Position numbers and translations under genes: made by a program
Notes under the pieces: generated by a model
Told to the model about the DNA's origin: nothing
Databases searched by the model: none
The model's input: the letters and a program-made list of their open reading frames with translations, nothing else
Virus record (IMG/VR): IMGVR_UViG_3300046747_000117
Source: a virus
Length of the DNA stretch: 64,000 nucleotides
Reading direction: 5' to 3' (one strand)
Shown: positions 1 to 64,000 of the stretch, one piece after another
How the letters are laid out: each line of letters starts with the position of its first letter
Position numbering within the stretch: position 1 is the first letter of the stretch

Positions 1-2
1 TC

Positions 3-2744
3 CAGGGCGGCGCGTGGGGCAGTGAGCACCTCGACATCTGGGTCAGCAACCAGACCAACGACGCCAACACAGACGCCAATCAGTCACGGGTCGCGCGGTT
101 CAATCTGAACGGGCTTACTCTCGCGAACGGGCTGTCGGTCGGGGGAGACTCGGGCCTGCACAACGTCTTCCTCGACGGCAATATGGGGATCATCTATCGC
201 GGCCTCTCTGGCGCCACACAAAGATGGGTGGGTTTTGGTTACAACGGCGCCCTGAACCTCTACATCGACGGTGCTTACACGAGCGACCTCGCGACCACGG
301 CATGGGTCGATGGGGCCTACCTCAGGCTAACAGGCGGCAACGTCACCGGACACACAACCTTCTCCGGTGCCAACCCGCAAATATCCCTGAACAGCACGAC
401 AGGTGATTATCGTTCGCTCTCATTTGAGACCAACGGGCTATGGCGTTGGCATTTCACCGTCACGGCAGGAGAGAGCACCGGCAACGTCGGCAGTGACTTC
501 ACGATCAGCCGCATGGGAGACAACGGCAGTCCAATCGACGCGCCACTGAGGATCATGCGGAACTCCGGGCGGATGTATTTGCAGTCGGGCAACGACCCGA
601 TGGAAATCCTCAGTCCAGCCGGGACCGGCGCGCGTTACCGCAGCACGATCAACGGGCTGCGCACATGGAGCGCTGGGACATGGACGGATGGCAGCTATTC
701 CATCGGCGATGAGAGCGCGGCACAGTTACGGTTGACCATCGACACGTCAGGCAACACCACGCTCAATGGCGGTCTGACGGTTGCCGCGCGCTCGACGCTC
801 AACGGCATCTGGCTGAACAACCACGTGTCGAACACCGCCACCGATCTGACCGGCGGCATCGACATGTATGGCGGCAGCTATGGCTTCAGCATCACTGGTG
901 GCACGCTCAATATCATCGCTGGTGGCGCGGTCTGGTTCTATCCGGCTGGCACCCAGATCGCGGCTTTCAACAACGTTGGACTAAGCTTCGTGAGCGGCAC
1001 CACGGTTGTGCTGGGCCGCGATCCATCCGCCGCGATGGAAGCGGCGACAAAACAATACGTCGATAGCCGCGCGCGGCTCTATACCAACGTCAAAGACTAC
1101 GGCGCCACGGGCAACGGCTCGACCGACGACACCACCGCGATCCAGAACGCGGTCAACGTCGCCGGGGCGCACACGGTCTTCTTCCCGGCGGGCACCTATC
1201 GCACGACCGCGTCGATCTATCTGGCGGCTGGCGTCTCAGTGCTGGGCGTGGGTCCGGCGTCGGTCATCGCGGTCGCGGCGACCCAGTGGACGTTCGTGCT
1301 CAGTTTCTCCACCGCCACCGACGCGCATGTCGAGATCAGCCACCTGACCATCGCCCCCACCGCCGCGAATTGCGTCGGCGTCGGCGCCACGCTGGCGAAT
1401 TTCGTGAGCATCCACGACGTCACATTCGCCGGCACCGCCGCCAACGCGATCAATCTGGACCGTTGCGCCTGGTATGCGATCGAGGATTGTTTCGTCACCT
1501 CAAGTATGAACTACCTCGGCGGGCCGGTGATCTGTCAGGATACCACCAGCGCCAACGGCAGCGCGATCGGCGGCAACGGCACCATCACCCGCGTCCGCTT
1601 CGCACCGATGACCGGGTCGCCCTACGGCCAGCGCGACGCCTGCATCCGCCTGAGTTCGCAGCCGACGACCAATGTCAGGGAATGTTACTGCGCCTGGGGC
1701 GCTTACGGCGCCGGGCCGGTCAGTTTCATCATCATCGAGAACCAGTGCCAGGGCAACATTATCGCGGAAAACATCGCTCTGGGCATGGACTTCGGCATTT
1801 TGATCCAGCCGGGAGCGATGGCGAACGCCGTGATGCCCGCCTACATCACGGTTACGCAAAACGCCATCGACTCGTTCGGCTCCATCGCGTGCTTCGTGGC
1901 GGGCACCGCGAGCCTTCAGGCCGAGTCCATCACCATCATTGATAACTATTTCACCGAGCCGCAGTCCGAATGCACCGCCGCCGCGATCTCAGCCGGGGGC
2001 ACGGGTTACACGGTGGGGAACATCCTGACCGGGCCCGCCGTGCCCGCCGCGCAGGAAGGCGCGCAGGTATTGCTTCAGGTGACGGCGGTCAGCGGCGGCG
2101 TCATCTCGGGCGTAAGCGTCTACAACAGAGGTCTGACGCAGACACCGCCCGCCAACCCCGTCGCGTTCACCGGAGGGAGCGGTTCCGGCGCCCGGTTCAA
2201 CCTGACATATTCGACCGCCGGTTATTGCATGTTGCTGCTTTACGCCAACAACTCTAGCGTCAAAGGTAACTTTTGCCTGGGTTACGGCGGCAACCGTTAT
2301 GGCGCCGGTATCGTCGTGCAAAGCGTTTTGAACATCATCATCTCGGGAAACCGTTGTAACAGCCTGAACATCGGGATGTATTGCCTCGACGCGAACTGCG
2401 CCAACATGATCATCACGCACAACAATCTCTACATAAACAATATCGATTTTGGCGGCCCCGCGCCGATTTTCTCCATCCTCCAGGACAATATCGGCGTCCC
2501 CTGGATCTCGGGCACGCCCGCCCTTCCGGCGACCGGCGTCGAGGTCACCAATCTCGCGCCGTATCCGAATGAAATTCTGATCACGGGTGGCGTCGTCTAC
2601 GGGATCACGGTCAATGGCGTTGGTCTCCAACTCACGGGCGGGGCGCAGTGGACGGCGCCGATCATTCTGACGCTACGGCCGCAACACGCCATCGCGGTCG
2701 CCTACACCAGCCCGCCGACCTGGACCTGGATACCGATGCTATGA
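3..2744 (+). CDS. Tail fibre/tailspike with C-terminal pectate-lyase-like beta-helix (5' end lies outside the window)
   Basis: Frame is open from base 3 (QGGAWGSEHLDIW...) into ORF 183..2744. NVKDYGATGNGSTDDTTAIQNA...VFFPAGTY is the Pectate_lyase_3-type N-terminal motif. Fibre repeat DPSAAMEAATKQYVD is present. Confidence 0.85.
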   Translation, partial: QGGAWGSEHLDIWVSNQTNDANTDANQSRVARFNLNGLTLANGLSVGGDSGLHNVFLDGNMGIIYRGLSGATQRWVGFGYNGALNLYIDGAYTSDLATTAWVDGAYLRLTGGNVTGHTTFSGANPQISLNSTTGDYRSLSFETNGLWRWHFTVTAGESTGNVGSDFTISRMGDNGSPIDAPLRIMRNSGRMYLQSGNDPMEILSPAGTGARYRSTINGLRTWSAGTWTDGSYSIGDESAAQLRLTIDTSGNTTLNGGLTVAARSTLNGIWLNNHVSNTATDLTGGIDMYGGSYGFSITGGTLNIIAGGAVWFYPAGTQIAAFNNVGLSFVSGTTVVLGRDPSAAMEAATKQYVDSRARLYTNVKDYGATGNGSTDDTTAIQNAVNVAGAHTVFFPAGTYRTTASIYLAAGVSVLGVGPASVIAVAATQWTFVLSFSTATDAHVEISHLTIAPTAANCVGVGATLANFVSIHDVTFAGTAANAINLDRCAWYAIEDCFVTSSMNYLGGPVICQDTTSANGSAIGGNGTITRVRFAPMTGSPYGQRDACIRLSSQPTTNVRECYCAWGAYGAGPVSFIIIENQCQGNIIAENIALGMDFGILIQPGAMANAVMPAYITVTQNAIDSFGSIACFVAGTASLQAESITIIDNYFTEPQSECTAAAISAGGTGYTVGNILTGPAVPAAQEGAQVLLQVTAVSGGVISGVSVYNRGLTQTPPANPVAFTGGSGSGARFNLTYSTAGYCMLLLYANNSSVKGNFCLGYGGNRYGAGIVVQSVLNIIISGNRCNSLNIGMYCLDANCANMIITHNNLYINNIDFGGPAPIFSILQDNIGVPWISGTPALPATGVEVTNLAPYPNEILITGGVVYGITVNGVGLQLTGGAQWTAPIILTLRPQHAIAVAYTSPPTWTWIPML

Positions 2745-2766
2745 CCGCAACAAATGGAGCAACCTG

Positions 2767-3117
2767 ATGGCCGCGTTGATCATCCCTAATCAGACGACTT
2801 TCGGTCAGATGACCAACAGTGTCGTCTCCCGCCTCGCCGGTCTCAACACCACCGTGCTGCGTCTCAACGAGGCGGTGGCCACCGCCTCGGCCGACTATGG
2901 CGGCGTGCCGGGCACGGAATTCGAATCCGGCTCGATGGGCGGCATGGGACCTTACGCGCCGAACAATTTCGGCGTGCAACCGGACCCGGCGTCACCCGGC
3001 GTGAACGGAACAAACTACGCCGACGCGGTGGGCCAACTGGCGACCCAGTGGGCGGCGTTCTGGGCGCTCGCCGCGCCCTACATCAAAACGCTCGACAACG
3101 GCCAGGCGGCGATGTGA
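2767..3117 (+). CDS. Hypothetical virion-associated protein
   Basis: 116-aa ORF with GGAG upstream, co-oriented in the tail operon. Confidence 0.65.
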   Translation: MAALIIPNQTTFGQMTNSVVSRLAGLNTTVLRLNEAVATASADYGGVPGTEFESGSMGGMGPYAPNNFGVQPDPASPGVNGTNYADAVGQLATQWAAFWALAAPYIKTLDNGQAAM

Positions 3118-3151
3118 GCCGGAGCGTCCATCGATCAACTCAACAACGGGA

Positions 3152-3379
3152 GTGTGCGAATTGAGCGGAACACAGCAAGACGTATCGACCCTACCGGCGA
3201 CGGTGACGTTGCCGATCGCGCGGTGGAATCAGGTGCTGGAGGTGCTGGGTGGCCAACCCTGGCGAGAGGTCAATCCACTGATCGTCGATGTCCACCGGCA
3301 GATCCAGGACGCCGTCAACGCGCAGCAATCCGGGTCGCAACACGGCGAGGCGCGGCTCAAACAGGTAAACCCCGTGTGA
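3152..3379 (+). CDS. Small hypothetical protein
   Basis: 75-aa ORF whose stop overlaps the next GTG (GTGA). Start uncertain. Confidence 0.5.
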   Translation: MCELSGTQQDVSTLPATVTLPIARWNQVLEVLGGQPWREVNPLIVDVHRQIQDAVNAQQSGSQHGEARLKQVNPV

Positions 3380-5553
3380 GTGGCGCCGCCGCCAGGTCCC
3401 GTCTGCCCGCGGTAAAATACTCGCAGACGCAGCTTGGCGGGGTCGTGGTGCAGGGCGCCTTTCAGCCCGGCGGTCTCGATCTGCTTACCCCGACGCTGCG
3501 CCTGCAACCTGGCGTGTTGCGTGATGCCATAAACTTCGAATGCGCGCAGCAGGGCGGCTATCGTCGGATCGACGGTTATGAACGGTACGATGGCCGCTTC
3601 TCGCCGTCCAACGCCTCGTTCACGCTGGTGCAGATTGAGGCCACGACCTCGACCGGCGATTTCAACGCGGACTTCTCAGCCGACTTCGATATCGCCGGTT
3701 TCGCCGGCATCGTGCCGCCGGTCGGTTCAACCGTCATTCAGGATGTGACCAACGCCACGGGCGTTGTCATCGCCGTGGAGACAGGTCCGCCGGCCTACAT
3801 GGTGCTGACCCAGGTCACGGGGTCGTTTGACGAGATACATGCCATACGCGCTTCACCGGGCGGCGAACTCATCGGTCAGGCGGTGCCCCTGACGGTGCGT
3901 CTCAGCCTGAAGCAGGCGGCGATCTACAAGGCACTGGCGGCGGACTCGTATCGGGCGCTGATTCACCAGGTGCCCGGCTCCGGCCCGGTGCGCGGTGTGG
4001 TCGGCATGGTGTTCGACGGCGTCGACCAGGTGTTCGCGTTCCGCGATAACGTCGGCGCGACCGCCTGTGGCCTCTGGAAGGCTACCCCGGGCGGCTGGAC
4101 GGCGGTGCCGTTCGGTGGCCTCGTCTCGTTCACCGCCGGCTCCGGCGGCGCCCCACCGCCCGAGGGCGCCATTCTGACGCAGGGCGGCGTGACCGCCACG
4201 ATCCAACGGGTGATGTGGCAGAGCGGCTCCTGGGCCGGTTCGGCGGTGGGCGATTTCGTGATCGTCGGCGCGACCGGCGCGTTCCTGGCCGGGGCGGCGA
4301 CGGTGGCCGGCGGCTACACCGTTACCCTGACCGGCCCGCAGGCTCCGATCGCGCCGTTGCCGGGTGGACGATATGAATTCGCCAAGGCCAATTTCGCCGG
4401 TCAGGTGGCCACGCGACGGATCTACGGCGCGGACGGCGTCAATCCGGCGTTTGAATTCGACGGCGTGACTTACGCGCCGATCCGAACCGGCGCCGTGCCC
4501 GATCAGCCGTCGCATATCACTTATCACAAAAATTACCTGTTCCTGGCGCAGGGTTCCTCGATCATGTTTTGCGCCGCCGGGCTGCCGTTCCGGTGGTCGG
4601 CGGTCGACGGCGGCGGGGAAATCGCCACCGGGGACGTGGTCAACGGCATGATCACGCTGCCGGGCGACCAGACCTCGGCGGCGCTCGCGGTGCTGCTGCG
4701 CGGATCGTTCTCGGTGCTGTATGGGACTGACCCCACCACCTTCAATTTCGTCGGTTTCAGCACCGGAGTGGGCGCGCAGAAATATAGCATTCAGAATATG
4801 TTCGATTTGTTCATTCTGGACGATCTCGGCGTGATCGCGTTGAAGACATCCCTTAACTACGGCAACTTCGAACCCGCGACGCTGACCAAGAACATTCTGC
4901 CGTTCATCCAGCGCCAGCGCGGGCATTTGCTGGCGTCCTCGGTCAATCGGGAGAAAAGCCAGTATCGGCTGTATTTCAATGATGGCTATGCGCTGTATGT
5001 TTCGGTGCTGAATCAGGAATACCTCGGCGCCACGCTGGTTCGCTACGCGCATCCGATATTCTGCACCGACACGACGAACCAGACATCACAGATCGAGGCG
5101 ACCTACGCTGGCGGCGTGGATGGGTATGTTTATCACCTCGATGTCGGGACGAGCCTCGATGGCGCGGATCTCGAGGCGTATTTCACCACGGCCTGGGACT
5201 CCGTCCGCGCGCCGCGCGTGTTAAAGCGGTTTCGAGCCGTGTCAATTGAGTTTCAGGGCGAAGGATACGCCGAGGCGCGATTTGGCTATCAACTTGGTTA
5301 CAATAGCGCCCAGATCGCGCAACTCCCGGATGTAGCCACGGTTCTTAACCTCACCAGCATCGCGGCCTGGGACACATTTATATGGGAGCAGTTCGTGTGG
5401 GACGGGGCGACTTTGTTGCCTTCTGAACTCGACATGACGGGGGTCGCGGAGAACCTGCGGTTTCAGATCGCATCAGGAACGAACTACATGGAGCCATACA
5501 CCGTGAATTCGTTCATATATCATTACAGTTTAAGAAGAGGAATGCGCGTGTGA
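3376..5553 (+). CDS. Tail/DNA-stabilisation protein (P22 gp10 / T7 gp12-like nozzle)
   Basis: Probable GTG start at 3376, coupled to the upstream stop. GGLDL...DAINFE...GGYRRIDGYERYDG N-terminus, beta-rich body, located among tail genes. Confidence 0.7.
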   Translation: MSGAAARSRLPAVKYSQTQLGGVVVQGAFQPGGLDLLTPTLRLQPGVLRDAINFECAQQGGYRRIDGYERYDGRFSPSNASFTLVQIEATTSTGDFNADFSADFDIAGFAGIVPPVGSTVIQDVTNATGVVIAVETGPPAYMVLTQVTGSFDEIHAIRASPGGELIGQAVPLTVRLSLKQAAIYKALAADSYRALIHQVPGSGPVRGVVGMVFDGVDQVFAFRDNVGATACGLWKATPGGWTAVPFGGLVSFTAGSGGAPPPEGAILTQGGVTATIQRVMWQSGSWAGSAVGDFVIVGATGAFLAGAATVAGGYTVTLTGPQAPIAPLPGGRYEFAKANFAGQVATRRIYGADGVNPAFEFDGVTYAPIRTGAVPDQPSHITYHKNYLFLAQGSSIMFCAAGLPFRWSAVDGGGEIATGDVVNGMITLPGDQTSAALAVLLRGSFSVLYGTDPTTFNFVGFSTGVGAQKYSIQNMFDLFILDDLGVIALKTSLNYGNFEPATLTKNILPFIQRQRGHLLASSVNREKSQYRLYFNDGYALYVSVLNQEYLGATLVRYAHPIFCTDTTNQTSQIEATYAGGVDGYVYHLDVGTSLDGADLEAYFTTAWDSVRAPRVLKRFRAVSIEFQGEGYAEARFGYQLGYNSAQIAQLPDVATVLNLTSIAAWDTFIWEQFVWDGATLLPSELDMTGVAENLRFQIASGTNYMEPYTVNSFIYHYSLRRGMRV

Positions 5554-7199
5554 GCAACTTCTTCTACACGCCCACCGGAACGCCAGGGACGGCGACTCCA
5601 GGCGCGTCCGCGCCGATCAGGGCGGAATTCCAGCTTATTTCGGCGGCGTTCGACCTGTTCCCGTCGCTCGCGGGCAGCGGTGGGCGCGCCGTGGTCGTGA
5701 ACCCGGCGGGCACGGCGCTGACGCTTACCACCGGTCGGTTGACGCTGGGTGGAGACCTCTCCGTCTCCGGGACGTTCCCCACGACATTGCTCGCGAACGC
5801 CCCGACCAATCTCACGCTGCCGATGGTGGATGGCACGCTGATGACGTTCGGCGGCGGCGCCATGACGGGGGATCTGACGTTACGGGGCGATCCGACCAGT
5901 GACCTGATGGCGGTGACCAGGCGCTATGTCGACACCCATCCGCCTCTGGGCGGTCCGTACTTATCTCTCGCCGGAGGCGTCCTCTCAGGACCGCTGTCGG
6001 TGGCGGGCAATGGCGTGACCTACACGGGCGTCGGGTTTGGCCATGCCATGGCGTTCGGCTGGGACGGGGCCGCGGTGCAGGCCTATCACGACGGCGCTTC
6101 TGTCGGCGCGCTCGCCACCCAGGCCTATGTCGGCACCCAGCTAAACGGCTTCCTGCCCCTTGGTGGCGGCATTCTCACGGGGCCGCTCACCGGCACGACG
6201 GTCACCGCGTCGACTTACGTCGCGACCCTCTCAGGTGGTGGCCGGGTCGTGCTTCACGATCCCGCCGCGGGGACCGACGCCAAGGCGTTCGACTTCGTGT
6301 CAACCAGTGCCCAACTTCGCGGGCGACTGATGAACGATAGCTTCCTCAGCGTGGTCAACTGGCTGACGGTCAGCCGCTCCGGCATGACGACCAACAGCGT
6401 GGGCCTGACGGCGACGGAGATCGACCTCAACGGCCAGGCGAAGATCAGCGGCATCCTGACGGTGAGCGCCGACGCGACGATCACCGGCAACGCGGCATTT
6501 GGCGGCAGCGCGACATTCGGCGGCAACGCGACGATCACCGGTTCGGTGACCGCCGCCACCTTCACCGCCAACGCGTCGGTGTCGACCGTCGCCCTCGTCG
6601 CTTCTGGTACGATCACCGGAGATTGGGTGCGCGGAAACACCGCGGTCCAGGCCGGCCCCGACGGCTCGTTGCAGTTCTATACTTTCACCGGCAATAACCG
6701 CCGGTTCGCGTTCGCGAACCAGTGGTCCTTGGACTGGAGTTCCCTCGATGGCTCGCTGACATGGGTGGTGCCCGGTAACACGTTGTTCGTCACCTTCGCT
6801 TACAGCGGACCTGGCAGTATCGGCGTGAACTGGCTGGGACCCTGGCAGGGCAACGGCGCGTATATCGGCACATCCGACGAACGGATGAAAACCGACATCG
6901 AGGACGCCACCGTGGGCCTCGCCGAGGTGTTGGCGATCAGCCCGATCCGATTCCGCCGCATGAGTTATGACGGCGTTGTTCATGGTCGTTACGATATCGG
7001 CTTTTCCGCCCAGGAACTCCGCATGGTCATCCCTGACGCGGTGATCCAGGTCGGCGGTCCCGACCCGGACAAGCCTGGCTCACTTAAAAGCGACGACCCG
7101 GTTCTCGGACTTATGCTCGATCCGGTCGTGGCGGCGATCGTAAACGGCATGAAGACGCTCAACACGCGCCTCGCGGCGTTGGAAGGGAAGGCCGGCTGA
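5550..7199 (+). CDS. Tail fibre with C-terminal intramolecular chaperone (Peptidase_S74-like)
   Basis: SDERMKTDIED...ISPIRFR...GFSAQEL and terminal coiled coil LNTRLAALE. Also LxLxGGxxTG fibre repeats. Confidence 0.85.
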   Translation: MSNFFYTPTGTPGTATPGASAPIRAEFQLISAAFDLFPSLAGSGGRAVVVNPAGTALTLTTGRLTLGGDLSVSGTFPTTLLANAPTNLTLPMVDGTLMTFGGGAMTGDLTLRGDPTSDLMAVTRRYVDTHPPLGGPYLSLAGGVLSGPLSVAGNGVTYTGVGFGHAMAFGWDGAAVQAYHDGASVGALATQAYVGTQLNGFLPLGGGILTGPLTGTTVTASTYVATLSGGGRVVLHDPAAGTDAKAFDFVSTSAQLRGRLMNDSFLSVVNWLTVSRSGMTTNSVGLTATEIDLNGQAKISGILTVSADATITGNAAFGGSATFGGNATITGSVTAATFTANASVSTVALVASGTITGDWVRGNTAVQAGPDGSLQFYTFTGNNRRFAFANQWSLDWSSLDGSLTWVVPGNTLFVTFAYSGPGSIGVNWLGPWQGNGAYIGTSDERMKTDIEDATVGLAEVLAISPIRFRRMSYDGVVHGRYDIGFSAQELRMVIPDAVIQVGGPDPDKPGSLKSDDPVLGLMLDPVVAAIVNGMKTLNTRLAALEGKAG

Positions 7200-8599
7200 T
7201 GTCCGCGTCCCTCAGCCCGGGGCTTAATACCCCGACCATCCCGCCGCCGATCCCCGGCACCGCGCCAGCCACCACGCCGCCCGCGAACGGCCTGATCAAC
7301 AGCGCGCCGGCACCGGACGGCACCAGCGCGCCGGCCACGCCGCCGAACACCGCCCCCGCGGCGGCGCCAGGCGCCACGCCGACGCCGCCGACGCCTCCTC
7401 CGGTCACGCCGCCCGTCACACCGGACCCGAACGCGCCGAACGCGTTCAACGTCACTCCGGATCAGACCGTTTCACATCAGATCGGCAACATCATCGCTTC
7501 CGGCTCGCCGCTCATGCAGCAGGCCGAGGCGAACGCCCGCAACCTCATGCAGCAACGCGGGCTGATCAATTCGTCGCAGGCGATCACCGCCGGGCAGAGC
7601 GCGCTCTACAGCGCGGCCACGCCGATCGCCACCGCCGACGCCGCGACCTACGCCAAGGCGGCGACGGACACCACCACGGCGCAGAACACGGCGAAATTGC
7701 AGGCGCAACAGATCTCCGGCCAGACCAACATCGCCCAGATCCAGACGCAGTCGCAGAAGGACATCGCGAACATCCAGTCCAACACCAGCCTGTCGGTGCA
7801 GGACAAGATCAGTCAGACCAGCCAGCAGATCGCCAAGATCCAGTCCGACACCAGCCTGACGAACCAGGAGAAGCAGGACGCGACCACATTGGCCGCGCAG
7901 AATATTCAGACAAACGCACAATTGGCCCTTGGGCAGTTGAGCGCCAACACGCAACTGACGTTGCAGGACAAGGCTTCGTCAGCGGCGCAGATCCTCGCCA
8001 CGCTGAACAACACGAGCGCGCAGCGGATCGCCCAGATCCAGGCCGACACCAGCCTGTCGGTGACCGACAAGCAAACCGCGTCGGCGCAGATCATCGCGCA
8101 GGGCAACAACGCGACGACGCTGGCCGCGCAGAACCTCGTCAACGCTGGCGCGCTGGCCAACATCGCGGCCAATTCGACCGCGCAACAGCGCATCACGCAG
8201 ATCCAGGAAGACAACAAGCGCGTGCTGCAAAACTCCGCCGGGGCGCAGCAGCTTTACTCCTCCGCGTTGCAGAACATTCAGGCGTTCATGACCAACCCGA
8301 ACCTGAATACCGACCAGCAGGCGACGGCGATGAACAACACCATGGATACCCTCAACGAGGGTCTCAAAATGTTCGGCAACATCGACGCCAACACGAACAT
8401 CAACTCCGTGCTGCGGTTCGGACAGCCGTCCTCAGATGCGAATTCTTCGACGGGGCCACCGTCGAACCTCGGTGATCAGCGGCAGCTTGGCCCGCCGGGT
8501 TCGACCGCGACCCCGGCGTCAGGATCTCCGACGTACAGCACCGGCACTCCGGATAACCCGACCAATACCAACCCAGGCGGCGGGGGCGGTGAAGGTTGA
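7199..8599 (+). CDS. Internal virion / DNA-ejection (pilot-like) protein
   Basis: Pro-rich N-terminus, then Q/T/N/A-rich helical repeats (IAQIQTQSQKD-IANIQSNTSLS). Position typical of podovirus ejection genes. Confidence 0.6.
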   Translation: MSASLSPGLNTPTIPPPIPGTAPATTPPANGLINSAPAPDGTSAPATPPNTAPAAAPGATPTPPTPPPVTPPVTPDPNAPNAFNVTPDQTVSHQIGNIIASGSPLMQQAEANARNLMQQRGLINSSQAITAGQSALYSAATPIATADAATYAKAATDTTTAQNTAKLQAQQISGQTNIAQIQTQSQKDIANIQSNTSLSVQDKISQTSQQIAKIQSDTSLTNQEKQDATTLAAQNIQTNAQLALGQLSANTQLTLQDKASSAAQILATLNNTSAQRIAQIQADTSLSVTDKQTASAQIIAQGNNATTLAAQNLVNAGALANIAANSTAQQRITQIQEDNKRVLQNSAGAQQLYSSALQNIQAFMTNPNLNTDQQATAMNNTMDTLNEGLKMFGNIDANTNINSVLRFGQPSSDANSSTGPPSNLGDQRQLGPPGSTATPASGSPTYSTGTPDNPTNTNPGGGGGEG

Positions 8600-8970
8600 C
8601 GCTCATGGACCGCATCTGGGAGGTCGTCGGGCCAACGATCTACCTCACGCGCGAGCATTACGAACGCTGTTGGCGGGGCTGGACGATCGAGGGTTACGAG
8701 CGCGGCGGCGAACTGGTCGGGGCCACGCTGGTCAACGGGCCAGAGTTTCACTTCGTGCTGTTCAATCCGGACAAGCCGATCACCCTGACCGATGTCCGCC
8801 ACTGCCTCGCCCCGGTCCTCGCGGCCAACGGGCACGTCATCACGCGCACGCCGCACCACGACACGCGACAGCACAGATTCAATCGCCTCGCGGGCTTTCG
8901 TCAGATCGGCGGCGATGAATTCAACGTGATTTACCGGATGGAAGCGGCGGGGTCGCGGTGGCTTCGCTGA
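8596..8970 (+). CDS. Small GNAT-fold-like virion morphogenesis protein
   Basis: 124 aa. EFHFVL...ITRTPHHDTRQHRFNRLAGFRQIG resembles the acetyltransferase-like small protein found next to ejection genes in podoviruses. Confidence 0.45.
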   Translation: MTLMDRIWEVVGPTIYLTREHYERCWRGWTIEGYERGGELVGATLVNGPEFHFVLFNPDKPITLTDVRHCLAPVLAANGHVITRTPHHDTRQHRFNRLAGFRQIGGDEFNVIYRMEAAGSRWLR

Positions 8971-9455
8971 TCAACAACCTGGACATGGGACCGGCGCCGA
9001 TGGTGCCGCGGCCACCGCTGGCCGAGGAACCGCCGCCGTCGCCCGAATACCTCGACGCGCTGAAGCGGATCGATCCCGGCCCGCGCGCCAACCACATGGC
9101 CGAGGCCGACGCGGCGATGTCGCTCACGCCGGAGGAAAAGTTTCTCTACAACGTGCATCTCAACAACCTTTACGGCACCGGCAAGATCGTCCATCCGGAT
9201 GGTGGCGTGTCGTCCTTGTTGCAAATGTCTTTCGAAAACGACGACGGCAAGACCTACAACATCCCCACCGTGTGGGGTGGCAAGGCGCTGGAGCCGGATG
9301 CCGCCATCGCGGCGGCGCACCGGTTCGGCATCGAGCAATTCCCGGCTTATCAGAGCGGTGATGAAGCCGAGGCGCGCTACGACGCGATGCATCATTACCT
9401 TGAGAAAGACACTGGCGACTTCATCGATCGCGCGACACGGGGCGTGCCCCGCTGA
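8958..9455 (+). CDS. Hypothetical protein (MASLIN N-terminus; NIPTVWGGK motif)
   Basis: 165-aa ORF with coupled start in the virion operon. Confidence 0.65.
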   Translation: MASLINNLDMGPAPMVPRPPLAEEPPPSPEYLDALKRIDPGPRANHMAEADAAMSLTPEEKFLYNVHLNNLYGTGKIVHPDGGVSSLLQMSFENDDGKTYNIPTVWGGKALEPDAAIAAAHRFGIEQFPAYQSGDEAEARYDAMHHYLEKDTGDFIDRATRGVPR

Positions 9456-9478
9456 TCAACTCCGAGGGGAAAACCTGA

Positions 9479-10600
9479 ATGCCCGCAGTCCCCGCTTTCG
9501 CGGCGGTGTTCGCCGTCGCCGCGGCTGGTGCCGCGACAGCCGGCGCCATCGCTGGCACGGTGGCCATCGCGACGGCTGGCTTCGCCGTGCTTGGCGCGGT
9601 CGGCGCGACGATCGGCGCGGTCGGCGCTATCACCAAGAACAAGACCTTGCAAATGATCGGGTTGGGCCTGGGCGTGGTCGGTGGAGTCGGCGGCATCGCG
9701 TCGAGCGCGGGCGTGTTCGGTTCCGAAGCCGGATCGATCTTCACGCCGGCCAGTTCCGGCGGCGCGAGCCTGACCGGTGATACCGGTGCGACGTTCGCCG
9801 ACAGCATGACCCCGGCCACGACCGGTGGCGCTGGCACGGGCGGCGAAGGGTTTGTCGACAGCGGGTCGTGGGATGTCGCGCCGACGACGGCGACGGGCGC
9901 GCCGGATCTCGCGGCGCAGGCGGCATGGGCGCCGAACGCGCAACTGTCCATGGCCACGAACCCGGCGACCGCGACGAATCAGATATCCGCCCAGGTGGAC
10001 ACAAGCAACGCGACGGTCGGGGACAGTAAGGGCGTCGTCAGCGGGGCCGCTCCCGACCCCAACGCACCCTCCGCGCAGGTACCAGGGCAGCCGAAGGCCG
10101 ATCCGGTCCAGGCGGGTCAGGACGGCGGGCCTCTCTCAAAGAACGTCGATACCACCTCGCCCATGGGTCCGTCCGATCCGAACGCCGTTAAACCCGGCGC
10201 GGTCACCGGGGCACCCGGGCAGACCACGGCGAACGCGACCGCAACCTCGGGAACTCCAGCGGACCCGCCGGGCTGGTTGGGCAGACAGTTCGCCGGAATA
10301 ACGTCCTGGGCCAAGGACAACCAGACGCTCGCCTCGGGCCTCGTGAACGGTGGTTTCGGCCTGCTCAAAGGCCTCGGCGGCACCACCGACGCGCAGAACA
10401 ATTATTATAACGCCAACGCACAGGCCAACCTCGACCTCGCGAAACTGCGCGATCAACAATACGCCAATATCGCCGCGCCGAAAGCCGTCGCCTACTCGCC
10501 GCCGGTCGGCAGCGTGCCAGCCTTGGGTACGCAACTGCCGGGCGCGGCGGGCCTGATCAACCGCGCGCCCACATCAGCCGTTACGGGAGCGACAGCATGA
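9479..10600 (+). CDS. Ejection protein with hydrophobic Gly/Ala-rich N-terminus
   Basis: About 70 hydrophobic G/A-rich N-terminal residues followed by a low-complexity body. RBS GAGGG. Confidence 0.6.
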   Translation: MPAVPAFAAVFAVAAAGAATAGAIAGTVAIATAGFAVLGAVGATIGAVGAITKNKTLQMIGLGLGVVGGVGGIASSAGVFGSEAGSIFTPASSGGASLTGDTGATFADSMTPATTGGAGTGGEGFVDSGSWDVAPTTATGAPDLAAQAAWAPNAQLSMATNPATATNQISAQVDTSNATVGDSKGVVSGAAPDPNAPSAQVPGQPKADPVQAGQDGGPLSKNVDTTSPMGPSDPNAVKPGAVTGAPGQTTANATATSGTPADPPGWLGRQFAGITSWAKDNQTLASGLVNGGFGLLKGLGGTTDAQNNYYNANAQANLDLAKLRDQQYANIAAPKAVAYSPPVGSVPALGTQLPGAAGLINRAPTSAVTGATA

Positions 10601-11223
10601 GCCAGACCCAGCAGCCGCCGGGCGCGGCGGTCGACCCCAAAACCCCGCTCCGCAACCCGTTGCTGCAACAGATCGAAACCGAGATCGAGAGCGTGCTGCC
10701 GCCGGATCAGCGCGACCCCTACATGCGGCTCCTCGTCGCTGGCATGCACGCGGCGCTCGATCCGCAACCGAACGGACAGCCGCCGCTCGTCGCGCAGTTC
10801 CGCCAGAGTAAAGACCCCATCAACGACGCCGCCATTGGTTCTGCTGGCATCATGATGATGCTGTATCACAAGGCCAACGGCGCCGCGCTGCCGCAGGCGC
10901 TGATACCGGCTGGCATGTCGTTGCTACTTAAGGCGTTGGACTTTTTGCAACGCACGCGGATGGTGCCGCAAATCGCGGAGCCGGATGTCGATCGCGCGAC
11001 GCACGCTTACACAGACCAGATTTTCAAGGCGTTCCATATCACGCCGCAGGGCATCCAGAACGCGACACAAAAGGTGCATGCCGCCATTCAGGACCCCGAC
11101 GCGCAACGCAAGATATTGATCCATTCCGGCGCCATCCGCGACACGACGGGGATGAAACCGCCGCCGCCAGGCCCGCCGATCGGCACGCCGCTGAACGGTC
11201 GCCCCGGGATGATGAACCGCTGA
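10597..11223 (+). CDS. Hypothetical virion-associated protein
   Basis: 208-aa helical ORF with ATGA coupling. Confidence 0.65.
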   Translation: MSQTQQPPGAAVDPKTPLRNPLLQQIETEIESVLPPDQRDPYMRLLVAGMHAALDPQPNGQPPLVAQFRQSKDPINDAAIGSAGIMMMLYHKANGAALPQALIPAGMSLLLKALDFLQRTRMVPQIAEPDVDRATHAYTDQIFKAFHITPQGIQNATQKVHAAIQDPDAQRKILIHSGAIRDTTGMKPPPPGPPIGTPLNGRPGMMNR

Positions 11224-11224
11224 G

Positions 11225-14110
11225 ATGGCGAGCATCATCAATGGCGCCAACGAAGCGCCGCCGCCCCGGGCCTACGATGAGTACGACGCGAACGGGCAGT
11301 GGATCGGGCAGTCGACCGAGGGGTTCCAGGGACCCAACGCGCGGCCCCGTGACGGCACCGCCGAGGCGGCGCCCAAACCCGGCGTTGACGTGGGCGGTGC
11401 GGCGCAGTCGGTGATGGACTGGCTGGGCGGCATGTTCGGCGGCGGGCCACGGGAGACCCGGCCCATATGGAATCCGGATAACCCGGTGGGTACCGAGACG
11501 CTGCAATCGGTGTCTCAGGGGCCAACGGAGCGCACCTGGGGCGACACGGCGCGTGACATCCTGCCCAACATCCAGCGCGGCGCGGGGGCTGTTGGCGACT
11601 TCCTGACCGCCGATGTCATGACGCCGATCGCCGACGCTCTCAGCCATCCAGGCGTGTCCCTGCCGGAAGGCGGGAAGTGGATCGAAACCGACAGCGGCAG
11701 CGCGGTTCAGATGCCGGATGGGAAAGTCATCTATCCGGAACAACTTAACCGCCGCGCCGCTTTCCTGCCGATCGAGACGCAACCATATTTTGGCGGGGAT
11801 TCTTCTCTGGCGATGCCCGGCGCCCTCGACGTGGTGCCGGCGGCGAGCACGGGCGGGGCCGCGCCGGAGGGCGCTCTCGCCGCCAACGCGTTCCGCCGGG
11901 CCGGGCCTCTGGCAGCCAGGAAATTCGCGCCAGCGGTGCCGGAATTCGTTCCTCCCGCTGAGTTCGCGCCGCATGTCGACTTCGCGCCCGCGGCGCGTCC
12001 CGCTTTTGTCGAACCCGGCGCCCCGCCTGTACTGTCCCGCCTCGGGCCGGGAGAGCTGTTCGACCAGGGTAGGGGCGTGGAAGCCGCCAGAGGGGCCACG
12101 CTGGGTCTGACGCCGGAAGCCTATGATGAACTCATGGCCGGGCGCGGGCGCCTGTTGGACAGCGGCGTGGCGGCGCTGAACAGGGTCGGCAAGGGTGAGC
12201 GCGGCAGCGCCAGCCTGCCCAGCCTTCGCAACATCCCCCCCGAGGAAGCGTCCGTGGTCGCGTCGACCGACCCGCACCTGGCGTTCAAACGTCCGGACGG
12301 GAATTTCGTTGGCGCGCCGCCCAACACGAAGACGATGGAGGACGTGCAGCGCCTGCGCGATGCCTTCGACGCCCAGGTCGAGCGCGGGGCCGGCGGCAGC
12401 GACTGGTATTTCAGGGTCCACGCCTACATCAATGAACTCTCCGGCGGCGATCCGATCCTGGCGCGCCAGATCGCGGAAGAATGGGCGCTCACGTCGGCGC
12501 AGGCCGATCCAGGCACCAACACGGGCTTCGCCGCGTTCGGGCGGAATTCCCGCGCGGCTGGCACGCCAGCCGACATCGTGCGAACCGGGCAGCAGGCGCG
12601 CACGCTCAACGCCGCGCGAGACGCCCAGGAAGAGTTCCTCGCCAATCAGACCCCGGGCCGCAATTCGCTGCCGAACGACCCGGAACAGACGCTTACCCCT
12701 GAGTTGCTCCCGCGCATGCCGCTGGGCAAAAAGACCGACATTTACCGCCAGCACATGGACCCGACCGCCCCCTACGGTTCCACCGGAACGAACGATATCT
12801 GGCATGGCAGGGCGTTTGGTTTCGCTGACCCGGTGACCGGCGCGGAGTGGAGCAAGGCATTCGGGCCGGCGCAGCATAACTGGCTCGACTATGAGACGAT
12901 CCAGGCGGTGAACCGCGCCAACGCCAAAAACCTGGGAGGTCGAAACAACTGGACCGCCGCCGAGATCCAGGCGGCGCCGTGGGTGGCCGGCAAGATGGAG
13001 AGCCTCCAGCGCCGGTTTAACCTGTCCCCGGAGGAGGCGTTACGACGCGCCAACGCGACCTATCCGGACCTCGGGCGCTTCTATGAGGCCTCGATGCCGT
13101 ATGAGGGGGTGCCCGGCGGCGGCATCGGCCTGACGACGGGCAGCATGTCCCCCGAGGACTGGACCGCCGCCATGAGGCGCGTGAACCCCGGCGGCGTCGA
13201 TCCGCAACTGACCCACATGGGGATCATCAACCGCGCGACCCAGCAAGGCGGCTATGGCGGCTGGATCGAGCCGCCTGGGCCACCGCAGATCAATCCGGTG
13301 AGTGTCGCCAGACCACAGGTAGGGACCCGAACAACGCCTCGGACGCCTGAATCGCCACCGCGCCGGATCGCTGACCCGGCCACCATGACGGCGCTGGACA
13401 TGGCCGCGCATGTGCGAGGCCTGAGCGACTTCCAGGCGGGGAGTCCGGTGACCTACTGGGACCGCCGCGCGCCGAGCGGCAACGCGACCAGCGTGACGAT
13501 CGACCTCGGCAGAGCCACGACGGAAGCCGAAGCCGCGGCGTTGGTCAGGCTCGCTGACAAATATGGGTTCACGTTCGCCAATACTGGGGAGGGAGCCGGG
13601 TTCCTCAATCTGGATCCGGCGTTAAAGGGCGGTGTCGTCCAAAAGAAGCTGGACACCGGTATGGCCGACGAGATCAAAAAGATCGTTCCAGACGCCACGA
13701 TCGGGCGAGCGGACACTCTCAGCCACAGCAAATACGCCGACTATACCGATTTCGGGTCGAACAACCGCCTTGAGGCGGCAAGGCAGGGTCAGGGTCAGGC
13801 CACGCGTTACATGGACGAGCGGCTACAGGCCGGTCGCGCCACCGCGCCAGGTGCTTACCGCAGCCTGATGGACGACCCCAACGAGGCCGCGCATTCGCAG
13901 GAGATCCTGCGGTTGCTGCGTGACAGCGGGCAGCTTGGCCAGCGTCCCGACTACGAACTATGGCACCGCCTGATCGCGGAGGGGCGTCTCAGGGACGCTT
14001 TGGCGTGGGCGCGAGCAAACGGCTACAAAGGATTGCCCGCGGCAGCAGGCGGTGTGGGACTAGGCGGCGCGCTTCAGGGTGGAGAGAATTCCACTGATGC
14101 GGGGTCATGA
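11225..14110 (+). CDS. Large polyvalent-type internal protein with putative HhH-glycosylase-like domain
   Basis: 961 aa. Central motifs DWY...TSAQADPGTN...LGKKT...TNDIWHGR...EIQAAPWV. Confidence 0.65.
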   Translation: MASIINGANEAPPPRAYDEYDANGQWIGQSTEGFQGPNARPRDGTAEAAPKPGVDVGGAAQSVMDWLGGMFGGGPRETRPIWNPDNPVGTETLQSVSQGPTERTWGDTARDILPNIQRGAGAVGDFLTADVMTPIADALSHPGVSLPEGGKWIETDSGSAVQMPDGKVIYPEQLNRRAAFLPIETQPYFGGDSSLAMPGALDVVPAASTGGAAPEGALAANAFRRAGPLAARKFAPAVPEFVPPAEFAPHVDFAPAARPAFVEPGAPPVLSRLGPGELFDQGRGVEAARGATLGLTPEAYDELMAGRGRLLDSGVAALNRVGKGERGSASLPSLRNIPPEEASVVASTDPHLAFKRPDGNFVGAPPNTKTMEDVQRLRDAFDAQVERGAGGSDWYFRVHAYINELSGGDPILARQIAEEWALTSAQADPGTNTGFAAFGRNSRAAGTPADIVRTGQQARTLNAARDAQEEFLANQTPGRNSLPNDPEQTLTPELLPRMPLGKKTDIYRQHMDPTAPYGSTGTNDIWHGRAFGFADPVTGAEWSKAFGPAQHNWLDYETIQAVNRANAKNLGGRNNWTAAEIQAAPWVAGKMESLQRRFNLSPEEALRRANATYPDLGRFYEASMPYEGVPGGGIGLTTGSMSPEDWTAAMRRVNPGGVDPQLTHMGIINRATQQGGYGGWIEPPGPPQINPVSVARPQVGTRTTPRTPESPPRRIADPATMTALDMAAHVRGLSDFQAGSPVTYWDRRAPSGNATSVTIDLGRATTEAEAAALVRLADKYGFTFANTGEGAGFLNLDPALKGGVVQKKLDTGMADEIKKIVPDATIGRADTLSHSKYADYTDFGSNNRLEAARQGQGQATRYMDERLQAGRATAPGAYRSLMDDPNEAAHSQEILRLLRDSGQLGQRPDYELWHRLIAEGRLRDALAWARANGYKGLPAAAGGVGLGGALQGGENSTDAGS

Positions 14111-14381
14111 CGACATCGGACCAGATATCGACCCCGCGCGTCTTCTTCTGTTTCTTGTCCCACCAGGACAGGCGCATGAAAGGCCTGCCCATATACGGGT
14201 TCATCATATTGGTGATCGGCGGCAGGCCTCGTTTGGATTGCAGCTCCCACATGAGACCCAGGTTCGACATTCTTCCCGTGCCTGTGGGTACATCAGGGAA
14301 CTCGGGGTCGCGCCAGGATGGCACGCGTCTCGCGTTGAAGAACTTTGGGGCCATGACGCGCGGGTCTCCGAACAATCTCAT
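13989..14381 (-). CDS. Possible antisense hypothetical protein
   Basis: 130-aa minus-strand ORF in a lower-GC gap, with TATAAT just upstream on the minus strand. Competes with plus-strand ORF 14107..14430. Confidence 0.3.
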   Translation of the reverse strand: MRLFGDPRVMAPKFFNARRVPSWRDPEFPDVPTGTGRMSNLGLMWELQSKRGLPPITNMMNPYMGRPFMRLSWWDKKQKKTRGVDIWSDVVMTPHQWNSLHPEARRLVPHRLLPRAILCSRLLAPTPKRP

Positions 14382-14417
14382 CGGGAATATAGGACATTAT
14401 AGGATGAAACGCCAGAC

Positions 14418-14981
14418 ATGTCCCTGCTGAACGCCCTCGGCGGCGCCATGGAGGGGTTCGGCACGGGCTACGCCGACGCGGTCAACACCGAGCGCAAGCT
14501 GGCGTTGCTGAACGCCACGCCGCCGCGTGACCCGGTGGCACCCCCCGACACGCCGCCACCGGCACCCGCCGCGCCGCCAGCCGGGCCGCGGGACGCGAAG
14601 CTGGAGCATGTCGTGCAGGCGATCTACGGCCAGGAGAGCGGTGGTGGCGCCAACCCGGCGACCAGCACGGCGGGAGCGCGCGGCGGCATGCAGATCATCC
14701 CCGCGACCTTCAACGCCTACGCGCTCCCGGGCGAGAAGATCGATAATCCCGATGATAATCGCGCCGTTGGGCGCCGTATCATCGAGGATCTCTATCGTCG
14801 GGCGAACGGCGACGCAGCCCGAACGGCGGTGGGTTACTTCTCCGGCCAGGGCAACATGTCCCCGCTGGCCTTCAACACGCCGTGGAAAGAGGACCGGGTC
14901 GACACGAACGGCAAGTCGACATCCGGCTATGTGGGCGACGTGCTTCAACGCATCGTGCGGCTGGCCGCGCAGGCAAAATAG
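14418..14981 (+). CDS. Virion-associated lytic transglycosylase (SLT domain)
   Basis: IYGQESGG...AGARGGMQIIPATF...DNRAVG...GYFSG are SLT motifs with the catalytic Glu. Confidence 0.85.
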   Translation: MSLLNALGGAMEGFGTGYADAVNTERKLALLNATPPRDPVAPPDTPPPAPAAPPAGPRDAKLEHVVQAIYGQESGGGANPATSTAGARGGMQIIPATFNAYALPGEKIDNPDDNRAVGRRIIEDLYRRANGDAARTAVGYFSGQGNMSPLAFNTPWKEDRVDTNGKSTSGYVGDVLQRIVRLAAQAK

Positions 14982-14993
14982 AGGCGAACGGGC

Positions 14994-16514
14994 ATGGCAA
15001 GCTTGTTGAACGCGTTAGCCGGCATGGGTGGCGCGGTGTCCGACTACGCGGCGCACTACGGCGCGCAGGCGCAGGCCAACGAAGGCGCGATGAACCTCCT
15101 CCAGGCCAGATCGGCGCTGGAGGCCGAGGCGGCGCGGCAGGCCGACGCCATGGCCACGACACGGGAGGCAGCGGGGCGCGCCGACACGTTCCGCTACAGC
15201 ACGCAACTGAAGGGCCTGGAAAACACGCAGATCATGCAGCGTGAAGCCGCCGCCAGGGCGGCTACGCTTCAGGCGCAGAAAGACCTGGCGACATTCACGG
15301 CGGGTTTGCCGACACCCGACGAGCGGTTCCTCACGCGCCTGCTTGGCGGCAGTATCACGGGAACGTCTCCGGCCACCCCCGCGACCGGCCCGACACCACC
15401 CGCCACGGGCGGGGGCACCGGAACGGTCGATCAGGGCGGTTGGGACACGGGCACCGGTCCCGCGCCGCCGCCGGTATCGACCGGCCCGGCGACGGACGCC
15501 GCGACTTCACCGCCAGCCGCGACTTCGCCGCCAACGGCGACGGCGGCACCTGGCGGGCCAACGATCGCCGGTCTGAGCAAAGAACAGATCCTGTCGGGCT
15601 TTATCCACGAGAAATACCACATCCCGCAGGAGGGGTCGGAAGCGGCCAATCGCACCGCCATCATCCAGGACATCGTCAACGACCCGGCGAATAAGGATCT
15701 GACGCCCGGTCAGCGCGCGGCGATGGTCGAAGCAAGGATCTCCGGCCTGAAAGCGATCGAGCGCACCGGCACCTACAAGTTTGAGGCGGCGACCGCGCCA
15801 GATCCGGACGACCCGAGCGGCAAAAACACCATCCCGGGCTTCATGCGGTTCAATATGCGGGACGGCAGCAGCACATTCATTCCGACCAATACGAACCCGA
15901 ACAAACCCGGCGCGGGCGGCATGGGGAACCGGGCGGAACTGATGTATAAGCGCCTCGCCGCGGCGACCGACATGGCCACGGCGGCGGCTGCCAACATCAT
16001 GGAAATGCCGTCCTCGTCGTCGGAAGGCATCCTTAGTGGATATCATCCCGGCACCAGCCTGCTGGGCGCGTTGAAATCGACACTCAGCCAGGCGCTCTCG
16101 CCGCAGGAAGTGCAGGACTACAACGTGATGGCGGCAGGCCTCGGGCGGAACCTCGCGGCGATCGAGTCGTCCGGTCTCGCGCCACCCGCCAGCTTCACCA
16201 AGTCGATGGACGCCATCCTGCTGACCGCGGGCGACACGTACTTCACCAAGCTGCGGAAGATGGCGGAACTGCGCCAGATCGTCACCGAGGGCATGAAGGC
16301 CAACATGGCCGACCCCAAAATCCCCGACGTGCAAAAGTCGGCGCTTAAGGAAAGCCTGGACAAGTTGGCGACAGTCATTCCGTTCACGCATCATGATATC
16401 AATGTGTTGCAGTATGGCAAGGGCACCGAGACGCTGAATGATGTCATGAACCAGAAGGGCCTCGGGCAGAAACCGGGTGGAGACGCCAAATCAGACCCCC
16501 TCGGGATCAGGTAA
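14994..16514 (+). CDS. Internal virion/ejection protein
   Basis: 506 aa, helical with a Pro/Thr linker. N-terminus MASLLNAL resembles the preceding gene. Confidence 0.65.
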   Translation: MASLLNALAGMGGAVSDYAAHYGAQAQANEGAMNLLQARSALEAEAARQADAMATTREAAGRADTFRYSTQLKGLENTQIMQREAAARAATLQAQKDLATFTAGLPTPDERFLTRLLGGSITGTSPATPATGPTPPATGGGTGTVDQGGWDTGTGPAPPPVSTGPATDAATSPPAATSPPTATAAPGGPTIAGLSKEQILSGFIHEKYHIPQEGSEAANRTAIIQDIVNDPANKDLTPGQRAAMVEARISGLKAIERTGTYKFEAATAPDPDDPSGKNTIPGFMRFNMRDGSSTFIPTNTNPNKPGAGGMGNRAELMYKRLAAATDMATAAAANIMEMPSSSSEGILSGYHPGTSLLGALKSTLSQALSPQEVQDYNVMAAGLGRNLAAIESSGLAPPASFTKSMDAILLTAGDTYFTKLRKMAELRQIVTEGMKANMADPKIPDVQKSALKESLDKLATVIPFTHHDINVLQYGKGTETLNDVMNQKGLGQKPGGDAKSDPLGIR

Positions 16515-16519
16515 CGCCC

Positions 16520-19321
16520 ATGCCAGACCTCAACATGGCGACGGTTCGGCAGCAATTCCCGCAGTATAACGACCTGTCGGACGATCAACTCGCGCAGGGA
16601 CTGCACGACAAGTTCTACAAAGACATGCCGTTCGATACGTTCGCGTCGAAGATCGGCTATTCGCAGGCGCCCCCGCCCACGATGGGCGTCGAGGGCATGG
16701 TCGGGTTCCCCACGATCGGCGGGCCGCAAACCCAGATCGGCGCCGACGTGAACGCTCTCGCGCAGGGCGCCGTGGGCGGCACGGGCGGCATCGTCAGCGG
16801 CGTGGGCCGCACGTATCAGGAAGCTGGCCCGCGTATGGCCAGGGCGCAGACGGCGACGATGGACGCCATCGATCGCGGCGAGACCGTCCCCGACCAGCAA
16901 GACCCTATCGGCTACCAGTACCTGTCCCCCGAGCAACGCGCCAAGGCACGCGCGGATCTCGGTGGCGCGAAGGATGAACTGGAGGCACGCGAGCCTAATG
17001 CCCTGATGCGCGCCGGTCGCGCGGTGCAGGGCTTTGGCCAGAGCGCGTTCCCGGTCGACCCGGCGCTGGAGGGGCGGCAGACGGGCATCGCCCGCATGAT
17101 CGGCGGCGCCGGTCCCGTGCTGGCCGCGGGTGCCCTCGGGACCGCCGTGGGTGGACCCGGCGGCGGCATGCTGGCGAGCATGGCGGCGGTCGGCTCGCAG
17201 ACCTACGATGCCACCTACCAGGAAGCGATCGGCAAAGGTCAGACCCCCGAACAGGCAGACGACGCCGCGGGCAAGGCCGCGATGGGCCAGGCGATCATCA
17301 TGACCGTGCCGCTGGCCAGGATCATCCCGCGCGTGCCGATGGATCTACGCGAGGGGTTGGTCAAAACATTGGTGAACCTCGGCCAGAACGGCGTGGAGTT
17401 CAGCGCCGGCAACACGCTGGGCACGGTCGTCAACAACTACGTCGCACAGCAGAGTTTCGACCCGAAGCGCGGCCTGATGGACGGCACCCAGGACGCGGCG
17501 CTGGAGGGATTCGTCGCCGGCCTCGTCATCCCCTCGACGGTCAACGCCGCCCAACGCATCGCGGAGAGCGCGCGGACGGCGCCGCCGCCCATCGCCGACG
17601 TGATCAAGCCGGTTCTCGACGCGCCCGATGTCGAGACAGCCGTCAGGGCAGCGTCGGACGTGGTCAGCGCGGACCCGGCCACCGACGCGCGGGCGTCGGA
17701 TCTCTACCAGCGGGTGAATCAGGCCACGGCGCCCGGCCCGGCCACCGAGGCCAGGGATACGGCGGCGGCGACGGCGGCGACCGCCCAGGCGCGCGAGGTG
17801 GCGGCGGGCAGAGAAGAGCCGCCACCCGTGCCCTACAGGCCCATGACCGCCGCCGAGGTGCAGGCGCGCGACGGCGGCACGATCGAGGAAGCGTTCATAA
17901 CCGCCCGCCGGGAAAACGCCGCGGGCGCGGCCAACCAGCCAGCCATGGTGCCGCCCGGCACCCCGCCACCCCTGCTGCCGCGCATCATGGACCTGTTGCG
18001 CGAGACCGACCGCCAGGAAGCCGAGCGACCGGCCATGGTGCCGCCGACCTCGACCACCGATCCGCTCACCGGGCGGACGACCTCGATCACGCCGCCGCCG
18101 CCAGAACAGACCATGCCGATCCCGGGAACGCGATCGCCGGTCGCGCCGCCGCCTGTCCCCACACCCGACATGACCGGATCAGTCGGCGCCGCCGCCTCGC
18201 GCGAGGGGACACCCGCCGCCGATCTGTTGCCGACCGCATCCGAAGCGGACAGCATCCGCCAGCAAGGCGAGATCGAGCGGCTCGCCACGCCACCCCGCCC
18301 CGGCGACAAAACGGTCTACATCAAAGGCGCCGACCCGACCCTGGCCGAGGTCACGGGCGACCCGGTCGTCGCCATGGAGCAGGCCTATAACCGCCAACAG
18401 CCGGTGGCGAACCCGCACCACGTCGAACGGGAGACCAGAGCCGCTGACGCGATAACAGAGGAGTACGCCAACACGGCGGGCGCGAAGATCACGCTCGATC
18501 GCATGGAAGAGAAGCAGGACCTTCAGGCGCAGGCGGATATCAAAAAGGTATTCGGCGAGCCGGGATCGCAACGGCCCCCGGCGGACCCATCGTCTACCCT
18601 CAGACTGATGGACGACTTTCTGGACGATCCACGGCATGCGGAACGCAATTCCGTCGTCAAGATACTTCAGCCCCTGAGAGACAAGTTTTACGACGCGGAC
18701 GGCAATCTAAAGACCGATCCCTACACGCTCTATGGCATCGGTGAGCATATCAACGACCTGTTGAACGGAGTCGGCGATACTGAAACGGTCGGTTCAGCAC
18801 GCGTGCTGAAACGCGAACTGACGATGATCAAGAACGATCTCTATAACCGCATCGAGGACGTGGCGCCGGGGTTCGCGGAATATCGCGCCAACTACGCCAG
18901 GGCGGCGAGCGAGATCGCCGCGATGCGCTTCCTGCAAGAGAACAGACTGAGGTTGCTAAACGCTAATTTGCGAATAACCCCAGCGAAATGGTTCGGCTTC
19001 ATGCGTGACGTGATCGAGGGGCGAGGCGATCCGATGGACCCGGCTTATGGACTGTCCGAGGCGCAGATGGATCGGTTGTGGAACATAACCGACCATGTGA
19101 AGCGGCAGATGTTCCTTGAGACCGGGAAACCCAGAGGTTCATGGACCTCAATGATGCAGGAAATGGGCGAGCGTTTCGGTGAAGCGGCGGCGCATGCGGT
19201 GGTGGGGCACGCGGTTCCCGTCTTTGGCAATATCGGCGTCAAAATGGGCACGTCGTATCTGCGAAACCGTCGCGCCGAGAAAGAAATGCAGCGATTTCTG
19301 TATCCGGATCTTAGCGAATAA
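16520..19321 (+). CDS. Large internal virion/ejection protein
   Basis: 933 aa. N-terminal QYNDLSDDQLAQGLHDKFYKDMP motif, G/A-rich hydrophobic stretch, last gene of the ejection block. Confidence 0.7.
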   Translation: MPDLNMATVRQQFPQYNDLSDDQLAQGLHDKFYKDMPFDTFASKIGYSQAPPPTMGVEGMVGFPTIGGPQTQIGADVNALAQGAVGGTGGIVSGVGRTYQEAGPRMARAQTATMDAIDRGETVPDQQDPIGYQYLSPEQRAKARADLGGAKDELEAREPNALMRAGRAVQGFGQSAFPVDPALEGRQTGIARMIGGAGPVLAAGALGTAVGGPGGGMLASMAAVGSQTYDATYQEAIGKGQTPEQADDAAGKAAMGQAIIMTVPLARIIPRVPMDLREGLVKTLVNLGQNGVEFSAGNTLGTVVNNYVAQQSFDPKRGLMDGTQDAALEGFVAGLVIPSTVNAAQRIAESARTAPPPIADVIKPVLDAPDVETAVRAASDVVSADPATDARASDLYQRVNQATAPGPATEARDTAAATAATAQAREVAAGREEPPPVPYRPMTAAEVQARDGGTIEEAFITARRENAAGAANQPAMVPPGTPPPLLPRIMDLLRETDRQEAERPAMVPPTSTTDPLTGRTTSITPPPPEQTMPIPGTRSPVAPPPVPTPDMTGSVGAAASREGTPAADLLPTASEADSIRQQGEIERLATPPRPGDKTVYIKGADPTLAEVTGDPVVAMEQAYNRQQPVANPHHVERETRAADAITEEYANTAGAKITLDRMEEKQDLQAQADIKKVFGEPGSQRPPADPSSTLRLMDDFLDDPRHAERNSVVKILQPLRDKFYDADGNLKTDPYTLYGIGEHINDLLNGVGDTETVGSARVLKRELTMIKNDLYNRIEDVAPGFAEYRANYARAASEIAAMRFLQENRLRLLNANLRITPAKWFGFMRDVIEGRGDPMDPAYGLSEAQMDRLWNITDHVKRQMFLETGKPRGSWTSMMQEMGERFGEAAAHAVVGHAVPVFGNIGVKMGTSYLRNRRAEKEMQRFLYPDLSE

Positions 19322-19375
19322 CGAAAGGACATCCCCATGCGCTACCTCCTCGCCGCTGACCAGGGAGCCTGACCC

Positions 19376-19771
19376 ATGACATTCCGTTACGGTGCCGTGC
19401 TTCGCAACGACCAGGTGTCGCAGATCCAGACCCGAATGGCGGTCTCGGGTACGGCGACGATGCAGCTTCGCATCTATAGCGGCGCCGAACCGGCGAACTG
19501 CGCCGCGACGGAACCCACCGGGACGCTGGCGACCATCGTGCTGCCAGCCTCGTTCCTGACCAGTAGCGGCGGGGTGACGACCATCGCGGGGACGTGGAGT
19601 GTCGCGGCCAGCGGCACCGGCACCGCGGTCTGCTGGCGCATGTACGACCAGGCCGGGACGTGCCATGTGCAGGGCAGCACGGTGACCGATCTGGTGCTGA
19701 ACAACCAGAGCATCACCAGCGGGCAGACGGTTACAGTAACTTCATTCTCGGTCACAGCAGGCAATGCGTAG
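19376..19771 (+). CDS. Small beta-rich virion structural protein
   Basis: LRIYSGAEPA...TGTLATIVL...GTGTA..WRMYD is a motif common in phage fibre-adjacent proteins. Confidence 0.65.
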   Translation: MTFRYGAVLRNDQVSQIQTRMAVSGTATMQLRIYSGAEPANCAATEPTGTLATIVLPASFLTSSGGVTTIAGTWSVAASGTGTAVCWRMYDQAGTCHVQGSTVTDLVLNNQSITSGQTVTVTSFSVTAGNA

Positions 19772-19830
19772 AACTGTATTGCTATTTGTTGAGGGGGAGG
19801 TGATCATGATCGCGAAGGAGATTTGCGGTC

Positions 19831-20526
19831 ATGAAGCAGGACAATCGTCCGAACAAAATCCGCGACATTCACGGCATGTCGAGGACGCCGGAGTATATGG
19901 CGTGGCGCAACATGCTCACCCGTTGCTATAACTCTAAGTCTGATCATTACACAAATTACGGCGCTCGCGGCATCAAGGTGTGTGAGCATTGGCGAACCGC
20001 GTTTCGCGCATTCTACGAGGATATGGGGCCTCGTCCGCCAGGGACGACGCTCGAACGGCGCGATGTGCATGGCGATTACGGACCCGACAATTGTGTCTGG
20101 GCGACACCCGTTGAGCAATCGAGGAACACCACCGTCAACCGCTATGTCAATTACAATGGACGGTCAATGATTCTTGCCGATTGGGCGACTGAAACCGGCA
20201 TCAAGAGATTGACCATCCTCATGCGCCTCGACCGCGACAAGTGGACAACTGGTCAGGCGCTTGGATACGAGCCGCCGCCGCTACGCAAGCCCAGAAATGT
20301 TCGTTTGATTGAATACCAAGGGGAAACTCTTCCAATGATCGAATGGGCTAGACGATATGGACAACATCCGACTGCCGTCGCAACGCGACTAAACGATCTC
20401 GGATGGAGTGTTGGTCAAGCAATTACTGCAGAGCCACCGCCGCCAAGACTGGGTAATTCTAACTCCAAGGCAGCCGAAAGGACGCGGCGTTATCGAGCGC
20501 GACTTGCTTCGAAAAGAACAACCTAA
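19831..20526 (+). CDS. HNH homing-endonuclease-like protein
   Basis: HGMSRTPEYMAWRNMLTRC...YGARGIKVC..W...TLERRDVHGDYGPDNCVWAT..EQSRN. Confidence 0.85.
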   Translation: MKQDNRPNKIRDIHGMSRTPEYMAWRNMLTRCYNSKSDHYTNYGARGIKVCEHWRTAFRAFYEDMGPRPPGTTLERRDVHGDYGPDNCVWATPVEQSRNTTVNRYVNYNGRSMILADWATETGIKRLTILMRLDRDKWTTGQALGYEPPPLRKPRNVRLIEYQGETLPMIEWARRYGQHPTAVATRLNDLGWSVGQAITAEPPPPRLGNSNSKAAERTRRYRARLASKRTT

Positions 20527-20837
20527 TGTGGGTTCGTTCCGGTTCGTGCTGCCGCTGCGGCCAGTGCTGCGTCGGCACGCCATTGCTTTGGATGGTGCCG
20601 CCACCCGTGCTTTCGCCCGACGATCCGATGCTGCGCGATCCGCCGGTCCAGGGAATGTGTCCACTTTACGAGGTGCATGCCGGGGCGCCAGAGGGCGAAG
20701 GCTTTTGTATCGGTCACGAACCACCGAACCAGCACGGCTATTACCTGAGCGGCTGTAACATCTGGCCGGATAATCCGGAGCAAATCGCCGACAAGCCGGG
20801 TTGTTCTTACACCTTTACGTGGTCCGACGTGGACTGA
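20526..20837 (+). CDS. Cys-rich protein with YkgJ-like CxxCxxCC cluster
   Basis: CCRCGQCC...CPLY...FCIG...CNIWP...GCSYTF. Confidence 0.55.
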   Translation: MWVRSGSCCRCGQCCVGTPLLWMVPPPVLSPDDPMLRDPPVQGMCPLYEVHAGAPEGEGFCIGHEPPNQHGYYLSGCNIWPDNPEQIADKPGCSYTFTWSDVD

Positions 20838-20840
20838 CGG

Positions 20841-23732
20841 ATGGCCGTCCAGACCATCTGGCTGCTGGGGACGGCGGGTGTCACGCCGAACTTCTTCGGC
20901 AATACGCAGCTTAACGGCAGCGCGCCGACCGCGGCCAACACGGCGTTCGGTTGGGGTCCGGCCAAGACCGCTGTCACCACGCCGTATTTTCGGGGCCGTT
21001 TGGGCGCCACGACGACAGGCAGTGATGCCGCCGTCGCCAGTTCCTACAACGCGGGCACGTCAGGACCGACCAGAGGCACCGGCACGGGCGCCGCCACGGC
21101 GGGCGACAGTTTCATCGCGGGTCCGTTCTCCGGCACCTTCGCCGCCACCGCCTGGACCTTCAATTGTAATATCCGCGCGAGCACGGCCGGCGCCGTCGGC
21201 CACATCAACATGCGCTTTTGGCGATCCGCCAACGCGGACGGCTCGAGCGCGACTCAAATCACCGCCAACACCGTGGGCGCGACGGTCACGCTGTCCACCA
21301 CGGCAGACGTTAACAGTTCAATCACCTGGTCGCCAGGCGCGCTCGACCTCAACGCCCAGTACCTGTTCTTTCAGGTCGAGTGGCAGGAGACCACCGCCGG
21401 ATCAAGCAACAACGACAACGTCTTCTTTCGCATCGGCACGGCCTCGATCACCACGGCGGATTACGTCGCCGCCGCGCTGGGCACGCTATCGCTCACCCAG
21501 GCCAGCCAGACCCTGTCGTCCGTTGGTCAGGTCAGAGTCAACGGCACGCTCTCTCTCACCCAGGCGGCGCAAACGCTGGCCGCCGCGGGCGGCGGACTAC
21601 CACCCATCACCGGAGGAGTTGGAGGATCTCCAGATACAAACACGGTGTTGTTGATTCACGCCGATGGCGCCAACGGCTCGACGACATTCACCGATGCTTC
21701 TTCTTACGCGCACACGTTGTCGGTCATCAACAGCGCCCAGGTCACCACCGCCGCGTCGAAGTTCGGGACTGGCAGCGCGAAATTCGACGGCGATTCCGGT
21801 GCCTTCATCGACACCGGGAACGTCACGGATTTTCAGTTCGGATCGGCGCCGTTCACGATCGAGGCGTGGGCTTATTACACGTCGGCGCCTGGGAGCGCCA
21901 CCAAAGCAATCACCGCCGTGTGGGGACCGGAAGGCAACGATTCATGGTGGTTAGGAAACAGTAACAACGGCCTGATGTTCTTGTGGTCAACGACCGGTGT
22001 TTACGACGGCGGCAAGGTTCTTCAGCCCGGTGGTTTCACTCCCACACTCAACACCTGGTATCACATCGCGGCTGACCGGGACGCCTCCGGCATGCTGCGG
22101 ATGTACATCAACGGCGCGGTCTACGCATCACAAAGCATCACCGACTTTTTCTCCGCGAATGGCGGAACCTGTACCGTCGGTGGCGATCATGTGAACGCCG
22201 GGAACGGCTTCACCGGCTACCTCGACGAGGTCCGGGTCACCAAGGGCGTGGCTCGCTACGGTGGCGCTTTTACCCCGCCAACCGCGCCCTTCACTATCGC
22301 CGCGCCGCTGGCGCAGGCCAACCACACCATCGCCGCCACGGGCGATGTGCCGCTTCTGCCTCCCACGGCGATCCTCGCGCTGACCGAGATCAGCGACACG
22401 ATCTCGGCGGCGGCAACGGTCGGTCCCGACTCCGGTATCAGCGGAGGGCTTGGCGACCCCAACGCCTCCATCCCGATCCCGGTGGATCTTCTGGTTCACG
22501 CGGACGCCGCCGCCGGAACAACGGTGTTCACCGACGCATCCGGCAACAACTGGCCGATCACGACACTGGGCGATGCCCATGTCGGAAGCGCGGCGAAATT
22601 CGGCACCGGGTCCATGGCGTTCGGCCCGCCTTCGTCAACGATCTCGCAATTGGCGATAGGCGGGCCGGGTGACTTCCACATCCCTGGCTTTACGCCGTTC
22701 ACGATCGAATTCTGGGCCTGGTTTAACACCGATCCCACCGCCAGAACCCGCATTTTCACGGGTAAATGGGGGCCAGGCGGCAACGAATGGGTATTGGCCC
22801 TCGTCAATTCCGGCACCTTTACTTTCGTCTACACAACAAACGGAAGTGACTACCAGCTCGTCGGCTTAACCATACTCGCGTCGACAGATATCGGGAAGTG
22901 GATACATTTCGCGCTCGCCGGAGACGCCACCAACTTTAGAGCCTTTGTCAACGGTTCTATCGCGGGCTTTGGTTATCGTAACACACCATTTTATTTGAGT
23001 TCCTCCATAACCGGAATCGGCAACGACCCCGGTGACGGCGCGTCCGCTAATTTCGACGGCTACATCGATGAACTGGCGATCACCATCGGTACGTGCCGCT
23101 ATATTGCCGATTTCATCCCGCCTTATAAACCGTATCGGGCTTTCTCCGACCCCGGCTACATGGTCCAGGGCGCGCAGACCCTCGCGGCCACGGGCACGGT
23201 CGCTGATCCGGTCAGCGGCAACGTCGGCACGCTCAATCTCACGCAGGCGTCGCAGACGCTGTTCGGCACCGCGAAGGTCGCGGTCGACGGCACGCTGGGC
23301 CTCACTCAACAGCCGCAAACGCTGGCCGCGACCGGCGGTGTGGCCCTCGGCGCCACGCTGGGCCTCACACAGGCACCACAGACGATCGCCGCCGCGGGCG
23401 GGGTCACCGTCACCGGCACGCTGGGCCTGACCCAGCAGCCGCAGACACTCGCGGCGGTCGGGCGTGTGCTGGTCGGTGGCGCGCTGGGCCTGACGCAACA
23501 GTCCCAGACGTTGCTGGCGGCGGGGCAGATCCTGGTGACGGGCACGTTGTCGATCGCGCAGGCGCCTCAGACGCTGTCCGCGTTCGGCACGGTCGTCTCG
23601 CCTGGCGTCATCGTCGGCAACCTCAACCTGACGCAGGATGACCATGTGTTGAGCGCCACCGGCACCGTGCCCGCGAACGACACGGGAATCATGGAGACGC
23701 AGTACTATTACCGCCGACGAATGAGGAGATAA
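20841..23732 (+). CDS. Tail fibre with two LamG/concanavalin-A-like domains
   Basis: Two copies of LLIHAD...FTDAS...KFGTGS...FTIEAW...W.H.A...GYLDE.R.TKG, plus about 19-aa GTLxLTQxxQTLAAxG stalk repeats. Confidence 0.8.
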   Translation: MAVQTIWLLGTAGVTPNFFGNTQLNGSAPTAANTAFGWGPAKTAVTTPYFRGRLGATTTGSDAAVASSYNAGTSGPTRGTGTGAATAGDSFIAGPFSGTFAATAWTFNCNIRASTAGAVGHINMRFWRSANADGSSATQITANTVGATVTLSTTADVNSSITWSPGALDLNAQYLFFQVEWQETTAGSSNNDNVFFRIGTASITTADYVAAALGTLSLTQASQTLSSVGQVRVNGTLSLTQAAQTLAAAGGGLPPITGGVGGSPDTNTVLLIHADGANGSTTFTDASSYAHTLSVINSAQVTTAASKFGTGSAKFDGDSGAFIDTGNVTDFQFGSAPFTIEAWAYYTSAPGSATKAITAVWGPEGNDSWWLGNSNNGLMFLWSTTGVYDGGKVLQPGGFTPTLNTWYHIAADRDASGMLRMYINGAVYASQSITDFFSANGGTCTVGGDHVNAGNGFTGYLDEVRVTKGVARYGGAFTPPTAPFTIAAPLAQANHTIAATGDVPLLPPTAILALTEISDTISAAATVGPDSGISGGLGDPNASIPIPVDLLVHADAAAGTTVFTDASGNNWPITTLGDAHVGSAAKFGTGSMAFGPPSSTISQLAIGGPGDFHIPGFTPFTIEFWAWFNTDPTARTRIFTGKWGPGGNEWVLALVNSGTFTFVYTTNGSDYQLVGLTILASTDIGKWIHFALAGDATNFRAFVNGSIAGFGYRNTPFYLSSSITGIGNDPGDGASANFDGYIDELAITIGTCRYIADFIPPYKPYRAFSDPGYMVQGAQTLAATGTVADPVSGNVGTLNLTQASQTLFGTAKVAVDGTLGLTQQPQTLAATGGVALGATLGLTQAPQTIAAAGGVTVTGTLGLTQQPQTLAAVGRVLVGGALGLTQQSQTLLAAGQILVTGTLSIAQAPQTLSAFGTVVSPGVIVGNLNLTQDDHVLSATGTVPANDTGIMETQYYYRRRMRR

Positions 23733-23734
23733 CA

Positions 23735-24103
23735 ATGGCGACAATAAATCCGGTGATCACGGCGGTTGGCCGGGGCGATGGATCGACACTGCTCGTGACG
23801 TGGTCGCCGTTGACCAACGCGGACACCTGTCAGCCGGTTTCATACCCGGAATACTCCGATCGATCGGTGCATGTGTCGGGCACGTTCTCTAGCGCCTCCG
23901 TCGCGGTGCGCGGGTCGAACAACGGTACGACCTACGCGCCGCTGAACGACCCGACCCGCACGATCATCGCGATGACGACCGAAACGATTCAGGCGGTGCT
24001 GGAAAACACCGTCTACGTCCAGCCGGTCGCCACCGCCGGCACGGGCGGGCAGACGCTGACCATTTCGATGCTGTTCCATCTCACCAACCCCTTGAGGACC
24101 TGA
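23735..24103 (+). CDS. Hypothetical beta-rich virion protein
   Basis: 122-aa ORF with RBS GAGGAG. Confidence 0.65.
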   Translation: MATINPVITAVGRGDGSTLLVTWSPLTNADTCQPVSYPEYSDRSVHVSGTFSSASVAVRGSNNGTTYAPLNDPTRTIIAMTTETIQAVLENTVYVQPVATAGTGGQTLTISMLFHLTNPLRT

Positions 24104-24105
24104 CA

Positions 24106-24636
24106 ATGGCGGACTTCAGCGAAGCAGCGGAATTCGTACGCCGCTGGGTTGAGAAACAACGCGATGTCATCGCGCTGGGCGAGGCGTTGCAGACCATCGG
24201 GCGCATCGACCACGCCGCGAAGGAACACGAGGAGGCGCGCGATAAACTCGCCATCCAGGTCGCGGCGGCGAAAGAGGAACTTCAGAAAACCACCGACGCG
24301 CACAAGACGTTTCTCGCCACGCGCGCCAAAGACCTGAAGGACCACGAGGCCGCGGCGCGACAGATCCTGGCCGACGCCAAAGCGGCGGGCGGCGAGGCGC
24401 TGGACCAGGCACGCGCGGGCGCGGACGCCACGATCGCCAGCGCGAACGCCGAGGCGGAACGCATGCGCGAGGCGAACGCGCAACGCATGGCGGAACTGGA
24501 ACGGGCGTTCGCGGCGAAAAGCGCGGAACTGAGCGACATGCAACAAACACTGACCGCCGCCCGGCAAGAACACGAAGCCCTGGTCGAGACGATCGCCAAC
24601 ATGCGACGCCTCGCCGGGCGTGTCATGGCGGACTAG
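24106..24636 (+). CDS. Coiled-coil protein
   Basis: 176 aa, A/E/K/R-rich heptads, RBS GAGGA. Confidence 0.65.
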   Translation: MADFSEAAEFVRRWVEKQRDVIALGEALQTIGRIDHAAKEHEEARDKLAIQVAAAKEELQKTTDAHKTFLATRAKDLKDHEAAARQILADAKAAGGEALDQARAGADATIASANAEAERMREANAQRMAELERAFAAKSAELSDMQQTLTAARQEHEALVETIANMRRLAGRVMAD

Positions 24637-24645
24637 GCCGATCGT

Positions 24646-24951
24646 CTGGCTGACACACCGTCAGGCTGGATACGCGCCAACCTCGGCATCGCCGCCACGC
24701 TCCTCGCGCTCGCCGGCACGATCCTCGGCGGGGTCGCCGCGGCCAGCACATGGCTCGCCTCGATGCACCACCTGGAGCGGCGCGTCGACGTGCTGCGTGG
24801 CGAAATAACCACCATGCAGGGCGCAATGGCCACGAACCGGACGACCGTGCAGGACGTGCGCCGCGCGCTGGAGGCCAACGACGCCGCCCACCGCGAGGCC
24901 ATCGCCCGCGCCGAGGAGCGGCTCAAGGCTCTGGAACGAGCCAAACCGTAA
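24646..24951 (+). CDS. Single-TM plus coiled-coil membrane protein (holin-like candidate), probable CTG start
   Basis: Frame of ORF 24763..24951 extends upstream through a TM segment (LGIAATLLALAGTILGGVAAA) to CTG 24646. Confidence 0.5.
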   Translation: MADTPSGWIRANLGIAATLLALAGTILGGVAAASTWLASMHHLERRVDVLRGEITTMQGAMATNRTTVQDVRRALEANDAAHREAIARAEERLKALERAKP

Positions 24952-25023
24952 CGCGGGCGAGGGAGCGCCGCGTCACTGGGCGTGCTAGCCACGCTCGCCA
25001 CCCCAACAAACAGGAGACGCAGC

Positions 25024-25557
25024 ATGCCTTTCGTCAGTGGATTCCTACAGGTGCGCCACGGCGGACACCCGGACCAGGGACTGCCGGGCGAACAGCCGGG
25101 AATCGATAATTCTTTGCCCGGGATGCCCGCCTACCCGGACCAGGGGTTGCCGATGCCGCCGCCTGGCACGTTTCCGCCACCCAGCCCGGCGCATCCGATC
25201 GTCCCCGCGCCACCGTCCACGCCGCCTGGCGTGATCTGGCCACCGATCGGTCGTCCGCCGTCCTGGGGCGGGGGCTGGGGCAGCGGCAACCGGCCCGATC
25301 AGGGACTTCCTGGCAGCCAGCCGGGACCGGACAACACCCTGCCGGGTCAGCCCGCGACCCCGGACAACACGCTGCCGACGCAGCCGCCGCGCCCCGACAA
25401 CTCGTTGCCATCTCAGATGTATTGGGTGGTCTGTGGAATCCCCGGTGTCGGTTGGCGCTATGTGTGCGTCGACCCCTCGCTTCAGCCGGGAATGCCGCTG
25501 CCGCCGACGCCGGTGAACCCCGACAATACGCTGCCGCCGACCGCCGAACCTAAATGA
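25024..25557 (+). CDS. Pro-rich repeat protein (PD[Q/N]xLP repeats)
   Basis: ATG 25024 with RBS CAGGAG. Repeated PDQGLP/PDNTLP/PDNSLP units and a C-terminal YWVVCGIPGVGWRYVCVDP. Confidence 0.7.
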   Translation: MPFVSGFLQVRHGGHPDQGLPGEQPGIDNSLPGMPAYPDQGLPMPPPGTFPPPSPAHPIVPAPPSTPPGVIWPPIGRPPSWGGGWGSGNRPDQGLPGSQPGPDNTLPGQPATPDNTLPTQPPRPDNSLPSQMYWVVCGIPGVGWRYVCVDPSLQPGMPLPPTPVNPDNTLPPTAEPK

Positions 25558-25559
25558 CG

Positions 25560-25592
25560 AAAAGGGCGCGCACCCGACCTGGATGCGCGCCC
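25560..25592 (-). terminator. Intrinsic terminator closing the Cas7-like operon
   Basis: Minus strand GGGCGCGCA-loop-TGCGCGCCC followed by TTTT, immediately after array A. Confidence 0.75.
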
Positions 25593-25830
25593 ACCTCGCC
25601 TCGCCCTACCAAGCCCCGCCACGCCGGACCCCGCCTAGCCCCGCCGCGCCCTACCCCGCCCGGCCCTGCCACGCCTCACCCCGGCAAACCCGACCGCGCC
25701 TCGCCTGACCTGACCACGCCCTGCCTCGCCGCGCCTCGCCTAACCACGGCGGGCCGCGCCAAGCCACACCTTGCCTAACCGGACCGTGCCCCGCCGGGCC
25801 ACACCCCACCTCGGCGCGCCACGCCGAACC
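25591..25830 (-). repeat. Array A: 48 in-phase GGY-NN pentamers (putative guide RNA)
   Basis: Plus strand reads NN-RCC every 5 nt with no indels. 45 of 48 units are GGY and 3 are GCC. Begins 2 nt after the stop of the Cas7-like gene. Confidence 0.95.
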
Positions 25831-25832
25831 TG

Positions 25833-26450
25833 TTACGCCTCGGAAACGCTGTATTTCACGACGCTAAACCGTCCGTAGGTTGGTCGAAAATCGCCAACGC
25901 CGCCGATCCTGCCAGCGAGCGTGACGACCTCGTGCAACTGATCCTGATTGACATATTCCGGTAGCGTCACCAAAAACCTGAAGTCACAGGTCCAGCCGAC
26001 CCGCATCGCCGGGCGGATTCTGTTGATGCCAGCACGCTGAATGACAACGCGGCGCCTGTCCTCGTAATCCCAGTCCTTTGTCCCAAAAGACGCCAGCGGC
26101 GTCAGCGAAACGATCGCCGCCTTGTAGAGATCCATGGCGGACTTTCTTGGAGAGCGCGGATCTTGCCTGAACTTCGAAGCCTGGATGATCGCGCCACGCA
26201 GGTATTCCCCGGGCATGCAGATCATTCCATTTTCGTCGCGATAGACATACGACTCGACATCGTCGGTCTTTTTCGCCGCGCTGTTTTTCGCGGCTTTCCC
26301 TTTGGTCTCAACGCTTTCCGCGTTCCACCGATGGAACAGAACATCGGCTGACCCTCGGATCGAGACATTCGCGACGTACGGCAGCTCAGAGTTGATCGCC
26401 TCTTTGCCGCCATTCGTTACGTTATCTGTTATTCGTACGACCTTCGCCAT
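25833..26450 (-). CDS. Cas7/RAMP-like RNA-binding protein (Vipr-like candidate effector)
   Basis: 205 aa. CMPGEYLRGAI resembles the RAMP IPGSSLKGAL motif. C-terminal Gly-rich loop AGRIGGVGDFRPTYGRF. RBS GGGGGA. Flanked by GGY-NN arrays. Confidence 0.8.
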   Translation of the reverse strand: MAKVVRITDNVTNGGKEAINSELPYVANVSIRGSADVLFHRWNAESVETKGKAAKNSAAKKTDDVESYVYRDENGMICMPGEYLRGAIIQASKFRQDPRSPRKSAMDLYKAAIVSLTPLASFGTKDWDYEDRRRVVIQRAGINRIRPAMRVGWTCDFRFLVTLPEYVNQDQLHEVVTLAGRIGGVGDFRPTYGRFSVVKYSVSEA

Positions 26451-26464
26451 TTATTCCCCCTGTG

Positions 26465-26574
26465 AAACCACGCCCGGCCAGACCCCACCTCGCCTGACCC
26501 CGCCCAGCCTCGCCTTGCCAGACCCAAGCCCGCCCAACCGCGCCGCGCCACGGCCAACCACGCCGCGCCACACC
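26465..26574 (-). repeat. Array B: 22 in-phase GGY-NN pentamers in the leader of the Cas7-like gene
   Basis: 20 of 22 units are GGY (one GCC, one GCT). Ends 14 nt before the ATG. Confidence 0.93.
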
Positions 26575-26579
26575 GCGAG

Positions 26580-26628
26580 AGATAGCCTAGCCGTAATTTT
26601 TTGACCGGGTCAAGGGGCTAGGCTATCT
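26580..26628. promoter_or_regulatory. Inverted-repeat divergent promoter/operator
   Basis: 13-bp perfect inverted repeat AGATAGCCTAGCC...GGCTAGGCTATCT enclosing the palindrome TTGACC-G-GGTCAA. On the minus strand, TTGACC-N18-TAGGCT precedes array B. Confidence 0.65.
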
Positions 26629-26635
26629 TATGGTC

Positions 26636-26839
26636 ATGCCAAGGGTGTTAAAATATCCTGAAAGAGCGCAGTGCAATGTCGTCGCCGGCACGCTCGCGGC
26701 CCTGGAGGCGCGGTTTGAGGCCGGCGACGATCACGCGAAGCTGTTGCGACGCATCGTCAGCAATTGGATACGCGACACCCCGGCGACTAACTCCAAAGAT
26801 CGCCCGCGACGTGGCCCACCGGAATCGTCTTCGCGGTGA
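26636..26839 (+). CDS. Small ribbon-helix-helix-like regulator, divergent from the Cas7-like operon
   Basis: MPRVLKYPERAQCNV...LAALEARF...HAKLLRRIVSNWI has a beta-helix-helix layout. Alternative ATG at 26630. Confidence 0.5.
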   Translation: MPRVLKYPERAQCNVVAGTLAALEARFEAGDDHAKLLRRIVSNWIRDTPATNSKDRPRRGPPESSSR

Positions 26840-27923
26840 TCTCAAAGGTGATCGCCGACAGCGCCGGGGACGACAGCCACACCGAGGGATGCGCCACGCT
26901 GTAAGCGGTGAAATCGGTCAGCATCAGGGTATGATACTGATCGATCGTCAAAACCGGAGGTGGCGGTGGGGGAGGCGGTGTGGCTGGCGGCGGGGGCGTG
27001 GGCGCTGGCGGTGGCGGCGTGGCTGGCGTGGGTGGCGTTCCGCCCAGGAAGCCGATCGGCGCCAGATCCAGCACCGGGCGCGCGACCACCGTGCCCCCCA
27101 ACGGATTCGCCAGGCCGAACACCGAATTGCCCGCGAACGATGTCAGTCCAACGCCCGTTGGATTGAGGATGCCGACGCCACCGGAACGATCGTTGACGAT
27201 CGTGTTGCCGGTCATCGACACGTTGTTGGACGGGTAGGCCAGGCCCTCCTCGCCATACGCGATGATGTTCTGGTTCGGACTGTTCGGCCCTTGCTCTATC
27301 GCATTATCAGCCAGATTGAGATTGCCACCATTAGGAATATCAACAGTATAACTCGCGTCAGAATTGCCATCAAAAAGTCGATTATTCGTGATCGTATTGT
27401 TGGCCGCACGGGACTTTACCTCGTGACCCTGATTGGCGTCATGGATGTAGCTGTTCGTGAGCGTGAAACTGGCGACCATGCCGATATAAATATCGTGCGT
27501 TCCACCCGAACCTCCCACGCCATTGAACGCGAACTCGGAACGATCGATCGTGATCGAGCCGTTCGGATCGGGCGCGCCGAGGATGCCGTCCTGATTGCCG
27601 TGAAAATACACGTCGTTCAGGGTCAGGTTGCCAGACTCGTAGCGCACGGCTGCGCCGTTGGCGTCGGGCACCGTTACGCCAGAGATATCGAACCCCGAGA
27701 TCGTTACGTTGCCGCCCTCATCGATCATCGCCTTGCCGTTCGGCGGCTGGATCGTTTCGGTCATCACGGCGAACCCGCCGACCGCCATGAGCGTGATGTC
27801 CTTGAACACCGACAGGAACTGGTTGACGTAAGATCCCGCCGCGACCTGGACGGTATCGCCTGGCTGCGCGCGGTCGATCGCCGCCTGGATGTCGCCACCC
27901 GCCTGCACCGTCAGTATCGCCAT
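26787..27923 (-). CDS. Right-handed parallel beta-helix (pectin-lyase-like) protein
   Basis: IQAAIDRAQPGDTVQVAAGSY...NGKA...GAAVRYESG...HDIYIG...GHEVKSRA. Pro-rich linker near the C-terminus. Confidence 0.8.
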   Translation of the reverse strand: MAILTVQAGGDIQAAIDRAQPGDTVQVAAGSYVNQFLSVFKDITLMAVGGFAVMTETIQPPNGKAMIDEGGNVTISGFDISGVTVPDANGAAVRYESGNLTLNDVYFHGNQDGILGAPDPNGSITIDRSEFAFNGVGGSGGTHDIYIGMVASFTLTNSYIHDANQGHEVKSRAANNTITNNRLFDGNSDASYTVDIPNGGNLNLADNAIEQGPNSPNQNIIAYGEEGLAYPSNNVSMTGNTIVNDRSGGVGILNPTGVGLTSFAGNSVFGLANPLGGTVVARPVLDLAPIGFLGGTPPTPATPPPPAPTPPPPATPPPPPPPPVLTIDQYHTLMLTDFTAYSVAHPSVWLSSPALSAITFEITAKTIPVGHVAGDLWS

Positions 27924-28171
27924 GGTCCGATTCCCCGTGGTTGCCCGCGGAGTCTAGCGCATTTCCGGGCGCGTCATGCCCGTGTCATTGGACATTCATG
28001 CTGCGGCGCAACATAATGCGCCATGAGACACATTATTGCAGCCGCGATATTGGCAGGAATCCTCACGAATTGCGCCCCCCCCGCACCGAGCCAGGGCTGG
28101 GGGGGCGCCTTCCCGGGTAACCCGATCGCCGTCTCGGTCTGGTCCCCGGCGGTTGAGTCAGCGGGCGACGG

Positions 28172-28870
28172 TCAGGGACCGTAACGCCGCCGACGACGGA
28201 CGACGGCGAGACCGGCCAGGCCCGTTCCCAAAACAGCCAAGGTCATGGGTTCCGGCGTGTCCACGATGACCGGATTGATCACGCAGTCCGGACAGGTCGT
28301 GTTCACCGGGATTTCCTCGGAGACCAGCGAGTAGTTGTTCTGGCTCCCGACCCAGTCGATCTTCAGCGCGGTGGTGTAGTTCGCCCATGATCCCGACGTG
28401 AGCGTGGCTTCAAAACCGATGACGATCGGACCTGACAACAACCCGACCGGCGTCGGCGGGATCAGCGTGTTGTCGAAGCAGTAGAACCCACCCGATCCGT
28501 CGCAGCCGCTCGACGCCAGCCCGCCGGGGACGAAGTTGAACCCGTTGGCGCCCAGGGTCGTCACGCCGTTAACGCGAACACCGACGACCTGACCGCTGGA
28601 GGGGTTGTTTTTGGACACCGTGTTAAACGCGATGGCGTTGATCCCGGTGCGCCCGCCGCGCGTGTCGGCGATCGAGTTCTCGCCCGCGATGACCAGCGCG
28701 AACTGTTCGGTGAGCGGATCGGCGGTGGCCTGGGCTTCCAGCGTGTAGACCAGGCCCTCGGTGGCGGCGTCAGGCCCCAGCGTGATCAGCGCGGCATGGG
28801 CCGGGGCCGAACACAGCGCGCCCGCGACGACGCCGATCGCCGCCGCGGTCGCGAGGAGGTAAGCCCTCAC
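28172..28870 (-). CDS. PEP-CTERM sorting-domain protein
   Basis: Signal peptide MRAYLLATAAAIG...PAHA and C-terminus TPEPMTLAVLGTGLAGLAVVRRRRR. Confidence 0.9.
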   Translation of the reverse strand: MRAYLLATAAAIGVVAGALCSAPAHAALITLGPDAATEGLVYTLEAQATADPLTEQFALVIAGENSIADTRGGRTGINAIAFNTVSKNNPSSGQVVGVRVNGVTTLGANGFNFVPGGLASSGCDGSGGFYCFDNTLIPPTPVGLLSGPIVIGFEATLTSGSWANYTTALKIDWVGSQNNYSLVSEEIPVNTTCPDCVINPVIVDTPEPMTLAVLGTGLAGLAVVRRRRRYGP

Positions 28871-29538
28871 GCCGGGAGACCCGCATGCGTATCTTTACGT
28901 ACCCGACGCCGGGCGACAGCGCCCAGGCCGATGAGGCCCACGCCCAGTAGCGCCAGCGAGGCCGGTTCCGGGGCGGCGGTGGTGGACGACGCCACGCCGC
29001 TGTAGGACGCCGAGAAACTCGCCAAGGTCGCGTTGTCCAGGGCGAGCGCGGGCGCCAGGTTGGACAATGACAACGTGAAGGTGTTCGGCGCGGCGAGATC
29101 CGCCGCCGCGATCACGCTGGACGTGAGCGAGAGGGTATCAGGCGGGTTGGCGACGTTGATGGACAATTGTTCGCCGGTCGCCAAACCAAACGCCGCGTCG
29201 GAAAACGTTCCGGAAAGGAAATTAGTTCCGGCGCCGCCTGCCAACGACGTGATGGCGAACGTCCCGCTGTAGTGCTGCAACAGCGCGGGACCGATGCCTT
29301 GCGCGGCGTCGATCGATGTCGCGTTGAGGTCGAGGAAGCCGGTGGTCGGCGCGTTGCCGAACAGTTGCGTGATCGAAATGGCGGAGTCGGTGGAGAGCGT
29401 GGTGGCCGTGCCCGCGCCGTTCGCGACCGCCGTCAGCGTGTTGGTGTCGGAAACCTGGCCGAACGCGATTATTTGTGTCGCATTCGCACTGACAGACAGG
29501 CCCAGGACGGCGACCGTGGCGAGGAGGAGGTTTCGCAT
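28867..29538 (-). CDS. PEP-CTERM sorting-domain protein
   Basis: Probable ATG 29538 (RBS AGGGG). Signal peptide MRNLLLATVAVLGLSVSANA and C-terminus APEPASLALLGVGLIGLGAVARRR. Confidence 0.9.
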   Translation of the reverse strand: MRNLLLATVAVLGLSVSANATQIIAFGQVSDTNTLTAVANGAGTATTLSTDSAISITQLFGNAPTTGFLDLNATSIDAAQGIGPALLQHYSGTFAITSLAGGAGTNFLSGTFSDAAFGLATGEQLSINVANPPDTLSLTSSVIAAADLAAPNTFTLSLSNLAPALALDNATLASFSASYSGVASSTTAAPEPASLALLGVGLIGLGAVARRRVRKDTHAGLPA

Positions 29539-29656
29539 GATGGTTCCCCTTGTATGTTTGGGGGAGTTTAATGCGCTGGCGGTGATCCGTCTCGCGAAAA
29601 CGTCACGTTGCAAAAACAGTGGGTTATGCCGCGAAACACCGAAACGACCGACATAG

Positions 29657-29674
29657 TGTAAAGCGCGCTTTACA
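29657..29674. promoter_or_regulatory. 18-bp perfect palindrome (operator candidate)
   Basis: TGTAAAGCGCGCTTTACA lies between the divergent PEP-CTERM and array C units. Confidence 0.55.
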
Positions 29675-29679
29675 TCGAT

Positions 29680-29720
29680 TTTCGCTGGAACGGCGGGCAG
29701 GAGCGGGCTAGGCTAGCCAT
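29680..29720 (+). promoter_or_regulatory. Promoter of array C
   Basis: TTTCGCTGGAAC-N17-TAGGCTAGCCAT, duplicated with identical spacing before array D. Confidence 0.7.
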
Positions 29721-30006
29721 TCACGGCGCGGCGCGGTGTGGCTTGGCGTGGCATGGCATGGCTTGGCGTGGCTGGGCGTGGCTTGGTTGGCCCGGGTCAG
29801 GCTTGGCGTGATTGGGCTTGCCGGGGCGTGGTGGGGCGAGGCCCGGCGTGGCAGGGCTTGCCATGGCCAGGCTGGGCAGGGCGGGCCGGGGCGGGGCGTG
29901 GCCGGGTTCGGCGAGGCATGGCAGGGCGGGGCCTGGTCAGGCTTGGTATGGTATGGGAGGCGTTTACGCCTCGGTCCCGTCCGGCTTCCCGCCGGGCGGG
30001 GCCATA
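29721..30006 (+). ncRNA. Stand-alone guide-like RNA C: 46 GGY-NN units (29725-29954) plus 3' double hairpin
   Basis: 41 of 46 units are GGY, in phase. Tail GAGGC-N6-GCCTC then GGTCCCGTCCGG-N7-CCGGGCGGGGCC. Confidence 0.75.
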
Positions 30007-30140
30007 AGCGCGGCTATCGCCATCCTCAACTCTTGGTTATGTCGTTTGAGGTCCGCGGCCACGCGTTCCAGGTCCGCGATCCTCGCCCGCAGCGACTCGA
30101 TGGAGTCCTCCGATGATGCCTGATCAAACACCGCAACCAT
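29964..30140 (-). CDS. Small coiled-coil protein overlapping the array C tail antisense
   Basis: Translated by hand: MVAVFDQASSEDSIESLRARIADLERVAADLKRHNQELRMAIAALMAPPGGKPDGTEA. Confidence 0.4.
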   Translation of the reverse strand: MVAVFDQASSEDSIESLRARIADLERVAADLKRHNQELRMAIAALMAPPGGKPDGTEA

Positions 30141-30274
30141 CCGCCCCTATAGTCACGGGCGAAGAGATAGCGAAATTCCTGGAGATTTACCGCATCCTCG
30201 CGCGGCCTGACGGGCCTGCGGAGCCGGTGGGCAAGGTCGAGACGTGGCTTGAGGCGTTGTCGCGCAGATGAACC

Positions 30275-30448
30275 TCATCGTCTCGCTTCTGCTTCGCTGA
30301 CTAGCCGGGCGAGCGTTTCCTCGAGCGCGTCAAGTTCGTCGCTGGCGGCGCGGAGGTCGTCCAGCCTCAGCATCAGCGTGACATAGGAGCTGTTCGGGAT
30401 GGAGGTGACGCGGGAGTCGAAGAGGCGGTGCAGGGCGACGATTTTCAT
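30275..30448 (-). CDS. Small hypothetical protein
   Basis: ATG 30448, MKIVALHRLFDS...EAEARR (57 aa), divergent from the array D promoter. Confidence 0.45.
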   Translation of the reverse strand: MKIVALHRLFDSRVTSIPNSSYVTLMLRLDDLRAASDELDALEETLARLVSEAEARR

Positions 30449-30458
30449 TGGCGACAAC

Positions 30459-30499
30459 TTTCGCTGGAGCGTTGGTCGGGTACCGGCTAGGCTAGCCAT
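30459..30499 (+). promoter_or_regulatory. Promoter of array D
   Basis: TTTCGCTGGAGC-N17-TAGGCTAGCCAT. Confidence 0.7.
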
Positions 30500-30705
30500 C
30501 CCGGCGCGGCCAGGCGGGGCATGGCGCGGCTTGGCGTGGTTGGGCTTGGCGGGGCATGGCGGGGCGGGGCCTGGCAGGGTCTGGCGCGGCGTGGCTTGGT
30601 TGGGCTTGCCCTGGCGTGGTTGGGCGCGGTTCGGCGTGGCTTGGCAAGGTATGGTGAGGCTCTCGTGCCTCGGCCCCGTCTGGCTTCCCCCCGGACGGGG
30701 CCATA
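30500..30705 (+). ncRNA. Stand-alone guide-like RNA D: 31 GGY-NN units (30503-30657) plus 3' double hairpin
   Basis: 30 of 31 units are GGY. Tail GAGGC-N6-GCCTC then GGCCCCGTCTGG-N7-CCGGACGGGGCC. Confidence 0.75.
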
Positions 30706-30708
30706 GCG

Positions 30709-30801
30709 TCAAAACACGGAATCCAACCATAGCCTGGCGATCGCCAAGCCCGCGAGCCACACCACGCCGCACAGGAGCGCCAGGGCAAGGGCGGTCCTCA
30801 A
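30709..30801 (-). CDS. 30-aa membrane peptide
   Basis: TTG start overlapping the upstream stop (TTGA). MRTALALALLCGVVWLAGLAIARLWLDSVF. Confidence 0.4.
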   Translation of the reverse strand: MRTALALALLCGVVWLAGLAIARLWLDSVF

Positions 30802-31061
30802 AGCCGGGTCAGCCCCTCGCGCGCCACCGCCTCGGCGGTCAGGCGGGCGTCCTCGACCAGGCCATCGAGGCACTCGGTCATGCGTTTGAGGTCGTCAGCG
30901 CGCCACGACAGCACCTCCCGGATCGCCTCGAAATCGCTCCGGACGAGCGCGACCAGGTCGGCGGCGTCGGGGTGGCAGGCCTCGATCAGCCGCAGCGTGC
31001 CGAGGCCGGCGGCGAGCCTGCCCTCGATCAGGCGGGCCTCGTAGTCCTGGGCGGTTTTCAT
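30798..31061 (-). CDS. Hypothetical early protein
   Basis: 87 aa with ATGA coupling in the leftward operon. Confidence 0.6.
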   Translation of the reverse strand: MKTAQDYEARLIEGRLAAGLGTLRLIEACHPDAADLVALVRSDFEAIREVLSWRADDLKRMTECLDGLVEDARLTAEAVAREGLTRL

Positions 31062-31348
31062 ACGCCGAATCCTCGCCTGGTCAGGTCATCTTCGTCCAGC
31101 GCCATGTCGGCGCGGACCTGGGCGGCGCAGGCGGCGCAATAGTGTTCCGTCTCGCCGGTCGGAAAGGTCACCGCCTCGGTGGCCGGGTCGTCGCAGCCGA
31201 TCCAGTCGCAGTAAATCCGCCGCTCGCCGACGCCGCCGCACGTCTCGCAGGCGATGTACCAGGTGTCGGGGTCGTTGCCGCCGTGGCGGCTCGTCAGCAC
31301 GGTGCCCTCGCCGTCGCACTCCGGGCATGTCAGGTCGAGCGCCATCAC
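31058..31348 (-). CDS. Zn-finger protein (CxxCxGxG repeats)
   Basis: CPECDGEG, CETCGGVG, CDWIGC and CAAC motifs. Confidence 0.65.
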   Translation of the reverse strand: MMALDLTCPECDGEGTVLTSRHGGNDPDTWYIACETCGGVGERRIYCDWIGCDDPATEAVTFPTGETEHYCAACAAQVRADMALDEDDLTRRGFGV

Positions 31349-31698
31349 GCGTCCTCCTCATCAGGGTCCAGGGGTTTGTCGTCCACGAGGCCGCGGATCA
31401 GCGCGATCACGTTTTCCAGTTGCTCGACCTTCGCCCGCAACGCTTCGATCTCAGAGCCGTGTCGGCGCTCGTAGTCGGCGTCGATGACGCGGTAGGAGAT
31501 CGTGAGGTAATGCTCGCGGCCACGGTCGAGGTAGGCCGGGTCGATCAGCGTGAAGCGGATGCCTTCGTCGCGAATGTCGGGACCCAGGACCCGGTCCAGG
31601 CCGTTGAAATAGTCCTGCGAGCGCGCCCCGGAGCGGGACGCGAAGCCTTGTTGATGAAAGGTGATTTTGTAGCCTTCGTCGCTGTAATGGCTGGACAT
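31345..31698 (-). CDS. Hypothetical protein with C-terminal coiled coil
   Basis: ATG 31698 coupled to the upstream stop. MSSHYSDEGYK...EIEALRAKVEQLE. Confidence 0.6.
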   Translation of the reverse strand: MSSHYSDEGYKITFHQQGFASRSGARSQDYFNGLDRVLGPDIRDEGIRFTLIDPAYLDRGREHYLTISYRVIDADYERRHGSEIEALRAKVEQLENVIALIRGLVDDKPLDPDEEDA

Positions 31699-31979
31699 CA
31701 GGCGTCCGCCTCGATCGTGACGGTGCGCCTCAGCACCGCGCCATGCGCCAGCAGATCCTCGACGGACCTCGGCAGGGCGTAGACCTCCGCGTCGGTCATC
31801 TCCGGCCACTCCGGCATCTGGTAGAGCGCGAGCGTGCCGGAGCCAAAGCCGCGCAACTCGTGGCGTAACTCAGCGTCGTCGTAAGTCAGGCACGCGCCGA
31901 AATCGGAGCCGCGCACCGTGCCGGTCTCGTCAACGACGGCGACACGAGTCAATTCGGTGATCGTGAGAATGTTGGTCAT
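31698..31979 (-). CDS. Hypothetical early protein
   Basis: ATG 31979 with RBS GGAG. MTNILTITEL... Confidence 0.55.
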   Translation of the reverse strand: MTNILTITELTRVAVVDETGTVRGSDFGACLTYDDAELRHELRGFGSGTLALYQMPEWPEMTDAEVYALPRSVEDLLAHGAVLRRTVTIEADA

Positions 31980-32005
31980 GGCGTGTCTCCGGGGGGGGTG
32001 GTGGG

Positions 32006-32299
32006 TCAGTCCATCGCGTGCGCGGCGTTGCTGCCCATCGGGGCGAGGAAGGCGAACGCTACGCGCGCGGCCAGCACCGCCTCTTTGTCGCCAGACGCGT
32101 AGGCCGCGGAAACCCGGTCGGCGGCGACCGCCGCTTCCAGGACGGGCAGGACGACGTGGTCCATGCGGCCCGGCGCGCGGGCTTCCTGGCGCGCGGCCCA
32201 CGCCCGCATATTGCTGGCGAAGTGAGCGAAATTGGCGGCGCGTGCGACATTACGCTGCGCGGGTGTCATGTCTGAGGAGATCGGCTGGAAAGTGGTCAT
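32006..32299 (-). CDS. Hypothetical early protein
   Basis: ATG 32299 preceded by the repeated ACCGCGAAGGACGCGA leader. Confidence 0.6.
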   Translation of the reverse strand: MTTFQPISSDMTPAQRNVARAANFAHFASNMRAWAARQEARAPGRMDHVVLPVLEAAVAADRVSAAYASGDKEAVLAARVAFAFLAPMGSNAAHAMD

Positions 32300-32466
32300 A
32301 TCTCGCGTCCTTCGCGGTTTTCGCGGGGTTTTTCCCGCCCCAAGGGTGTGCCACGCCGGAACACGCTTTGCCAGCATTTTTTCGATTAATCGTGCCACGC
32401 TTTTCGCATGCCTGGGTCGCGTCTGGGATGGGGCTTTTCGTGACACGCTCATGCTATGGTCGGACC

Positions 32467-32679
32467 ATGAGCAACAAGGACACGACGCGCTTCGCCAAGC
32501 GCATATCGGTTCGTATACCTCTGGACCTTCTGGAGGAGATCGAACGCATCCAGGCGCGCCATAACCTCGACCTGACGCGGGTCATAGTGTCGATGCTGCG
32601 TCACGGCCTCGACGTGTACAATCGGGAAGTCGCGGATCGCGCGGTTGGCCCCCGCCGCCGCGTGAGGGCGTGGGGGTGA
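32467..32679 (+). CDS. Ribbon-helix-helix (CopG/Arc-like) regulator
   Basis: KRISVRIPLDLLEEIERIQARHNLDLTRVIVSMLRHGL. Confidence 0.7.
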   Translation: MSNKDTTRFAKRISVRIPLDLLEEIERIQARHNLDLTRVIVSMLRHGLDVYNREVADRAVGPRRRVRAWG

Positions 32680-32758
32680 GCAAGCACCGCCCGCGTCGGC
32701 CCGCGCGCTGGCAGGCGACGGCACCGCGAGGCTGGTCGCCGGGCGCGCGGGCCAACCG

Positions 32759-33007
32759 ATGAAGCGGGACCACGAGGCGGCGCTGATCGCCGAGATGGCG
32801 CGCCAGTTGATCGCCGGGACGACCGAGGACGAGGTGACGGACGTGACCAAAAGCCTCGTGGATACGGTCTTCGCGGCCAAGAATGACGTGGCGTTGATCG
32901 CGCTGGCGATGGCGGTTTCGCTGTTCGCCAAGCACACCGCGAGTAAGCGTATGACGCCGGAGCGGATCGTGGCTCTCGTGATGGACCTGGTGAGGCGGCT
33001 GGCCTGA
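32759..33007 (+). CDS. Hypothetical protein
   Basis: 82-aa helical ORF in the rightward operon. Confidence 0.55.
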   Translation: MKRDHEAALIAEMARQLIAGTTEDEVTDVTKSLVDTVFAAKNDVALIALAMAVSLFAKHTASKRMTPERIVALVMDLVRRLA

Positions 33008-33301
33008 ATGCCCGCCGGGCTGCACGCCGACACGCTCCGCATGCCTTGCGCGCACTGCGGCGCCGGGTTCAGGTCCACCGTGATCGACAGCCGCGTCTGG
33101 CACGGGATGGTGCGGCGGCGGCGCCTGTGCAACGCGTGCAAATACCGGTGGTACACGATCGAAGTGCCGGCGGAATTGATCGAGGACTTCCCCGCGATCG
33201 TCGGCAGCCTGCGGGTCATGCGGCGCGACCTCGACAAGGTCGTGTCAACACTGGAACAGACCGCCGCCTGGGCCGAGTTGGGGGATGACGATGCCGCGTG
33301 A
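33008..33301 (+). CDS. NrdR-like N-terminal Zn-ribbon protein (no ATP-cone)
   Basis: CAHC...TVIDSR...VRRRRLCNACKYRWYTIE matches the NrdR CxxC..VIDSR..RRRRECxxC..RFTTYE pattern. Confidence 0.65.
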   Translation: MPAGLHADTLRMPCAHCGAGFRSTVIDSRVWHGMVRRRRLCNACKYRWYTIEVPAELIEDFPAIVGSLRVMRRDLDKVVSTLEQTAAWAELGDDDAA

Positions 33302-34055
33302 TGTGGTAAACTTCCAGTCCCTTACAAGAAACATCTGGGACTGGGTCAGTATGCAATCAACGTGGGTCAATGAGACCGTGGACAGGCGCATAAAACAACT
33401 CCGCGAGGCGCTGGTGTCTTACGGCAAAATCGCCCAAATACTTCGCGACGAGCGCGGGATCGAGGTCACCAAAAATCAGGTCATCCGGCGCGGGCGGACG
33501 CTCCAGGTCGCCACTGTCGGCAGTCCGCTCTACGGCCAGCCGGAGGTCGTTCCCCTTACCCCGTGTGAGGTGATTCCAGCGTGGCTCAGTCCCGAGGCCG
33601 ACGCGCTGTTCGTCATCGATTGGGAGCGCGGCTGCCGGGTCATGGACCTGTGTCGCCGATTCCAAACAAGCGATGACTCGATCACCCGGCGGCGCGCAAA
33701 ACTCGACCTTCTGCCGCGCTCCGGTGGGCCGATCCGGCCCATTGAGCCGGTGGCCACGCTGCCGCCGCTACCGTCGACACAAGAAGAGGAGGAACCAGTG
33801 ACCGCCCTGCCCATCGCCCTTGGGAGTTTCGCGCCGTTCAGTGTTCCGCAGCGCGGCGATCCGCCGCCCAGGCCCACCGTGCCGCCGATCAGGCCAGCCT
33901 ATGTCCCGGCCAGCCGGCGGTGCCAGTATCCTCTCTGGGGGCACCACGAGGCTCCCACGCAGCGGTTCTGCGACGCTCCGGTGATCGTGCGGTCCTATTG
34001 TCTGAGCCACGCGCAGCAATGCTACATCCGCGTGCCGAGGTATGACACGGCATGA
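33285..34055 (+). CDS. gcrA: GcrA-like cell-cycle regulator
   Basis: N-terminal W..E....L...L.SY..IA..L....TKNQVI and C-terminal CQYPLWG...RFCDAP..RSYC..H.QQCY. Confidence 0.75.
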   Translation: MTMPRDVVNFQSLTRNIWDWVSMQSTWVNETVDRRIKQLREALVSYGKIAQILRDERGIEVTKNQVIRRGRTLQVATVGSPLYGQPEVVPLTPCEVIPAWLSPEADALFVIDWERGCRVMDLCRRFQTSDDSITRRRAKLDLLPRSGGPIRPIEPVATLPPLPSTQEEEEPVTALPIALGSFAPFSVPQRGDPPPRPTVPPIRPAYVPASRRCQYPLWGHHEAPTQRFCDAPVIVRSYCLSHAQQCYIRVPRYDTA

Positions 34056-34231
34056 CCGGCCAACAGTGGACCGCCGAAGCACTCCAGCTACTCGACGTGC
34101 TGACGGAAATGGGCGAGCGGCTCGACGTGATTCAGTATCGGCTCTACCGCCGCCTCGGCTGGCGCCCGACCGCGGCCCAGATCCGCGAGGCGTTGCAGCG
34201 GGTGAGGGCTGGCGCGACAATCAGCGGATAG
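34052..34231 (+). CDS. Small HTH-like protein
   Basis: Translated by hand: MTGQQWTAEALQLLDVLTEMG...(59 aa), ATGA coupling. Confidence 0.5.
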   Translation: MTGQQWTAEALQLLDVLTEMGERLDVIQYRLYRRLGWRPTAAQIREALQRVRAGATISG

Positions 34232-34234
34232 TGG

Positions 34235-34263
34235 TTGACAGCCGTCCGACGATCCGCTAACCG
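34235..34263 (+). promoter_or_regulatory. Sigma70-type promoter
   Basis: TTGACA-N17-TAACCG, 7 nt before ATG 34270 (possible leaderless mRNA). Confidence 0.45.
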
Positions 34264-34269
34264 GCGCAT

Positions 34270-34485
34270 ATGATGAATGACACCGAATTGCTGCTTCTGA
34301 TGCAGAAGCGCGTCGACCAGGCAGGCTCGATCGCGGCCTGGGCGGCGGCTCACGGCCTCTCTTCGTCCTATGCTCACGACGTGCTGCGGAACCGCGCGCT
34401 GCCCGGCAAGCGGATTCTCGATGCACTGGGGGTGAGGCGGATCGTCAAATACGAATCCATCCTTGGGGAGCGCACCGATGCCTGA
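34270..34485 (+). CDS. Cro-like HTH regulator
   Basis: GSIAAWAAAHGLSSSYAHDVLRNRALPGKRILDALG. Confidence 0.7.
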   Translation: MMNDTELLLLMQKRVDQAGSIAAWAAAHGLSSSYAHDVLRNRALPGKRILDALGVRRIVKYESILGERTDA

Positions 34486-34672
34486 CCAGTCGTGGTTTCG
34501 CGACATTACCGGGTTGCCCTACGAGGTCGTGGAGCAATGCCCGCATCACGTCATGGAGCATTCGGATCATTACCGGGACGACGGAAGCTGCCGGTGCGAC
34601 GATCCGACAGATATCGCCATGGCCATTATCGGTTTTCGTTGGGACGCGCTTCAGCGGCGTTGGACCGACTGA
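34478..34672 (+). CDS. Small Cys/His-containing hypothetical protein
   Basis: MPDQSW...CPHHVMEHSDHYRDDGSCRCDD. Confidence 0.5.
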   Translation: MPDQSWFRDITGLPYEVVEQCPHHVMEHSDHYRDDGSCRCDDPTDIAMAIIGFRWDALQRRWTD

Positions 34673-34736
34673 CCGGGACGGCCCGGCTTCGTGAGGGCCG
34701 GGCCACCTCGAAACTCACACAAGGGAAACCTACTCA

Positions 34737-35279
34737 ATGAGTGACATACCACCCAAGGCACCGACTGGCTACCAGATCGAGAAAGTGATGTCCGCCTGGG
34801 AACAGGCGCGCGACCGGCTTTTGCTCGCCGACCCCTCCCTGGCCGACGATGAAGTCGCCCTCTACGAAGCCCTCGGCCCGGTCGAGGCCGACCGGCAGGC
34901 GTTGCTCGCGCGGCTGCTGCGGAGCGCCATACACGCCCGCGACATGGCCGAGCAGGCCACCAAACGACTGGAGGACCTCAAAGCACGTCAGGCCCGCTAC
35001 ATACGCCGAGCCGCCAGCGTCAGCGCCTCGGCGCTGGCGATGATGCAGGAGACCGGCGAGCGCCGCTTCGAATTGCCGGATCTCAGCGCCTCGATCAGGC
35101 GCAATCCCGAGAGCGTGAAACCGACCGACGAGGACCTGATCCCACCCGGCTACTGGGTGATCACGACCACACGCGCGATCGACAAGAACGGCATCCGGCG
35201 CGCCATCAAGGCGGGCGAGGCCGTGCCGGGCGCCGAACTGGTCGAGGGCGCCGAATCCCTCCAGATAAGGACTGTGTGA
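34737..35279 (+). CDS. Siphovirus Gp157-like protein
   Basis: C-terminal IDKNGIRRAIKAGEAVPGAELVEG..SLQIR, located directly before the recombinase. Confidence 0.75.
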   Translation: MSDIPPKAPTGYQIEKVMSAWEQARDRLLLADPSLADDEVALYEALGPVEADRQALLARLLRSAIHARDMAEQATKRLEDLKARQARYIRRAASVSASALAMMQETGERRFELPDLSASIRRNPESVKPTDEDLIPPGYWVITTTRAIDKNGIRRAIKAGEAVPGAELVEGAESLQIRTV

Positions 35280-36172
35280 TGAGCGATATCATCCCCGCCG
35301 CCAATGGCGGCGATCCGGACCCCGTGACCGCCCTGCTGATGCGCGCGGCCACCGACCCGGGGTTCGACAGCGCCAAATTCGAAACCGCGGTGTCGTTCCT
35401 CCGAGAGCGTGAGGCGACCGCCGCCCGGCGCGTGTTCAATCAGGCTGTTTCCGCCGCGCAGTCGCGCATGGACGCGGCGTTCAAGGACGGGAAAAACAGC
35501 CACCTGAACAACAAATACGCCACGCTCGATGCCTTGCTGAAGGTCATCCTGCCAGCGGTCACCGCCGAGGGGTTGAGCCTGCGGTTTGGCTCTCAGACCG
35601 CTTCGCAGCCCGGCTGGCAGTGCGTGACGTGCATTCTGAGCAAGGGGGACCACGAGGACGTGACCTCCCTGGAGGGGCCTGTCGGCGGGCAGGGAAGCGG
35701 CGGGCCGCGCGTGCAGATGACGCCGATTCAAATCACCGGCTCAACCACGACCTACCTAAAACGTTACCTTTTAGGAATGGTTTTCCCAATGATCCTCTCG
35801 GATGAACATGACGACGACGGCGAGGCCAGCCGGCGTGGGCCACGCGGCCCGATGCCAGCTTCTCGCCCCCCCGCGGTGGAGCGCGGTGGACCGCCGCAGC
35901 GTGAGACCGCGGCGCAGTGGCTCGACCGCACGGCGCTCGAATTCGCGGCGGCTGATACCTCGGCCCTGCCCGCGATGTTGGCGGCGCCGCGCATCGCCCA
36001 GATGCAGGGCTGGCTGACAAACGGCGCGCTCGACCGGCTGAATTACATTCTGGACCAGGCGCACCAGCGCATCGCGAAACAGGACGACGCGGACGAAGCG
36101 GAGGTGCCGCCGGAGGAGGGGGACCCGTTGTTCGCGCCCGGCGCGGACCCGTTCGTGGAGCGGGCGCCATGA
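35276..36172 (+). CDS. erf: ERF-family ssDNA annealing protein
   Basis: KDGKNSHLNNKYATLDALL...GSTTTYLKRYLL...DDDGE. Confidence 0.85.
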   Translation: MMSDIIPAANGGDPDPVTALLMRAATDPGFDSAKFETAVSFLREREATAARRVFNQAVSAAQSRMDAAFKDGKNSHLNNKYATLDALLKVILPAVTAEGLSLRFGSQTASQPGWQCVTCILSKGDHEDVTSLEGPVGGQGSGGPRVQMTPIQITGSTTTYLKRYLLGMVFPMILSDEHDDDGEASRRGPRGPMPASRPPAVERGGPPQRETAAQWLDRTALEFAAADTSALPAMLAAPRIAQMQGWLTNGALDRLNYILDQAHQRIAKQDDADEAEVPPEEGDPLFAPGADPFVERAP

Positions 36173-36230
36173 CCGACATCCGCGCCTGGGCGCTCGCCCA
36201 GCAAGCCGCCGCGCTGGCGGTTGAGATGCC

Positions 36231-36449
36231 ATGACGACCGAAAACTACCGCACTGAACGAGGCTCGCGCGTCGAGATCAGCGGCGAACATCGCGGTATTT
36301 CAGTGATCAATTGGGACTGGTTCGAAGAAGGCGCATGTATCGAGGCGCGGCCCGTCGCCGAGGTAAATTCGCGCGACGACCCACACCTCTTCTGGTCGTG
36401 CGATTGTTGCGGCGCCGGGCAGGCGCCGCTGATCCGGTGCGACCCATGA
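36231..36449 (+). CDS. Small hypothetical protein (CxxC)
   Basis: 72 aa with ATGA coupling. Confidence 0.5.
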   Translation: MTTENYRTERGSRVEISGEHRGISVINWDWFEEGACIEARPVAEVNSRDDPHLFWSCDCCGAGQAPLIRCDP

Positions 36450-36494
36450 TCCCGATCGGCGAACTGGGCGCCATGACGGACACCCCTCGGGGCG

Positions 36495-37937
36495 GTGAGG
36501 CTGGTGTTTGATCTCCGGCCCTACCAGGAGATCCTCGTAGGGCATACCCGCGAGGCTTTCCGCGCCAACCGCCGCGTGCTGATCGTGGCGCCCACCGGGT
36601 CGGGCAAGGCCGTCATCCTGGCCTATGTCGCCTATCACGCGGCGGCGCGCGGCAATCGTATCATCCTCGTCGTTCACCGGGACGAGTTGCTGACCCAGCT
36701 ATCCGGGTCGCTCTCCGAGATGAGCGTGCCGCACGGGCGGATTCAACCCGGCTGGCCGCGCACCGAGGAGCCGGTGCAAATAGCGATGGTGCAGACGCTC
36801 ACGCGGCGGTTGCACCGCATAATAAATCCGCCGGATCTGTTGTTTTTCGATGAGGCTCATCACGTCGTTTCGACATCATACAAACGTATCGCGGACTACT
36901 GGCCGAACGCGCGCGTGCTGGGCGCGACGGCGACTCCGCTGCGGCTCGACGGCAGGGGCCTCGGCGAGGTGTTCGACACGATGATCGTCGGGCCGGGCAC
37001 CCGCGCGCTGATCGACGCCGGGTGGCTGGCCGACTTCGACTATAGAGCGCCGCCGGTCGATATCGACATGAGCGGCGTCAGCACCGTGCTGGGCGACTAC
37101 AATGTCGAGCAACTGGCCGCGGCGACGGACAAGCCGCGCATAACCGGCGACGTGATCGAGCATTACAAATCCTATCTGGGTGGGCGACCGGCGATCGCAT
37201 TTTGCGTCCGTGTCAGCCACGCCGAGAACGTCGCGGCGGCGGCGGCGGCAGCCGGCATCAAGGCGGTCTCGGTCGACGGCGACACGCCGCCAGCTGAACG
37301 CGCGGCGCGCATCGCCGGTCTCGCCAACGGCAACACCGAATTGCTGACAAGCTGCATGATCGTCGGCGAGGGGCTGGACATCCCAGCCGTCTCGGGCGCG
37401 ATCCTGCTGCGAAAGACCAAGAGCCTCGCGATGTACTTGCAGTGGATCGGGCGCACGTTGCGGCTGAAACGCGACAACAGCCGCGCGCTGATCCTCGATC
37501 ACGTGAACTGCGTCGACGCGCATGGCATGCCCGACGCCGACCGGGCGTGGACACTCAGCGGCAAACCTCCGGGCGTGGCGCCGACCGCGACGTGCTTCCG
37601 GTGCTACCGCGTGTTCCGGATCGGCGCGGGCTGGAAAATCGGCCAGGAGTGCGACGACGCGGGCGAAGAGGGCTGCCTGCTGAACGCCGAGAACGGCGAG
37701 GAGCCATCGGTCGTGACGCCGCCCCCGGTCGTGCCGGGCACCCTGGAGGTGTTCACCCGCACCCCCGCGTGGGCGGGGGGGATCGACATCGTGCTGGCGC
37801 GTGGGGCCGAGTACAAGGACCTGATGGACAAGGCGAACACCCACGAGCGAGTGGACATGATCCGCAAAGCCCGGGGGTATCACCCGGGCTGGACGCGGCA
37901 TGTGATGCTCGCCCGGCAGGCGAAGCGGCCCGCGTGA
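36495..37937 (+). CDS. SF2 (DEAD/DEAH-type) DNA helicase with C-terminal Zn finger
   Basis: APTGSGKA (Walker A), DEAHH, GATATPLRLDG, QWIGRTLR, CFRC. Confidence 0.9.
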   Translation: MRLVFDLRPYQEILVGHTREAFRANRRVLIVAPTGSGKAVILAYVAYHAAARGNRIILVVHRDELLTQLSGSLSEMSVPHGRIQPGWPRTEEPVQIAMVQTLTRRLHRIINPPDLLFFDEAHHVVSTSYKRIADYWPNARVLGATATPLRLDGRGLGEVFDTMIVGPGTRALIDAGWLADFDYRAPPVDIDMSGVSTVLGDYNVEQLAAATDKPRITGDVIEHYKSYLGGRPAIAFCVRVSHAENVAAAAAAAGIKAVSVDGDTPPAERAARIAGLANGNTELLTSCMIVGEGLDIPAVSGAILLRKTKSLAMYLQWIGRTLRLKRDNSRALILDHVNCVDAHGMPDADRAWTLSGKPPGVAPTATCFRCYRVFRIGAGWKIGQECDDAGEEGCLLNAENGEEPSVVTPPPVVPGTLEVFTRTPAWAGGIDIVLARGAEYKDLMDKANTHERVDMIRKARGYHPGWTRHVMLARQAKRPA

Positions 37938-38239
37938 CCGCCGACGCGCGCCGCCAGGCGTTACAGGACGCGCTGGACGCGGTGATCAGGGCGCACGGCC
38001 CGATCGGTGACGAGACGTACTGCGCCAAAGCCCTCCGCGAGATGATCGCGGGATGCGCCACGCCGCACTACTGCTGCGGGTTCTGCGGCGCGCACAGCGC
38101 GAGCCGACGCGTGCCGCTCACCGCGCCCGACCGCGCGACCGAGGTCTACGGCTGGTTCTGCGGCCATGTGTGCGAAGCGAACTGGGGGACCAACCAGCCG
38201 CGCCCGGCGTCCAGGAAGCAGGCGGATCTGTTCGGGTGA
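37934..38239 (+). CDS. Small Zn-finger protein
   Basis: GTG coupled to the helicase stop. CGFC and FCGHVC motifs. Confidence 0.55.
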   Translation: MTADARRQALQDALDAVIRAHGPIGDETYCAKALREMIAGCATPHYCCGFCGAHSASRRVPLTAPDRATEVYGWFCGHVCEANWGTNQPRPASRKQADLFG

Positions 38240-38544
38240 CTGAGACCGAGATCATGCGCGCCACGCTCGTCGCGGTCTCCGCGCTGCCCGGCTCGCTGTT
38301 CTACCGCAACAACACCGGGGTCACGCAGATGCGATCCGGCGACTGGATCAGATATGGCCTCGTGGGGTCTGGCGACATCATGGGCTGCCTGCGGGGCCGC
38401 GCCGTGGCCATCGAGGTCAAGACGCTGACCGGTCGCGCCAGCGTGGCGCAACGCCGCTTTGCGGCGGCGTGGGAGCGGGCCGGGGGCGTCTACATCATCG
38501 CCCGCTCGCCGGAACAGGCGCTCGCCGCCCTGGCCGAAATATGA
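38236..38544 (+). CDS. VRR-NUC domain nuclease
   Basis: GLVGSGDIMG...AIEVKT..GRASVAQRRF....ERAGG.Y.IARS. Confidence 0.85.
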   Translation: MTETEIMRATLVAVSALPGSLFYRNNTGVTQMRSGDWIRYGLVGSGDIMGCLRGRAVAIEVKTLTGRASVAQRRFAAAWERAGGVYIIARSPEQALAALAEI

Positions 38545-39025
38545 ACGTCAAGGGGCCGGGCGGGATTTTCCTGTGTTACGAGCCCGACGAAGTTGTTGAG
38601 AAGTAAGCCGGGATGGCGCAATAGGGCCGGCTGGCCGGTGCAGCTAACACCGACGCGGCCCTGACCACCAATCGAGAGGAACGCTCGACCATGGCTACCC
38701 CGCACATAATCGCGCACGTCACCTGGACGCAGTATCGCCCGCTGCCGCGCGCCCTGCCGCCTGGCTCACCGGGCACGACGATTCCCGACCCCACGCCGAT
38801 CATCCCCTCGCCGCCGGCGCCGGCTGGAGGCGGTGAGATGAGCGAGGATCTCGGCGGCGACATCGAGCGGATCAAGGTCTGACTGGAACTGGTGGACACG
38901 CCATGACCAGGACGACACTGAAAATGGCTTACTCCTACCTTCAGACTTGCCGCTTTTGCCGCGACCAGGACAGCGCCGGCACCGACAGCAACACACCTTC
39001 GCCGAAAATAATCCGTAAAAAGTCG

Positions 39026-39054
39026 TTGACGCTCATCCGCTGATCGTTCATAAC
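39026..39054 (+). promoter_or_regulatory. Sigma70-type promoter
   Basis: TTGACG-N17-CATAAC upstream of an early-gene cassette. Confidence 0.5.
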
Positions 39055-39104
39055 GCCTGGGCCGGGCACACGGGGTGCCGGGAAACACCGCGAAGGACGC
39101 GATA

Positions 39105-39293
39105 ATGACCAACACACTGCAAATCATCGAACACATCCTGACGGACGGCAGCAAGACGTTCGACGGCGAAATGGCCCTCGGGGTGTGCTTCGTCACCGAA
39201 AAGGACATGCGGGCGTTCGTCGCCGGCCTGACCCGGCTGATCGATCAGCATACCAACGACATGCTCGTCGTGGATGACGAGGTTCTCGGCTGA
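39105..39293 (+). CDS. Small hypothetical early protein
   Basis: ATG 39105 after the ACCGCGAAGGACGCGA leader. Confidence 0.6.
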   Translation: MTNTLQIIEHILTDGSKTFDGEMALGVCFVTEKDMRAFVAGLTRLIDQHTNDMLVVDDEVLG

Positions 39294-39346
39294 CCACCAA
39301 CCGGCCCGCCCCTCGGGGGCGGGTCCCCACCGCGAAGGACGCGAAC

Positions 39347-39616
39347 ATGAACACCACCACCCACCGCTTCGTCGTCATGACATCTTCCGCCCAGTCAAAG
39401 GGCAAATGGACGCACGTCCGCCGCAACGTCGCGGTGGTCGAGACCGATGGTCTCGGCATGCCGAAGATGATCAGCGACCGCGCCAAACACCTCGTCCGGA
39501 TCGTGTCCTACTCCGGCGGGCTGAACGTCGGCAGCACCGACCGCTGCGCCTACCAGGTCGCGCTCCGCGAGGCCGAGGCGCTGGCCGCGCTGCTGAACGG
39601 AGAGGCCCAGTGCTGA
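39347..39616 (+). CDS. Small hypothetical early protein
   Basis: ATG 39347 after the ACCGCGAAGGACGCGA leader. Confidence 0.65.
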   Translation: MNTTTHRFVVMTSSAQSKGKWTHVRRNVAVVETDGLGMPKMISDRAKHLVRIVSYSGGLNVGSTDRCAYQVALREAEALAALLNGEAQC

Positions 39617-39747
39617 CCATCGCGGGCGGCATCCTGTTGGCGGAAGCCATCACCGGGGCCATCGGCGTGATCGTGGCCACGGTGATGTGGCTCATCATGA
39701 TGCGACCATCCCCCAAACCGCGCCCGCCCAGGAGTCTGGGCCACTGA
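39610..39747 (+). CDS. Small single-TM protein
   Basis: GTG start. MLTIAGGILLAEAITGAIGVIVATVMWLIMMRP... Confidence 0.4.
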   Translation: MLTIAGGILLAEAITGAIGVIVATVMWLIMMRPSPKPRPPRSLGH

Positions 39748-39756
39748 GGAGACCCC

Positions 39757-40107
39757 ATGAGTGAATGCACGTTCTGCGGCTCACGCCGCGGCGAGGACTG
39801 TGGTGAGATGCCGGGCGCCCCATACCACGGGGGCCTGTGCCCCCGGGACGGGCGCGTGGTCGCGTCCGGTCCACCGGTCCCCCTCGACCACCACACCAGG
39901 CTCATCGTGGCCATGAACGACCTCCGCTGGACGACGCAGGCGCTGGCAGACGTGTCCGAAAATTCATCCTCCACCGTCCGCCGCTGGCGATCGGGCCGGT
40001 TCCCCGTTCCGCCCGAGATCCTGGCGTGGATCGAGCGGCTCGCGGAACTCGCGCGCGACTGCCCGCCGCCGCCGCGACCGGCGTGGCCACCGGTCGACCA
40101 GGATTGA
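39757..40107 (+). CDS. XRE-like HTH protein with N-terminal Cys motif
   Basis: LRWTTQALADVSENSSSTVRRWRSGRFPVPPEILAWIERL. Paralogous to 44362..44595. Confidence 0.6.
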   Translation: MSECTFCGSRRGEDCGEMPGAPYHGGLCPRDGRVVASGPPVPLDHHTRLIVAMNDLRWTTQALADVSENSSSTVRRWRSGRFPVPPEILAWIERLAELARDCPPPPRPAWPPVDQD

Positions 40108-40132
40108 CTCATTTTGGACTGGATGATATCGT
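40104..40132 (+). promoter_or_regulatory. Sigma70-type promoter for the replication genes
   Basis: TTGACT-N17-TATCGT. Confidence 0.55.
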
Positions 40133-40146
40133 GATTGCTTCCCGTT

Positions 40147-40329
40147 ATGGATAAGAAGATGTCCGCGACAGCCGAGGTCAGAAGCGTTTTCGCGCGGTTA
40201 CAGCCAGACCTGTATTTCCGCATCAAGGTCGACGCCATGCGCCGACGCATCAGCATGGGGGACTGGCTCGCCAACGCGGCGCGCCTCTACCTCGCCACCG
40301 CGGAGGAACTATCACCGGACGGGGAGTAG
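40147..40329 (+). CDS. Arc/RHH-like regulator
   Basis: RSVFARLQPDLYFRIKVDAMRRRISMGDWLANAARLYL. Confidence 0.6.
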   Translation: MDKKMSATAEVRSVFARLQPDLYFRIKVDAMRRRISMGDWLANAARLYLATAEELSPDGE

Positions 40330-40333
40330 GCCC

Positions 40334-40663
40334 ATGGCCCAGGTCCCCATGAGTTTCGCCGCCACCTTCCGCCGCCTGGTCGCTCCAAAACTTCAGGCCG
40401 AGTCCTATCGGCTGGCGACGGAACTGGTCGCTGATCGCCTGACGTTTCCCGAAGCAATGGCCGAACTGCTGGCCTACGCCCATCGCCGGGGGGCTGGCTA
40501 CCTTCCCGAAGCCATTTACGATGACCTCCGCGACTGGCTGTCGAGAATCCTCCTCGATGACACGGAACTCGCGGAGGAGGCGACCGCGCTAGTCCAGCGC
40601 CTCCTCCGCGAGCCTTCGCGCGAGGCAATGCGAAAAGCGGTTAGGGAGTTCCTTGATGAGTGA
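40334..40663 (+). CDS. Hypothetical helical protein upstream of the D5 helicase
   Basis: 109 aa with RBS GGAG. Confidence 0.6.
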   Translation: MAQVPMSFAATFRRLVAPKLQAESYRLATELVADRLTFPEAMAELLAYAHRRGAGYLPEAIYDDLRDWLSRILLDDTELAEEATALVQRLLREPSREAMRKAVREFLDE

Positions 40664-42134
40664 CGAAAGGCCGGGATATTTCAACCGGCCAAAGCGTCCG
40701 AAAAAGCGTGACCCCAGCCCACCGCCCGAACCGGTCAGCTACATCAACGGCGAAGCGGAGCCGATCACCGTCACGCCGCCGGAATTCAGCGAGGATTCCC
40801 TCGGCCTGCGCTTCTCGGCGATCTACGGCCCGGCGCTGAAATACGTGGACGAATGGAAACGCTGGATGTCCTGGGACGGCTGCGTGTGGCGCCGTGACAG
40901 GATACTCAGTGTCTACGACCTCGTCCGCCGGATGGTCCGAGCGGAGAGCGCGGGCGCCGACGATCCGCAGACCCGGGCGCGTCTCGCCGCCGCGTCGACC
41001 GTCGCCGCGATCGAGAAGCTGGTTCGCTCCGACCGTCAGCACGCGCGTGAGGCCGATGCCTGGGACCCGAACCCATGGCTGTTGAACACGCCGAGCGGGA
41101 TCGTCAACCTGGAGACCGGCGAAATCGGCCCGCACGATCCAGCCTGCCTGATGACCAAATGCACGGGCGTGGCGCCAGCCTGGGTGGGCGAGCGGCCAGA
41201 TCCGCTGGCGGACTATTGCCCGAAATGGACCGAGTTCCTGGCCCGCGTGACCGGTGGCGATCCTGAACTCCAGGCTTACCTGAAACGCGTGGCGGGATAC
41301 TGGCTGACCGGCCTGACCCGAGAGCATGCCATGTGGTTTTTCTACGGCACAGGTCGCAACGGCAAAGGCGTGTTCCTGAACACGCTGACACGCATCATGG
41401 GCGACTACGCGATGGTCGCTTCGCCCGACACGTTCACCGCCGATGGTCATAACAAGCACCTGACGGTCCTGGCCCGCCTGCAAGGCGCCCGGCTGGTCGT
41501 GTCGCAGGAGACCGAGGAGGGCGTGCCGTGGGCCGAGGCACGCATCAAAGCAGTGACCGGGGGCGATCCGATCACCGCCAACTTCATGCACCGCGACTCG
41601 TTCACGTTCATGCCGCAGTTCAAGTTGGGCATCAGCGGCAATCACAAGCCGGGGCTGAAATCGGTCGATCAGGCGATCCGCGCCCGGTTCAACCTGGTGC
41701 CGTTCACCGTGACGATCCCGCCCACCGAGCGCGATCCGGGGTTGTCGGAAAAGCTATGGGCCGAGGCGCCTGGCATCCTCGCCTGGGCCATGGAGGGATG
41801 TTGGGACTGGCGGCACACGCGGCTGGCGCCGCCGCCCAAGGTGACTGAGGCGACCGAGGAGTATTTCGACCAGGAGGACGCCACCAGCCTGTGGATCAAG
41901 GATTGCTGCGAGACAGACAGGTCCTACGAGTGTCTCAGCGGCGCGCTGTTCAAATCATGGACCGCCTGGGCGATCAAGGCCGGCGAGAAAACCGGGTCGC
42001 ATAAAGCGTTTAGCCGAACCCTGGAGCGGAATGGGTTCAACGGCGGCAGGCACTCCGAATCCGGCAGAATGGTCGACGGCATCCGGCTCGTGGTCGATCC
42101 GTCCTGGCACGAACCACCCGGCGACAGAGAGTAG
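40656..42134 (+). CDS. Phage/plasmid P4-family (D5-like) SF3 helicase
   Basis: D5_N-like WD.NPWLLNTPSGIVNL, Walker A YGTGRNGKGVF, KAVTGGDPITANF, DQAIRARF, winged-helix C-terminus. Confidence 0.9.
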   Translation: MSDERPGYFNRPKRPKKRDPSPPPEPVSYINGEAEPITVTPPEFSEDSLGLRFSAIYGPALKYVDEWKRWMSWDGCVWRRDRILSVYDLVRRMVRAESAGADDPQTRARLAAASTVAAIEKLVRSDRQHAREADAWDPNPWLLNTPSGIVNLETGEIGPHDPACLMTKCTGVAPAWVGERPDPLADYCPKWTEFLARVTGGDPELQAYLKRVAGYWLTGLTREHAMWFFYGTGRNGKGVFLNTLTRIMGDYAMVASPDTFTADGHNKHLTVLARLQGARLVVSQETEEGVPWAEARIKAVTGGDPITANFMHRDSFTFMPQFKLGISGNHKPGLKSVDQAIRARFNLVPFTVTIPPTERDPGLSEKLWAEAPGILAWAMEGCWDWRHTRLAPPPKVTEATEEYFDQEDATSLWIKDCCETDRSYECLSGALFKSWTAWAIKAGEKTGSHKAFSRTLERNGFNGGRHSESGRMVDGIRLVVDPSWHEPPGDRE

Positions 42135-42158
42135 CATAAAACTATCAAATGGCAATTA

Positions 42159-42371
42159 CTGACGCACCTGACGGGTTGTGCATTTAATGCGTGTGCCCAC
42201 ACAGGCGCGTAAGGGATATGCGTCAGATGCGTCAGATGCGTCAGAACCCGCCCTACGTATGCCTTTCCCTGGACGCATTAACCAAACAATCCGTCAGATG
42301 CGTCAGAAATGCCGAAAACCGGCTAAATCCGGCCATTTTTAGCTTAGTGTTTGCGTCAGCCGATGCGTCAG
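42159..42371. repeat. Iteron-like ATGCGTCAG repeats (candidate replication origin)
   Basis: Three tandem copies at 42218-42244, further copies at 42291, 42298, 42351 and 42363, inverted CTGACG at 42159 and 42168. AT-rich flanks, directly after the helicase. Confidence 0.7.
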
Positions 42372-42674
42372 GATCATCAGGAATAATTGATAAAGGATAA
42401 TACCACTTCCTCGCTTGCCGGGGCGACCCGTAACGTCCTACGGTGGCCCATGCCCCAGACACGCCCGGCGCCACCGGACACGACCGACATCGACCGGCGC
42501 AACGTCGACACGATCGCCGACCACACCGCCACCATGGACAACAAAGCGGCCTTCGCGCTGATCACCCAGACCCTGACGGACGCGGGCTACCGGGGTGTCC
42601 ACCTGAAGGAAATGCGCGACCGCGTGTGGCTTGAGCGCAAGCGGCTGATCCGCATCGCCAGGCGGGCCTGACCC

Positions 42675-42875
42675 ATGGCCACACGCCTACGCGATCTCCA
42701 CGTCTGGCTGGAACCAGCCGCGTTCGCGCGCCTCGTCGCCGCCGCCGAGGTCGACCACCGCTCGCCGGCCAACCTCGCTCGCGCGCTGATCCTGCGCGGC
42801 CTCGGCGAGCCGCCGATCATCGTCCACGCCAAACCGCCGAAACCGCGTCCGATCGCCCGTGGAGGGGCCAGATGA
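42675..42875 (+). CDS. Arc/RHH-like regulator
   Basis: LHVWLEPAAFARLVAAAEVDHRSPANLARALI. Confidence 0.6.
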   Translation: MATRLRDLHVWLEPAAFARLVAAAEVDHRSPANLARALILRGLGEPPIIVHAKPPKPRPIARGGAR

Positions 42876-43120
42876 TCAAAGACGACCGGGTGAGACTCAC
42901 CCTCGCAGCCGCCGAGAGGTTTCCCGACCTGGGCACGCGGCTGGGCACCGTGGCTTACGTCGCGAACAGCTGGGCCGGCGTTGACTGGGACGGCAAGCCG
43001 GAGCGGACGCTGCTGCCAATCCGGTCCCTGGAGGCGCTGGGGACGGTCTGGACCGGTCAAGGCATGAGAGAGCCGCCCGAGCCGTCGCCGTCTGTAGCCC
43101 CCGTCCAGGCCCCGCCATGA
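42872..43120 (+). CDS. Small hypothetical protein (SH3/KOW-like)
   Basis: DRVRL...GTVAYV....GVDWDG, with ATGA coupling. Confidence 0.5.
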   Translation: MIKDDRVRLTLAAAERFPDLGTRLGTVAYVANSWAGVDWDGKPERTLLPIRSLEALGTVWTGQGMREPPEPSPSVAPVQAPP

Positions 43121-43407
43121 CCACGCTCAACGTCATGCTCTGGCTGGCGGTCGTGGCCAACCTCGTCTGCATGGCCTGGAACATCAGCCGCGCGCGGGCC
43201 TACTACCGCGCGGTGGAGGCGACCGCGAAAGAGCGCGCTGAATTGCTGGTCAAGGTCAACGCCGCGCTGGCGATGCCGCGCCCACGGATGCCGACGCTTC
43301 AGGCGACCTCGCCGGTCGCCGGAATGCCGGGCTGGACCCTCCAGCCACCGGACGGCCAGGCGACGATGAGCGGCACGACGATCCGCGCCCGCGGATCGCC
43401 CGGGTGA
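43117..43407 (+). CDS. N-terminal TM plus coiled-coil protein
   Basis: MTTLNVMLWLAVVANLVCMAWNI. Confidence 0.5.
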   Translation: MTTLNVMLWLAVVANLVCMAWNISRARAYYRAVEATAKERAELLVKVNAALAMPRPRMPTLQATSPVAGMPGWTLQPPDGQATMSGTTIRARGSPG

Positions 43408-43595
43408 CGCGGCCCGCCTCGTCAGGCTTCCGGGTGCTGCCAGGGACCGGCGAATCCTGGTGGGTATGGCGGGCCGGGCGGGTCGTCTGTGGGCCGTTCA
43501 CGGCTCATGAGAGCGCGCTGGCGACGGCGTGGCATCTGGACGATGGGGCGGCGGAAATGCCCGATGCGCGGCCGGAAGGGGGCGACCGAGAATAA
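43404..43595 (+). CDS. Small hypothetical protein
   Basis: GTGA coupling, 63 aa. Confidence 0.45.
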   Translation: MTRPASSGFRVLPGTGESWWVWRAGRVVCGPFTAHESALATAWHLDDGAAEMPDARPEGGDRE

Positions 43596-43618
43596 TGGTT
43601 GATGTCGTCGTTTTGTCG

Positions 43619-43647
43619 TTGACAGGATCGATTGTGGTCGTCATTAT
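43619..43647 (+). promoter_or_regulatory. Sigma70-type promoter
   Basis: TTGACA-N17-CATTAT followed by CAGGAG RBS and ATG 43673. Confidence 0.65.
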
Positions 43648-43672
43648 GCCGACATCGAGACAGGAGATGGAC

Positions 43673-43888
43673 ATGACGAAGACCTACCCCGCGATCCTCA
43701 ACGGCCAGCGGACGACAGCGAAGAAAGTGCTGGGCCAGTGGCTGGTGGGCGGTGACTACACCCAGGCCGGCGACGTTGTTTCGATCGCCTGCAAGGTGTG
43801 GCGCTCCGACCGGATCGGCTGGCACACGCTGAAGGGCTGCCGCCTGGTGTTCTCGGACTTCGCGTCCGCCGACGAACTGGAGGGCTGA
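43673..43888 (+). CDS. Small hypothetical early protein
   Basis: MTKTYPAILNG...ADELEG, with promoter and RBS. Confidence 0.65.
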   Translation: MTKTYPAILNGQRTTAKKVLGQWLVGGDYTQAGDVVSIACKVWRSDRIGWHTLKGCRLVFSDFASADELEG

Positions 43889-43891
43889 GAG

Positions 43892-44164
43892 ATGCGATTC
43901 ACTTACGTCCGCCACAATCCCCGCCTGGTCGAGGTCCGCGCCGATGGCTGTCACGCGGGCTGGCTCGAACAGAAGACCCGCAAGCCCGCCGGGCTCCTCG
44001 GCGCGAAGCGTTACGGCTACTGGACCGGCATCGTGGCCGGGCTCGACGTGAGCGTGATCGGCTCGCTGACCAGGGCCATGGACACGCTCGACCGCGCCGC
44101 CTGGAACGCCGTCACGGTGTGCGAGAGCCACTACGGCGCCGACGACAACCGGCTGGAGGGCTGA
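43892..44164 (+). CDS. Small hypothetical early protein
   Basis: 90 aa, RBS GGAGG. Confidence 0.6.
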   Translation: MRFTYVRHNPRLVEVRADGCHAGWLEQKTRKPAGLLGAKRYGYWTGIVAGLDVSVIGSLTRAMDTLDRAAWNAVTVCESHYGADDNRLEG

Positions 44165-44167
44165 GAC

Positions 44168-44365
44168 ATGGCGCTTCACCGCCGCTCATGGACGACCAAA
44201 CCCGACAAGGCTCTGGTCTGCGAAACACTGGAGCAGGCCGATCTGCTGGCCCGCGCGATGCTTCCCCTGGACCAATACAGGCACATGCACCTGACCTACG
44301 CGCACAGCCAGGGCGGCTTCGTGATCTTCAACGAAGCGGGCACCAAGATGGTGGCCGACCGATGA
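44168..44365 (+). CDS. Small hypothetical early protein
   Basis: 65 aa, RBS GGAGG. Confidence 0.55.
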   Translation: MALHRRSWTTKPDKALVCETLEQADLLARAMLPLDQYRHMHLTYAHSQGGFVIFNEAGTKMVADR

Positions 44366-44595
44366 CGCCCGACCGGTTCGCCGCCGCCCTCGACCAGCTT
44401 GGCTGGACGCAGAGGCACCTGGCGCGGCTGCTGCGGTGCGACACGAATATGCCGGGACGATGGGCGAAGGGGGCCACGATCCCGCCCACCATCGCGGCGT
44501 GGCTGGAGCGGCTGGTGGGAGCGCACCATGGCAACCCGGCGCCGGAGGACTGGCGGGCACGCGCGCAACCGACAACGCCAACCCGCCACCGTTAG
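44362..44595 (+). CDS. XRE-like HTH protein
   Basis: MTPDRFAAALDQLGWTQRHLARLL...RWAKG.TIPPTIAAWLERL. Confidence 0.65.
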   Translation: MTPDRFAAALDQLGWTQRHLARLLRCDTNMPGRWAKGATIPPTIAAWLERLVGAHHGNPAPEDWRARAQPTTPTRHR

Positions 44596-44603
44596 AGAAA
44601 ACC

Positions 44604-44682
44604 CCACGAAACTCGACCACGAAACTCGACCTGGTATAGGGGATTAACCGGTTTGACAAAAAAGATGTGACATTTTTTGTCA
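44604..44682. promoter_or_regulatory. Non-coding control region with tandem and inverted repeats
   Basis: CCACGAAACTCGA x2 (44604-44629) and inverted repeat TGACAAAAAA...TTTTTTGTCA (44654-44682). Confidence 0.55.
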
Positions 44683-44937
44683 CCCCAGACAAATCTACCA
44701 CACCCCTCCGCGGATAAAACACCCCACATTATCAACGCACTACGCGTGTTAGTCTGCCTCACGTGGTTTGCGTGGTTTACTCAGTCGTGACCGCTGAATT
44801 ATCGGCCTTTTTCTCCCCCTTTTATTCCCGCTCTAACAGTTAGAATTATCCCTAACAGGGTCGTACGCGCCCGCGCAGGCGGATGACGCCCGCGCCTGAT
44901 GTGTTAATCTGGCCACGCACACAGGAGGACCCCCATC

Positions 44938-45279
44938 ATGCCGTTCGACGGATTCCCCCCCGGGCTACTCTCGGATCTCGCCGCCCTGAAGGTCGCCCTG
45001 GCCGGCGTCAGGACCGGCTGGCGGACTGGCGCCCTCGGCATCGAGGGCAAACACTGCGCGCTGGGCTGGCTGCTGCACGCCGCCGATGGCAACGCGAAGA
45101 TCGCCACCCGCCTCGCCGTCGACTACGTCTGGCCCGCGCTGCCCGAGAGCGCTCGCAAGGGCAAGGACACCCGGATCGAGGCGATCTACCGCTACAACGA
45201 CCACTGGGGCCACGCGAACACGATCAAGGTGTTCGACCGCGCCGTCGAACTGGCCGAGGCGAAGGCTGGCGGTGTCTGA
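44938..45279 (+). CDS. Hypothetical protein
   Basis: 113 aa, RBS CAGGAGG. Confidence 0.65.
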   Translation: MPFDGFPPGLLSDLAALKVALAGVRTGWRTGALGIEGKHCALGWLLHAADGNAKIATRLAVDYVWPALPESARKGKDTRIEAIYRYNDHWGHANTIKVFDRAVELAEAKAGGV

Positions 45280-46042
45280 CATCGAGGACGCGCTGATCTG
45301 GCGCCTCGATGTGCGCCAGGCCGCGCGTCAGCTCAAACCGCGCGAGCGGGGCATGCTCACCCGCTTCGTCCGGGGGGACACCGCCACTGACATCGCCCGC
45401 GCTGACGGCCTGAGCCGGGAGAGGGTCGGCCAGATCCTCGCCACCGCCGGCCACCGCCTGCGCCACGCCCTGCGCTCGCCGCCGGGCTTCGACCGCCCGG
45501 CCTTCCTGGATCACATGGCCCGCCTGCTCGAGGCCCGACGCATCCAGCGCGAGCAAGAGGCGCAATGGGAAGCCGCCCGCGAGGCGCGCGAACGCGAAGC
45601 CGAACGCTACTCCGAGGAACGCCGGTTCCAGCGCGACCTCGACGCGATGCGCGCCCTGATCGAGCGCGAGGGGCCAGCGAAATGGATCGTGCCCGCGGAG
45701 GCGGAAATCGAGGTCGACGCCATGCTGGCCTTCGCCTCGGCCCTGGCGTCGAAACCGCCCCCCCCCAAGCCCAAGCCGCCCGAGTGGCTGCGCCTGCTCT
45801 ACATCCCCGAATCGGATCGCGCCGACCAACAGAAGCGCAGTCTCGCGCTTCTTCTTGAGCAGGAATTCATCCGCCGCGGCGCCGGCCCGCTCATCCCCAC
45901 CAATCCCGACGCCGCCGAGCAACTCGCCAGTCTCAGTCCCGAAGATCGCGCGATGGCGAAATACAACTGGTACGCGGTCAACCTCGACGCCATGTTCAGT
46001 AAGTTCCCCCCCTACCCGGGCAAGGTCTACTTCGATCCTTGA
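45272..46042 (+). CDS. Sigma70 region-4 HTH plus coiled-coil regulator
   Basis: GTG 45272. LKPRERGML......TATDIARADGLSRERVGQI...A..RLR. Confidence 0.7.
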   Translation: MSDIEDALIWRLDVRQAARQLKPRERGMLTRFVRGDTATDIARADGLSRERVGQILATAGHRLRHALRSPPGFDRPAFLDHMARLLEARRIQREQEAQWEAAREAREREAERYSEERRFQRDLDAMRALIEREGPAKWIVPAEAEIEVDAMLAFASALASKPPPPKPKPPEWLRLLYIPESDRADQQKRSLALLLEQEFIRRGAGPLIPTNPDAAEQLASLSPEDRAMAKYNWYAVNLDAMFSKFPPYPGKVYFDP

Positions 46043-46074
46043 CATCCCGTTGATGTCGCGCGAAATCCCAAGCC

Positions 46075-46617
46075 GTGGGACTACCAAAACCACAGGGATC
46101 GGTTCCCAATCGGGACACCGGGGCCTGCGGTAGCCATTCAAAATCCATACAATGGCTCTGCATATGGACCCGACCAAATCAAGAGCAAATCGCTCGCGAA
46201 CAACTGGAAAACCAAGGTTTTCCGGTGTTCCTGCCCATGCTTGAGCGCCGCCTGCCAAAGAACCAGGCTCGTATCGAGCCATTGTTCGCGCGTTATTGTT
46301 TCAGCCGCCCCGTCGAGGGACGATGGGCGCCGATGCGTTCCACCCGCGGCGTGGCCGATGTCCTGCGCGATCCCGCCGGTCAGCCCTACTGGCTTTCCCA
46401 AAACACCATTGACGACCTCATGGCACGCCTCGCCGTCGAGCCTGTCCGTCTCCCGTCCTACGCCCCCGGCACCCGCCTCCGCGTCCTGGATGGCCCGCTG
46501 GCCACCTTCACGGGCACCGTGGTAGCTGACGCCGGAGAACGCGTCCGCCTCCTCCACAGCCTGTTCGGACGCGCCACCGAGAAGTGGTACCAGCCAGAAG
46601 ACGTGGAAGCAGCGTGA
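46075..46617 (+). CDS. NusG/RfaH-like transcription antiterminator
   Basis: NGN domain (WLCIWTRPNQE..A...L..QG...FLP...PLF.RY.F...STRGV..VL) and KOW (GTRLRVLDGPLATFTG.V). Start uncertain. Confidence 0.85.
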   Translation: MGLPKPQGSVPNRDTGACGSHSKSIQWLCIWTRPNQEQIAREQLENQGFPVFLPMLERRLPKNQARIEPLFARYCFSRPVEGRWAPMRSTRGVADVLRDPAGQPYWLSQNTIDDLMARLAVEPVRLPSYAPGTRLRVLDGPLATFTGTVVADAGERVRLLHSLFGRATEKWYQPEDVEAA

Positions 46618-46618
46618 A

Positions 46619-46804
46619 ATGATCGGACGCTGCCAATACTGCGAATACTTCATGGACAGAGACCCCGACCCCTGTGAATGCCACCGCCATCCGCCGGTCA
46701 TTCTGCCCGGCCCGGTCTCCGCGTGGCCCAACTGCGAGCCAGACGACTTCTGCGGCGAATACGCCCAGACCGCCAATATGACTGAACGCATCAGAGGAGC
46801 CTGA
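46619..46804 (+). CDS. Small Cys-rich phage protein
   Basis: CQYCEYF...CHRHPP...WP..EPDDFCGEY. Confidence 0.65.
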   Translation: MIGRCQYCEYFMDRDPDPCECHRHPPVILPGPVSAWPNCEPDDFCGEYAQTANMTERIRGA

Positions 46805-46807
46805 CAC

Positions 46808-47254
46808 ATGGCCCTACCCCCGGCACCACCCGGCGGACCCCCAGGCGGCGGCATGCCACCGGGCATGGGAGCAACCGACCCAAGCGCGGGCGGCGCCCCA
46901 CCACCCGATGATGACGCCGGGAGCCCGGAGGACAACGTCATCCTGACCATCGCCCGCGACCCCGAGGGCGGTGGATACCTCGTCTACTCCGGCGACGAAC
47001 CCGAGGACGGCGGCGAGGACATGTCCGCCGATGACGCCGATGCCATGGGACCAGCGGGCGGCGCGCCATCCAACCAACCCCAGACCGCGGGCAGCGTCGG
47101 CGAGGCCCTCAAGATCGCCATGAACATTCTCCAGCAAGACGAACAATCCGGCGGCGGCGGCGCCGAGGCAGCCTTCGCATCCGGGTTTGGTGGCCCTCAA
47201 GGAGCCACGCCAGCGGGCAACGGCGGCAGCCCGGCGGCACAGAAGTTCGCCTGA
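46808..47254 (+). CDS. Acidic Gly/Pro-rich protein
   Basis: 148 aa, RBS GAGGAG. Confidence 0.65.
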   Translation: MALPPAPPGGPPGGGMPPGMGATDPSAGGAPPPDDDAGSPEDNVILTIARDPEGGGYLVYSGDEPEDGGEDMSADDADAMGPAGGAPSNQPQTAGSVGEALKIAMNILQQDEQSGGGGAEAAFASGFGGPQGATPAGNGGSPAAQKFA

Positions 47255-47403
47255 TGATGGGCGGCTCGCCACCACCCAGGATCGGGAAAACCACGGGGAA
47301 GCCCATGCCGAAGGCCGATAAGCCCGGCAAGCTGCCAGCACGTAAGAAACCCAAAGCGAAACCACGCGTTGCACCCGGACTGATCAACTCAACGGAGTAC
47401 TGA
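47254..47403 (+). CDS. 49-aa Lys/Pro-rich basic peptide ending in PGLINSTEY
   Basis: Translated by hand, TGATG coupling. Confidence 0.45.
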   Translation: MMGGSPPPRIGKTTGKPMPKADKPGKLPARKKPKAKPRVAPGLINSTEY

Positions 47404-47404
47404 C

Positions 47405-47572
47405 ATGTCTAAGGTCGAACAAATCGCCACCATCCTCGGCAACGCGAGATCAGCCGGCGGCATGACAGACGAACAAATCGCCGCCAATATCGTCGCCGAA
47501 CTGAAACTCGTGGACGACGCACCCAAACACGCCGAACCCGCGCACAACACCAAGGCGGATAATAAAAAGTGA
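47405..47572 (+). CDS. 55-aa hypothetical protein
   Basis: Translated by hand: MSKVEQIATILGNA..., RBS CGGAG. Confidence 0.55.
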   Translation: MSKVEQIATILGNARSAGGMTDEQIAANIVAELKLVDDAPKHAEPAHNTKADNKK

Positions 47573-47745
47573 GCCAAACCCTACTCCAACGCATTACCCA
47601 CCTGATCGAGCAACAGCGCATCCAGGGCGGCTGGGACGATGAACTCGTCGCCGCCAAGATCCTCGACCTCGTCAGGCGCGACGAACAAGCCGACAAGGTC
47701 ACCCTGATCGAGGGCGACCCTCCCGAAACCGTGCAGGCGGTGTGA
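47569..47745 (+). CDS. 58-aa hypothetical protein
   Basis: Translated by hand: (M)SQTLLQRITHLIEQ..., GTGA coupling. Confidence 0.5.
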   Translation: MSQTLLQRITHLIEQQRIQGGWDDELVAAKILDLVRRDEQADKVTLIEGDPPETVQAV

Positions 47746-47748
47746 AAC

Positions 47749-48141
47749 TTGGGGCGACCATCAAAATTCACCGAGGAACTGGCGAATGAGATTTGCCGCT
47801 TGCTGATCGAGGGCAAAAGCCTGCGCGATATCTGCTCCGACAAGGCGTTTCCCGATCGCCTAACGGTTATACGATGGAAGAACGAAAACGAATCGTTTCG
47901 TAGCCAGTATGTGCGCGCGAGAGACGATCAAGGCGACACTTATGCTGATTTAAGCTTGCACTCCGCGACGACGATTGAAGACGCCGCGAAGGCTCGTCTC
48001 GCTTATGACGCTTACAGATGGTACGCGGGTAAACTTAAGCCCGGCACCTACGGCGACAAGGTTCAACACGCCAACGCGGCGGGTGATGGAGACGTGACGA
48101 TACAGGTCGTGAAGTTTAGTTCCAAGAGCAAAACGGAGTGA
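47749..48141 (+). CDS. terS: Terminase small subunit (SF6-like)
   Basis: GRPSKFTEELANEIC..L..GKSLR.IC.....PD..TV.RW...F..QY.RAR...W...KL.P..YGDK. Confidence 0.9.
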   Translation: MGRPSKFTEELANEICRLLIEGKSLRDICSDKAFPDRLTVIRWKNENESFRSQYVRARDDQGDTYADLSLHSATTIEDAAKARLAYDAYRWYAGKLKPGTYGDKVQHANAAGDGDVTIQVVKFSSKSKTE

Positions 48142-48362
48142 CCATGCTGCACGCTTCGACGTTCGAATACCTGAAGCCGACAGACGACCAAATGGACCAC
48201 ATGGCCTATGTGCGGGCGGCTTTTGCTGAGTTCACGTCGCATATCGGCGTCCATATCCCAGAGGGTCCAGACAAGACCTACCTGATGCGACAGCTACGCG
48301 ACTGCGCGATGTGGGCCAACATCGCGATCACGCGCAATCCGGACGGGTCACCACGAACGTAA
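48138..48362 (+). CDS. Acb2/Tad1-like hairpin-domain protein (candidate immune-signal sponge)
   Basis: TFEYLKPTDDQM...VRAAFAEF...IPEGPDKT.LMRQLRDCAMWANIAITR. Confidence 0.6.
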   Translation: MTMLHASTFEYLKPTDDQMDHMAYVRAAFAEFTSHIGVHIPEGPDKTYLMRQLRDCAMWANIAITRNPDGSPRT

Positions 48363-49654
48363 CGATCCCTAACGGTTGGGTACCCAACGACTATCAAATG
48401 CCGCTCTGGGACCACCTGGAGGGCGGCGGCAAACGCGCCGTCGCCGTGTGGCACCGACGCGCGGGCAAGGACTCCGTCGCTCTCAACTGGACCGCCGCCG
48501 CCGCGCACCAGCGCAAGGGCACCTATTGGCACATGCTGCCAACCCAGGCGCAGGCGCGCAAAACGGTGTGGGACGGCATCGATCGCGCGGGCCGCAGGAT
48601 GATCGACCAGGCGTTCCCGCCCTCGATCCGGATCAATCATCGCAAAGACGAAATGAAGATCGAACTGAAGTGCGGTTCGGTCTGGCAGCTCGTGGGCAGT
48701 GACAACTACAACGCGCTGATCGGCGCCAACCCGGTCGGCGTGGTGTTCAGCGAATACTCGGTCGCCGACCCCGCCGCCTGGGACTACATCCGACCGATCC
48801 TCGCCGAAAACGGCGGGTGGGCGGTGTTCATCTACACCGCGCGCGGTCGCAACCATGGCGCGCTGCTTTACGAAATGGCGAAGGGCAACCCCTCGTGGTT
48901 CGCCCAGCTACTGACGGTCGATGACACCCGGGTGATCGGCCCCGATGTCATCGATGAGGAGCGCGCCGCCGGCATGTCGGAGGACATGATCCAGCAAGAG
49001 TTTTATTGCAGCTTCAGCGCCGCCCTGGTGGGCGCCTACTACGGTCGACAGATGTCCGACGCCGAGAAGGAAGGCCGCATTGGCAACGTCCCTTACGAGC
49101 CGAACCTTCGCGTCGAGACATGGTGGGATCTGGGTGTCGGCGACAGCACGGCCATTTGGTTCGTGCAACGATATCAGCGCGAGATCCGCGTGATCGACTA
49201 TTACGAGATGAGCGGCGAGGGACTGTCGCATTACGCCAAGGTTCTGCAAGCGAAACCATACGTTTACAGCCGTCACATCGCGCCGCACGACATCGAGGTG
49301 CGCGAATTCGGCACCGGCAAGACGCGCCGCGAGACCGCCGCGGGTCTCGGCATCCGGTTCATCCTGGCGCCCAACATCGGCATCGAGGACGGCATCGACG
49401 CGGTGCGCGCCATGCTGCCTCGATGCATGTTCGACATAAAGAAATGCGAACGCCTGATTGAGGCTTTACGGCAATACCGCAAGGCGTGGGACGACAAGAA
49501 CAGGCGCTTTCAGGACCACCCGCACCATGACTGGGCCTCACACGCCGCCGACGCGGGTCGTTACGGCGCCGTGACGCGCGACCCGGCCACCGAGACGCGA
49601 CCGCGCGTGCCGGTGTTCGAAACGCATGACGCGGGCATGGGGATGCTGGGATGA
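48311..49654 (+). CDS. terL: Terminase large subunit
   Basis: WVPNDYQ, VAVWHRRAGKD (Walker A), VVFSEYS (Walker B), WDLGVGDSTAIW and HDWASHAADA (RNase H-like nuclease). Confidence 0.95.
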   Translation: MGQHRDHAQSGRVTTNVTIPNGWVPNDYQMPLWDHLEGGGKRAVAVWHRRAGKDSVALNWTAAAAHQRKGTYWHMLPTQAQARKTVWDGIDRAGRRMIDQAFPPSIRINHRKDEMKIELKCGSVWQLVGSDNYNALIGANPVGVVFSEYSVADPAAWDYIRPILAENGGWAVFIYTARGRNHGALLYEMAKGNPSWFAQLLTVDDTRVIGPDVIDEERAAGMSEDMIQQEFYCSFSAALVGAYYGRQMSDAEKEGRIGNVPYEPNLRVETWWDLGVGDSTAIWFVQRYQREIRVIDYYEMSGEGLSHYAKVLQAKPYVYSRHIAPHDIEVREFGTGKTRRETAAGLGIRFILAPNIGIEDGIDAVRAMLPRCMFDIKKCERLIEALRQYRKAWDDKNRRFQDHPHHDWASHAADAGRYGAVTRDPATETRPRVPVFETHDAGMGMLG

Positions 49655-49842
49655 TCTCATTGCTGGTCTGGCTGCTGGTCCTGTGCCTGATCCTGGGCCT
49701 GATTATCTGGGTCATTCAGATGATTCCGTTACCGCAACCGTTCGGCACTATCGCCATCGCGATCGTCGCGGTGATCTTCATTCTGATCCTGGTGTCCTTC
49801 CTTCTCGGTGAAGTACCGTTGCCGCGAGGGGGCCTGCGCTGA
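49651..49842 (+). CDS. Two-TM small membrane protein (Thivi_2564-like)
   Basis: LLVWLLVLCLILGLIIWVIQMIPLPQPF..IA..IV.VIFILILV. Confidence 0.7.
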   Translation: MISLLVWLLVLCLILGLIIWVIQMIPLPQPFGTIAIAIVAVIFILILVSFLLGEVPLPRGGLR

Positions 49843-50624
49843 TGTCAGGTCCGGTCTACGCCTATCACACCACGCCAATCGATGTGACGGCGGAACGGAT
49901 CGCCGCGCCCACGCCGGGCATGCTGGCGGATGTCAACGCCGTCTACCGGCTTGAGGTCGCCCCGTTCACGCGCTACCACAGCGACGGCGCCGCGCTTGTG
50001 ATGATGAGCGATAGCGGGGGCGCCGCGCCCCCCGGCGAAGCCGCGCTGCCGCTGTCCGGTGGCGCGATGACCGGGCCGCTCTATCTCAATGCCGATCCCG
50101 TGGACGCGCCGGATGATTCATCCGACCTGTTGGCCACGACCCGGCATTATGTCGATGCCGGCAATAACCTGAAGCAAAACACCTGGGGTGTCTCGGACGG
50201 TTCCGACGCGGCGGTGGGCGATGTGGGCGAGTACCTCGTGTCCGCCAACGCCGAGGGGGTCACGTTGCCTAACAACACCCCGGCCGCGGTTTGCTCGCTC
50301 GATCTTACCCCGGGTGACTGGGAGATCTGGGGGACGGTGGATTTCCGTCCCGCCGCGGGCGTCAGCCCGAACGCCATCGCCGCCGCGATCAGTACCCGCC
50401 CTGATGCGTTGCCCTCGGATGAAGACCTGATGACCGGTGTCGGCGTGCTGAACATGTTCGCCACGCCATCTCTCACCTCTGGCCAGCGTCAGGTGCTGAT
50501 GACCGGGACGTGCCGGTCTAACTCCGCTGCCGCGCTGACCCTGTATCTGGTCGGCCAGACGACGCTGGGCGGCACCGGCACGCTCATCGGCAAGGGTTAT
50601 CTCTGCGCGAGGCGCGTGCGCTAA
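49842..50624 (+). CDS. Fibre-related virion protein
   Basis: ALPLSGGAMTGPL...DP...ATTRHYVD module, then GSDAAVGDVGEY. Confidence 0.65.
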   Translation: MSGPVYAYHTTPIDVTAERIAAPTPGMLADVNAVYRLEVAPFTRYHSDGAALVMMSDSGGAAPPGEAALPLSGGAMTGPLYLNADPVDAPDDSSDLLATTRHYVDAGNNLKQNTWGVSDGSDAAVGDVGEYLVSANAEGVTLPNNTPAAVCSLDLTPGDWEIWGTVDFRPAAGVSPNAIAAAISTRPDALPSDEDLMTGVGVLNMFATPSLTSGQRQVLMTGTCRSNSAAALTLYLVGQTTLGGTGTLIGKGYLCARRVR

Positions 50625-53381
50625 GTGAGCGACGTTCTCGACGCTCTCCCGCGCGCCGTCGCGGATCTGATCGCGCCGCACCTCGGCGGCGAGGAGGACA
50701 GCCCGACGCTGGCCGCGATCGGCGTGGAGATCGGCGCCAAGCGCGACGAAGCCAAAATGGCGCGCAAGATGTCGGGCATCGAGGACGCGTGGCGCGCCGC
50801 TGACGAAGCCTACGAGGGCATAGACGACGCGAACCGTGGCGAGGTGGGCGACGGTGGACGCTGGGCCAAGCCGATGAGCGTGGATGGCCCGCTGATGACG
50901 GAGCGCAGGAACAGGAACCCAGACCACCGATCGACCGCGTTCCTGCGGCTCACCTCGCGCTATGTGGACGCGGGCGCGGCGAAGCTGGGCGAGATCCTGC
51001 TGCCCGCCGACGACAAGGCGTTCTCGTTCCGGGCGATGCCGGTGCCGCGCCTGATCAAGGCCAAGGAGGACACCAGCCAGGTCGTCCACGGCGACATGGG
51101 CGTGCCGCTGACGCGCCCGGCGCAGCCCGGCGAGACCGGCGCGCCCGCTGCCCCACCCGGCGCACCACCAGCCGGTGGCGACCCCATGGCGGCAGCCGCC
51201 GCGGCGTTGCAGGCTGGCGGGCAACCCGCCCCAGGCGCCACGCCAGGCGCACCGCCACCGCCAGCGGGCCAACCCGGGCAGGCGCTGACACCGCCGGGCA
51301 CGCCGCTCGCCCCGGCCTCGCCCACGCCGCCAGGGCACGTCCCGCTGACGGTCAAGGACCTCGCCGTCGAAAACATTCAGATGGCGGACGAGAAGGCCAA
51401 AGCGGCTGAGACAAGGATCTATAACTGGCTGCTGTCGTGTCAGTATCGCGGCGAGATCCGCAAGGTGATTTTCGACGCCGCGCGCATTGGCGTGGGCGTC
51501 CTGAAGGGTCCGACGCCGCGCACCAAACGCGTGATGGCGTTGACGAAGCAACGCCACGGCGAGGACCTTAAGGTCATCATCAAGGACACCATCCAGCCGG
51601 CGGCGGTGTGGGTGGACCCGTGGAACATTTTCCCCGACCCCGCGTGCGGTGAGAACATCCACGACGGCAGCTACATCTTTGAGCGCGACCACATGTCGGC
51701 GCGGCAAATCCGCAAGCTTAAGAGCCTGCCCGGTTATATCGGGGACGCGATCGATCAGGTGCTGGATGAGGGACCGAACAAGGCCTACCGGTCGGAGACC
51801 GATCGCGGTCCCGGGTCGAAGCGCGACAAGGATCGTTTCGAAATCTGGTATTTCCAGGGCACGCTGACCAAGGAGGAGATGCGCGCGATCGACATGGCCT
51901 CGGGCCGCGATCCTTACACCGACGAAGATGCCGAGAACGACAAGCGCGACGAGGTGTTCGTGATCGTGACGTTGATCAACGACACGGTCATCCGCGCCAC
52001 GATCAATCCGCTCGACAGCGGCTCGTTCCCGTATAACTCCATGCCGTGGCAGCGGCGCGCCGAAAGCTGGGCCGGCGTCGGCGTGGCGGAACAGATGCGG
52101 ACGCCGCAACGCATGGTCAACGCCGCCGTTCGGGCGTTGCTCAACAACGCGGGCAAGAGCGCGGGCAGCCAGTTGGTCATCGACCAGAGCGCGATCATAC
52201 CGGCGGACGGCCTGTGGACGATCACCCCCGATAAGATCTGGTTCAAGACCAACGACGGGCCGCAGGACGTGCGGCAGGCGATGATGGCGATCGCGATTCC
52301 CAACGTCACCGAGCAACTCATGTCGATTATCACCCTGGCGGAACGGTTCGCCGAGGAAACGACATCGATCCCGCTGATCACGCAGGGGCAGTCCGGGTCG
52401 ACCACGCCAGACACGTTCGGCGCGACGCAATTGCAGAACAACAACGCGAACCAGCTTCTCCGTTCAATTGGCTACAGTTTTGACGACTTCATCACCGAGC
52501 CTCTGATACGCCAGTTTTACGAGTGGCTGTTGCTCGATCCTGATGTCCCCAACGAGGAAAAGGGCGAATTCGAGGTCGACGCGCACGGCTCCGTCGCGCT
52601 GGTCGAGCGCGCCATTCAGGACCAGAGCATCGCGCAGATGGGCAACATGGCGGCGAACCCAATTTACGGTATCGATCCGAAAAAATGGGCCGCGCTGTTC
52701 CTGAAATCCAAGCGCCTCGATCCCACCGACATGCAATACACCGAGGAAGAGCAAGAGAAGATGGCCGCGGCGCCGCCGCCCGAGCCGCCCCCGGTCACCG
52801 TCGCGCGCATCAACGCCGACACGCAGATCAAGCTTGGCGTGATGAAGCAAACCGCCGATCAGCAGACGCAGCAGGCCGAACAGCGCGTGGCCGACGCCGC
52901 CAACACGCTGGAGGGGCAGAAGCTGCACGTCCAGGCCACCGTCGATTTGCACGAAATGGAACAGAAACGCCAACTGGCCATGCTGGACTACGCCAACCGC
53001 CACCAGATCAGCCTCGACCAGACCAAGGCGGAACTCGCGCAGACCGCGATGAAGCTACAGGTCGAACAGCAACTGAACGCGATCAACAACGCGATCCACA
53101 CGCGCGACACGCACGCGGCGCATGTGGTCGATGTCCACAAGCACGCGGTCGACACCGCCGAGGCAGCGCGCCAGCACGCCGTGGACACCGATCACGCGGC
53201 GGTCACGCACGCGCTCGACTCGGCGCACGCGGCCCGGCAGGCGGACCAGCAGACGGCGGAACAGCGGCGCCAGCACACCATCGACACCGGATCGGACCTG
53301 TTCAAGCACCAGAACCCGCCAGCCGTTCAGGTCCCCGGCAAAGCGGCGAACGGTCAGGCGGCATCACAGGTGAACCCATGA
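50625..53381 (+). CDS. Portal (head-tail connector) protein
   Basis: Follows terL. WVDPWNIFPDP, GVGVAEQMRTPQ..VNAAVRALLNNA, long C-terminal coiled coil. Confidence 0.85.
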   Translation: MSDVLDALPRAVADLIAPHLGGEEDSPTLAAIGVEIGAKRDEAKMARKMSGIEDAWRAADEAYEGIDDANRGEVGDGGRWAKPMSVDGPLMTERRNRNPDHRSTAFLRLTSRYVDAGAAKLGEILLPADDKAFSFRAMPVPRLIKAKEDTSQVVHGDMGVPLTRPAQPGETGAPAAPPGAPPAGGDPMAAAAAALQAGGQPAPGATPGAPPPPAGQPGQALTPPGTPLAPASPTPPGHVPLTVKDLAVENIQMADEKAKAAETRIYNWLLSCQYRGEIRKVIFDAARIGVGVLKGPTPRTKRVMALTKQRHGEDLKVIIKDTIQPAAVWVDPWNIFPDPACGENIHDGSYIFERDHMSARQIRKLKSLPGYIGDAIDQVLDEGPNKAYRSETDRGPGSKRDKDRFEIWYFQGTLTKEEMRAIDMASGRDPYTDEDAENDKRDEVFVIVTLINDTVIRATINPLDSGSFPYNSMPWQRRAESWAGVGVAEQMRTPQRMVNAAVRALLNNAGKSAGSQLVIDQSAIIPADGLWTITPDKIWFKTNDGPQDVRQAMMAIAIPNVTEQLMSIITLAERFAEETTSIPLITQGQSGSTTPDTFGATQLQNNNANQLLRSIGYSFDDFITEPLIRQFYEWLLLDPDVPNEEKGEFEVDAHGSVALVERAIQDQSIAQMGNMAANPIYGIDPKKWAALFLKSKRLDPTDMQYTEEEQEKMAAAPPPEPPPVTVARINADTQIKLGVMKQTADQQTQQAEQRVADAANTLEGQKLHVQATVDLHEMEQKRQLAMLDYANRHQISLDQTKAELAQTAMKLQVEQQLNAINNAIHTRDTHAAHVVDVHKHAVDTAEAARQHAVDTDHAAVTHALDSAHAARQADQQTAEQRRQHTIDTGSDLFKHQNPPAVQVPGKAANGQAASQVNP

Positions 53382-53563
53382 TCGACTGGTATCAGCACGC
53401 GCTTGAGGTCGGCCTTCAGATGGTCGACATGGAGCGCGAGAACGCGTTGCTTAAGCGCGAGGTGGATATGCTGCGGCGGCTGTTGGTGGAGCGCGCCCAG
53501 ATCCCGGCGCCGGTCAACCCGTTCCGCGCGTTCCCCGTCGAGCGGCGGCGCGTGGGTGGGTAG
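53378..53563 (+). CDS. 61-aa coiled-coil protein
   Basis: ATGA coupling to the portal. MIDWYQHALEVG... Confidence 0.55.
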   Translation: MIDWYQHALEVGLQMVDMERENALLKREVDMLRRLLVERAQIPAPVNPFRAFPVERRRVGG

Positions 53564-55048
53564 GTGCCTTTGATCAACGGCACGGCCAACGCCGACCCGG
53601 CGCCGCCGGAACTGACCTCGGGCGGTGGGGTCATGGACTGGCTGTCGGGCATGTTCGGGGGCGAGCGCGCGTTGCCGACGTTGCCCGCCGAGCCTGCGGG
53701 GCCGGCACGGGACGCTTATGCCGGGCAGTCCATGACGATGCCGCGCGCGGACTTCAGGCCCGGCACGGACATTGGAGGCAGCGTTCCAATGTCCGCCGAG
53801 CAAGCAGACCGCATGCGCGAGGCGTCGATGGAGTTGCACGACGCGACGATGCTGGCCGGCGGTCCCATGGGCGCCGAGGCCGGGACCGGCGCGGTGGCGC
53901 TGGCGTCGAGGCGGGGACTGGCGAACCCGCCGCCACCGTCGAGGGGGTTGATCAACGCGACGGGTGAAGCGCCAGGGCCGGTCTCGATCCTGAAGGACGG
54001 CACGATCCTCTCCGGCGAAACGCCGGTCGGACGCGTGAAATACGACCACGGCGATGCATCCACGCGCATTGGCGACATCGCCATCAATCCATCGATGCAG
54101 AACCAGGGCATCGGCTCTCAGGTGATCCGTCAGATCCAGGACGAGGCGGCGGCGCGCGGCAATCCGGTCGTGCTGTCCACCGACGCGTTCCGCGGCCCGC
54201 AGGCACAGGCGGACCAACTACGGCTCTATCAGCGGCTGGGGTTTGAGCCGAACACCGGGCCGGGTCAGGTGTCGGAGCGGATTGGCGGCAGGAAGATCGC
54301 GGAGGACCTGGTGTGGCAACCGCCCGGCTTCACGGCCTACCACGGCAGCCCCCACGAGTTTCCGCCAACCGCGCGCAATCCGTTGGGAGAGTTCGACCCG
54401 GTAAAGATCGGCACGGGCGAGGGCAGTCAGGCCTTCGGGGTTGGCGCGGGATATCTCGGTGAGGCGGAAAACACGGCGAAATATTATCGCGACAGGTATG
54501 GGCCGCAGGCTGATCCAAAGGTCCAGGCGGCGGGTGACGAGTACAACAACGCCCACGCCGCGTTCGATGGCTCCGTGGCTGCCCGCGCCAGGGTCGAAGC
54601 CGCCGAGCGGGCGTTGCAGGACGCGGAGGCGAACGCGCCACCAGGCCATATGTATGAGGTTAAGGTCCACGCGGACCCGGCCAGATTCCTCGACTGGGAT
54701 CGACCGTTGTCGCGGCAGCACCCCGATGTCCAGGCGGCGTTGGCGAAGATCAACCCCGATATGTATCACCCATCGTCGGGCGACTACGATCCGTCCGAGA
54801 GCGGTCAGATGATCTATCACCGCCTGGCGTCCCGGTCTTCGCAGGCTGATGCGTCGGCGGCGCTGAACGCGGCCGGTGTTCCCGGGATTCGATACCTTGA
54901 CGCCGGCAGCCGCGGCGCGGGCGAGGGTAGCCGCAACCTCGTCGTGTTCGATCCCGCCAGGATGGACATCATCCGCCGGTACGGCCTCGCGGGCCTCATG
55001 GCGGGCGCGGGCGCCGCCGCCACGCAGGGGCGAGACCAGACCCAGTGA
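53564..55048 (+). CDS. GNAT plus ADP-ribosyltransferase-like polyvalent effector
   Basis: IAINPSMQNQGIGSQVI...LYQRLGF (GNAT motifs A and B), then AYHGSPHEF...FDPVKIGTGEG.QAFG.G.GYL and GIRYLD...NLVVFDP (ART-like). Confidence 0.75.
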   Translation: MPLINGTANADPAPPELTSGGGVMDWLSGMFGGERALPTLPAEPAGPARDAYAGQSMTMPRADFRPGTDIGGSVPMSAEQADRMREASMELHDATMLAGGPMGAEAGTGAVALASRRGLANPPPPSRGLINATGEAPGPVSILKDGTILSGETPVGRVKYDHGDASTRIGDIAINPSMQNQGIGSQVIRQIQDEAAARGNPVVLSTDAFRGPQAQADQLRLYQRLGFEPNTGPGQVSERIGGRKIAEDLVWQPPGFTAYHGSPHEFPPTARNPLGEFDPVKIGTGEGSQAFGVGAGYLGEAENTAKYYRDRYGPQADPKVQAAGDEYNNAHAAFDGSVAARARVEAAERALQDAEANAPPGHMYEVKVHADPARFLDWDRPLSRQHPDVQAALAKINPDMYHPSSGDYDPSESGQMIYHRLASRSSQADASAALNAAGVPGIRYLDAGSRGAGEGSRNLVVFDPARMDIIRRYGLAGLMAGAGAAATQGRDQTQ

Positions 55049-55323
55049 GCGACTTCTTCCCGCAGCCCGACCCGCCGTTCGACCTCGGCCCGGTGGACCG
55101 CGCCAGCCCCCTGTGGCGGCGCCTGGAAGGGTGGCTCGCCAGCGAACTGGACAACGCCCGGCGGCGCAACGACGCGCCACGCCCGGAACTCGACACCGCG
55201 ATGCTGCGAGGCGAGATACGCGCGATCAAGCGATTCCTCGCGCTGGGACAAGATCGGCCAATATTGACCGATGCCGGAGAGGACACACCGCGAGGCGTGT
55301 CCGGACTGTGGAGTAACTCATGA
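55045..55323 (+). CDS. Small head-module protein
   Basis: L...R.RND....DTAMLRGEI..IK.FL.L, typical of the small gene between portal and scaffold. Confidence 0.6.
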   Translation: MSDFFPQPDPPFDLGPVDRASPLWRRLEGWLASELDNARRRNDAPRPELDTAMLRGEIRAIKRFLALGQDRPILTDAGEDTPRGVSGLWSNS

Positions 55324-56174
55324 ACGAAGACGAACACGACACCACCACTGATGACGCGGCTGCCGAGGCTGCCTTCGCGGGCGGGTTCGAAGCCGAAACG
55401 CCGAAACGTCCGGAGCCACGCGCCGCCCCCGGTAAAGATCAGCCCGCGGAAACCCCACGGGAGATCAAACCGAACGGCAAGGCGGACCCGGATTACGTCC
55501 AGATCACGAGGTCGGACTGGGATAACGTGAGGACCGCCGCGGCAAAGACGGCCACATATGATCAACAGCTTTCCAAAGCGTTCGGGACGATCGGCAACCT
55601 ACAGAAAGTCATCAATGGCCTGCGCGACCAGACGCCGCAGGGTCGCAAGATCGAGGTATCGCGCGAAGCGTTTGCCGACCTGGAGCGCGATTTCCCCGAA
55701 CTGGCGAATTCCACGCGGGCCGCGCTGGAGCGCGCTCTCTCGGGCGTCAACGGGAACGGCGCTGATCCCGCCGTCATCCGCCGCATGCTCAATGAACACG
55801 CGTCCGAGCGTGAGGTGGAGGTCCTTGAAGACGCCCATCCTGACTGGCGGGACATCGTCGGCGCCGTCGATGTCTCCCAGCAGATGCCAGATCCCAATAA
55901 CCCCTTCCGCAAGTGGCTGGCGACCAAGGACGCCGGTTACCAGCGGCGGATCAACGGCACTGAATCAGCCGCCGTGGTGATGCGCGCGATCAACCTGTTT
56001 CAGCGCGAGACGCAAACCAGGACGCAGACGCGCCAGGCGCAGGCGGCTCGCGCCGACGCGCGCACTGACCGCATCCGCCAGGCCGTGCAACCACGCGGCG
56101 ATGGGGCGGCACCCGCCGCCGACGCCACCAACGACGTTGAGGCCGCTTTCGAGTCTGGCTTCAAAAACCGCTGA
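55320..56174 (+). CDS. Putative capsid scaffolding protein
   Basis: Acidic and helical, immediately upstream of the MCP. N- and C-terminal EAAF..GF motifs. Confidence 0.7.
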   Translation: MNEDEHDTTTDDAAAEAAFAGGFEAETPKRPEPRAAPGKDQPAETPREIKPNGKADPDYVQITRSDWDNVRTAAAKTATYDQQLSKAFGTIGNLQKVINGLRDQTPQGRKIEVSREAFADLERDFPELANSTRAALERALSGVNGNGADPAVIRRMLNEHASEREVEVLEDAHPDWRDIVGAVDVSQQMPDPNNPFRKWLATKDAGYQRRINGTESAAVVMRAINLFQRETQTRTQTRQAQAARADARTDRIRQAVQPRGDGAAPAADATNDVEAAFESGFKNR

Positions 56175-56277
56175 CACGCCTACGCCGACGACCGGTTCAT
56201 TCCGGCCTGTGACCGACGCCATTTGACGGCGGTTCCCGTGAATACCTCAGAAAATCCTCTTCACAGGAGCGCCAACC

Positions 56278-57348
56278 ATGGCAATGCAAACGTTTGGCAT
56301 GACGACTGCCCGACTTGCGAAATTCAAGGGTGAAATACTTTCGCACGCCGTGCCGCAGGAAGTATTGGGCCGCAGCGGGCGCCAGATCCCAATGCCCAAG
56401 AACAACTCTGACACGTACGTCGCGCGCCGCTGGCTGCCCTATGGCGCCACCGGGGCCACGGCCTCGTCGCAGAACCAGTTTTTCCAGAACGGGCCGGGCG
56501 ATCGGGGTAATATCATTGCCCAGGCGCACCAACTCTCCGAGGGCGTGACTCCGCCGCCGGATTCCATCGTGCCGTTGGACATCACCGTGGTCGTGCAGCA
56601 ATTCGGCTGCCTCTACGGGTTCTCAGACAAGACCTACAACTTGTATGAGGACGACATCCCCAAGGCGATGATCGAACAGGCTGGCGAGCGGATGACGTTC
56701 GTCAACGAAATGATCGCCTACGGCGCGTTGCGGGCCTGCACCAACGTCTACTACGGCGGCGCCGGGACATCGATCTCCACGACCAATGGCGGGCTGACGC
56801 TGGGCCTCATCCGGCGCATCGCGCGGAATCTTCAGGCCAACCATGGCAAGCCCGTCAACAAGGTTCTGAAGGCGAGCCAAAATTTCGGCACCGACCCGGT
56901 CGCCGAGGGCTTCACGGTTTACAGCCACACCGACCTTGAGCCTGACATCAGGGACTTGCCCAACTTCGTGCCCGCCGAGGCCTACGCGTCCGGATCGCCA
57001 ATCCAGAACGAGATCGGCAAGTGCGAGCGGTTCCGCTTCATCACCTCGGCGGATCTCCCGTCCATCCAGGACGGTGGCGCTGGGGTGGGCGCCACCGGGC
57101 TATCGTCCACCACGGGCGCGAATATCGACATCTACCCGTTCATCGTCACGGCGCAGGACGCCTGGGGGCAGATCGCGGTGCGCGGTCTCGGCGCGCTCGA
57201 TCCGACATTCATTCCGCCCGGCGACAAAACCAAGTCTGACCCGCTGGGCCAGCGCGGTTACGTCGGCTGCGCGTGGTGGAAGGCCGTGATGATCGAAAAT
57301 CAAGGCTGGATGGCCGTTGGCAACGTCGGTTCCAAAGTATTGGTCTGA
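56278..57348 (+). CDS. Major capsid protein, N4-gp56 family
   Basis: PMPKNNSDT..RR, LSEGVTP, ITVVVQQFG...SDK, KSDPLGQRGYVG..WW.A.MI.N..W. Confidence 0.9.
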   Translation: MAMQTFGMTTARLAKFKGEILSHAVPQEVLGRSGRQIPMPKNNSDTYVARRWLPYGATGATASSQNQFFQNGPGDRGNIIAQAHQLSEGVTPPPDSIVPLDITVVVQQFGCLYGFSDKTYNLYEDDIPKAMIEQAGERMTFVNEMIAYGALRACTNVYYGGAGTSISTTNGGLTLGLIRRIARNLQANHGKPVNKVLKASQNFGTDPVAEGFTVYSHTDLEPDIRDLPNFVPAEAYASGSPIQNEIGKCERFRFITSADLPSIQDGGAGVGATGLSSTTGANIDIYPFIVTAQDAWGQIAVRGLGALDPTFIPPGDKTKSDPLGQRGYVGCAWWKAVMIENQGWMAVGNVGSKVLV

Positions 57349-57372
57349 GTGATCAAGTAAAGGAGGCATCCA

Positions 57373-57873
57373 ATGCTTGACACGATGAACAGATACCTCG
57401 CCGGCTTCAGGGAAGTGCGGTGGGCGCATGCCCTGCGCTCCTGCCTGATTCCGATCGGCGATCGTATGTCCTCGCAGGCTCTCACGCCCGCTGGCCTCGT
57501 CGTCGGCACAACTGACACCACGACGGCGAAGATCGGCGCGGCGGCGTTCCAGGCCTGCGCCAACGGTCGCATGGTGACGATCGCCGCCGGCACCGAATTG
57601 CCGAAACCGCTAGGCCTCAACGTGACTACCGGGTTTTTCGGCATCGGGTGCTGGTTCACCGACAGCGCGGGCACCGTGACGTTCGCGCCCGGTCCCAACG
57701 GCACGACGGCGGGTAGCGCGGGGTTCCCGCAATTCCCGCGTGGGCAGGCGCTGATCGGCTTCATCACCGTGACGATCAGTGGCTCTTACATCGGCGGCAC
57801 CACGCCACTGAGCGGCGCGACCACCGCCTATTTCTCGCCCACCGGGGCGTTCGATCCGACGATCCTCGTTTGA
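57373..57873 (+). CDS. Virion structural (decoration-like) protein
   Basis: Follows the MCP, RBS AAGGAGG, G/T/A-rich beta content. Confidence 0.6.
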   Translation: MLDTMNRYLAGFREVRWAHALRSCLIPIGDRMSSQALTPAGLVVGTTDTTTAKIGAAAFQACANGRMVTIAAGTELPKPLGLNVTTGFFGIGCWFTDSAGTVTFAPGPNGTTAGSAGFPQFPRGQALIGFITVTISGSYIGGTTPLSGATTAYFSPTGAFDPTILV

Positions 57874-57885
57874 AAGGGGAATGAA

Positions 57886-58386
57886 ATGGCTACCCTCAAC
57901 TTTGATTATGGTGTCACACAGAACCTGTCCAATGCGGGTGTGGTCGCCGGGACTACCTCGACCTACACGACGACGGCGGCGACTGTTTGCGCGATCCAGG
58001 GCAAGTTCGCGACCCCCCTGGCGGCGCAGACCGCGCAGCCGACGCCAACCACCGACGCGGTCACCGGGCAACCGTTTGTCGCCGTGCCGCCGAACAGCAC
58101 ATGCGTGCTGGTCCTCGGCGTTAACGCCGCTGGCGTGATCCAGATGGCGCAGGGACAGATCCTGCCGACCACCACTGGCGTCACGACCACCGTGGGGGCG
58201 TTTCTGCGCGACCCGCAGTTCCCGCCGATCCCCGACAATTTCTGCGCGCTCGCGTATGCGATTGTGAGAACAGCACCAGCCGCCGCGCCGTGGACGCCGG
58301 GCACGGGTAGTTGGACAGCATCCGGCGTAGTTACGACTGCGTTTCAGAACGTTAGCCAATTGCCATCTCGGCCACAGCTTTCCTGA
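57886..58386 (+). CDS. Virion structural (decoration-like) protein
   Basis: Similar composition and size to the preceding gene. Confidence 0.6.
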   Translation: MATLNFDYGVTQNLSNAGVVAGTTSTYTTTAATVCAIQGKFATPLAAQTAQPTPTTDAVTGQPFVAVPPNSTCVLVLGVNAAGVIQMAQGQILPTTTGVTTTVGAFLRDPQFPPIPDNFCALAYAIVRTAPAAAPWTPGTGSWTASGVVTTAFQNVSQLPSRPQLS

Positions 58387-58399
58387 TCTGGTGCCGTCG

Positions 58400-58936
58400 T
58401 CAGTCCCAACGGGCAAACGGCCCATGAATTCTGGCGGCGGCGTCCTGATAGGCCTGCGTGGCTTCCTCGATGGTATCGAAGGTGCCGAGGTATGCTTCCT
58501 TGTTCCTGGACCTGATCCTGGCCATGAAACCGCGCCCATGGGCCTGAACACCCTTGACGCCAACCTTGTTGTCCCTCCGGACCAAGATGTTGGCCATGTT
58601 CAGACCGTTTGTCGCGGCTCGCAGATTGTCGATGCGGTTGTTCGCGGGGTTTCGATCAGCATGATCGATGGTGTCAGGAAGCGGTTCGCCGTGGGTCAGA
58701 AGCCAAATCAACCTATGTGCGTAGTATGGGTGGTTCTGGAGTCGGATGAGGATATATCCGGCCTTTGTCACCGCCCCCGCGGGCTTCCCTACATTCTTGG
58801 CGTTCCATGACCGGAATGTCCGTTCGCTGTCAAACATCTCTCGCGGTCTCGGCAGCCAGGTCAGGGCGCCGGTTTCGGGGTCATAAGCCAGCAACTGGCG
58901 CACGAGGTCGCGAGGCGGTAATGGCTTGGGAAGCAC
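58400..58936 (-). CDS. HNH endonuclease with AP2-like DNA-binding domain
   Basis: YAHRLIW...IDHADRNPANNRIDNLR..T...N..N...GVKGV...ARI....YLGTFDT.EEA..AY. Confidence 0.9.
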   Translation of the reverse strand: MLPKPLPPRDLVRQLLAYDPETGALTWLPRPREMFDSERTFRSWNAKNVGKPAGAVTKAGYILIRLQNHPYYAHRLIWLLTHGEPLPDTIDHADRNPANNRIDNLRAATNGLNMANILVRRDNKVGVKGVQAHGRGFMARIRSRNKEAYLGTFDTIEEATQAYQDAAARIHGPFARWD

Positions 58937-59052
58937 GTCGATCCTCCACCCTAGGGTCAGTGTCAGGACGCTCAGAGCCGGTTCAACGGCCTGGGCGTCC
59001 GCCTCTGATCATGAATGAACCGTCCCGTAACGGCAACAGTCAGAGGTGATGC

Positions 59053-59553
59053 ATGCCGCCGTTTCAGAAGAAAGAAGCCCACAACAGCGATGTCGCTGTC
59101 GAGCAATATGAACCCATCGCCGACCCAAAGGATTACGATGGCGATATCATCCTCGCGGACAAGGACCTGATCGCCAAGGACTACGCCGATGAGTTGGCTT
59201 TTATGAACGAACCGATCGAGATCCGCCTGCAACCCTCGACTGACAGGAACGCCGCCATGTCGTTTCCCGTGTGGGTGAACGGCAAGCCAGCCGAGGTGAT
59301 GACCAACGGGCGCTGGCGAGAATTGGGCTGGCTGCCGGTGGCGACGAACCTCACGGTGCGCCGGTCGGTGCTGGAGATCATCCTGCGCGCCAAGGTCGAC
59401 ACCGTGAACACGCAGATTTTCGGTTCCGACACAGAGCGGCCCGAAAACAAGACGCCGCGCTTCACGACGCCGGTTCATTCCGTGTCCGTGCTGTCCGATC
59501 CGAACCCCAAGGGACCGGCGTGGATGACCGAGGTCATTCGCAGGACGTATTGA
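59053..59553 (+). CDS. Hypothetical head-completion-region protein
   Basis: 166 aa, RBS GAGG. Confidence 0.65.
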   Translation: MPPFQKKEAHNSDVAVEQYEPIADPKDYDGDIILADKDLIAKDYADELAFMNEPIEIRLQPSTDRNAAMSFPVWVNGKPAEVMTNGRWRELGWLPVATNLTVRRSVLEIILRAKVDTVNTQIFGSDTERPENKTPRFTTPVHSVSVLSDPNPKGPAWMTEVIRRTY

Positions 59554-59554
59554 C

Positions 59555-60286
59555 GTGACCTACCTGGAAATGTGCCGCGTGGCGATCATGAATTGCGGCG
59601 TGGCGCCGTTCGCCGCCCTCAACACGGTGCTGCCGACCGTGGTCGGGGCCACCGGCAGCGTCGGCAGGGTCACCGCGTGGGTCAAGGACGCATATTCCGA
59701 CATCGTGATGGAACACGACGACTGGGAATGGCTGCGGTCCAGCAACATGCTGGGGGCCGGCGTTTCGTTCCAGACCGTCGCCGGGCAGGCCAGCTACCCG
59801 CTGGGCACCGGGCCGGGAACGGTGGGCGTGGTCGCCGACCGGCTTGGCAAGTGGGCTGAACACACGTTCCGCGATCACACGACATCAGTCGGGTTTGTCA
59901 ACGAAAACTACCTCGATGACATCCCCTACGATCAATGGCGCAACGATTACATGTATGGGGCGCAGCGCAACGTGAAGACGCGCCCGATCGTCATCGCCAT
60001 TGGCCCGGATCTGAGCCTCAATCTGGGTCCGCCGCCGAACGATCAATACACCGTCACCGGAGATTATTTCGTCGTGCCGCCGGATCTGACGGCTGACGCG
60101 GACGTGCCGTTCGGCCTGCCGACGCGGTTTCACATGCTGATCGTCTACAGGACGATGATGAAATACGGCCAGTATGAGTCCGCGCAAGAGGTTTACACGC
60201 GCGGCCAGGAGGAGAACGCGGGCATGTATTCGCGCTTGCAGCTTCTTCGCGCGCCGCGGGTGAGCTGGGGAGCCGCGCTGGCATGA
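59555..60286 (+). CDS. Head-tail adaptor (tail tubular A / P22 gp4-like)
   Basis: MTYLEMC...WEWL...LGPPPNDQYTVTGDY...D.DVPFGLPTRFH.LIVY. Confidence 0.7.
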   Translation: MTYLEMCRVAIMNCGVAPFAALNTVLPTVVGATGSVGRVTAWVKDAYSDIVMEHDDWEWLRSSNMLGAGVSFQTVAGQASYPLGTGPGTVGVVADRLGKWAEHTFRDHTTSVGFVNENYLDDIPYDQWRNDYMYGAQRNVKTRPIVIAIGPDLSLNLGPPPNDQYTVTGDYFVVPPDLTADADVPFGLPTRFHMLIVYRTMMKYGQYESAQEVYTRGQEENAGMYSRLQLLRAPRVSWGAALA

Positions 60287-60840
60287 CGCTCATTCTGGAA
60301 GGTCCGTCCACCGACCCGGACGCCCCGGTCATCACGCCGATCGCGCTGTCCGAGGACATCAACACCGAACTAACGTCTTTTTGGCTGCCACTGGCCGGCG
60401 GCACGATCGTCGGCAGGCTGCTGCTCTCCGTCGACCCCTTGGTGCCGCTTGAGGCGGCGAGCAAGCGATACGTCGACAATCGGGCGCCGCTGGGCGGTCC
60501 CTACCTTCCGCTCGCCGGGGGCAGCATGCAGGGCGGTCTGACACTGGCCGGCGACCCGCTGATGCCGCTACACGCCGTCCCGCTGCGTTACCTTCAGGCC
60601 AATTACGCCCCGGTCGGCGTGTATGTGCTGAAGAACGGCGACACGATGACCGGGCCGCTGACACTGCCGGCTGATCCGCTCGCGGACATGCAGGCGGCGA
60701 CGAAGCAATACGTCGATCACAAGTCCGGAGCGGGCCTGTCTGAGGCGCCGATGACCGGCCTGACCTACGGCAGACAGTCCGCGGCCTGGAATCAGGTGAT
60801 CGCCGCGAACAACGACATCGTCGATGGCGGTAATTTTTGA
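60283..60840 (+). CDS. Short fibre-repeat protein
   Basis: Three LPLxGG/GDTMTG...DP...A.KxYVD modules and terminal DGGNF. Confidence 0.7.
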   Translation: MTLILEGPSTDPDAPVITPIALSEDINTELTSFWLPLAGGTIVGRLLLSVDPLVPLEAASKRYVDNRAPLGGPYLPLAGGSMQGGLTLAGDPLMPLHAVPLRYLQANYAPVGVYVLKNGDTMTGPLTLPADPLADMQAATKQYVDHKSGAGLSEAPMTGLTYGRQSAAWNQVIAANNDIVDGGNF

Positions 60841-60871
60841 TTACGACATCAGAACATAGGGGTATCTTCTA

Positions 60872-62158
60872 GTGGCCGATATCCTCCGCATCAAACGACG
60901 CGTGACCGGTGCCCCGGGCGCCCCCTCCGGGCTGGCGAACGCGGAAATCGCCTACAACGAGGTCGACCACATCCTTTATTACGGCGAGGGAACGGGCGGC
61001 GGTGGGGGAACCGCTTCGATCGTCGCGGCCATCGGCGGGCAGGGTCTCGCCTACACGTCGCTGCCGGCGATGGACGGCACCGCGTTCGCGGGAGGAGCCT
61101 CGCTGTGGTCGCGCGGCGATCATGTGCATCCCACCGACACCACGCGCGCGGCGGCATCCTCGGTCCCCGGGCCGTCGGTCACCCCGCCGGCCATGGATGG
61201 AACCCAGACGATCGGGGTGCTGGCGACCTACGCGCACGGCGACCACATCCATCCGACCGATACCAGCCGCTACGCCGCGAGCAATCCGTCAGGATACCAG
61301 ACGGCGGCACAGGTCGTGGCGGTCAGGCTGGACCAGTTCGCCGCGCCCACCGCGCCGGTCAACTGGAACAACCAACCGCTGCAAAATCTGGCGGAGCCAA
61401 GCAACAATTCGGACGCCGCCACGAAGCACTACGTGGACGGCGCGTCGCAGGGACTGGCATCCAAGGCCGCCGTGCAGGCCGCGACGACGGTCAATATCGC
61501 GCTGTCGGGGTTACAGAGCATTGACGGCTACCCGACCGGCGCGGGCGACCGCATCCTGGTCAAAGACCAGACGACGCAGGCCAACAACGGGATCTATGTG
61601 GCCTCGGCCACCGGCTGGAATCGCGCGACCGACATGGCCACCTGGGCACAGGTGCCCAACGCTTACGTGTTCGTTTCGCAGGGCACGGTCAACCAGAACA
61701 GTTCCTGGGTCTGCACCTCGACGCTGACCGGCGGCACGATCGGCGTCACCGCGGTGACCTGGGTGCAGTTCTCGCAGGCGGCGGTCGCGACGGCGGGCGC
61801 GGGCCTCAGCAAGGTCGGCAATCGCTTCGATGTCATCGGCACCGCCGGGCGCATCGCAGTCGGCGCGGCGGTGGACATCGACACCAACTATGTCGGTCAG
61901 ATCAGCATCGTCACGCTGGGGACGGTGGGCACGGGGACGTGGAACGCGACGACCATCGCCATGGCGCGTGGCGGCACGGGCGCCACGAGCATCCCCACGG
62001 GCTACGTGACCAGCAACGGGTCGGTGCTGTCCTCGGTCGCCAGCATCCCCAACAGCGGCATCTCAGGCCTCGGAACGATGGCCACGCAGGACGCGACCAA
62101 CGTCGCGATCGTCGGCGGCTCGATCAACAACGTGACGTTCGACTGCGGCGTTTTTTAG
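60872..62158 (+). CDS. Tail fibre protein
   Basis: ILRIKRR...APSGL...EIAYNEVD..LYYG N-terminus, R.DHVHP repeats, GDRILVKDQT..ANNGIY domain. Confidence 0.8.
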   Translation: MADILRIKRRVTGAPGAPSGLANAEIAYNEVDHILYYGEGTGGGGGTASIVAAIGGQGLAYTSLPAMDGTAFAGGASLWSRGDHVHPTDTTRAAASSVPGPSVTPPAMDGTQTIGVLATYAHGDHIHPTDTSRYAASNPSGYQTAAQVVAVRLDQFAAPTAPVNWNNQPLQNLAEPSNNSDAATKHYVDGASQGLASKAAVQAATTVNIALSGLQSIDGYPTGAGDRILVKDQTTQANNGIYVASATGWNRATDMATWAQVPNAYVFVSQGTVNQNSSWVCTSTLTGGTIGVTAVTWVQFSQAAVATAGAGLSKVGNRFDVIGTAGRIAVGAAVDIDTNYVGQISIVTLGTVGTGTWNATTIAMARGGTGATSIPTGYVTSNGSVLSSVASIPNSGISGLGTMATQDATNVAIVGGSINNVTFDCGVF

Positions 62159-62178
62159 AGACGATGTTGAAACGACAA

Positions 62179-62691
62179 TCAGCCGGGATAGTCTTGTTCG
62201 CCAGGGTAGGCCCATGTGGTTCGTCCGTCTCGGATGACTCTTCTGCGTCCGGTTGCCGTGGCGGACAGCCGGTCGGCCATTTGCGGTCCCTTTGGTCTGC
62301 CGGACTGGAACGCGATGGTCTTTGCCCTGCGGGCCTCGCGTCCCTGTTCATCCTGTGTGGCCCAGTAGTTTTTGCCATACGCCGGATTCTTGGAGCCTTT
62401 TGGGGGGTAGTTACGGGCGCGATCAGCGCGGTTCTGTTCAGCGAGGGTTATCGACACATTGCCGGGTTCATACCCTCCACGGTCGCCTTGACGCGCCATG
62501 ACATATTGACCGCGTCTCCAGCCACGCCTCTCCCATTGGCCGCTTTCCTGCCACAGGGTCCACCATTGATCGAAGGTCAGGGCAAAGGGGATATCGCGCG
62601 CTCTGGCATTCGATTTGTGCGCGGCAAAGAGAAACCTGGGGGTCCGGCTGTTCCGGGCGCGCCATTGTTTCATACGTTCAGGCGTCGGCAT
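62179..62691 (-). CDS. HNH-like homing endonuclease
   Basis: A..RDIPF.LTFDQWW..W...YVMARQGDRGGYEPGNV.I....QN, plus NUMOD3-like KGSKNPAYGK. Confidence 0.75.
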   Translation of the reverse strand: MPTPERMKQWRARNSRTPRFLFAAHKSNARARDIPFALTFDQWWTLWQESGQWERRGWRRGQYVMARQGDRGGYEPGNVSITLAEQNRADRARNYPPKGSKNPAYGKNYWATQDEQGREARRAKTIAFQSGRPKGPQMADRLSATATGRRRVIRDGRTTWAYPGEQDYPG

Positions 62692-62720
62692 TTGTGTCTC
62701 CCTTCGAGAGGCACGTTGTA

Positions 62721-64000
62721 GTGGCTGATCTGCTACGCATCAAGCGGCGACCCGCCGGGGGCGCCGCCGGGGCGCCCGCCTCGCTGCTGTCGTCCGAGGT
62801 CGCTTTCAATGAGGTTGACCGGACGCTCTACTATGGCCTCGACAATGCCGGTGGGGTCACGACCAACATTATCCCGATCGCCGGTTCCGGCGCGTTCCTG
62901 CCGCTGTCGGGAGGACGGTTAAGCGGCGGGCTGAGTTTCGGCGTGGCCACGGTGTCGAACCCCACCGACATGTCGCGGCATATCTCGCTGTTCGACGGCT
63001 GGGGCGGCTTCAGCATCACGGGTGGCACGCTCAACCTCGTCTCTGGCGGCATGCTCACGATGTTGTTCCAAGGTGCCACCGCCACCATGGGGACGGGCGT
63101 CGGCCTGTATCTCGATCACGATCCGGTCAACGCGACAGAAGCGGTGCCGAAACAATACCTCGACAATAATTACAGCACGAATACGCAGGGTGACGCCCGT
63201 TGGGTCAACGTGACCGGCGACACGATGACTGGCCCTCTGGGCATCGCCGATACTTCATCAAGTCCGTTGGTCATCCTGGGCAACCCGGTGATGCCGGGTA
63301 TTCCGCCGCCCGCGCCAAGCGTCCGCTTCATCGGGGCGCACAACAACGACGGCATGTTTCTTGTCGATGCTTTTGGCAACGGCGGGTCAGGCGGCGGTGG
63401 GTTCTTCATGGCTCGCTCCACGGGAGGCGATGCGGGCGCGCCAGGCGCCGTCGCCGCCGGCCAGCGCATGGGCGGGTTACGGTTCTCCGGTTATGGCACT
63501 ACGGGTTACGGTACGGCGCGTGCGGTCATCCAGGCGTTCGCGGCGGAAACCTTCACCGATGCCGCGCAAGGTGTTTATTTTAGCTTCCTCACCACGGCCA
63601 TCGGGACCGCGACGCCGCTGGAGCGGCTGCGGTTGACTGATGCCGGCGCATTATTGTTACAGGTTGGTGATCCAACGCAGCCCCTTCAGGCGGTGCCAAA
63701 ACAATACCTCGACAATAATTACAGCACGAACGCGCAGGGCGACGCGCGCTGGGTGAATGTTTCCGGCGACACGATGACCGGCCAACTCAACATCGCCAAC
63801 AACAACAGCGCCCTGAGTTTCAAAGACGCCAGCGGCGGCGATGTCAGGTTTATCGTCGGCTCCGACAATCATCTCGGCGTTTATAGCACGGGGTCCGCTG
63901 GCGCGACCAACGTGGTCATACTGGACTTCTACGCTCGTAACGACAGCCCGCTGGTGACCTTTAGCCAGTCCACGACGTTCTCAAAAGATGTGACGCTATG
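62721..64000 (+). CDS. Tail fibre protein, 3' end outside the window
   Basis: Not in the ORF track because there is no stop. GTG 62721 MADLLRIKRRPAGGAAGAP...FNEVDRTLYYG, frame open to the window end, N-terminus paralogous to 60872. Confidence 0.85.
   Translation, partial: MADLLRIKRRPAGGAAGAPASLLSSEVAFNEVDRTLYYGLDNAGGVTTNIIPIAGSGAFLPLSGGRLSGGLSFGVATVSNPTDMSRHISLFDGWGGFSITGGTLNLVSGGMLTMLFQGATATMGTGVGLYLDHDPVNATEAVPKQYLDNNYSTNTQGDARWVNVTGDTMTGPLGIADTSSSPLVILGNPVMPGIPPPAPSVRFIGAHNNDGMFLVDAFGNGGSGGGGFFMARSTGGDAGAPGAVAAGQRMGGLRFSGYGTTGYGTARAVIQAFAAETFTDAAQGVYFSFLTTAIGTATPLERLRLTDAGALLLQVGDPTQPLQAVPKQYLDNNYSTNAQGDARWVNVSGDTMTGQLNIANNNSALSFKDASGGDVRFIVGSDNHLGVYSTGSAGATNVVILDFYARNDSPLVTFSQSTTFSKDVTL
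63141..63783 (+). repeat. 94-bp in-frame direct repeat within the fibre gene
   Basis: 63141-63234 and 63690-63783 (AVPKQYLDNNYSTNxQGDARWVNVxGDTMTG), 549 nt apart. Confidence 0.85.

What the first reader, a model, noticed from the sequence alone, without database searches (positions are those of the whole stretch)
29680..30705. Two stand-alone guide-RNA genes with a duplicated promoter and covarying 3' double hairpin
C and D share TTTCGCTGGARC-N17-TAGGCTAGCCAT with different spacers. Both end with GAGGC-N6-GCCTC followed by a 12-bp stem whose differences preserve pairing through G-U/G-C swaps (GGTCCCGTCCGG/CCGGGCGGGGCC versus GGCCCCGTCTGG/CCGGACGGGGCC). This is how structured ncRNA genes look. 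NN for C: GC GC GT TT GT AT AT TT GT TG GT TT TG CG CA TT GT TG TT GG GT GG GA CC GT AG TT AT CA TG AG GG GG GG GT CG TC GA AT AG GG CT CA TT AT AT. For D: GC CA GG AT GC TT GT TG TT GG AT GG GG CT AG CT GC GT TT TG TT CT GT TG GC TC GT TT AA AT GA. They lie 3-4 kb from the effector, on the opposite strand, and are interleaved with small leftward genes, so they would act in trans.
Basis: partly seen in the sequence, partly recalled or inferred. Interest (0 to 1): 0.85.

Follow-up and report, generated by a model that had tools for sequence, protein, structure and literature searches.

The report
Phage VIPR guide-RNA genes
The two repeat tracts are real guide-RNA genes of a VIPR system, a CRISPR-like, phage-borne RNA-guided DNA-silencing system first described in 2026 preprints, so this is a new example of a known kind; one of the two guides appears aimed at sibling phages.

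Summary
C (29725-29954, 46 units) and D (30503-30657, 31 units) are indel-free GGY-NN pentamer arrays. Each follows a two-box promoter-like block and ends in a double hairpin.

They are vrRNA genes of a VIPR system, described in bioRxiv 10.64898/2026.04.26.720920, .720927 and 2026.10.15.759431. The cognate Vipr protein is at 25833-26450 (-). It matches the solved SUSP1 Vipr (profile E 1.2e-14) and keeps the GGY-contact residues. Its model has a Cas7 fold.

The tail and promoter block recur in sibling soil phages. The tail keeps pairing through compensatory and G-U changes. The NN content and unit number differ even between phages with identical Vipr.

I reproduced the published 1-nt-skip targeting rule in this clade. 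With 8-unit seeds I found 130 matches, against 1-6 for other skips and 1-7 for shuffled guides.

The last 13 variable units of C match a small-gene start in sibling phages at 81-92% of NN. They match carriers of the same allele at 65%. No target was found for D, and no RNA data exist.

Three features differ from the published type II systems: long arrays, a two-hairpin tail and no vap1 homologue. This scan has found VIPR loci before in other genomes. I class it as a new member of a known kind.

The parts
29680..29718 (+). Promoter-like block of vrRNA gene C: invariant box TTTCGCTGGAAC, a variable 17-nt spacer, then the box TAGGCTAGCCA. The array starts a few bases later.
   Evidence: 10 distinct alleles in sibling phages keep both boxes and the spacing while the spacer varies.
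29725..29954 (+). vrRNA C repeat tract: 46 GGY-NN units with no indels, ending in the conserved GGTAT GGTAT junction units. Units 31-43 are a candidate guide block.
29957..30003 (+). vrRNA C tail: a 5-bp hairpin (29957-29972) followed by a 12-bp hairpin (29973-30003). No U-tract follows.
30459..30497 (+). Promoter-like block of vrRNA gene D, with the same two boxes.
30503..30657 (+). vrRNA D repeat tract: 31 GGY-NN units ending in GGTAT GGTGA. No target was found.
30656..30702 (+). vrRNA D tail: the same two hairpins, with G-U and G-C differences from C.
25833..26450 (-). vipr: a 205-aa minimal RAMP/Cas7-like protein, the partner that would load C and D in trans.
26465..26574 (-). Array B: 22 units in the vipr 5' leader, ending 14 nt before the ATG. 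It is driven by TTGACC-N17-TAGGCT inside a palindrome at 26580-26630.
25591..25830 (-). Array A: 48 units starting 2 nt after the vipr stop codon. An intrinsic terminator follows at 25564-25592.
29964..30448 (.). Small conserved ORFs between C and D: a 58-aa ORF (30140..29964, -), a 57-aa ORF (30448..30275, -) and an overlapping 52-aa ORF (30113-30271, +). Their homologues in sibling phages are the sites that C-type and D-type guides match.
29978..30012 (-). Site in this phage matched 22/24 NN by the C-like guide of sibling phage L083. It covers hairpin 2 of the C tail and the 3' end of the 58-aa ORF.
25864..25895 (+). Site inside vipr (the G-loop coding part) matched 21/22 NN by a 15-unit guide of phage L003, with the skip base on the wobble position. 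A second site at 26044-26075 is matched 21/22 by a 13-unit guide of L085.

Best explanation
C and D are two independently promoted genes for VIPR guide RNAs (vrRNAs). Each would give a primary transcript that starts a few bases before the first GGC unit. Each transcript runs through the pentamer tract and ends in a two-hairpin tail, for about 285 nt (C) and 205 nt (D).

By homology with the SUSP1 system, the steps are as follows. Vipr, encoded 3.3-4 kb away on the other strand, polymerises along the RNA with one protomer per GGYNN unit. It buries each GGY and presents each NN. The NN dinucleotides pair with double-stranded DNA that reads NN-x-NN-x, skipping every third base. The bound filament blocks transcription of the target.

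The targets appear to be sibling phages. The 13 variable units of C next to its tail match the start of a small gene in relatives that lack this C allele. They do not match the phage's own copy.

Shown here:
- the anatomy of the arrays;
- homology of the protein, and conservation of its contact residues by alignment;
- conservation and covariation of the tail;
- the skip-1 rule in this clade;
- the candidate target of C.

Inferred:
- transcription and RNA ends;
- loading by Vipr;
- silencing;
- whether the whole long tract or only parts of it act as guide.
For: Protein. The PDB chain 36pp 'SUSP1 Vipr protein' matches at E 5e-7 with the single sequence and 1.2e-14 with a 40-sequence profile, over residues 5-188. 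The SUSP1 GGY-contact residues H17, E71, R138, D177, W178 and R179 align to H40, E82, R146, D187, F188 and R189. The AF2 model has pLDDT 93. Its best solved folds are Csm3, type VII Cas7 and Cas7-11, at E about 1e-7 and TM 0.5-0.6.

Protein-array association. In the scan, GGY-NN arrays lie next to the gene in 76 of the 80 IMG/VR loci. They also lie next to it in phage DSL-LC04 and in the Felixounavirus Alf5.

C and D as genes. The two-box block and the tail are kept in sibling phages, while NN content and unit number change. D has 32 units here but 23 different units in phages with 100% identical Vipr. C has 47 or 48.

Tail structure and strand. Pairing is kept through compensatory and G-U changes. 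The array strand folds better than its complement, which fits an RNA of that strand.

Targeting rule. I took 268 arrays against 1.29 Mb of loci. Eight-unit seeds gave 130 hits at skip 1, against 6, 1 and 3 at skips 0, 2 and 3, and 1-7 for shuffled guides at skip 1. Nine-unit seeds gave 41 at skip 1 and 0 at every other skip.

C target. Units 31-43 match L107:6525-6562 at 24/26 NN, and only at skip 1. None of 150 unit-shuffles reached this score. Siblings L083, L085 and L103 match at 21/26. Carriers of this C allele match at 17/26, and their own site has a 3-nt insertion.

Sister guide. The D-like guide of L083 matches the 58-aa gene of L103 at 34/38 NN over 19 of its 22 units. The match is in frame, with the skip on the wobble base. 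Its self-match is 26/38.
Against: - No RNA evidence: no RNA run holding this sequence was listed.
- No target was found for D in the window, in 0.3-1.3 Mb of related loci, or by exact pattern scans of IMG/VR and JGI metagenomes.
- The C match covers only 13 of 46 units. All its target sites are homologous, so they count as one observation.
- C and D are two to three times longer than the published 9-16 unit vrRNAs.
- Their NN content is G/T-rich and partly made of 10-25 nt sub-repeats.
- In the wider 1.29-Mb scan, matches came almost only from short arrays of 10-19 units.
- The -35-like box is not sigma-70-like, and the consensus scan does not call these promoters.
- The tail has no U-tract, so read-through into the downstream small ORFs is possible.
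Confidence: 0.88

Rival explanations
1. C and D are bound by Vipr, but most of their length is not a guide. The long tracts would act as decoys or sponges that titrate a rival's or the phage's own Vipr. Alternatively they are a fast-evolving reservoir of repeat units, with only the tail-proximal 10-19 units used as guide. This partly overlaps the main reading.
For: In the wider scan, matches came almost only from arrays of 10-19 units. NN in the window arrays is 39% G and 30% T, with 10-25 nt sub-periods that suggest slippage. Unit number changes among phages with identical Vipr. In four of six long-array matches the matched block abuts the conserved junction units. Anti-VIPR solo vrRNAs that redirect Vipr to decoy sites are published.
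Against: Long arrays do hold matching blocks: L107 A at 25/26 NN and L103 A at 10/10 units. GGY fidelity is as high in long arrays (84%) as in short ones (80%). My target set is small and biased toward vipr loci.
Confidence: 0.25
2. C and D are 5' leaders of mRNAs for the downstream plus-strand small ORFs. In that case they are cis-regulatory tracts bound by Vipr, as array B is for vipr, and not free-standing RNAs.
For: The tails lack a U-tract. A 52-aa plus-strand ORF starts about 110 nt after the C tail. Gene callers predict same-strand small ORFs there in L083. Array B is a leader that ends 14 nt before the vipr ATG.
Against: The double hairpin is conserved with covariation as a unit at the array end. 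L107 lacks a C array yet keeps the ORF region. After D the next conserved ORFs are on the minus strand.
Confidence: 0.1
3. The tracts work as DNA, as iterated protein-binding sites such as a partition, packaging or origin element, and are not transcribed guides.
For: A 5-bp period is half a helical turn. No transcript data exist.
Against: The G-U pairs in the tail would be A-C mismatches on the other strand. Arrays lie next to a RAMP protein gene, almost always on its strand, in the related loci scanned. Homologous arrays in SUSP1 are expressed and co-purify with Vipr. The NN strings obey a skip-1 matching rule.
Confidence: 0.03
4. The tracts are coding sequence. Open frames such as 29736-30116 (+) or 30275-30772 (-) run through them.
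For: ORFs of 89-247 aa span the arrays. A public gene call covers array A in L085.
Against: A 5-nt period cannot keep a reading frame. Relatives differ by single 5-nt units (47 vs 48), which would shift any frame. The detector finds the period, not codon structure.
Confidence: 0.01

Closest known systems
Type II VIPR system of Escherichia phage SUSP1 (Vipr plus vrRNAs; bioRxiv 10.64898/2026.04.26.720920, structures 10.64898/2026.04.26.720927, PDB 36pp)
   Same: The protein is a homologous single small RAMP with conserved GGY-contact residues. The guides are GGY-NN pentamer tracts followed by a conserved structured tail. Tracts end in a GGTAT-GG junction in both. The 1-nt-skip matching holds, the context is a phage, and the targets are in rival elements.
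   Different: Protein identity is only about 28%. Tracts have 31 and 46 units here, and up to 148 in siblings, against 9-16. The tail is two stacked hairpins specific to this lineage, where SUSP1 has a pseudoknot. No vap1 homologue is present. Two arrays sit in the vipr 5' leader and 3' trailer. C and D are separate promoter-driven genes 3-4 kb away on the other strand.
Solo vrRNAs of F5 satellites and of vipr-null SUSP1-like phages (bioRxiv 10.64898/2026.10.15.759431)
   Same: They are stand-alone vrRNA genes away from vipr that act in trans on a Vipr protein. Their targets include relatives' vipr genes and vrRNA tail junctions. I see both kinds of match in this clade.
   Different: Here the phage carries its own vipr, so C and D are extra guides of a complete system and not orphans. 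No decoy target such as REP elements was identified.
VIPR 'staggered' or contiguous multi-guide arrays (fig. S18 of 10.64898/2026.04.26.720920)
   Same: These are long uninterrupted pentamer tracts that hold more than one guide. Sub-blocks of long arrays in siblings match distinct targets.
   Different: I could not see the figure or supplement. C and D stay in one phase with a single terminal junction and tail, so boundaries between guides, if any, are not marked.
Class 1 CRISPR-Cas backbone (Cas7/Csm3 on crRNA)
   Same: The fold is the same. The protein is inferred to polymerise on RNA with a fixed period and present bases for pairing.
   Different: There are no CRISPR repeats, no spacers and no other cas genes in the window. 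The period is 5 nt with 2 presented bases, against 6 nt with 5. The target is dsDNA read with gaps.

Membership tests
VIPR (Vipr + vrRNA) | A small stand-alone RAMP protein homologous to Vipr, with an RRM core, a G-loop and a thumb | tested here: met
   PDB 36pp SUSP1 Vipr matches at E 5e-7 (single sequence) and 1.2e-14 (profile). The AF2 model has pLDDT 93, with Csm3 and Cas7 as top folds.
VIPR (Vipr + vrRNA) | Residues that read GGY (SUSP1 H17, E71, R138, D177, W178, R179) | tested here: met
   They align to H40, E82, R146, D187, F188 and R189. W to F keeps an aromatic side chain.
VIPR (Vipr + vrRNA) | Non-coding tracts of tandem GGY-NN pentamers with conserved GGY and hypervariable NN | tested here: met
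   41/46 units of C and 30/31 units of D are GGY, with no indels. NN and unit number differ among phages with identical Vipr.
VIPR (Vipr + vrRNA) | A conserved structured 3' tail after the repeat tract | tested here: met
   The two-hairpin tail gives 14 covariance-model hits at E<1e-21 in the lineage, with 99.3% pairing and compensatory changes. It is a different structure from the SUSP1 pseudoknot.
VIPR (Vipr + vrRNA) | NN dinucleotides match DNA targets with one skipped base per unit | tested here: met
   For the clade, 8-unit seeds gave 130 hits at skip 1 against 1-6 at other skips and 1-7 for shuffles. C units 31-43 match at 24/26 NN at skip 1 only, and 0 of 150 shuffles reach the score. 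For D alone the test is inconclusive, because no target was found.
VIPR (Vipr + vrRNA) | vrRNAs are expressed and co-purify with Vipr | not testable with these tools
   No RNA run holding the stretch was listed. The DNA is in at least 24 soil and rhizosphere metagenome runs.
VIPR type II (SUSP1 / P. fulva) | vipr-vap1 two-gene operon | tested here: not met
   tblastn finds no homologue of Alf5 gp092 or of the DSL-LC04 downstream gene in the window. Array A follows the vipr stop codon directly.
VIPR type II (SUSP1 / P. fulva) | vrRNAs of 9-16 units (<100 nt) | tested here: not met
   C has 46 units and D has 31. Across the clade the median is 17.5 units, 62 of 248 arrays have 30 or more, and the maximum is 148.
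CRISPR-Cas | A CRISPR repeat-spacer array and cas gene set | tested here: not met
   No such repeats appear in the tandem-repeat scan, and there are no Rfam hits. PADLOC gives no hit for the protein.

The most novel reading that the evidence does not exclude
In this soil-phage lineage the pentamer tracts would be more than single guides. They would be long, fast-evolving multi-guide cassettes of up to 148 units, exchanged and resized in steps of 5 nt between near-identical phages. Sibling phages would use them to silence each other's alleles of the same small-gene region and each other's vipr and vrRNA tails. Array B, which ends 14 nt before the vipr start codon, would in addition let Vipr throttle its own translation. 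Together this would be an allele-specific mutual-exclusion system with built-in autoregulation, which goes beyond what the preprints describe.
Probability: 0.25. Interest if true: 0.55.

Novelty: new member of a known kind. Interest (0 to 1): 0.35.

Why it matters
VIPR is a very recent discovery, described so far mostly from E. coli and Pseudomonas phages. This locus extends it to an uncultured high-GC soil and rhizosphere phage lineage. It also gives an independent computational replication of the gapped (1-nt-skip) recognition rule in a clade only about 28% identical to SUSP1.

The locus shows features that the characterised type II systems do not:
- guide tracts several times longer;
- a different tail structure;
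- separately promoted guide genes in a Vipr-positive phage;
- guide alleles that differ among phages with identical Vipr and appear aimed at each other.

Those points are useful for defining what a vrRNA minimally needs and how guide repertoires evolve. They do not change the picture of how the system works.

Tried and rejected
- Rfam (gathering threshold) and tRNA scans of the window found nothing.
- Pfam, NCBIfam and PADLOC gave no hit for the protein. Only phrog_4652 (unknown function) matched.
- The first literature searches, on pentanucleotide repeats and on Felixounavirus ncRNA, missed the relevant papers. The PDB hit led to them.
- No whole genome is held for this window, so the host and host targets could not be searched.
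- Self-targeting was tested: no match of A-D within the window exceeded the shuffled-guide level.
- Exact pattern scans were run for C units 15-26, D units 1-11, D units 2-11 and D units 20-29. They found nothing in IMG/VR or JGI metagenomes, or only chance hits that do not extend.
- The 8-unit core of C found in IMG/VR gave chance hits only.
- RNA expression was not testable: no RNA run was listed.
- The tail model finds nothing significant in about 90 more distant vipr loci, so it cannot be used as a general vrRNA detector.
- I first thought of a TRAP-like or CsrB-like protein-sponge RNA (recalled from memory). I set it aside once the Vipr homology and the skip-1 matches appeared.
- The VIPR type (I-VII) could not be assigned, because the paper's supplement is not held.

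Full report
**What is there**

The region 29680-30705 holds two tracts with a strict 5-nt period. C (29725-29954) has 46 GGY-NN units and D (30503-30657) has 31, with no indels. GGY is kept in 41/46 units of C and 30/31 units of D, and most exceptions are GCC.

A simple period-5 detector finds only four such tracts in the 64 kb window. They are C, D and two on the minus strand. Array B (26465-26574) lies in the leader of a 205-aa gene (26450..25833, minus). Array A (25591-25830) follows directly after that gene's stop codon and runs into an intrinsic terminator.

C and D are each preceded by TTTCGCTGGARC-N17-TAGGCTA. This block occurs twice in the window and in 0 of 100 shuffles. The GGCTAGGCTA box occurs exactly (no mismatch) at only four places in the window. 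All four are at the starts of array transcription units or at the divergent partner of array B.

Each tract ends in a 5-bp hairpin followed by a 12-bp hairpin. Folding energies are -40.6 and -36.0 kcal/mol, with z-scores of -6.5 and -5.0.

**Identification**

The 205-aa protein has no Pfam, NCBIfam or PADLOC match. It belongs to a very large unnamed family:
- 7489 relatives in one search and 1171 50%-identity clusters in another;
- phrog_4652;
- a homologue in each of more than 100 Felix-O1-like phages.

It matches the solved chain 36pp, 'SUSP1 Vipr protein', at E 5e-7 alone and at E 1.2e-14 as a 40-sequence profile, over residues 5-188. That name led to three 2026 preprints. [quoted passage not shown]
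- A minimal RAMP protein, Vipr, polymerises on vrRNAs made of alternating GGY and NN.
- It hides GGY and presents NN.
- The NN bases pair with dsDNA while every third target base is skipped.
- The result is transcriptional silencing of rival phages, satellites and other VIPR systems.

The residues reported to read GGY in SUSP1 Vipr are H17, E71, R138, D177, W178 and R179. They align to H40, E82, R146, D187, F188 and R189 here. An AlphaFold model (pLDDT 93.1) has Csm3, type VII Cas7 and Cas7-11 as its best solved folds, at E about 1e-7 and TM 0.5-0.6.

**Association of protein and arrays**

The same kind of array sits next to the gene in phage DSL-LC04 and in the low-GC Felixounavirus Alf5. In the scan it also sits next to the gene in 76 of the 80 IMG/VR loci that encode relatives, nearly always on the gene's strand.

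In this clade, 248 distinct arrays have a median of 17.5 units. Sixty-two have 30 or more units, and the longest has 148.

**C and D as genes**

Sibling phages are those with Vipr 87-100% identical: L083, L085, L103 and L105-L108. They carry C-like and D-like tracts in the same place, on the strand opposite to vipr. They have the same two promoter-like boxes, and the 17-nt spacer between the boxes varies across 10 distinct alleles. Two conserved boxes at fixed spacing with a free spacer is what a promoter looks like. The upstream box is not sigma-70-like, however, and the consensus scan does not call it.

A covariance model of the tail finds 14 copies at E<1e-21. All are in this lineage, and none is in about 90 more distant vipr loci. 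In the 9 distinct tails:
- 99.3% of cells pair;
- two pairs switch between A-U and G-C on both sides;
- five pairs change on one side through G-U;
- sliding the partner by 1-3 columns drops pairing to 35-53%.

The G-U pairs would be A-C mismatches on the other strand, and the array strand folds 3-9 kcal/mol better than its complement. Both points fit an RNA of the array strand.

While boxes and tail are conserved, the tracts are not. Among phages with 100% identical Vipr:
- D has 32 units here but 23 mostly different units, with a different tail allele, in L107 and L108;
- C has 47 or 48 units by the detector's count;
- B has 22, 41 or 28 units;
- A has 48, 45 or 77 units.

Single-unit (5-nt) differences rule out coding.

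**Does the published targeting rule hold here?**

I took all 268 arrays (6670 units) found in 102 sequences and looked for spaced-seed matches in the same 1.29 Mb, with the arrays masked.

| Seed length | Skip 0 | Skip 1 | Skip 2 | Skip 3 | Unit-shuffled guides |
|---|---|---|---|---|---|
| 8 units | 6 | 130 | 1 | 3 | 0-7 (1-7 at skip 1) |
| 9 units | 0 | 41 | 0 | 0 | 0-2 (0 at skip 1) |

This is an independent replication of the 1-nt-skip rule in a clade about 28% identical to SUSP1.

The matches include the following:
- A 15-unit guide of L003 fits the G-loop-coding end of vipr in about 60 loci but not its own. In this window it matches 25864-25895 at 21/22 NN, with the skip on the wobble base.
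- A 13-unit guide of L085 fits mid-vipr in relatives, including this window at 26044-26075 (21/22 NN).

**Targets of C and D**

Neither tract matches anything in its own window above the shuffled level. This agrees with the lack of self-targeting reported in the paper.

In a scan restricted to the lineage, shuffled-guide maxima were 12-14. C units 31-43 are the 13 variable units next to the GGCTT GGTAT GGTAT end of the tract and the tail. They match L107:6525-6562 at 24/26 NN. The score of 18 is reached only at skip 1; the other skips give 10-12. None of 150 unit-shuffles of C reached it, and the best was 16, once.

The site is the start of a small gene region. It is homologous to window ORF58 (30140..29964, minus) and to the overlapping plus-strand ORF52 (30113-30271). 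The skipped bases fall on the wobble positions of the plus-strand frame.

At the homologous site, NN matches are as follows:
- L107: 24/26;
- L083, L085 and L103: 21/26;
- the four carriers of this C allele (window, L105, L106, L108): 17/26.

The carriers' own site has a 3-nt insertion and substitutions. These sites are homologous, so they count as one observation, not four.

Sister guides behave the same way:
- The 22-unit D-like guide of L083 matches the 58-aa gene of L103 at 34/38 NN over units 1-19. The match is in frame, with the skip on the wobble base. Its self-match is 26/38.
- Units 8-19 of the C-like guide of L083 match this window at 29978-30012 at 22/24 NN. That site is hairpin 2 of the C tail and the 3' end of ORF58. 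Its self-match is 17/24.

For D of this window I found no target.

**What remains open**

No RNA data exist for this phage. It is present in at least 24 soil and rhizosphere metagenome runs, but no RNA run was listed. Transcription, RNA ends and loading are therefore inferred by homology.

C and D are two to three times longer than the 9-16 unit vrRNAs characterised so far. Their NN content is G/T-rich with 10-25 nt sub-repeats. In the wider scan most matches came from short arrays. It is therefore possible that only the tail-proximal block guides, and that the rest is reservoir, decoy or precursor. Long arrays in siblings do hold matching blocks: L107 A at 25/26 NN, and L103 A at 10/10 units against array-less relatives L119 and L120.

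The tails lack a U-tract, so read-through into the downstream small ORFs cannot be excluded. There is no vap1 homologue. A 69-aa ORF divergent from vipr is conserved in the lineage and could be a regulator.

**Verdict**

However, the system was published in 2026 as VIPR, including stand-alone trans-acting vrRNAs. This scan has already met VIPR loci in several other genomes. I class it as a new member of a known kind with lineage-specific variations.

Noticed in passing
window 26465-26574 (-) and 26450: Array B is the 5' leader of vipr and ends 14 nt before the ATG, next to the ribosome-binding site. A Vipr filament on its own leader could throttle vipr translation.
   Followed up: no
window 26580-26839: A palindrome (TAGCCTAGCC ... 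GGCTAGGCTA around TTGACC-G-GGTCAA) forms a divergent promoter region between array B and a 69-aa ORF (26630-26839, +). The ORF has no Pfam hit. It is conserved in all sibling phages and weakly in L004. It could be the regulator that reads the GGCTAGGCTA box shared with C and D.
   Followed up: partly
window 25864-25895 and 26044-26075 (inside vipr): This phage's own vipr gene is matched 21/22 NN by short guides of two other phages, L003:8630-8704 and L085:10630-10694. Neither guide matches its own phage's vipr as well. The phage therefore looks like a target as well as an attacker.
   Followed up: partly
L002 (Alf5) 2540-2740 and 3930-4145; window array ends; L083, L085: Repeat tracts very often end in GGTAT followed by GG(T)GA or GG. 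GGTAT is among the last three units in 53 of 248 arrays, against 1.4% of inner units. It is seen from E. coli Felixounaviruses to this high-GC lineage. The same motif also occurs inside some very long arrays, where it may mark joins between guides.
   Followed up: partly
L118-L122 (IMG/VR relatives found through the PEP-CTERM gene): Related phages that share the PEP-CTERM gene have no pentamer arrays within 5 kb of it. Units 114-123 of array A in sibling L103 match L119 and L120 at 6149 in 10 of 10 units. Array-less relatives therefore seem to be targets.
   Followed up: partly
window 26787-29613 (-): Three genes lie between vipr and C on the vipr strand: a beta-helix protein (378 aa) and two PEP-CTERM proteins (232 and 248 aa; Pfam PF13229 and PF07589). 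PEP-CTERM proteins need a host exosortase and are unusual phage cargo.
   Followed up: no
L001 6001-6618; L085 10761-11510: Two public annotations are misleading. The Vipr homologue of phage DSL-LC04 is labelled 'helix-turn-helix transcriptional regulator'. A 249-aa 'gene' is called straight through pentamer array A in a sibling contig.
   Followed up: no
In siblings with 128-148 units the GCC units are not regularly spaced, so I found no support for a fixed 13-unit module.
   Followed up: partly
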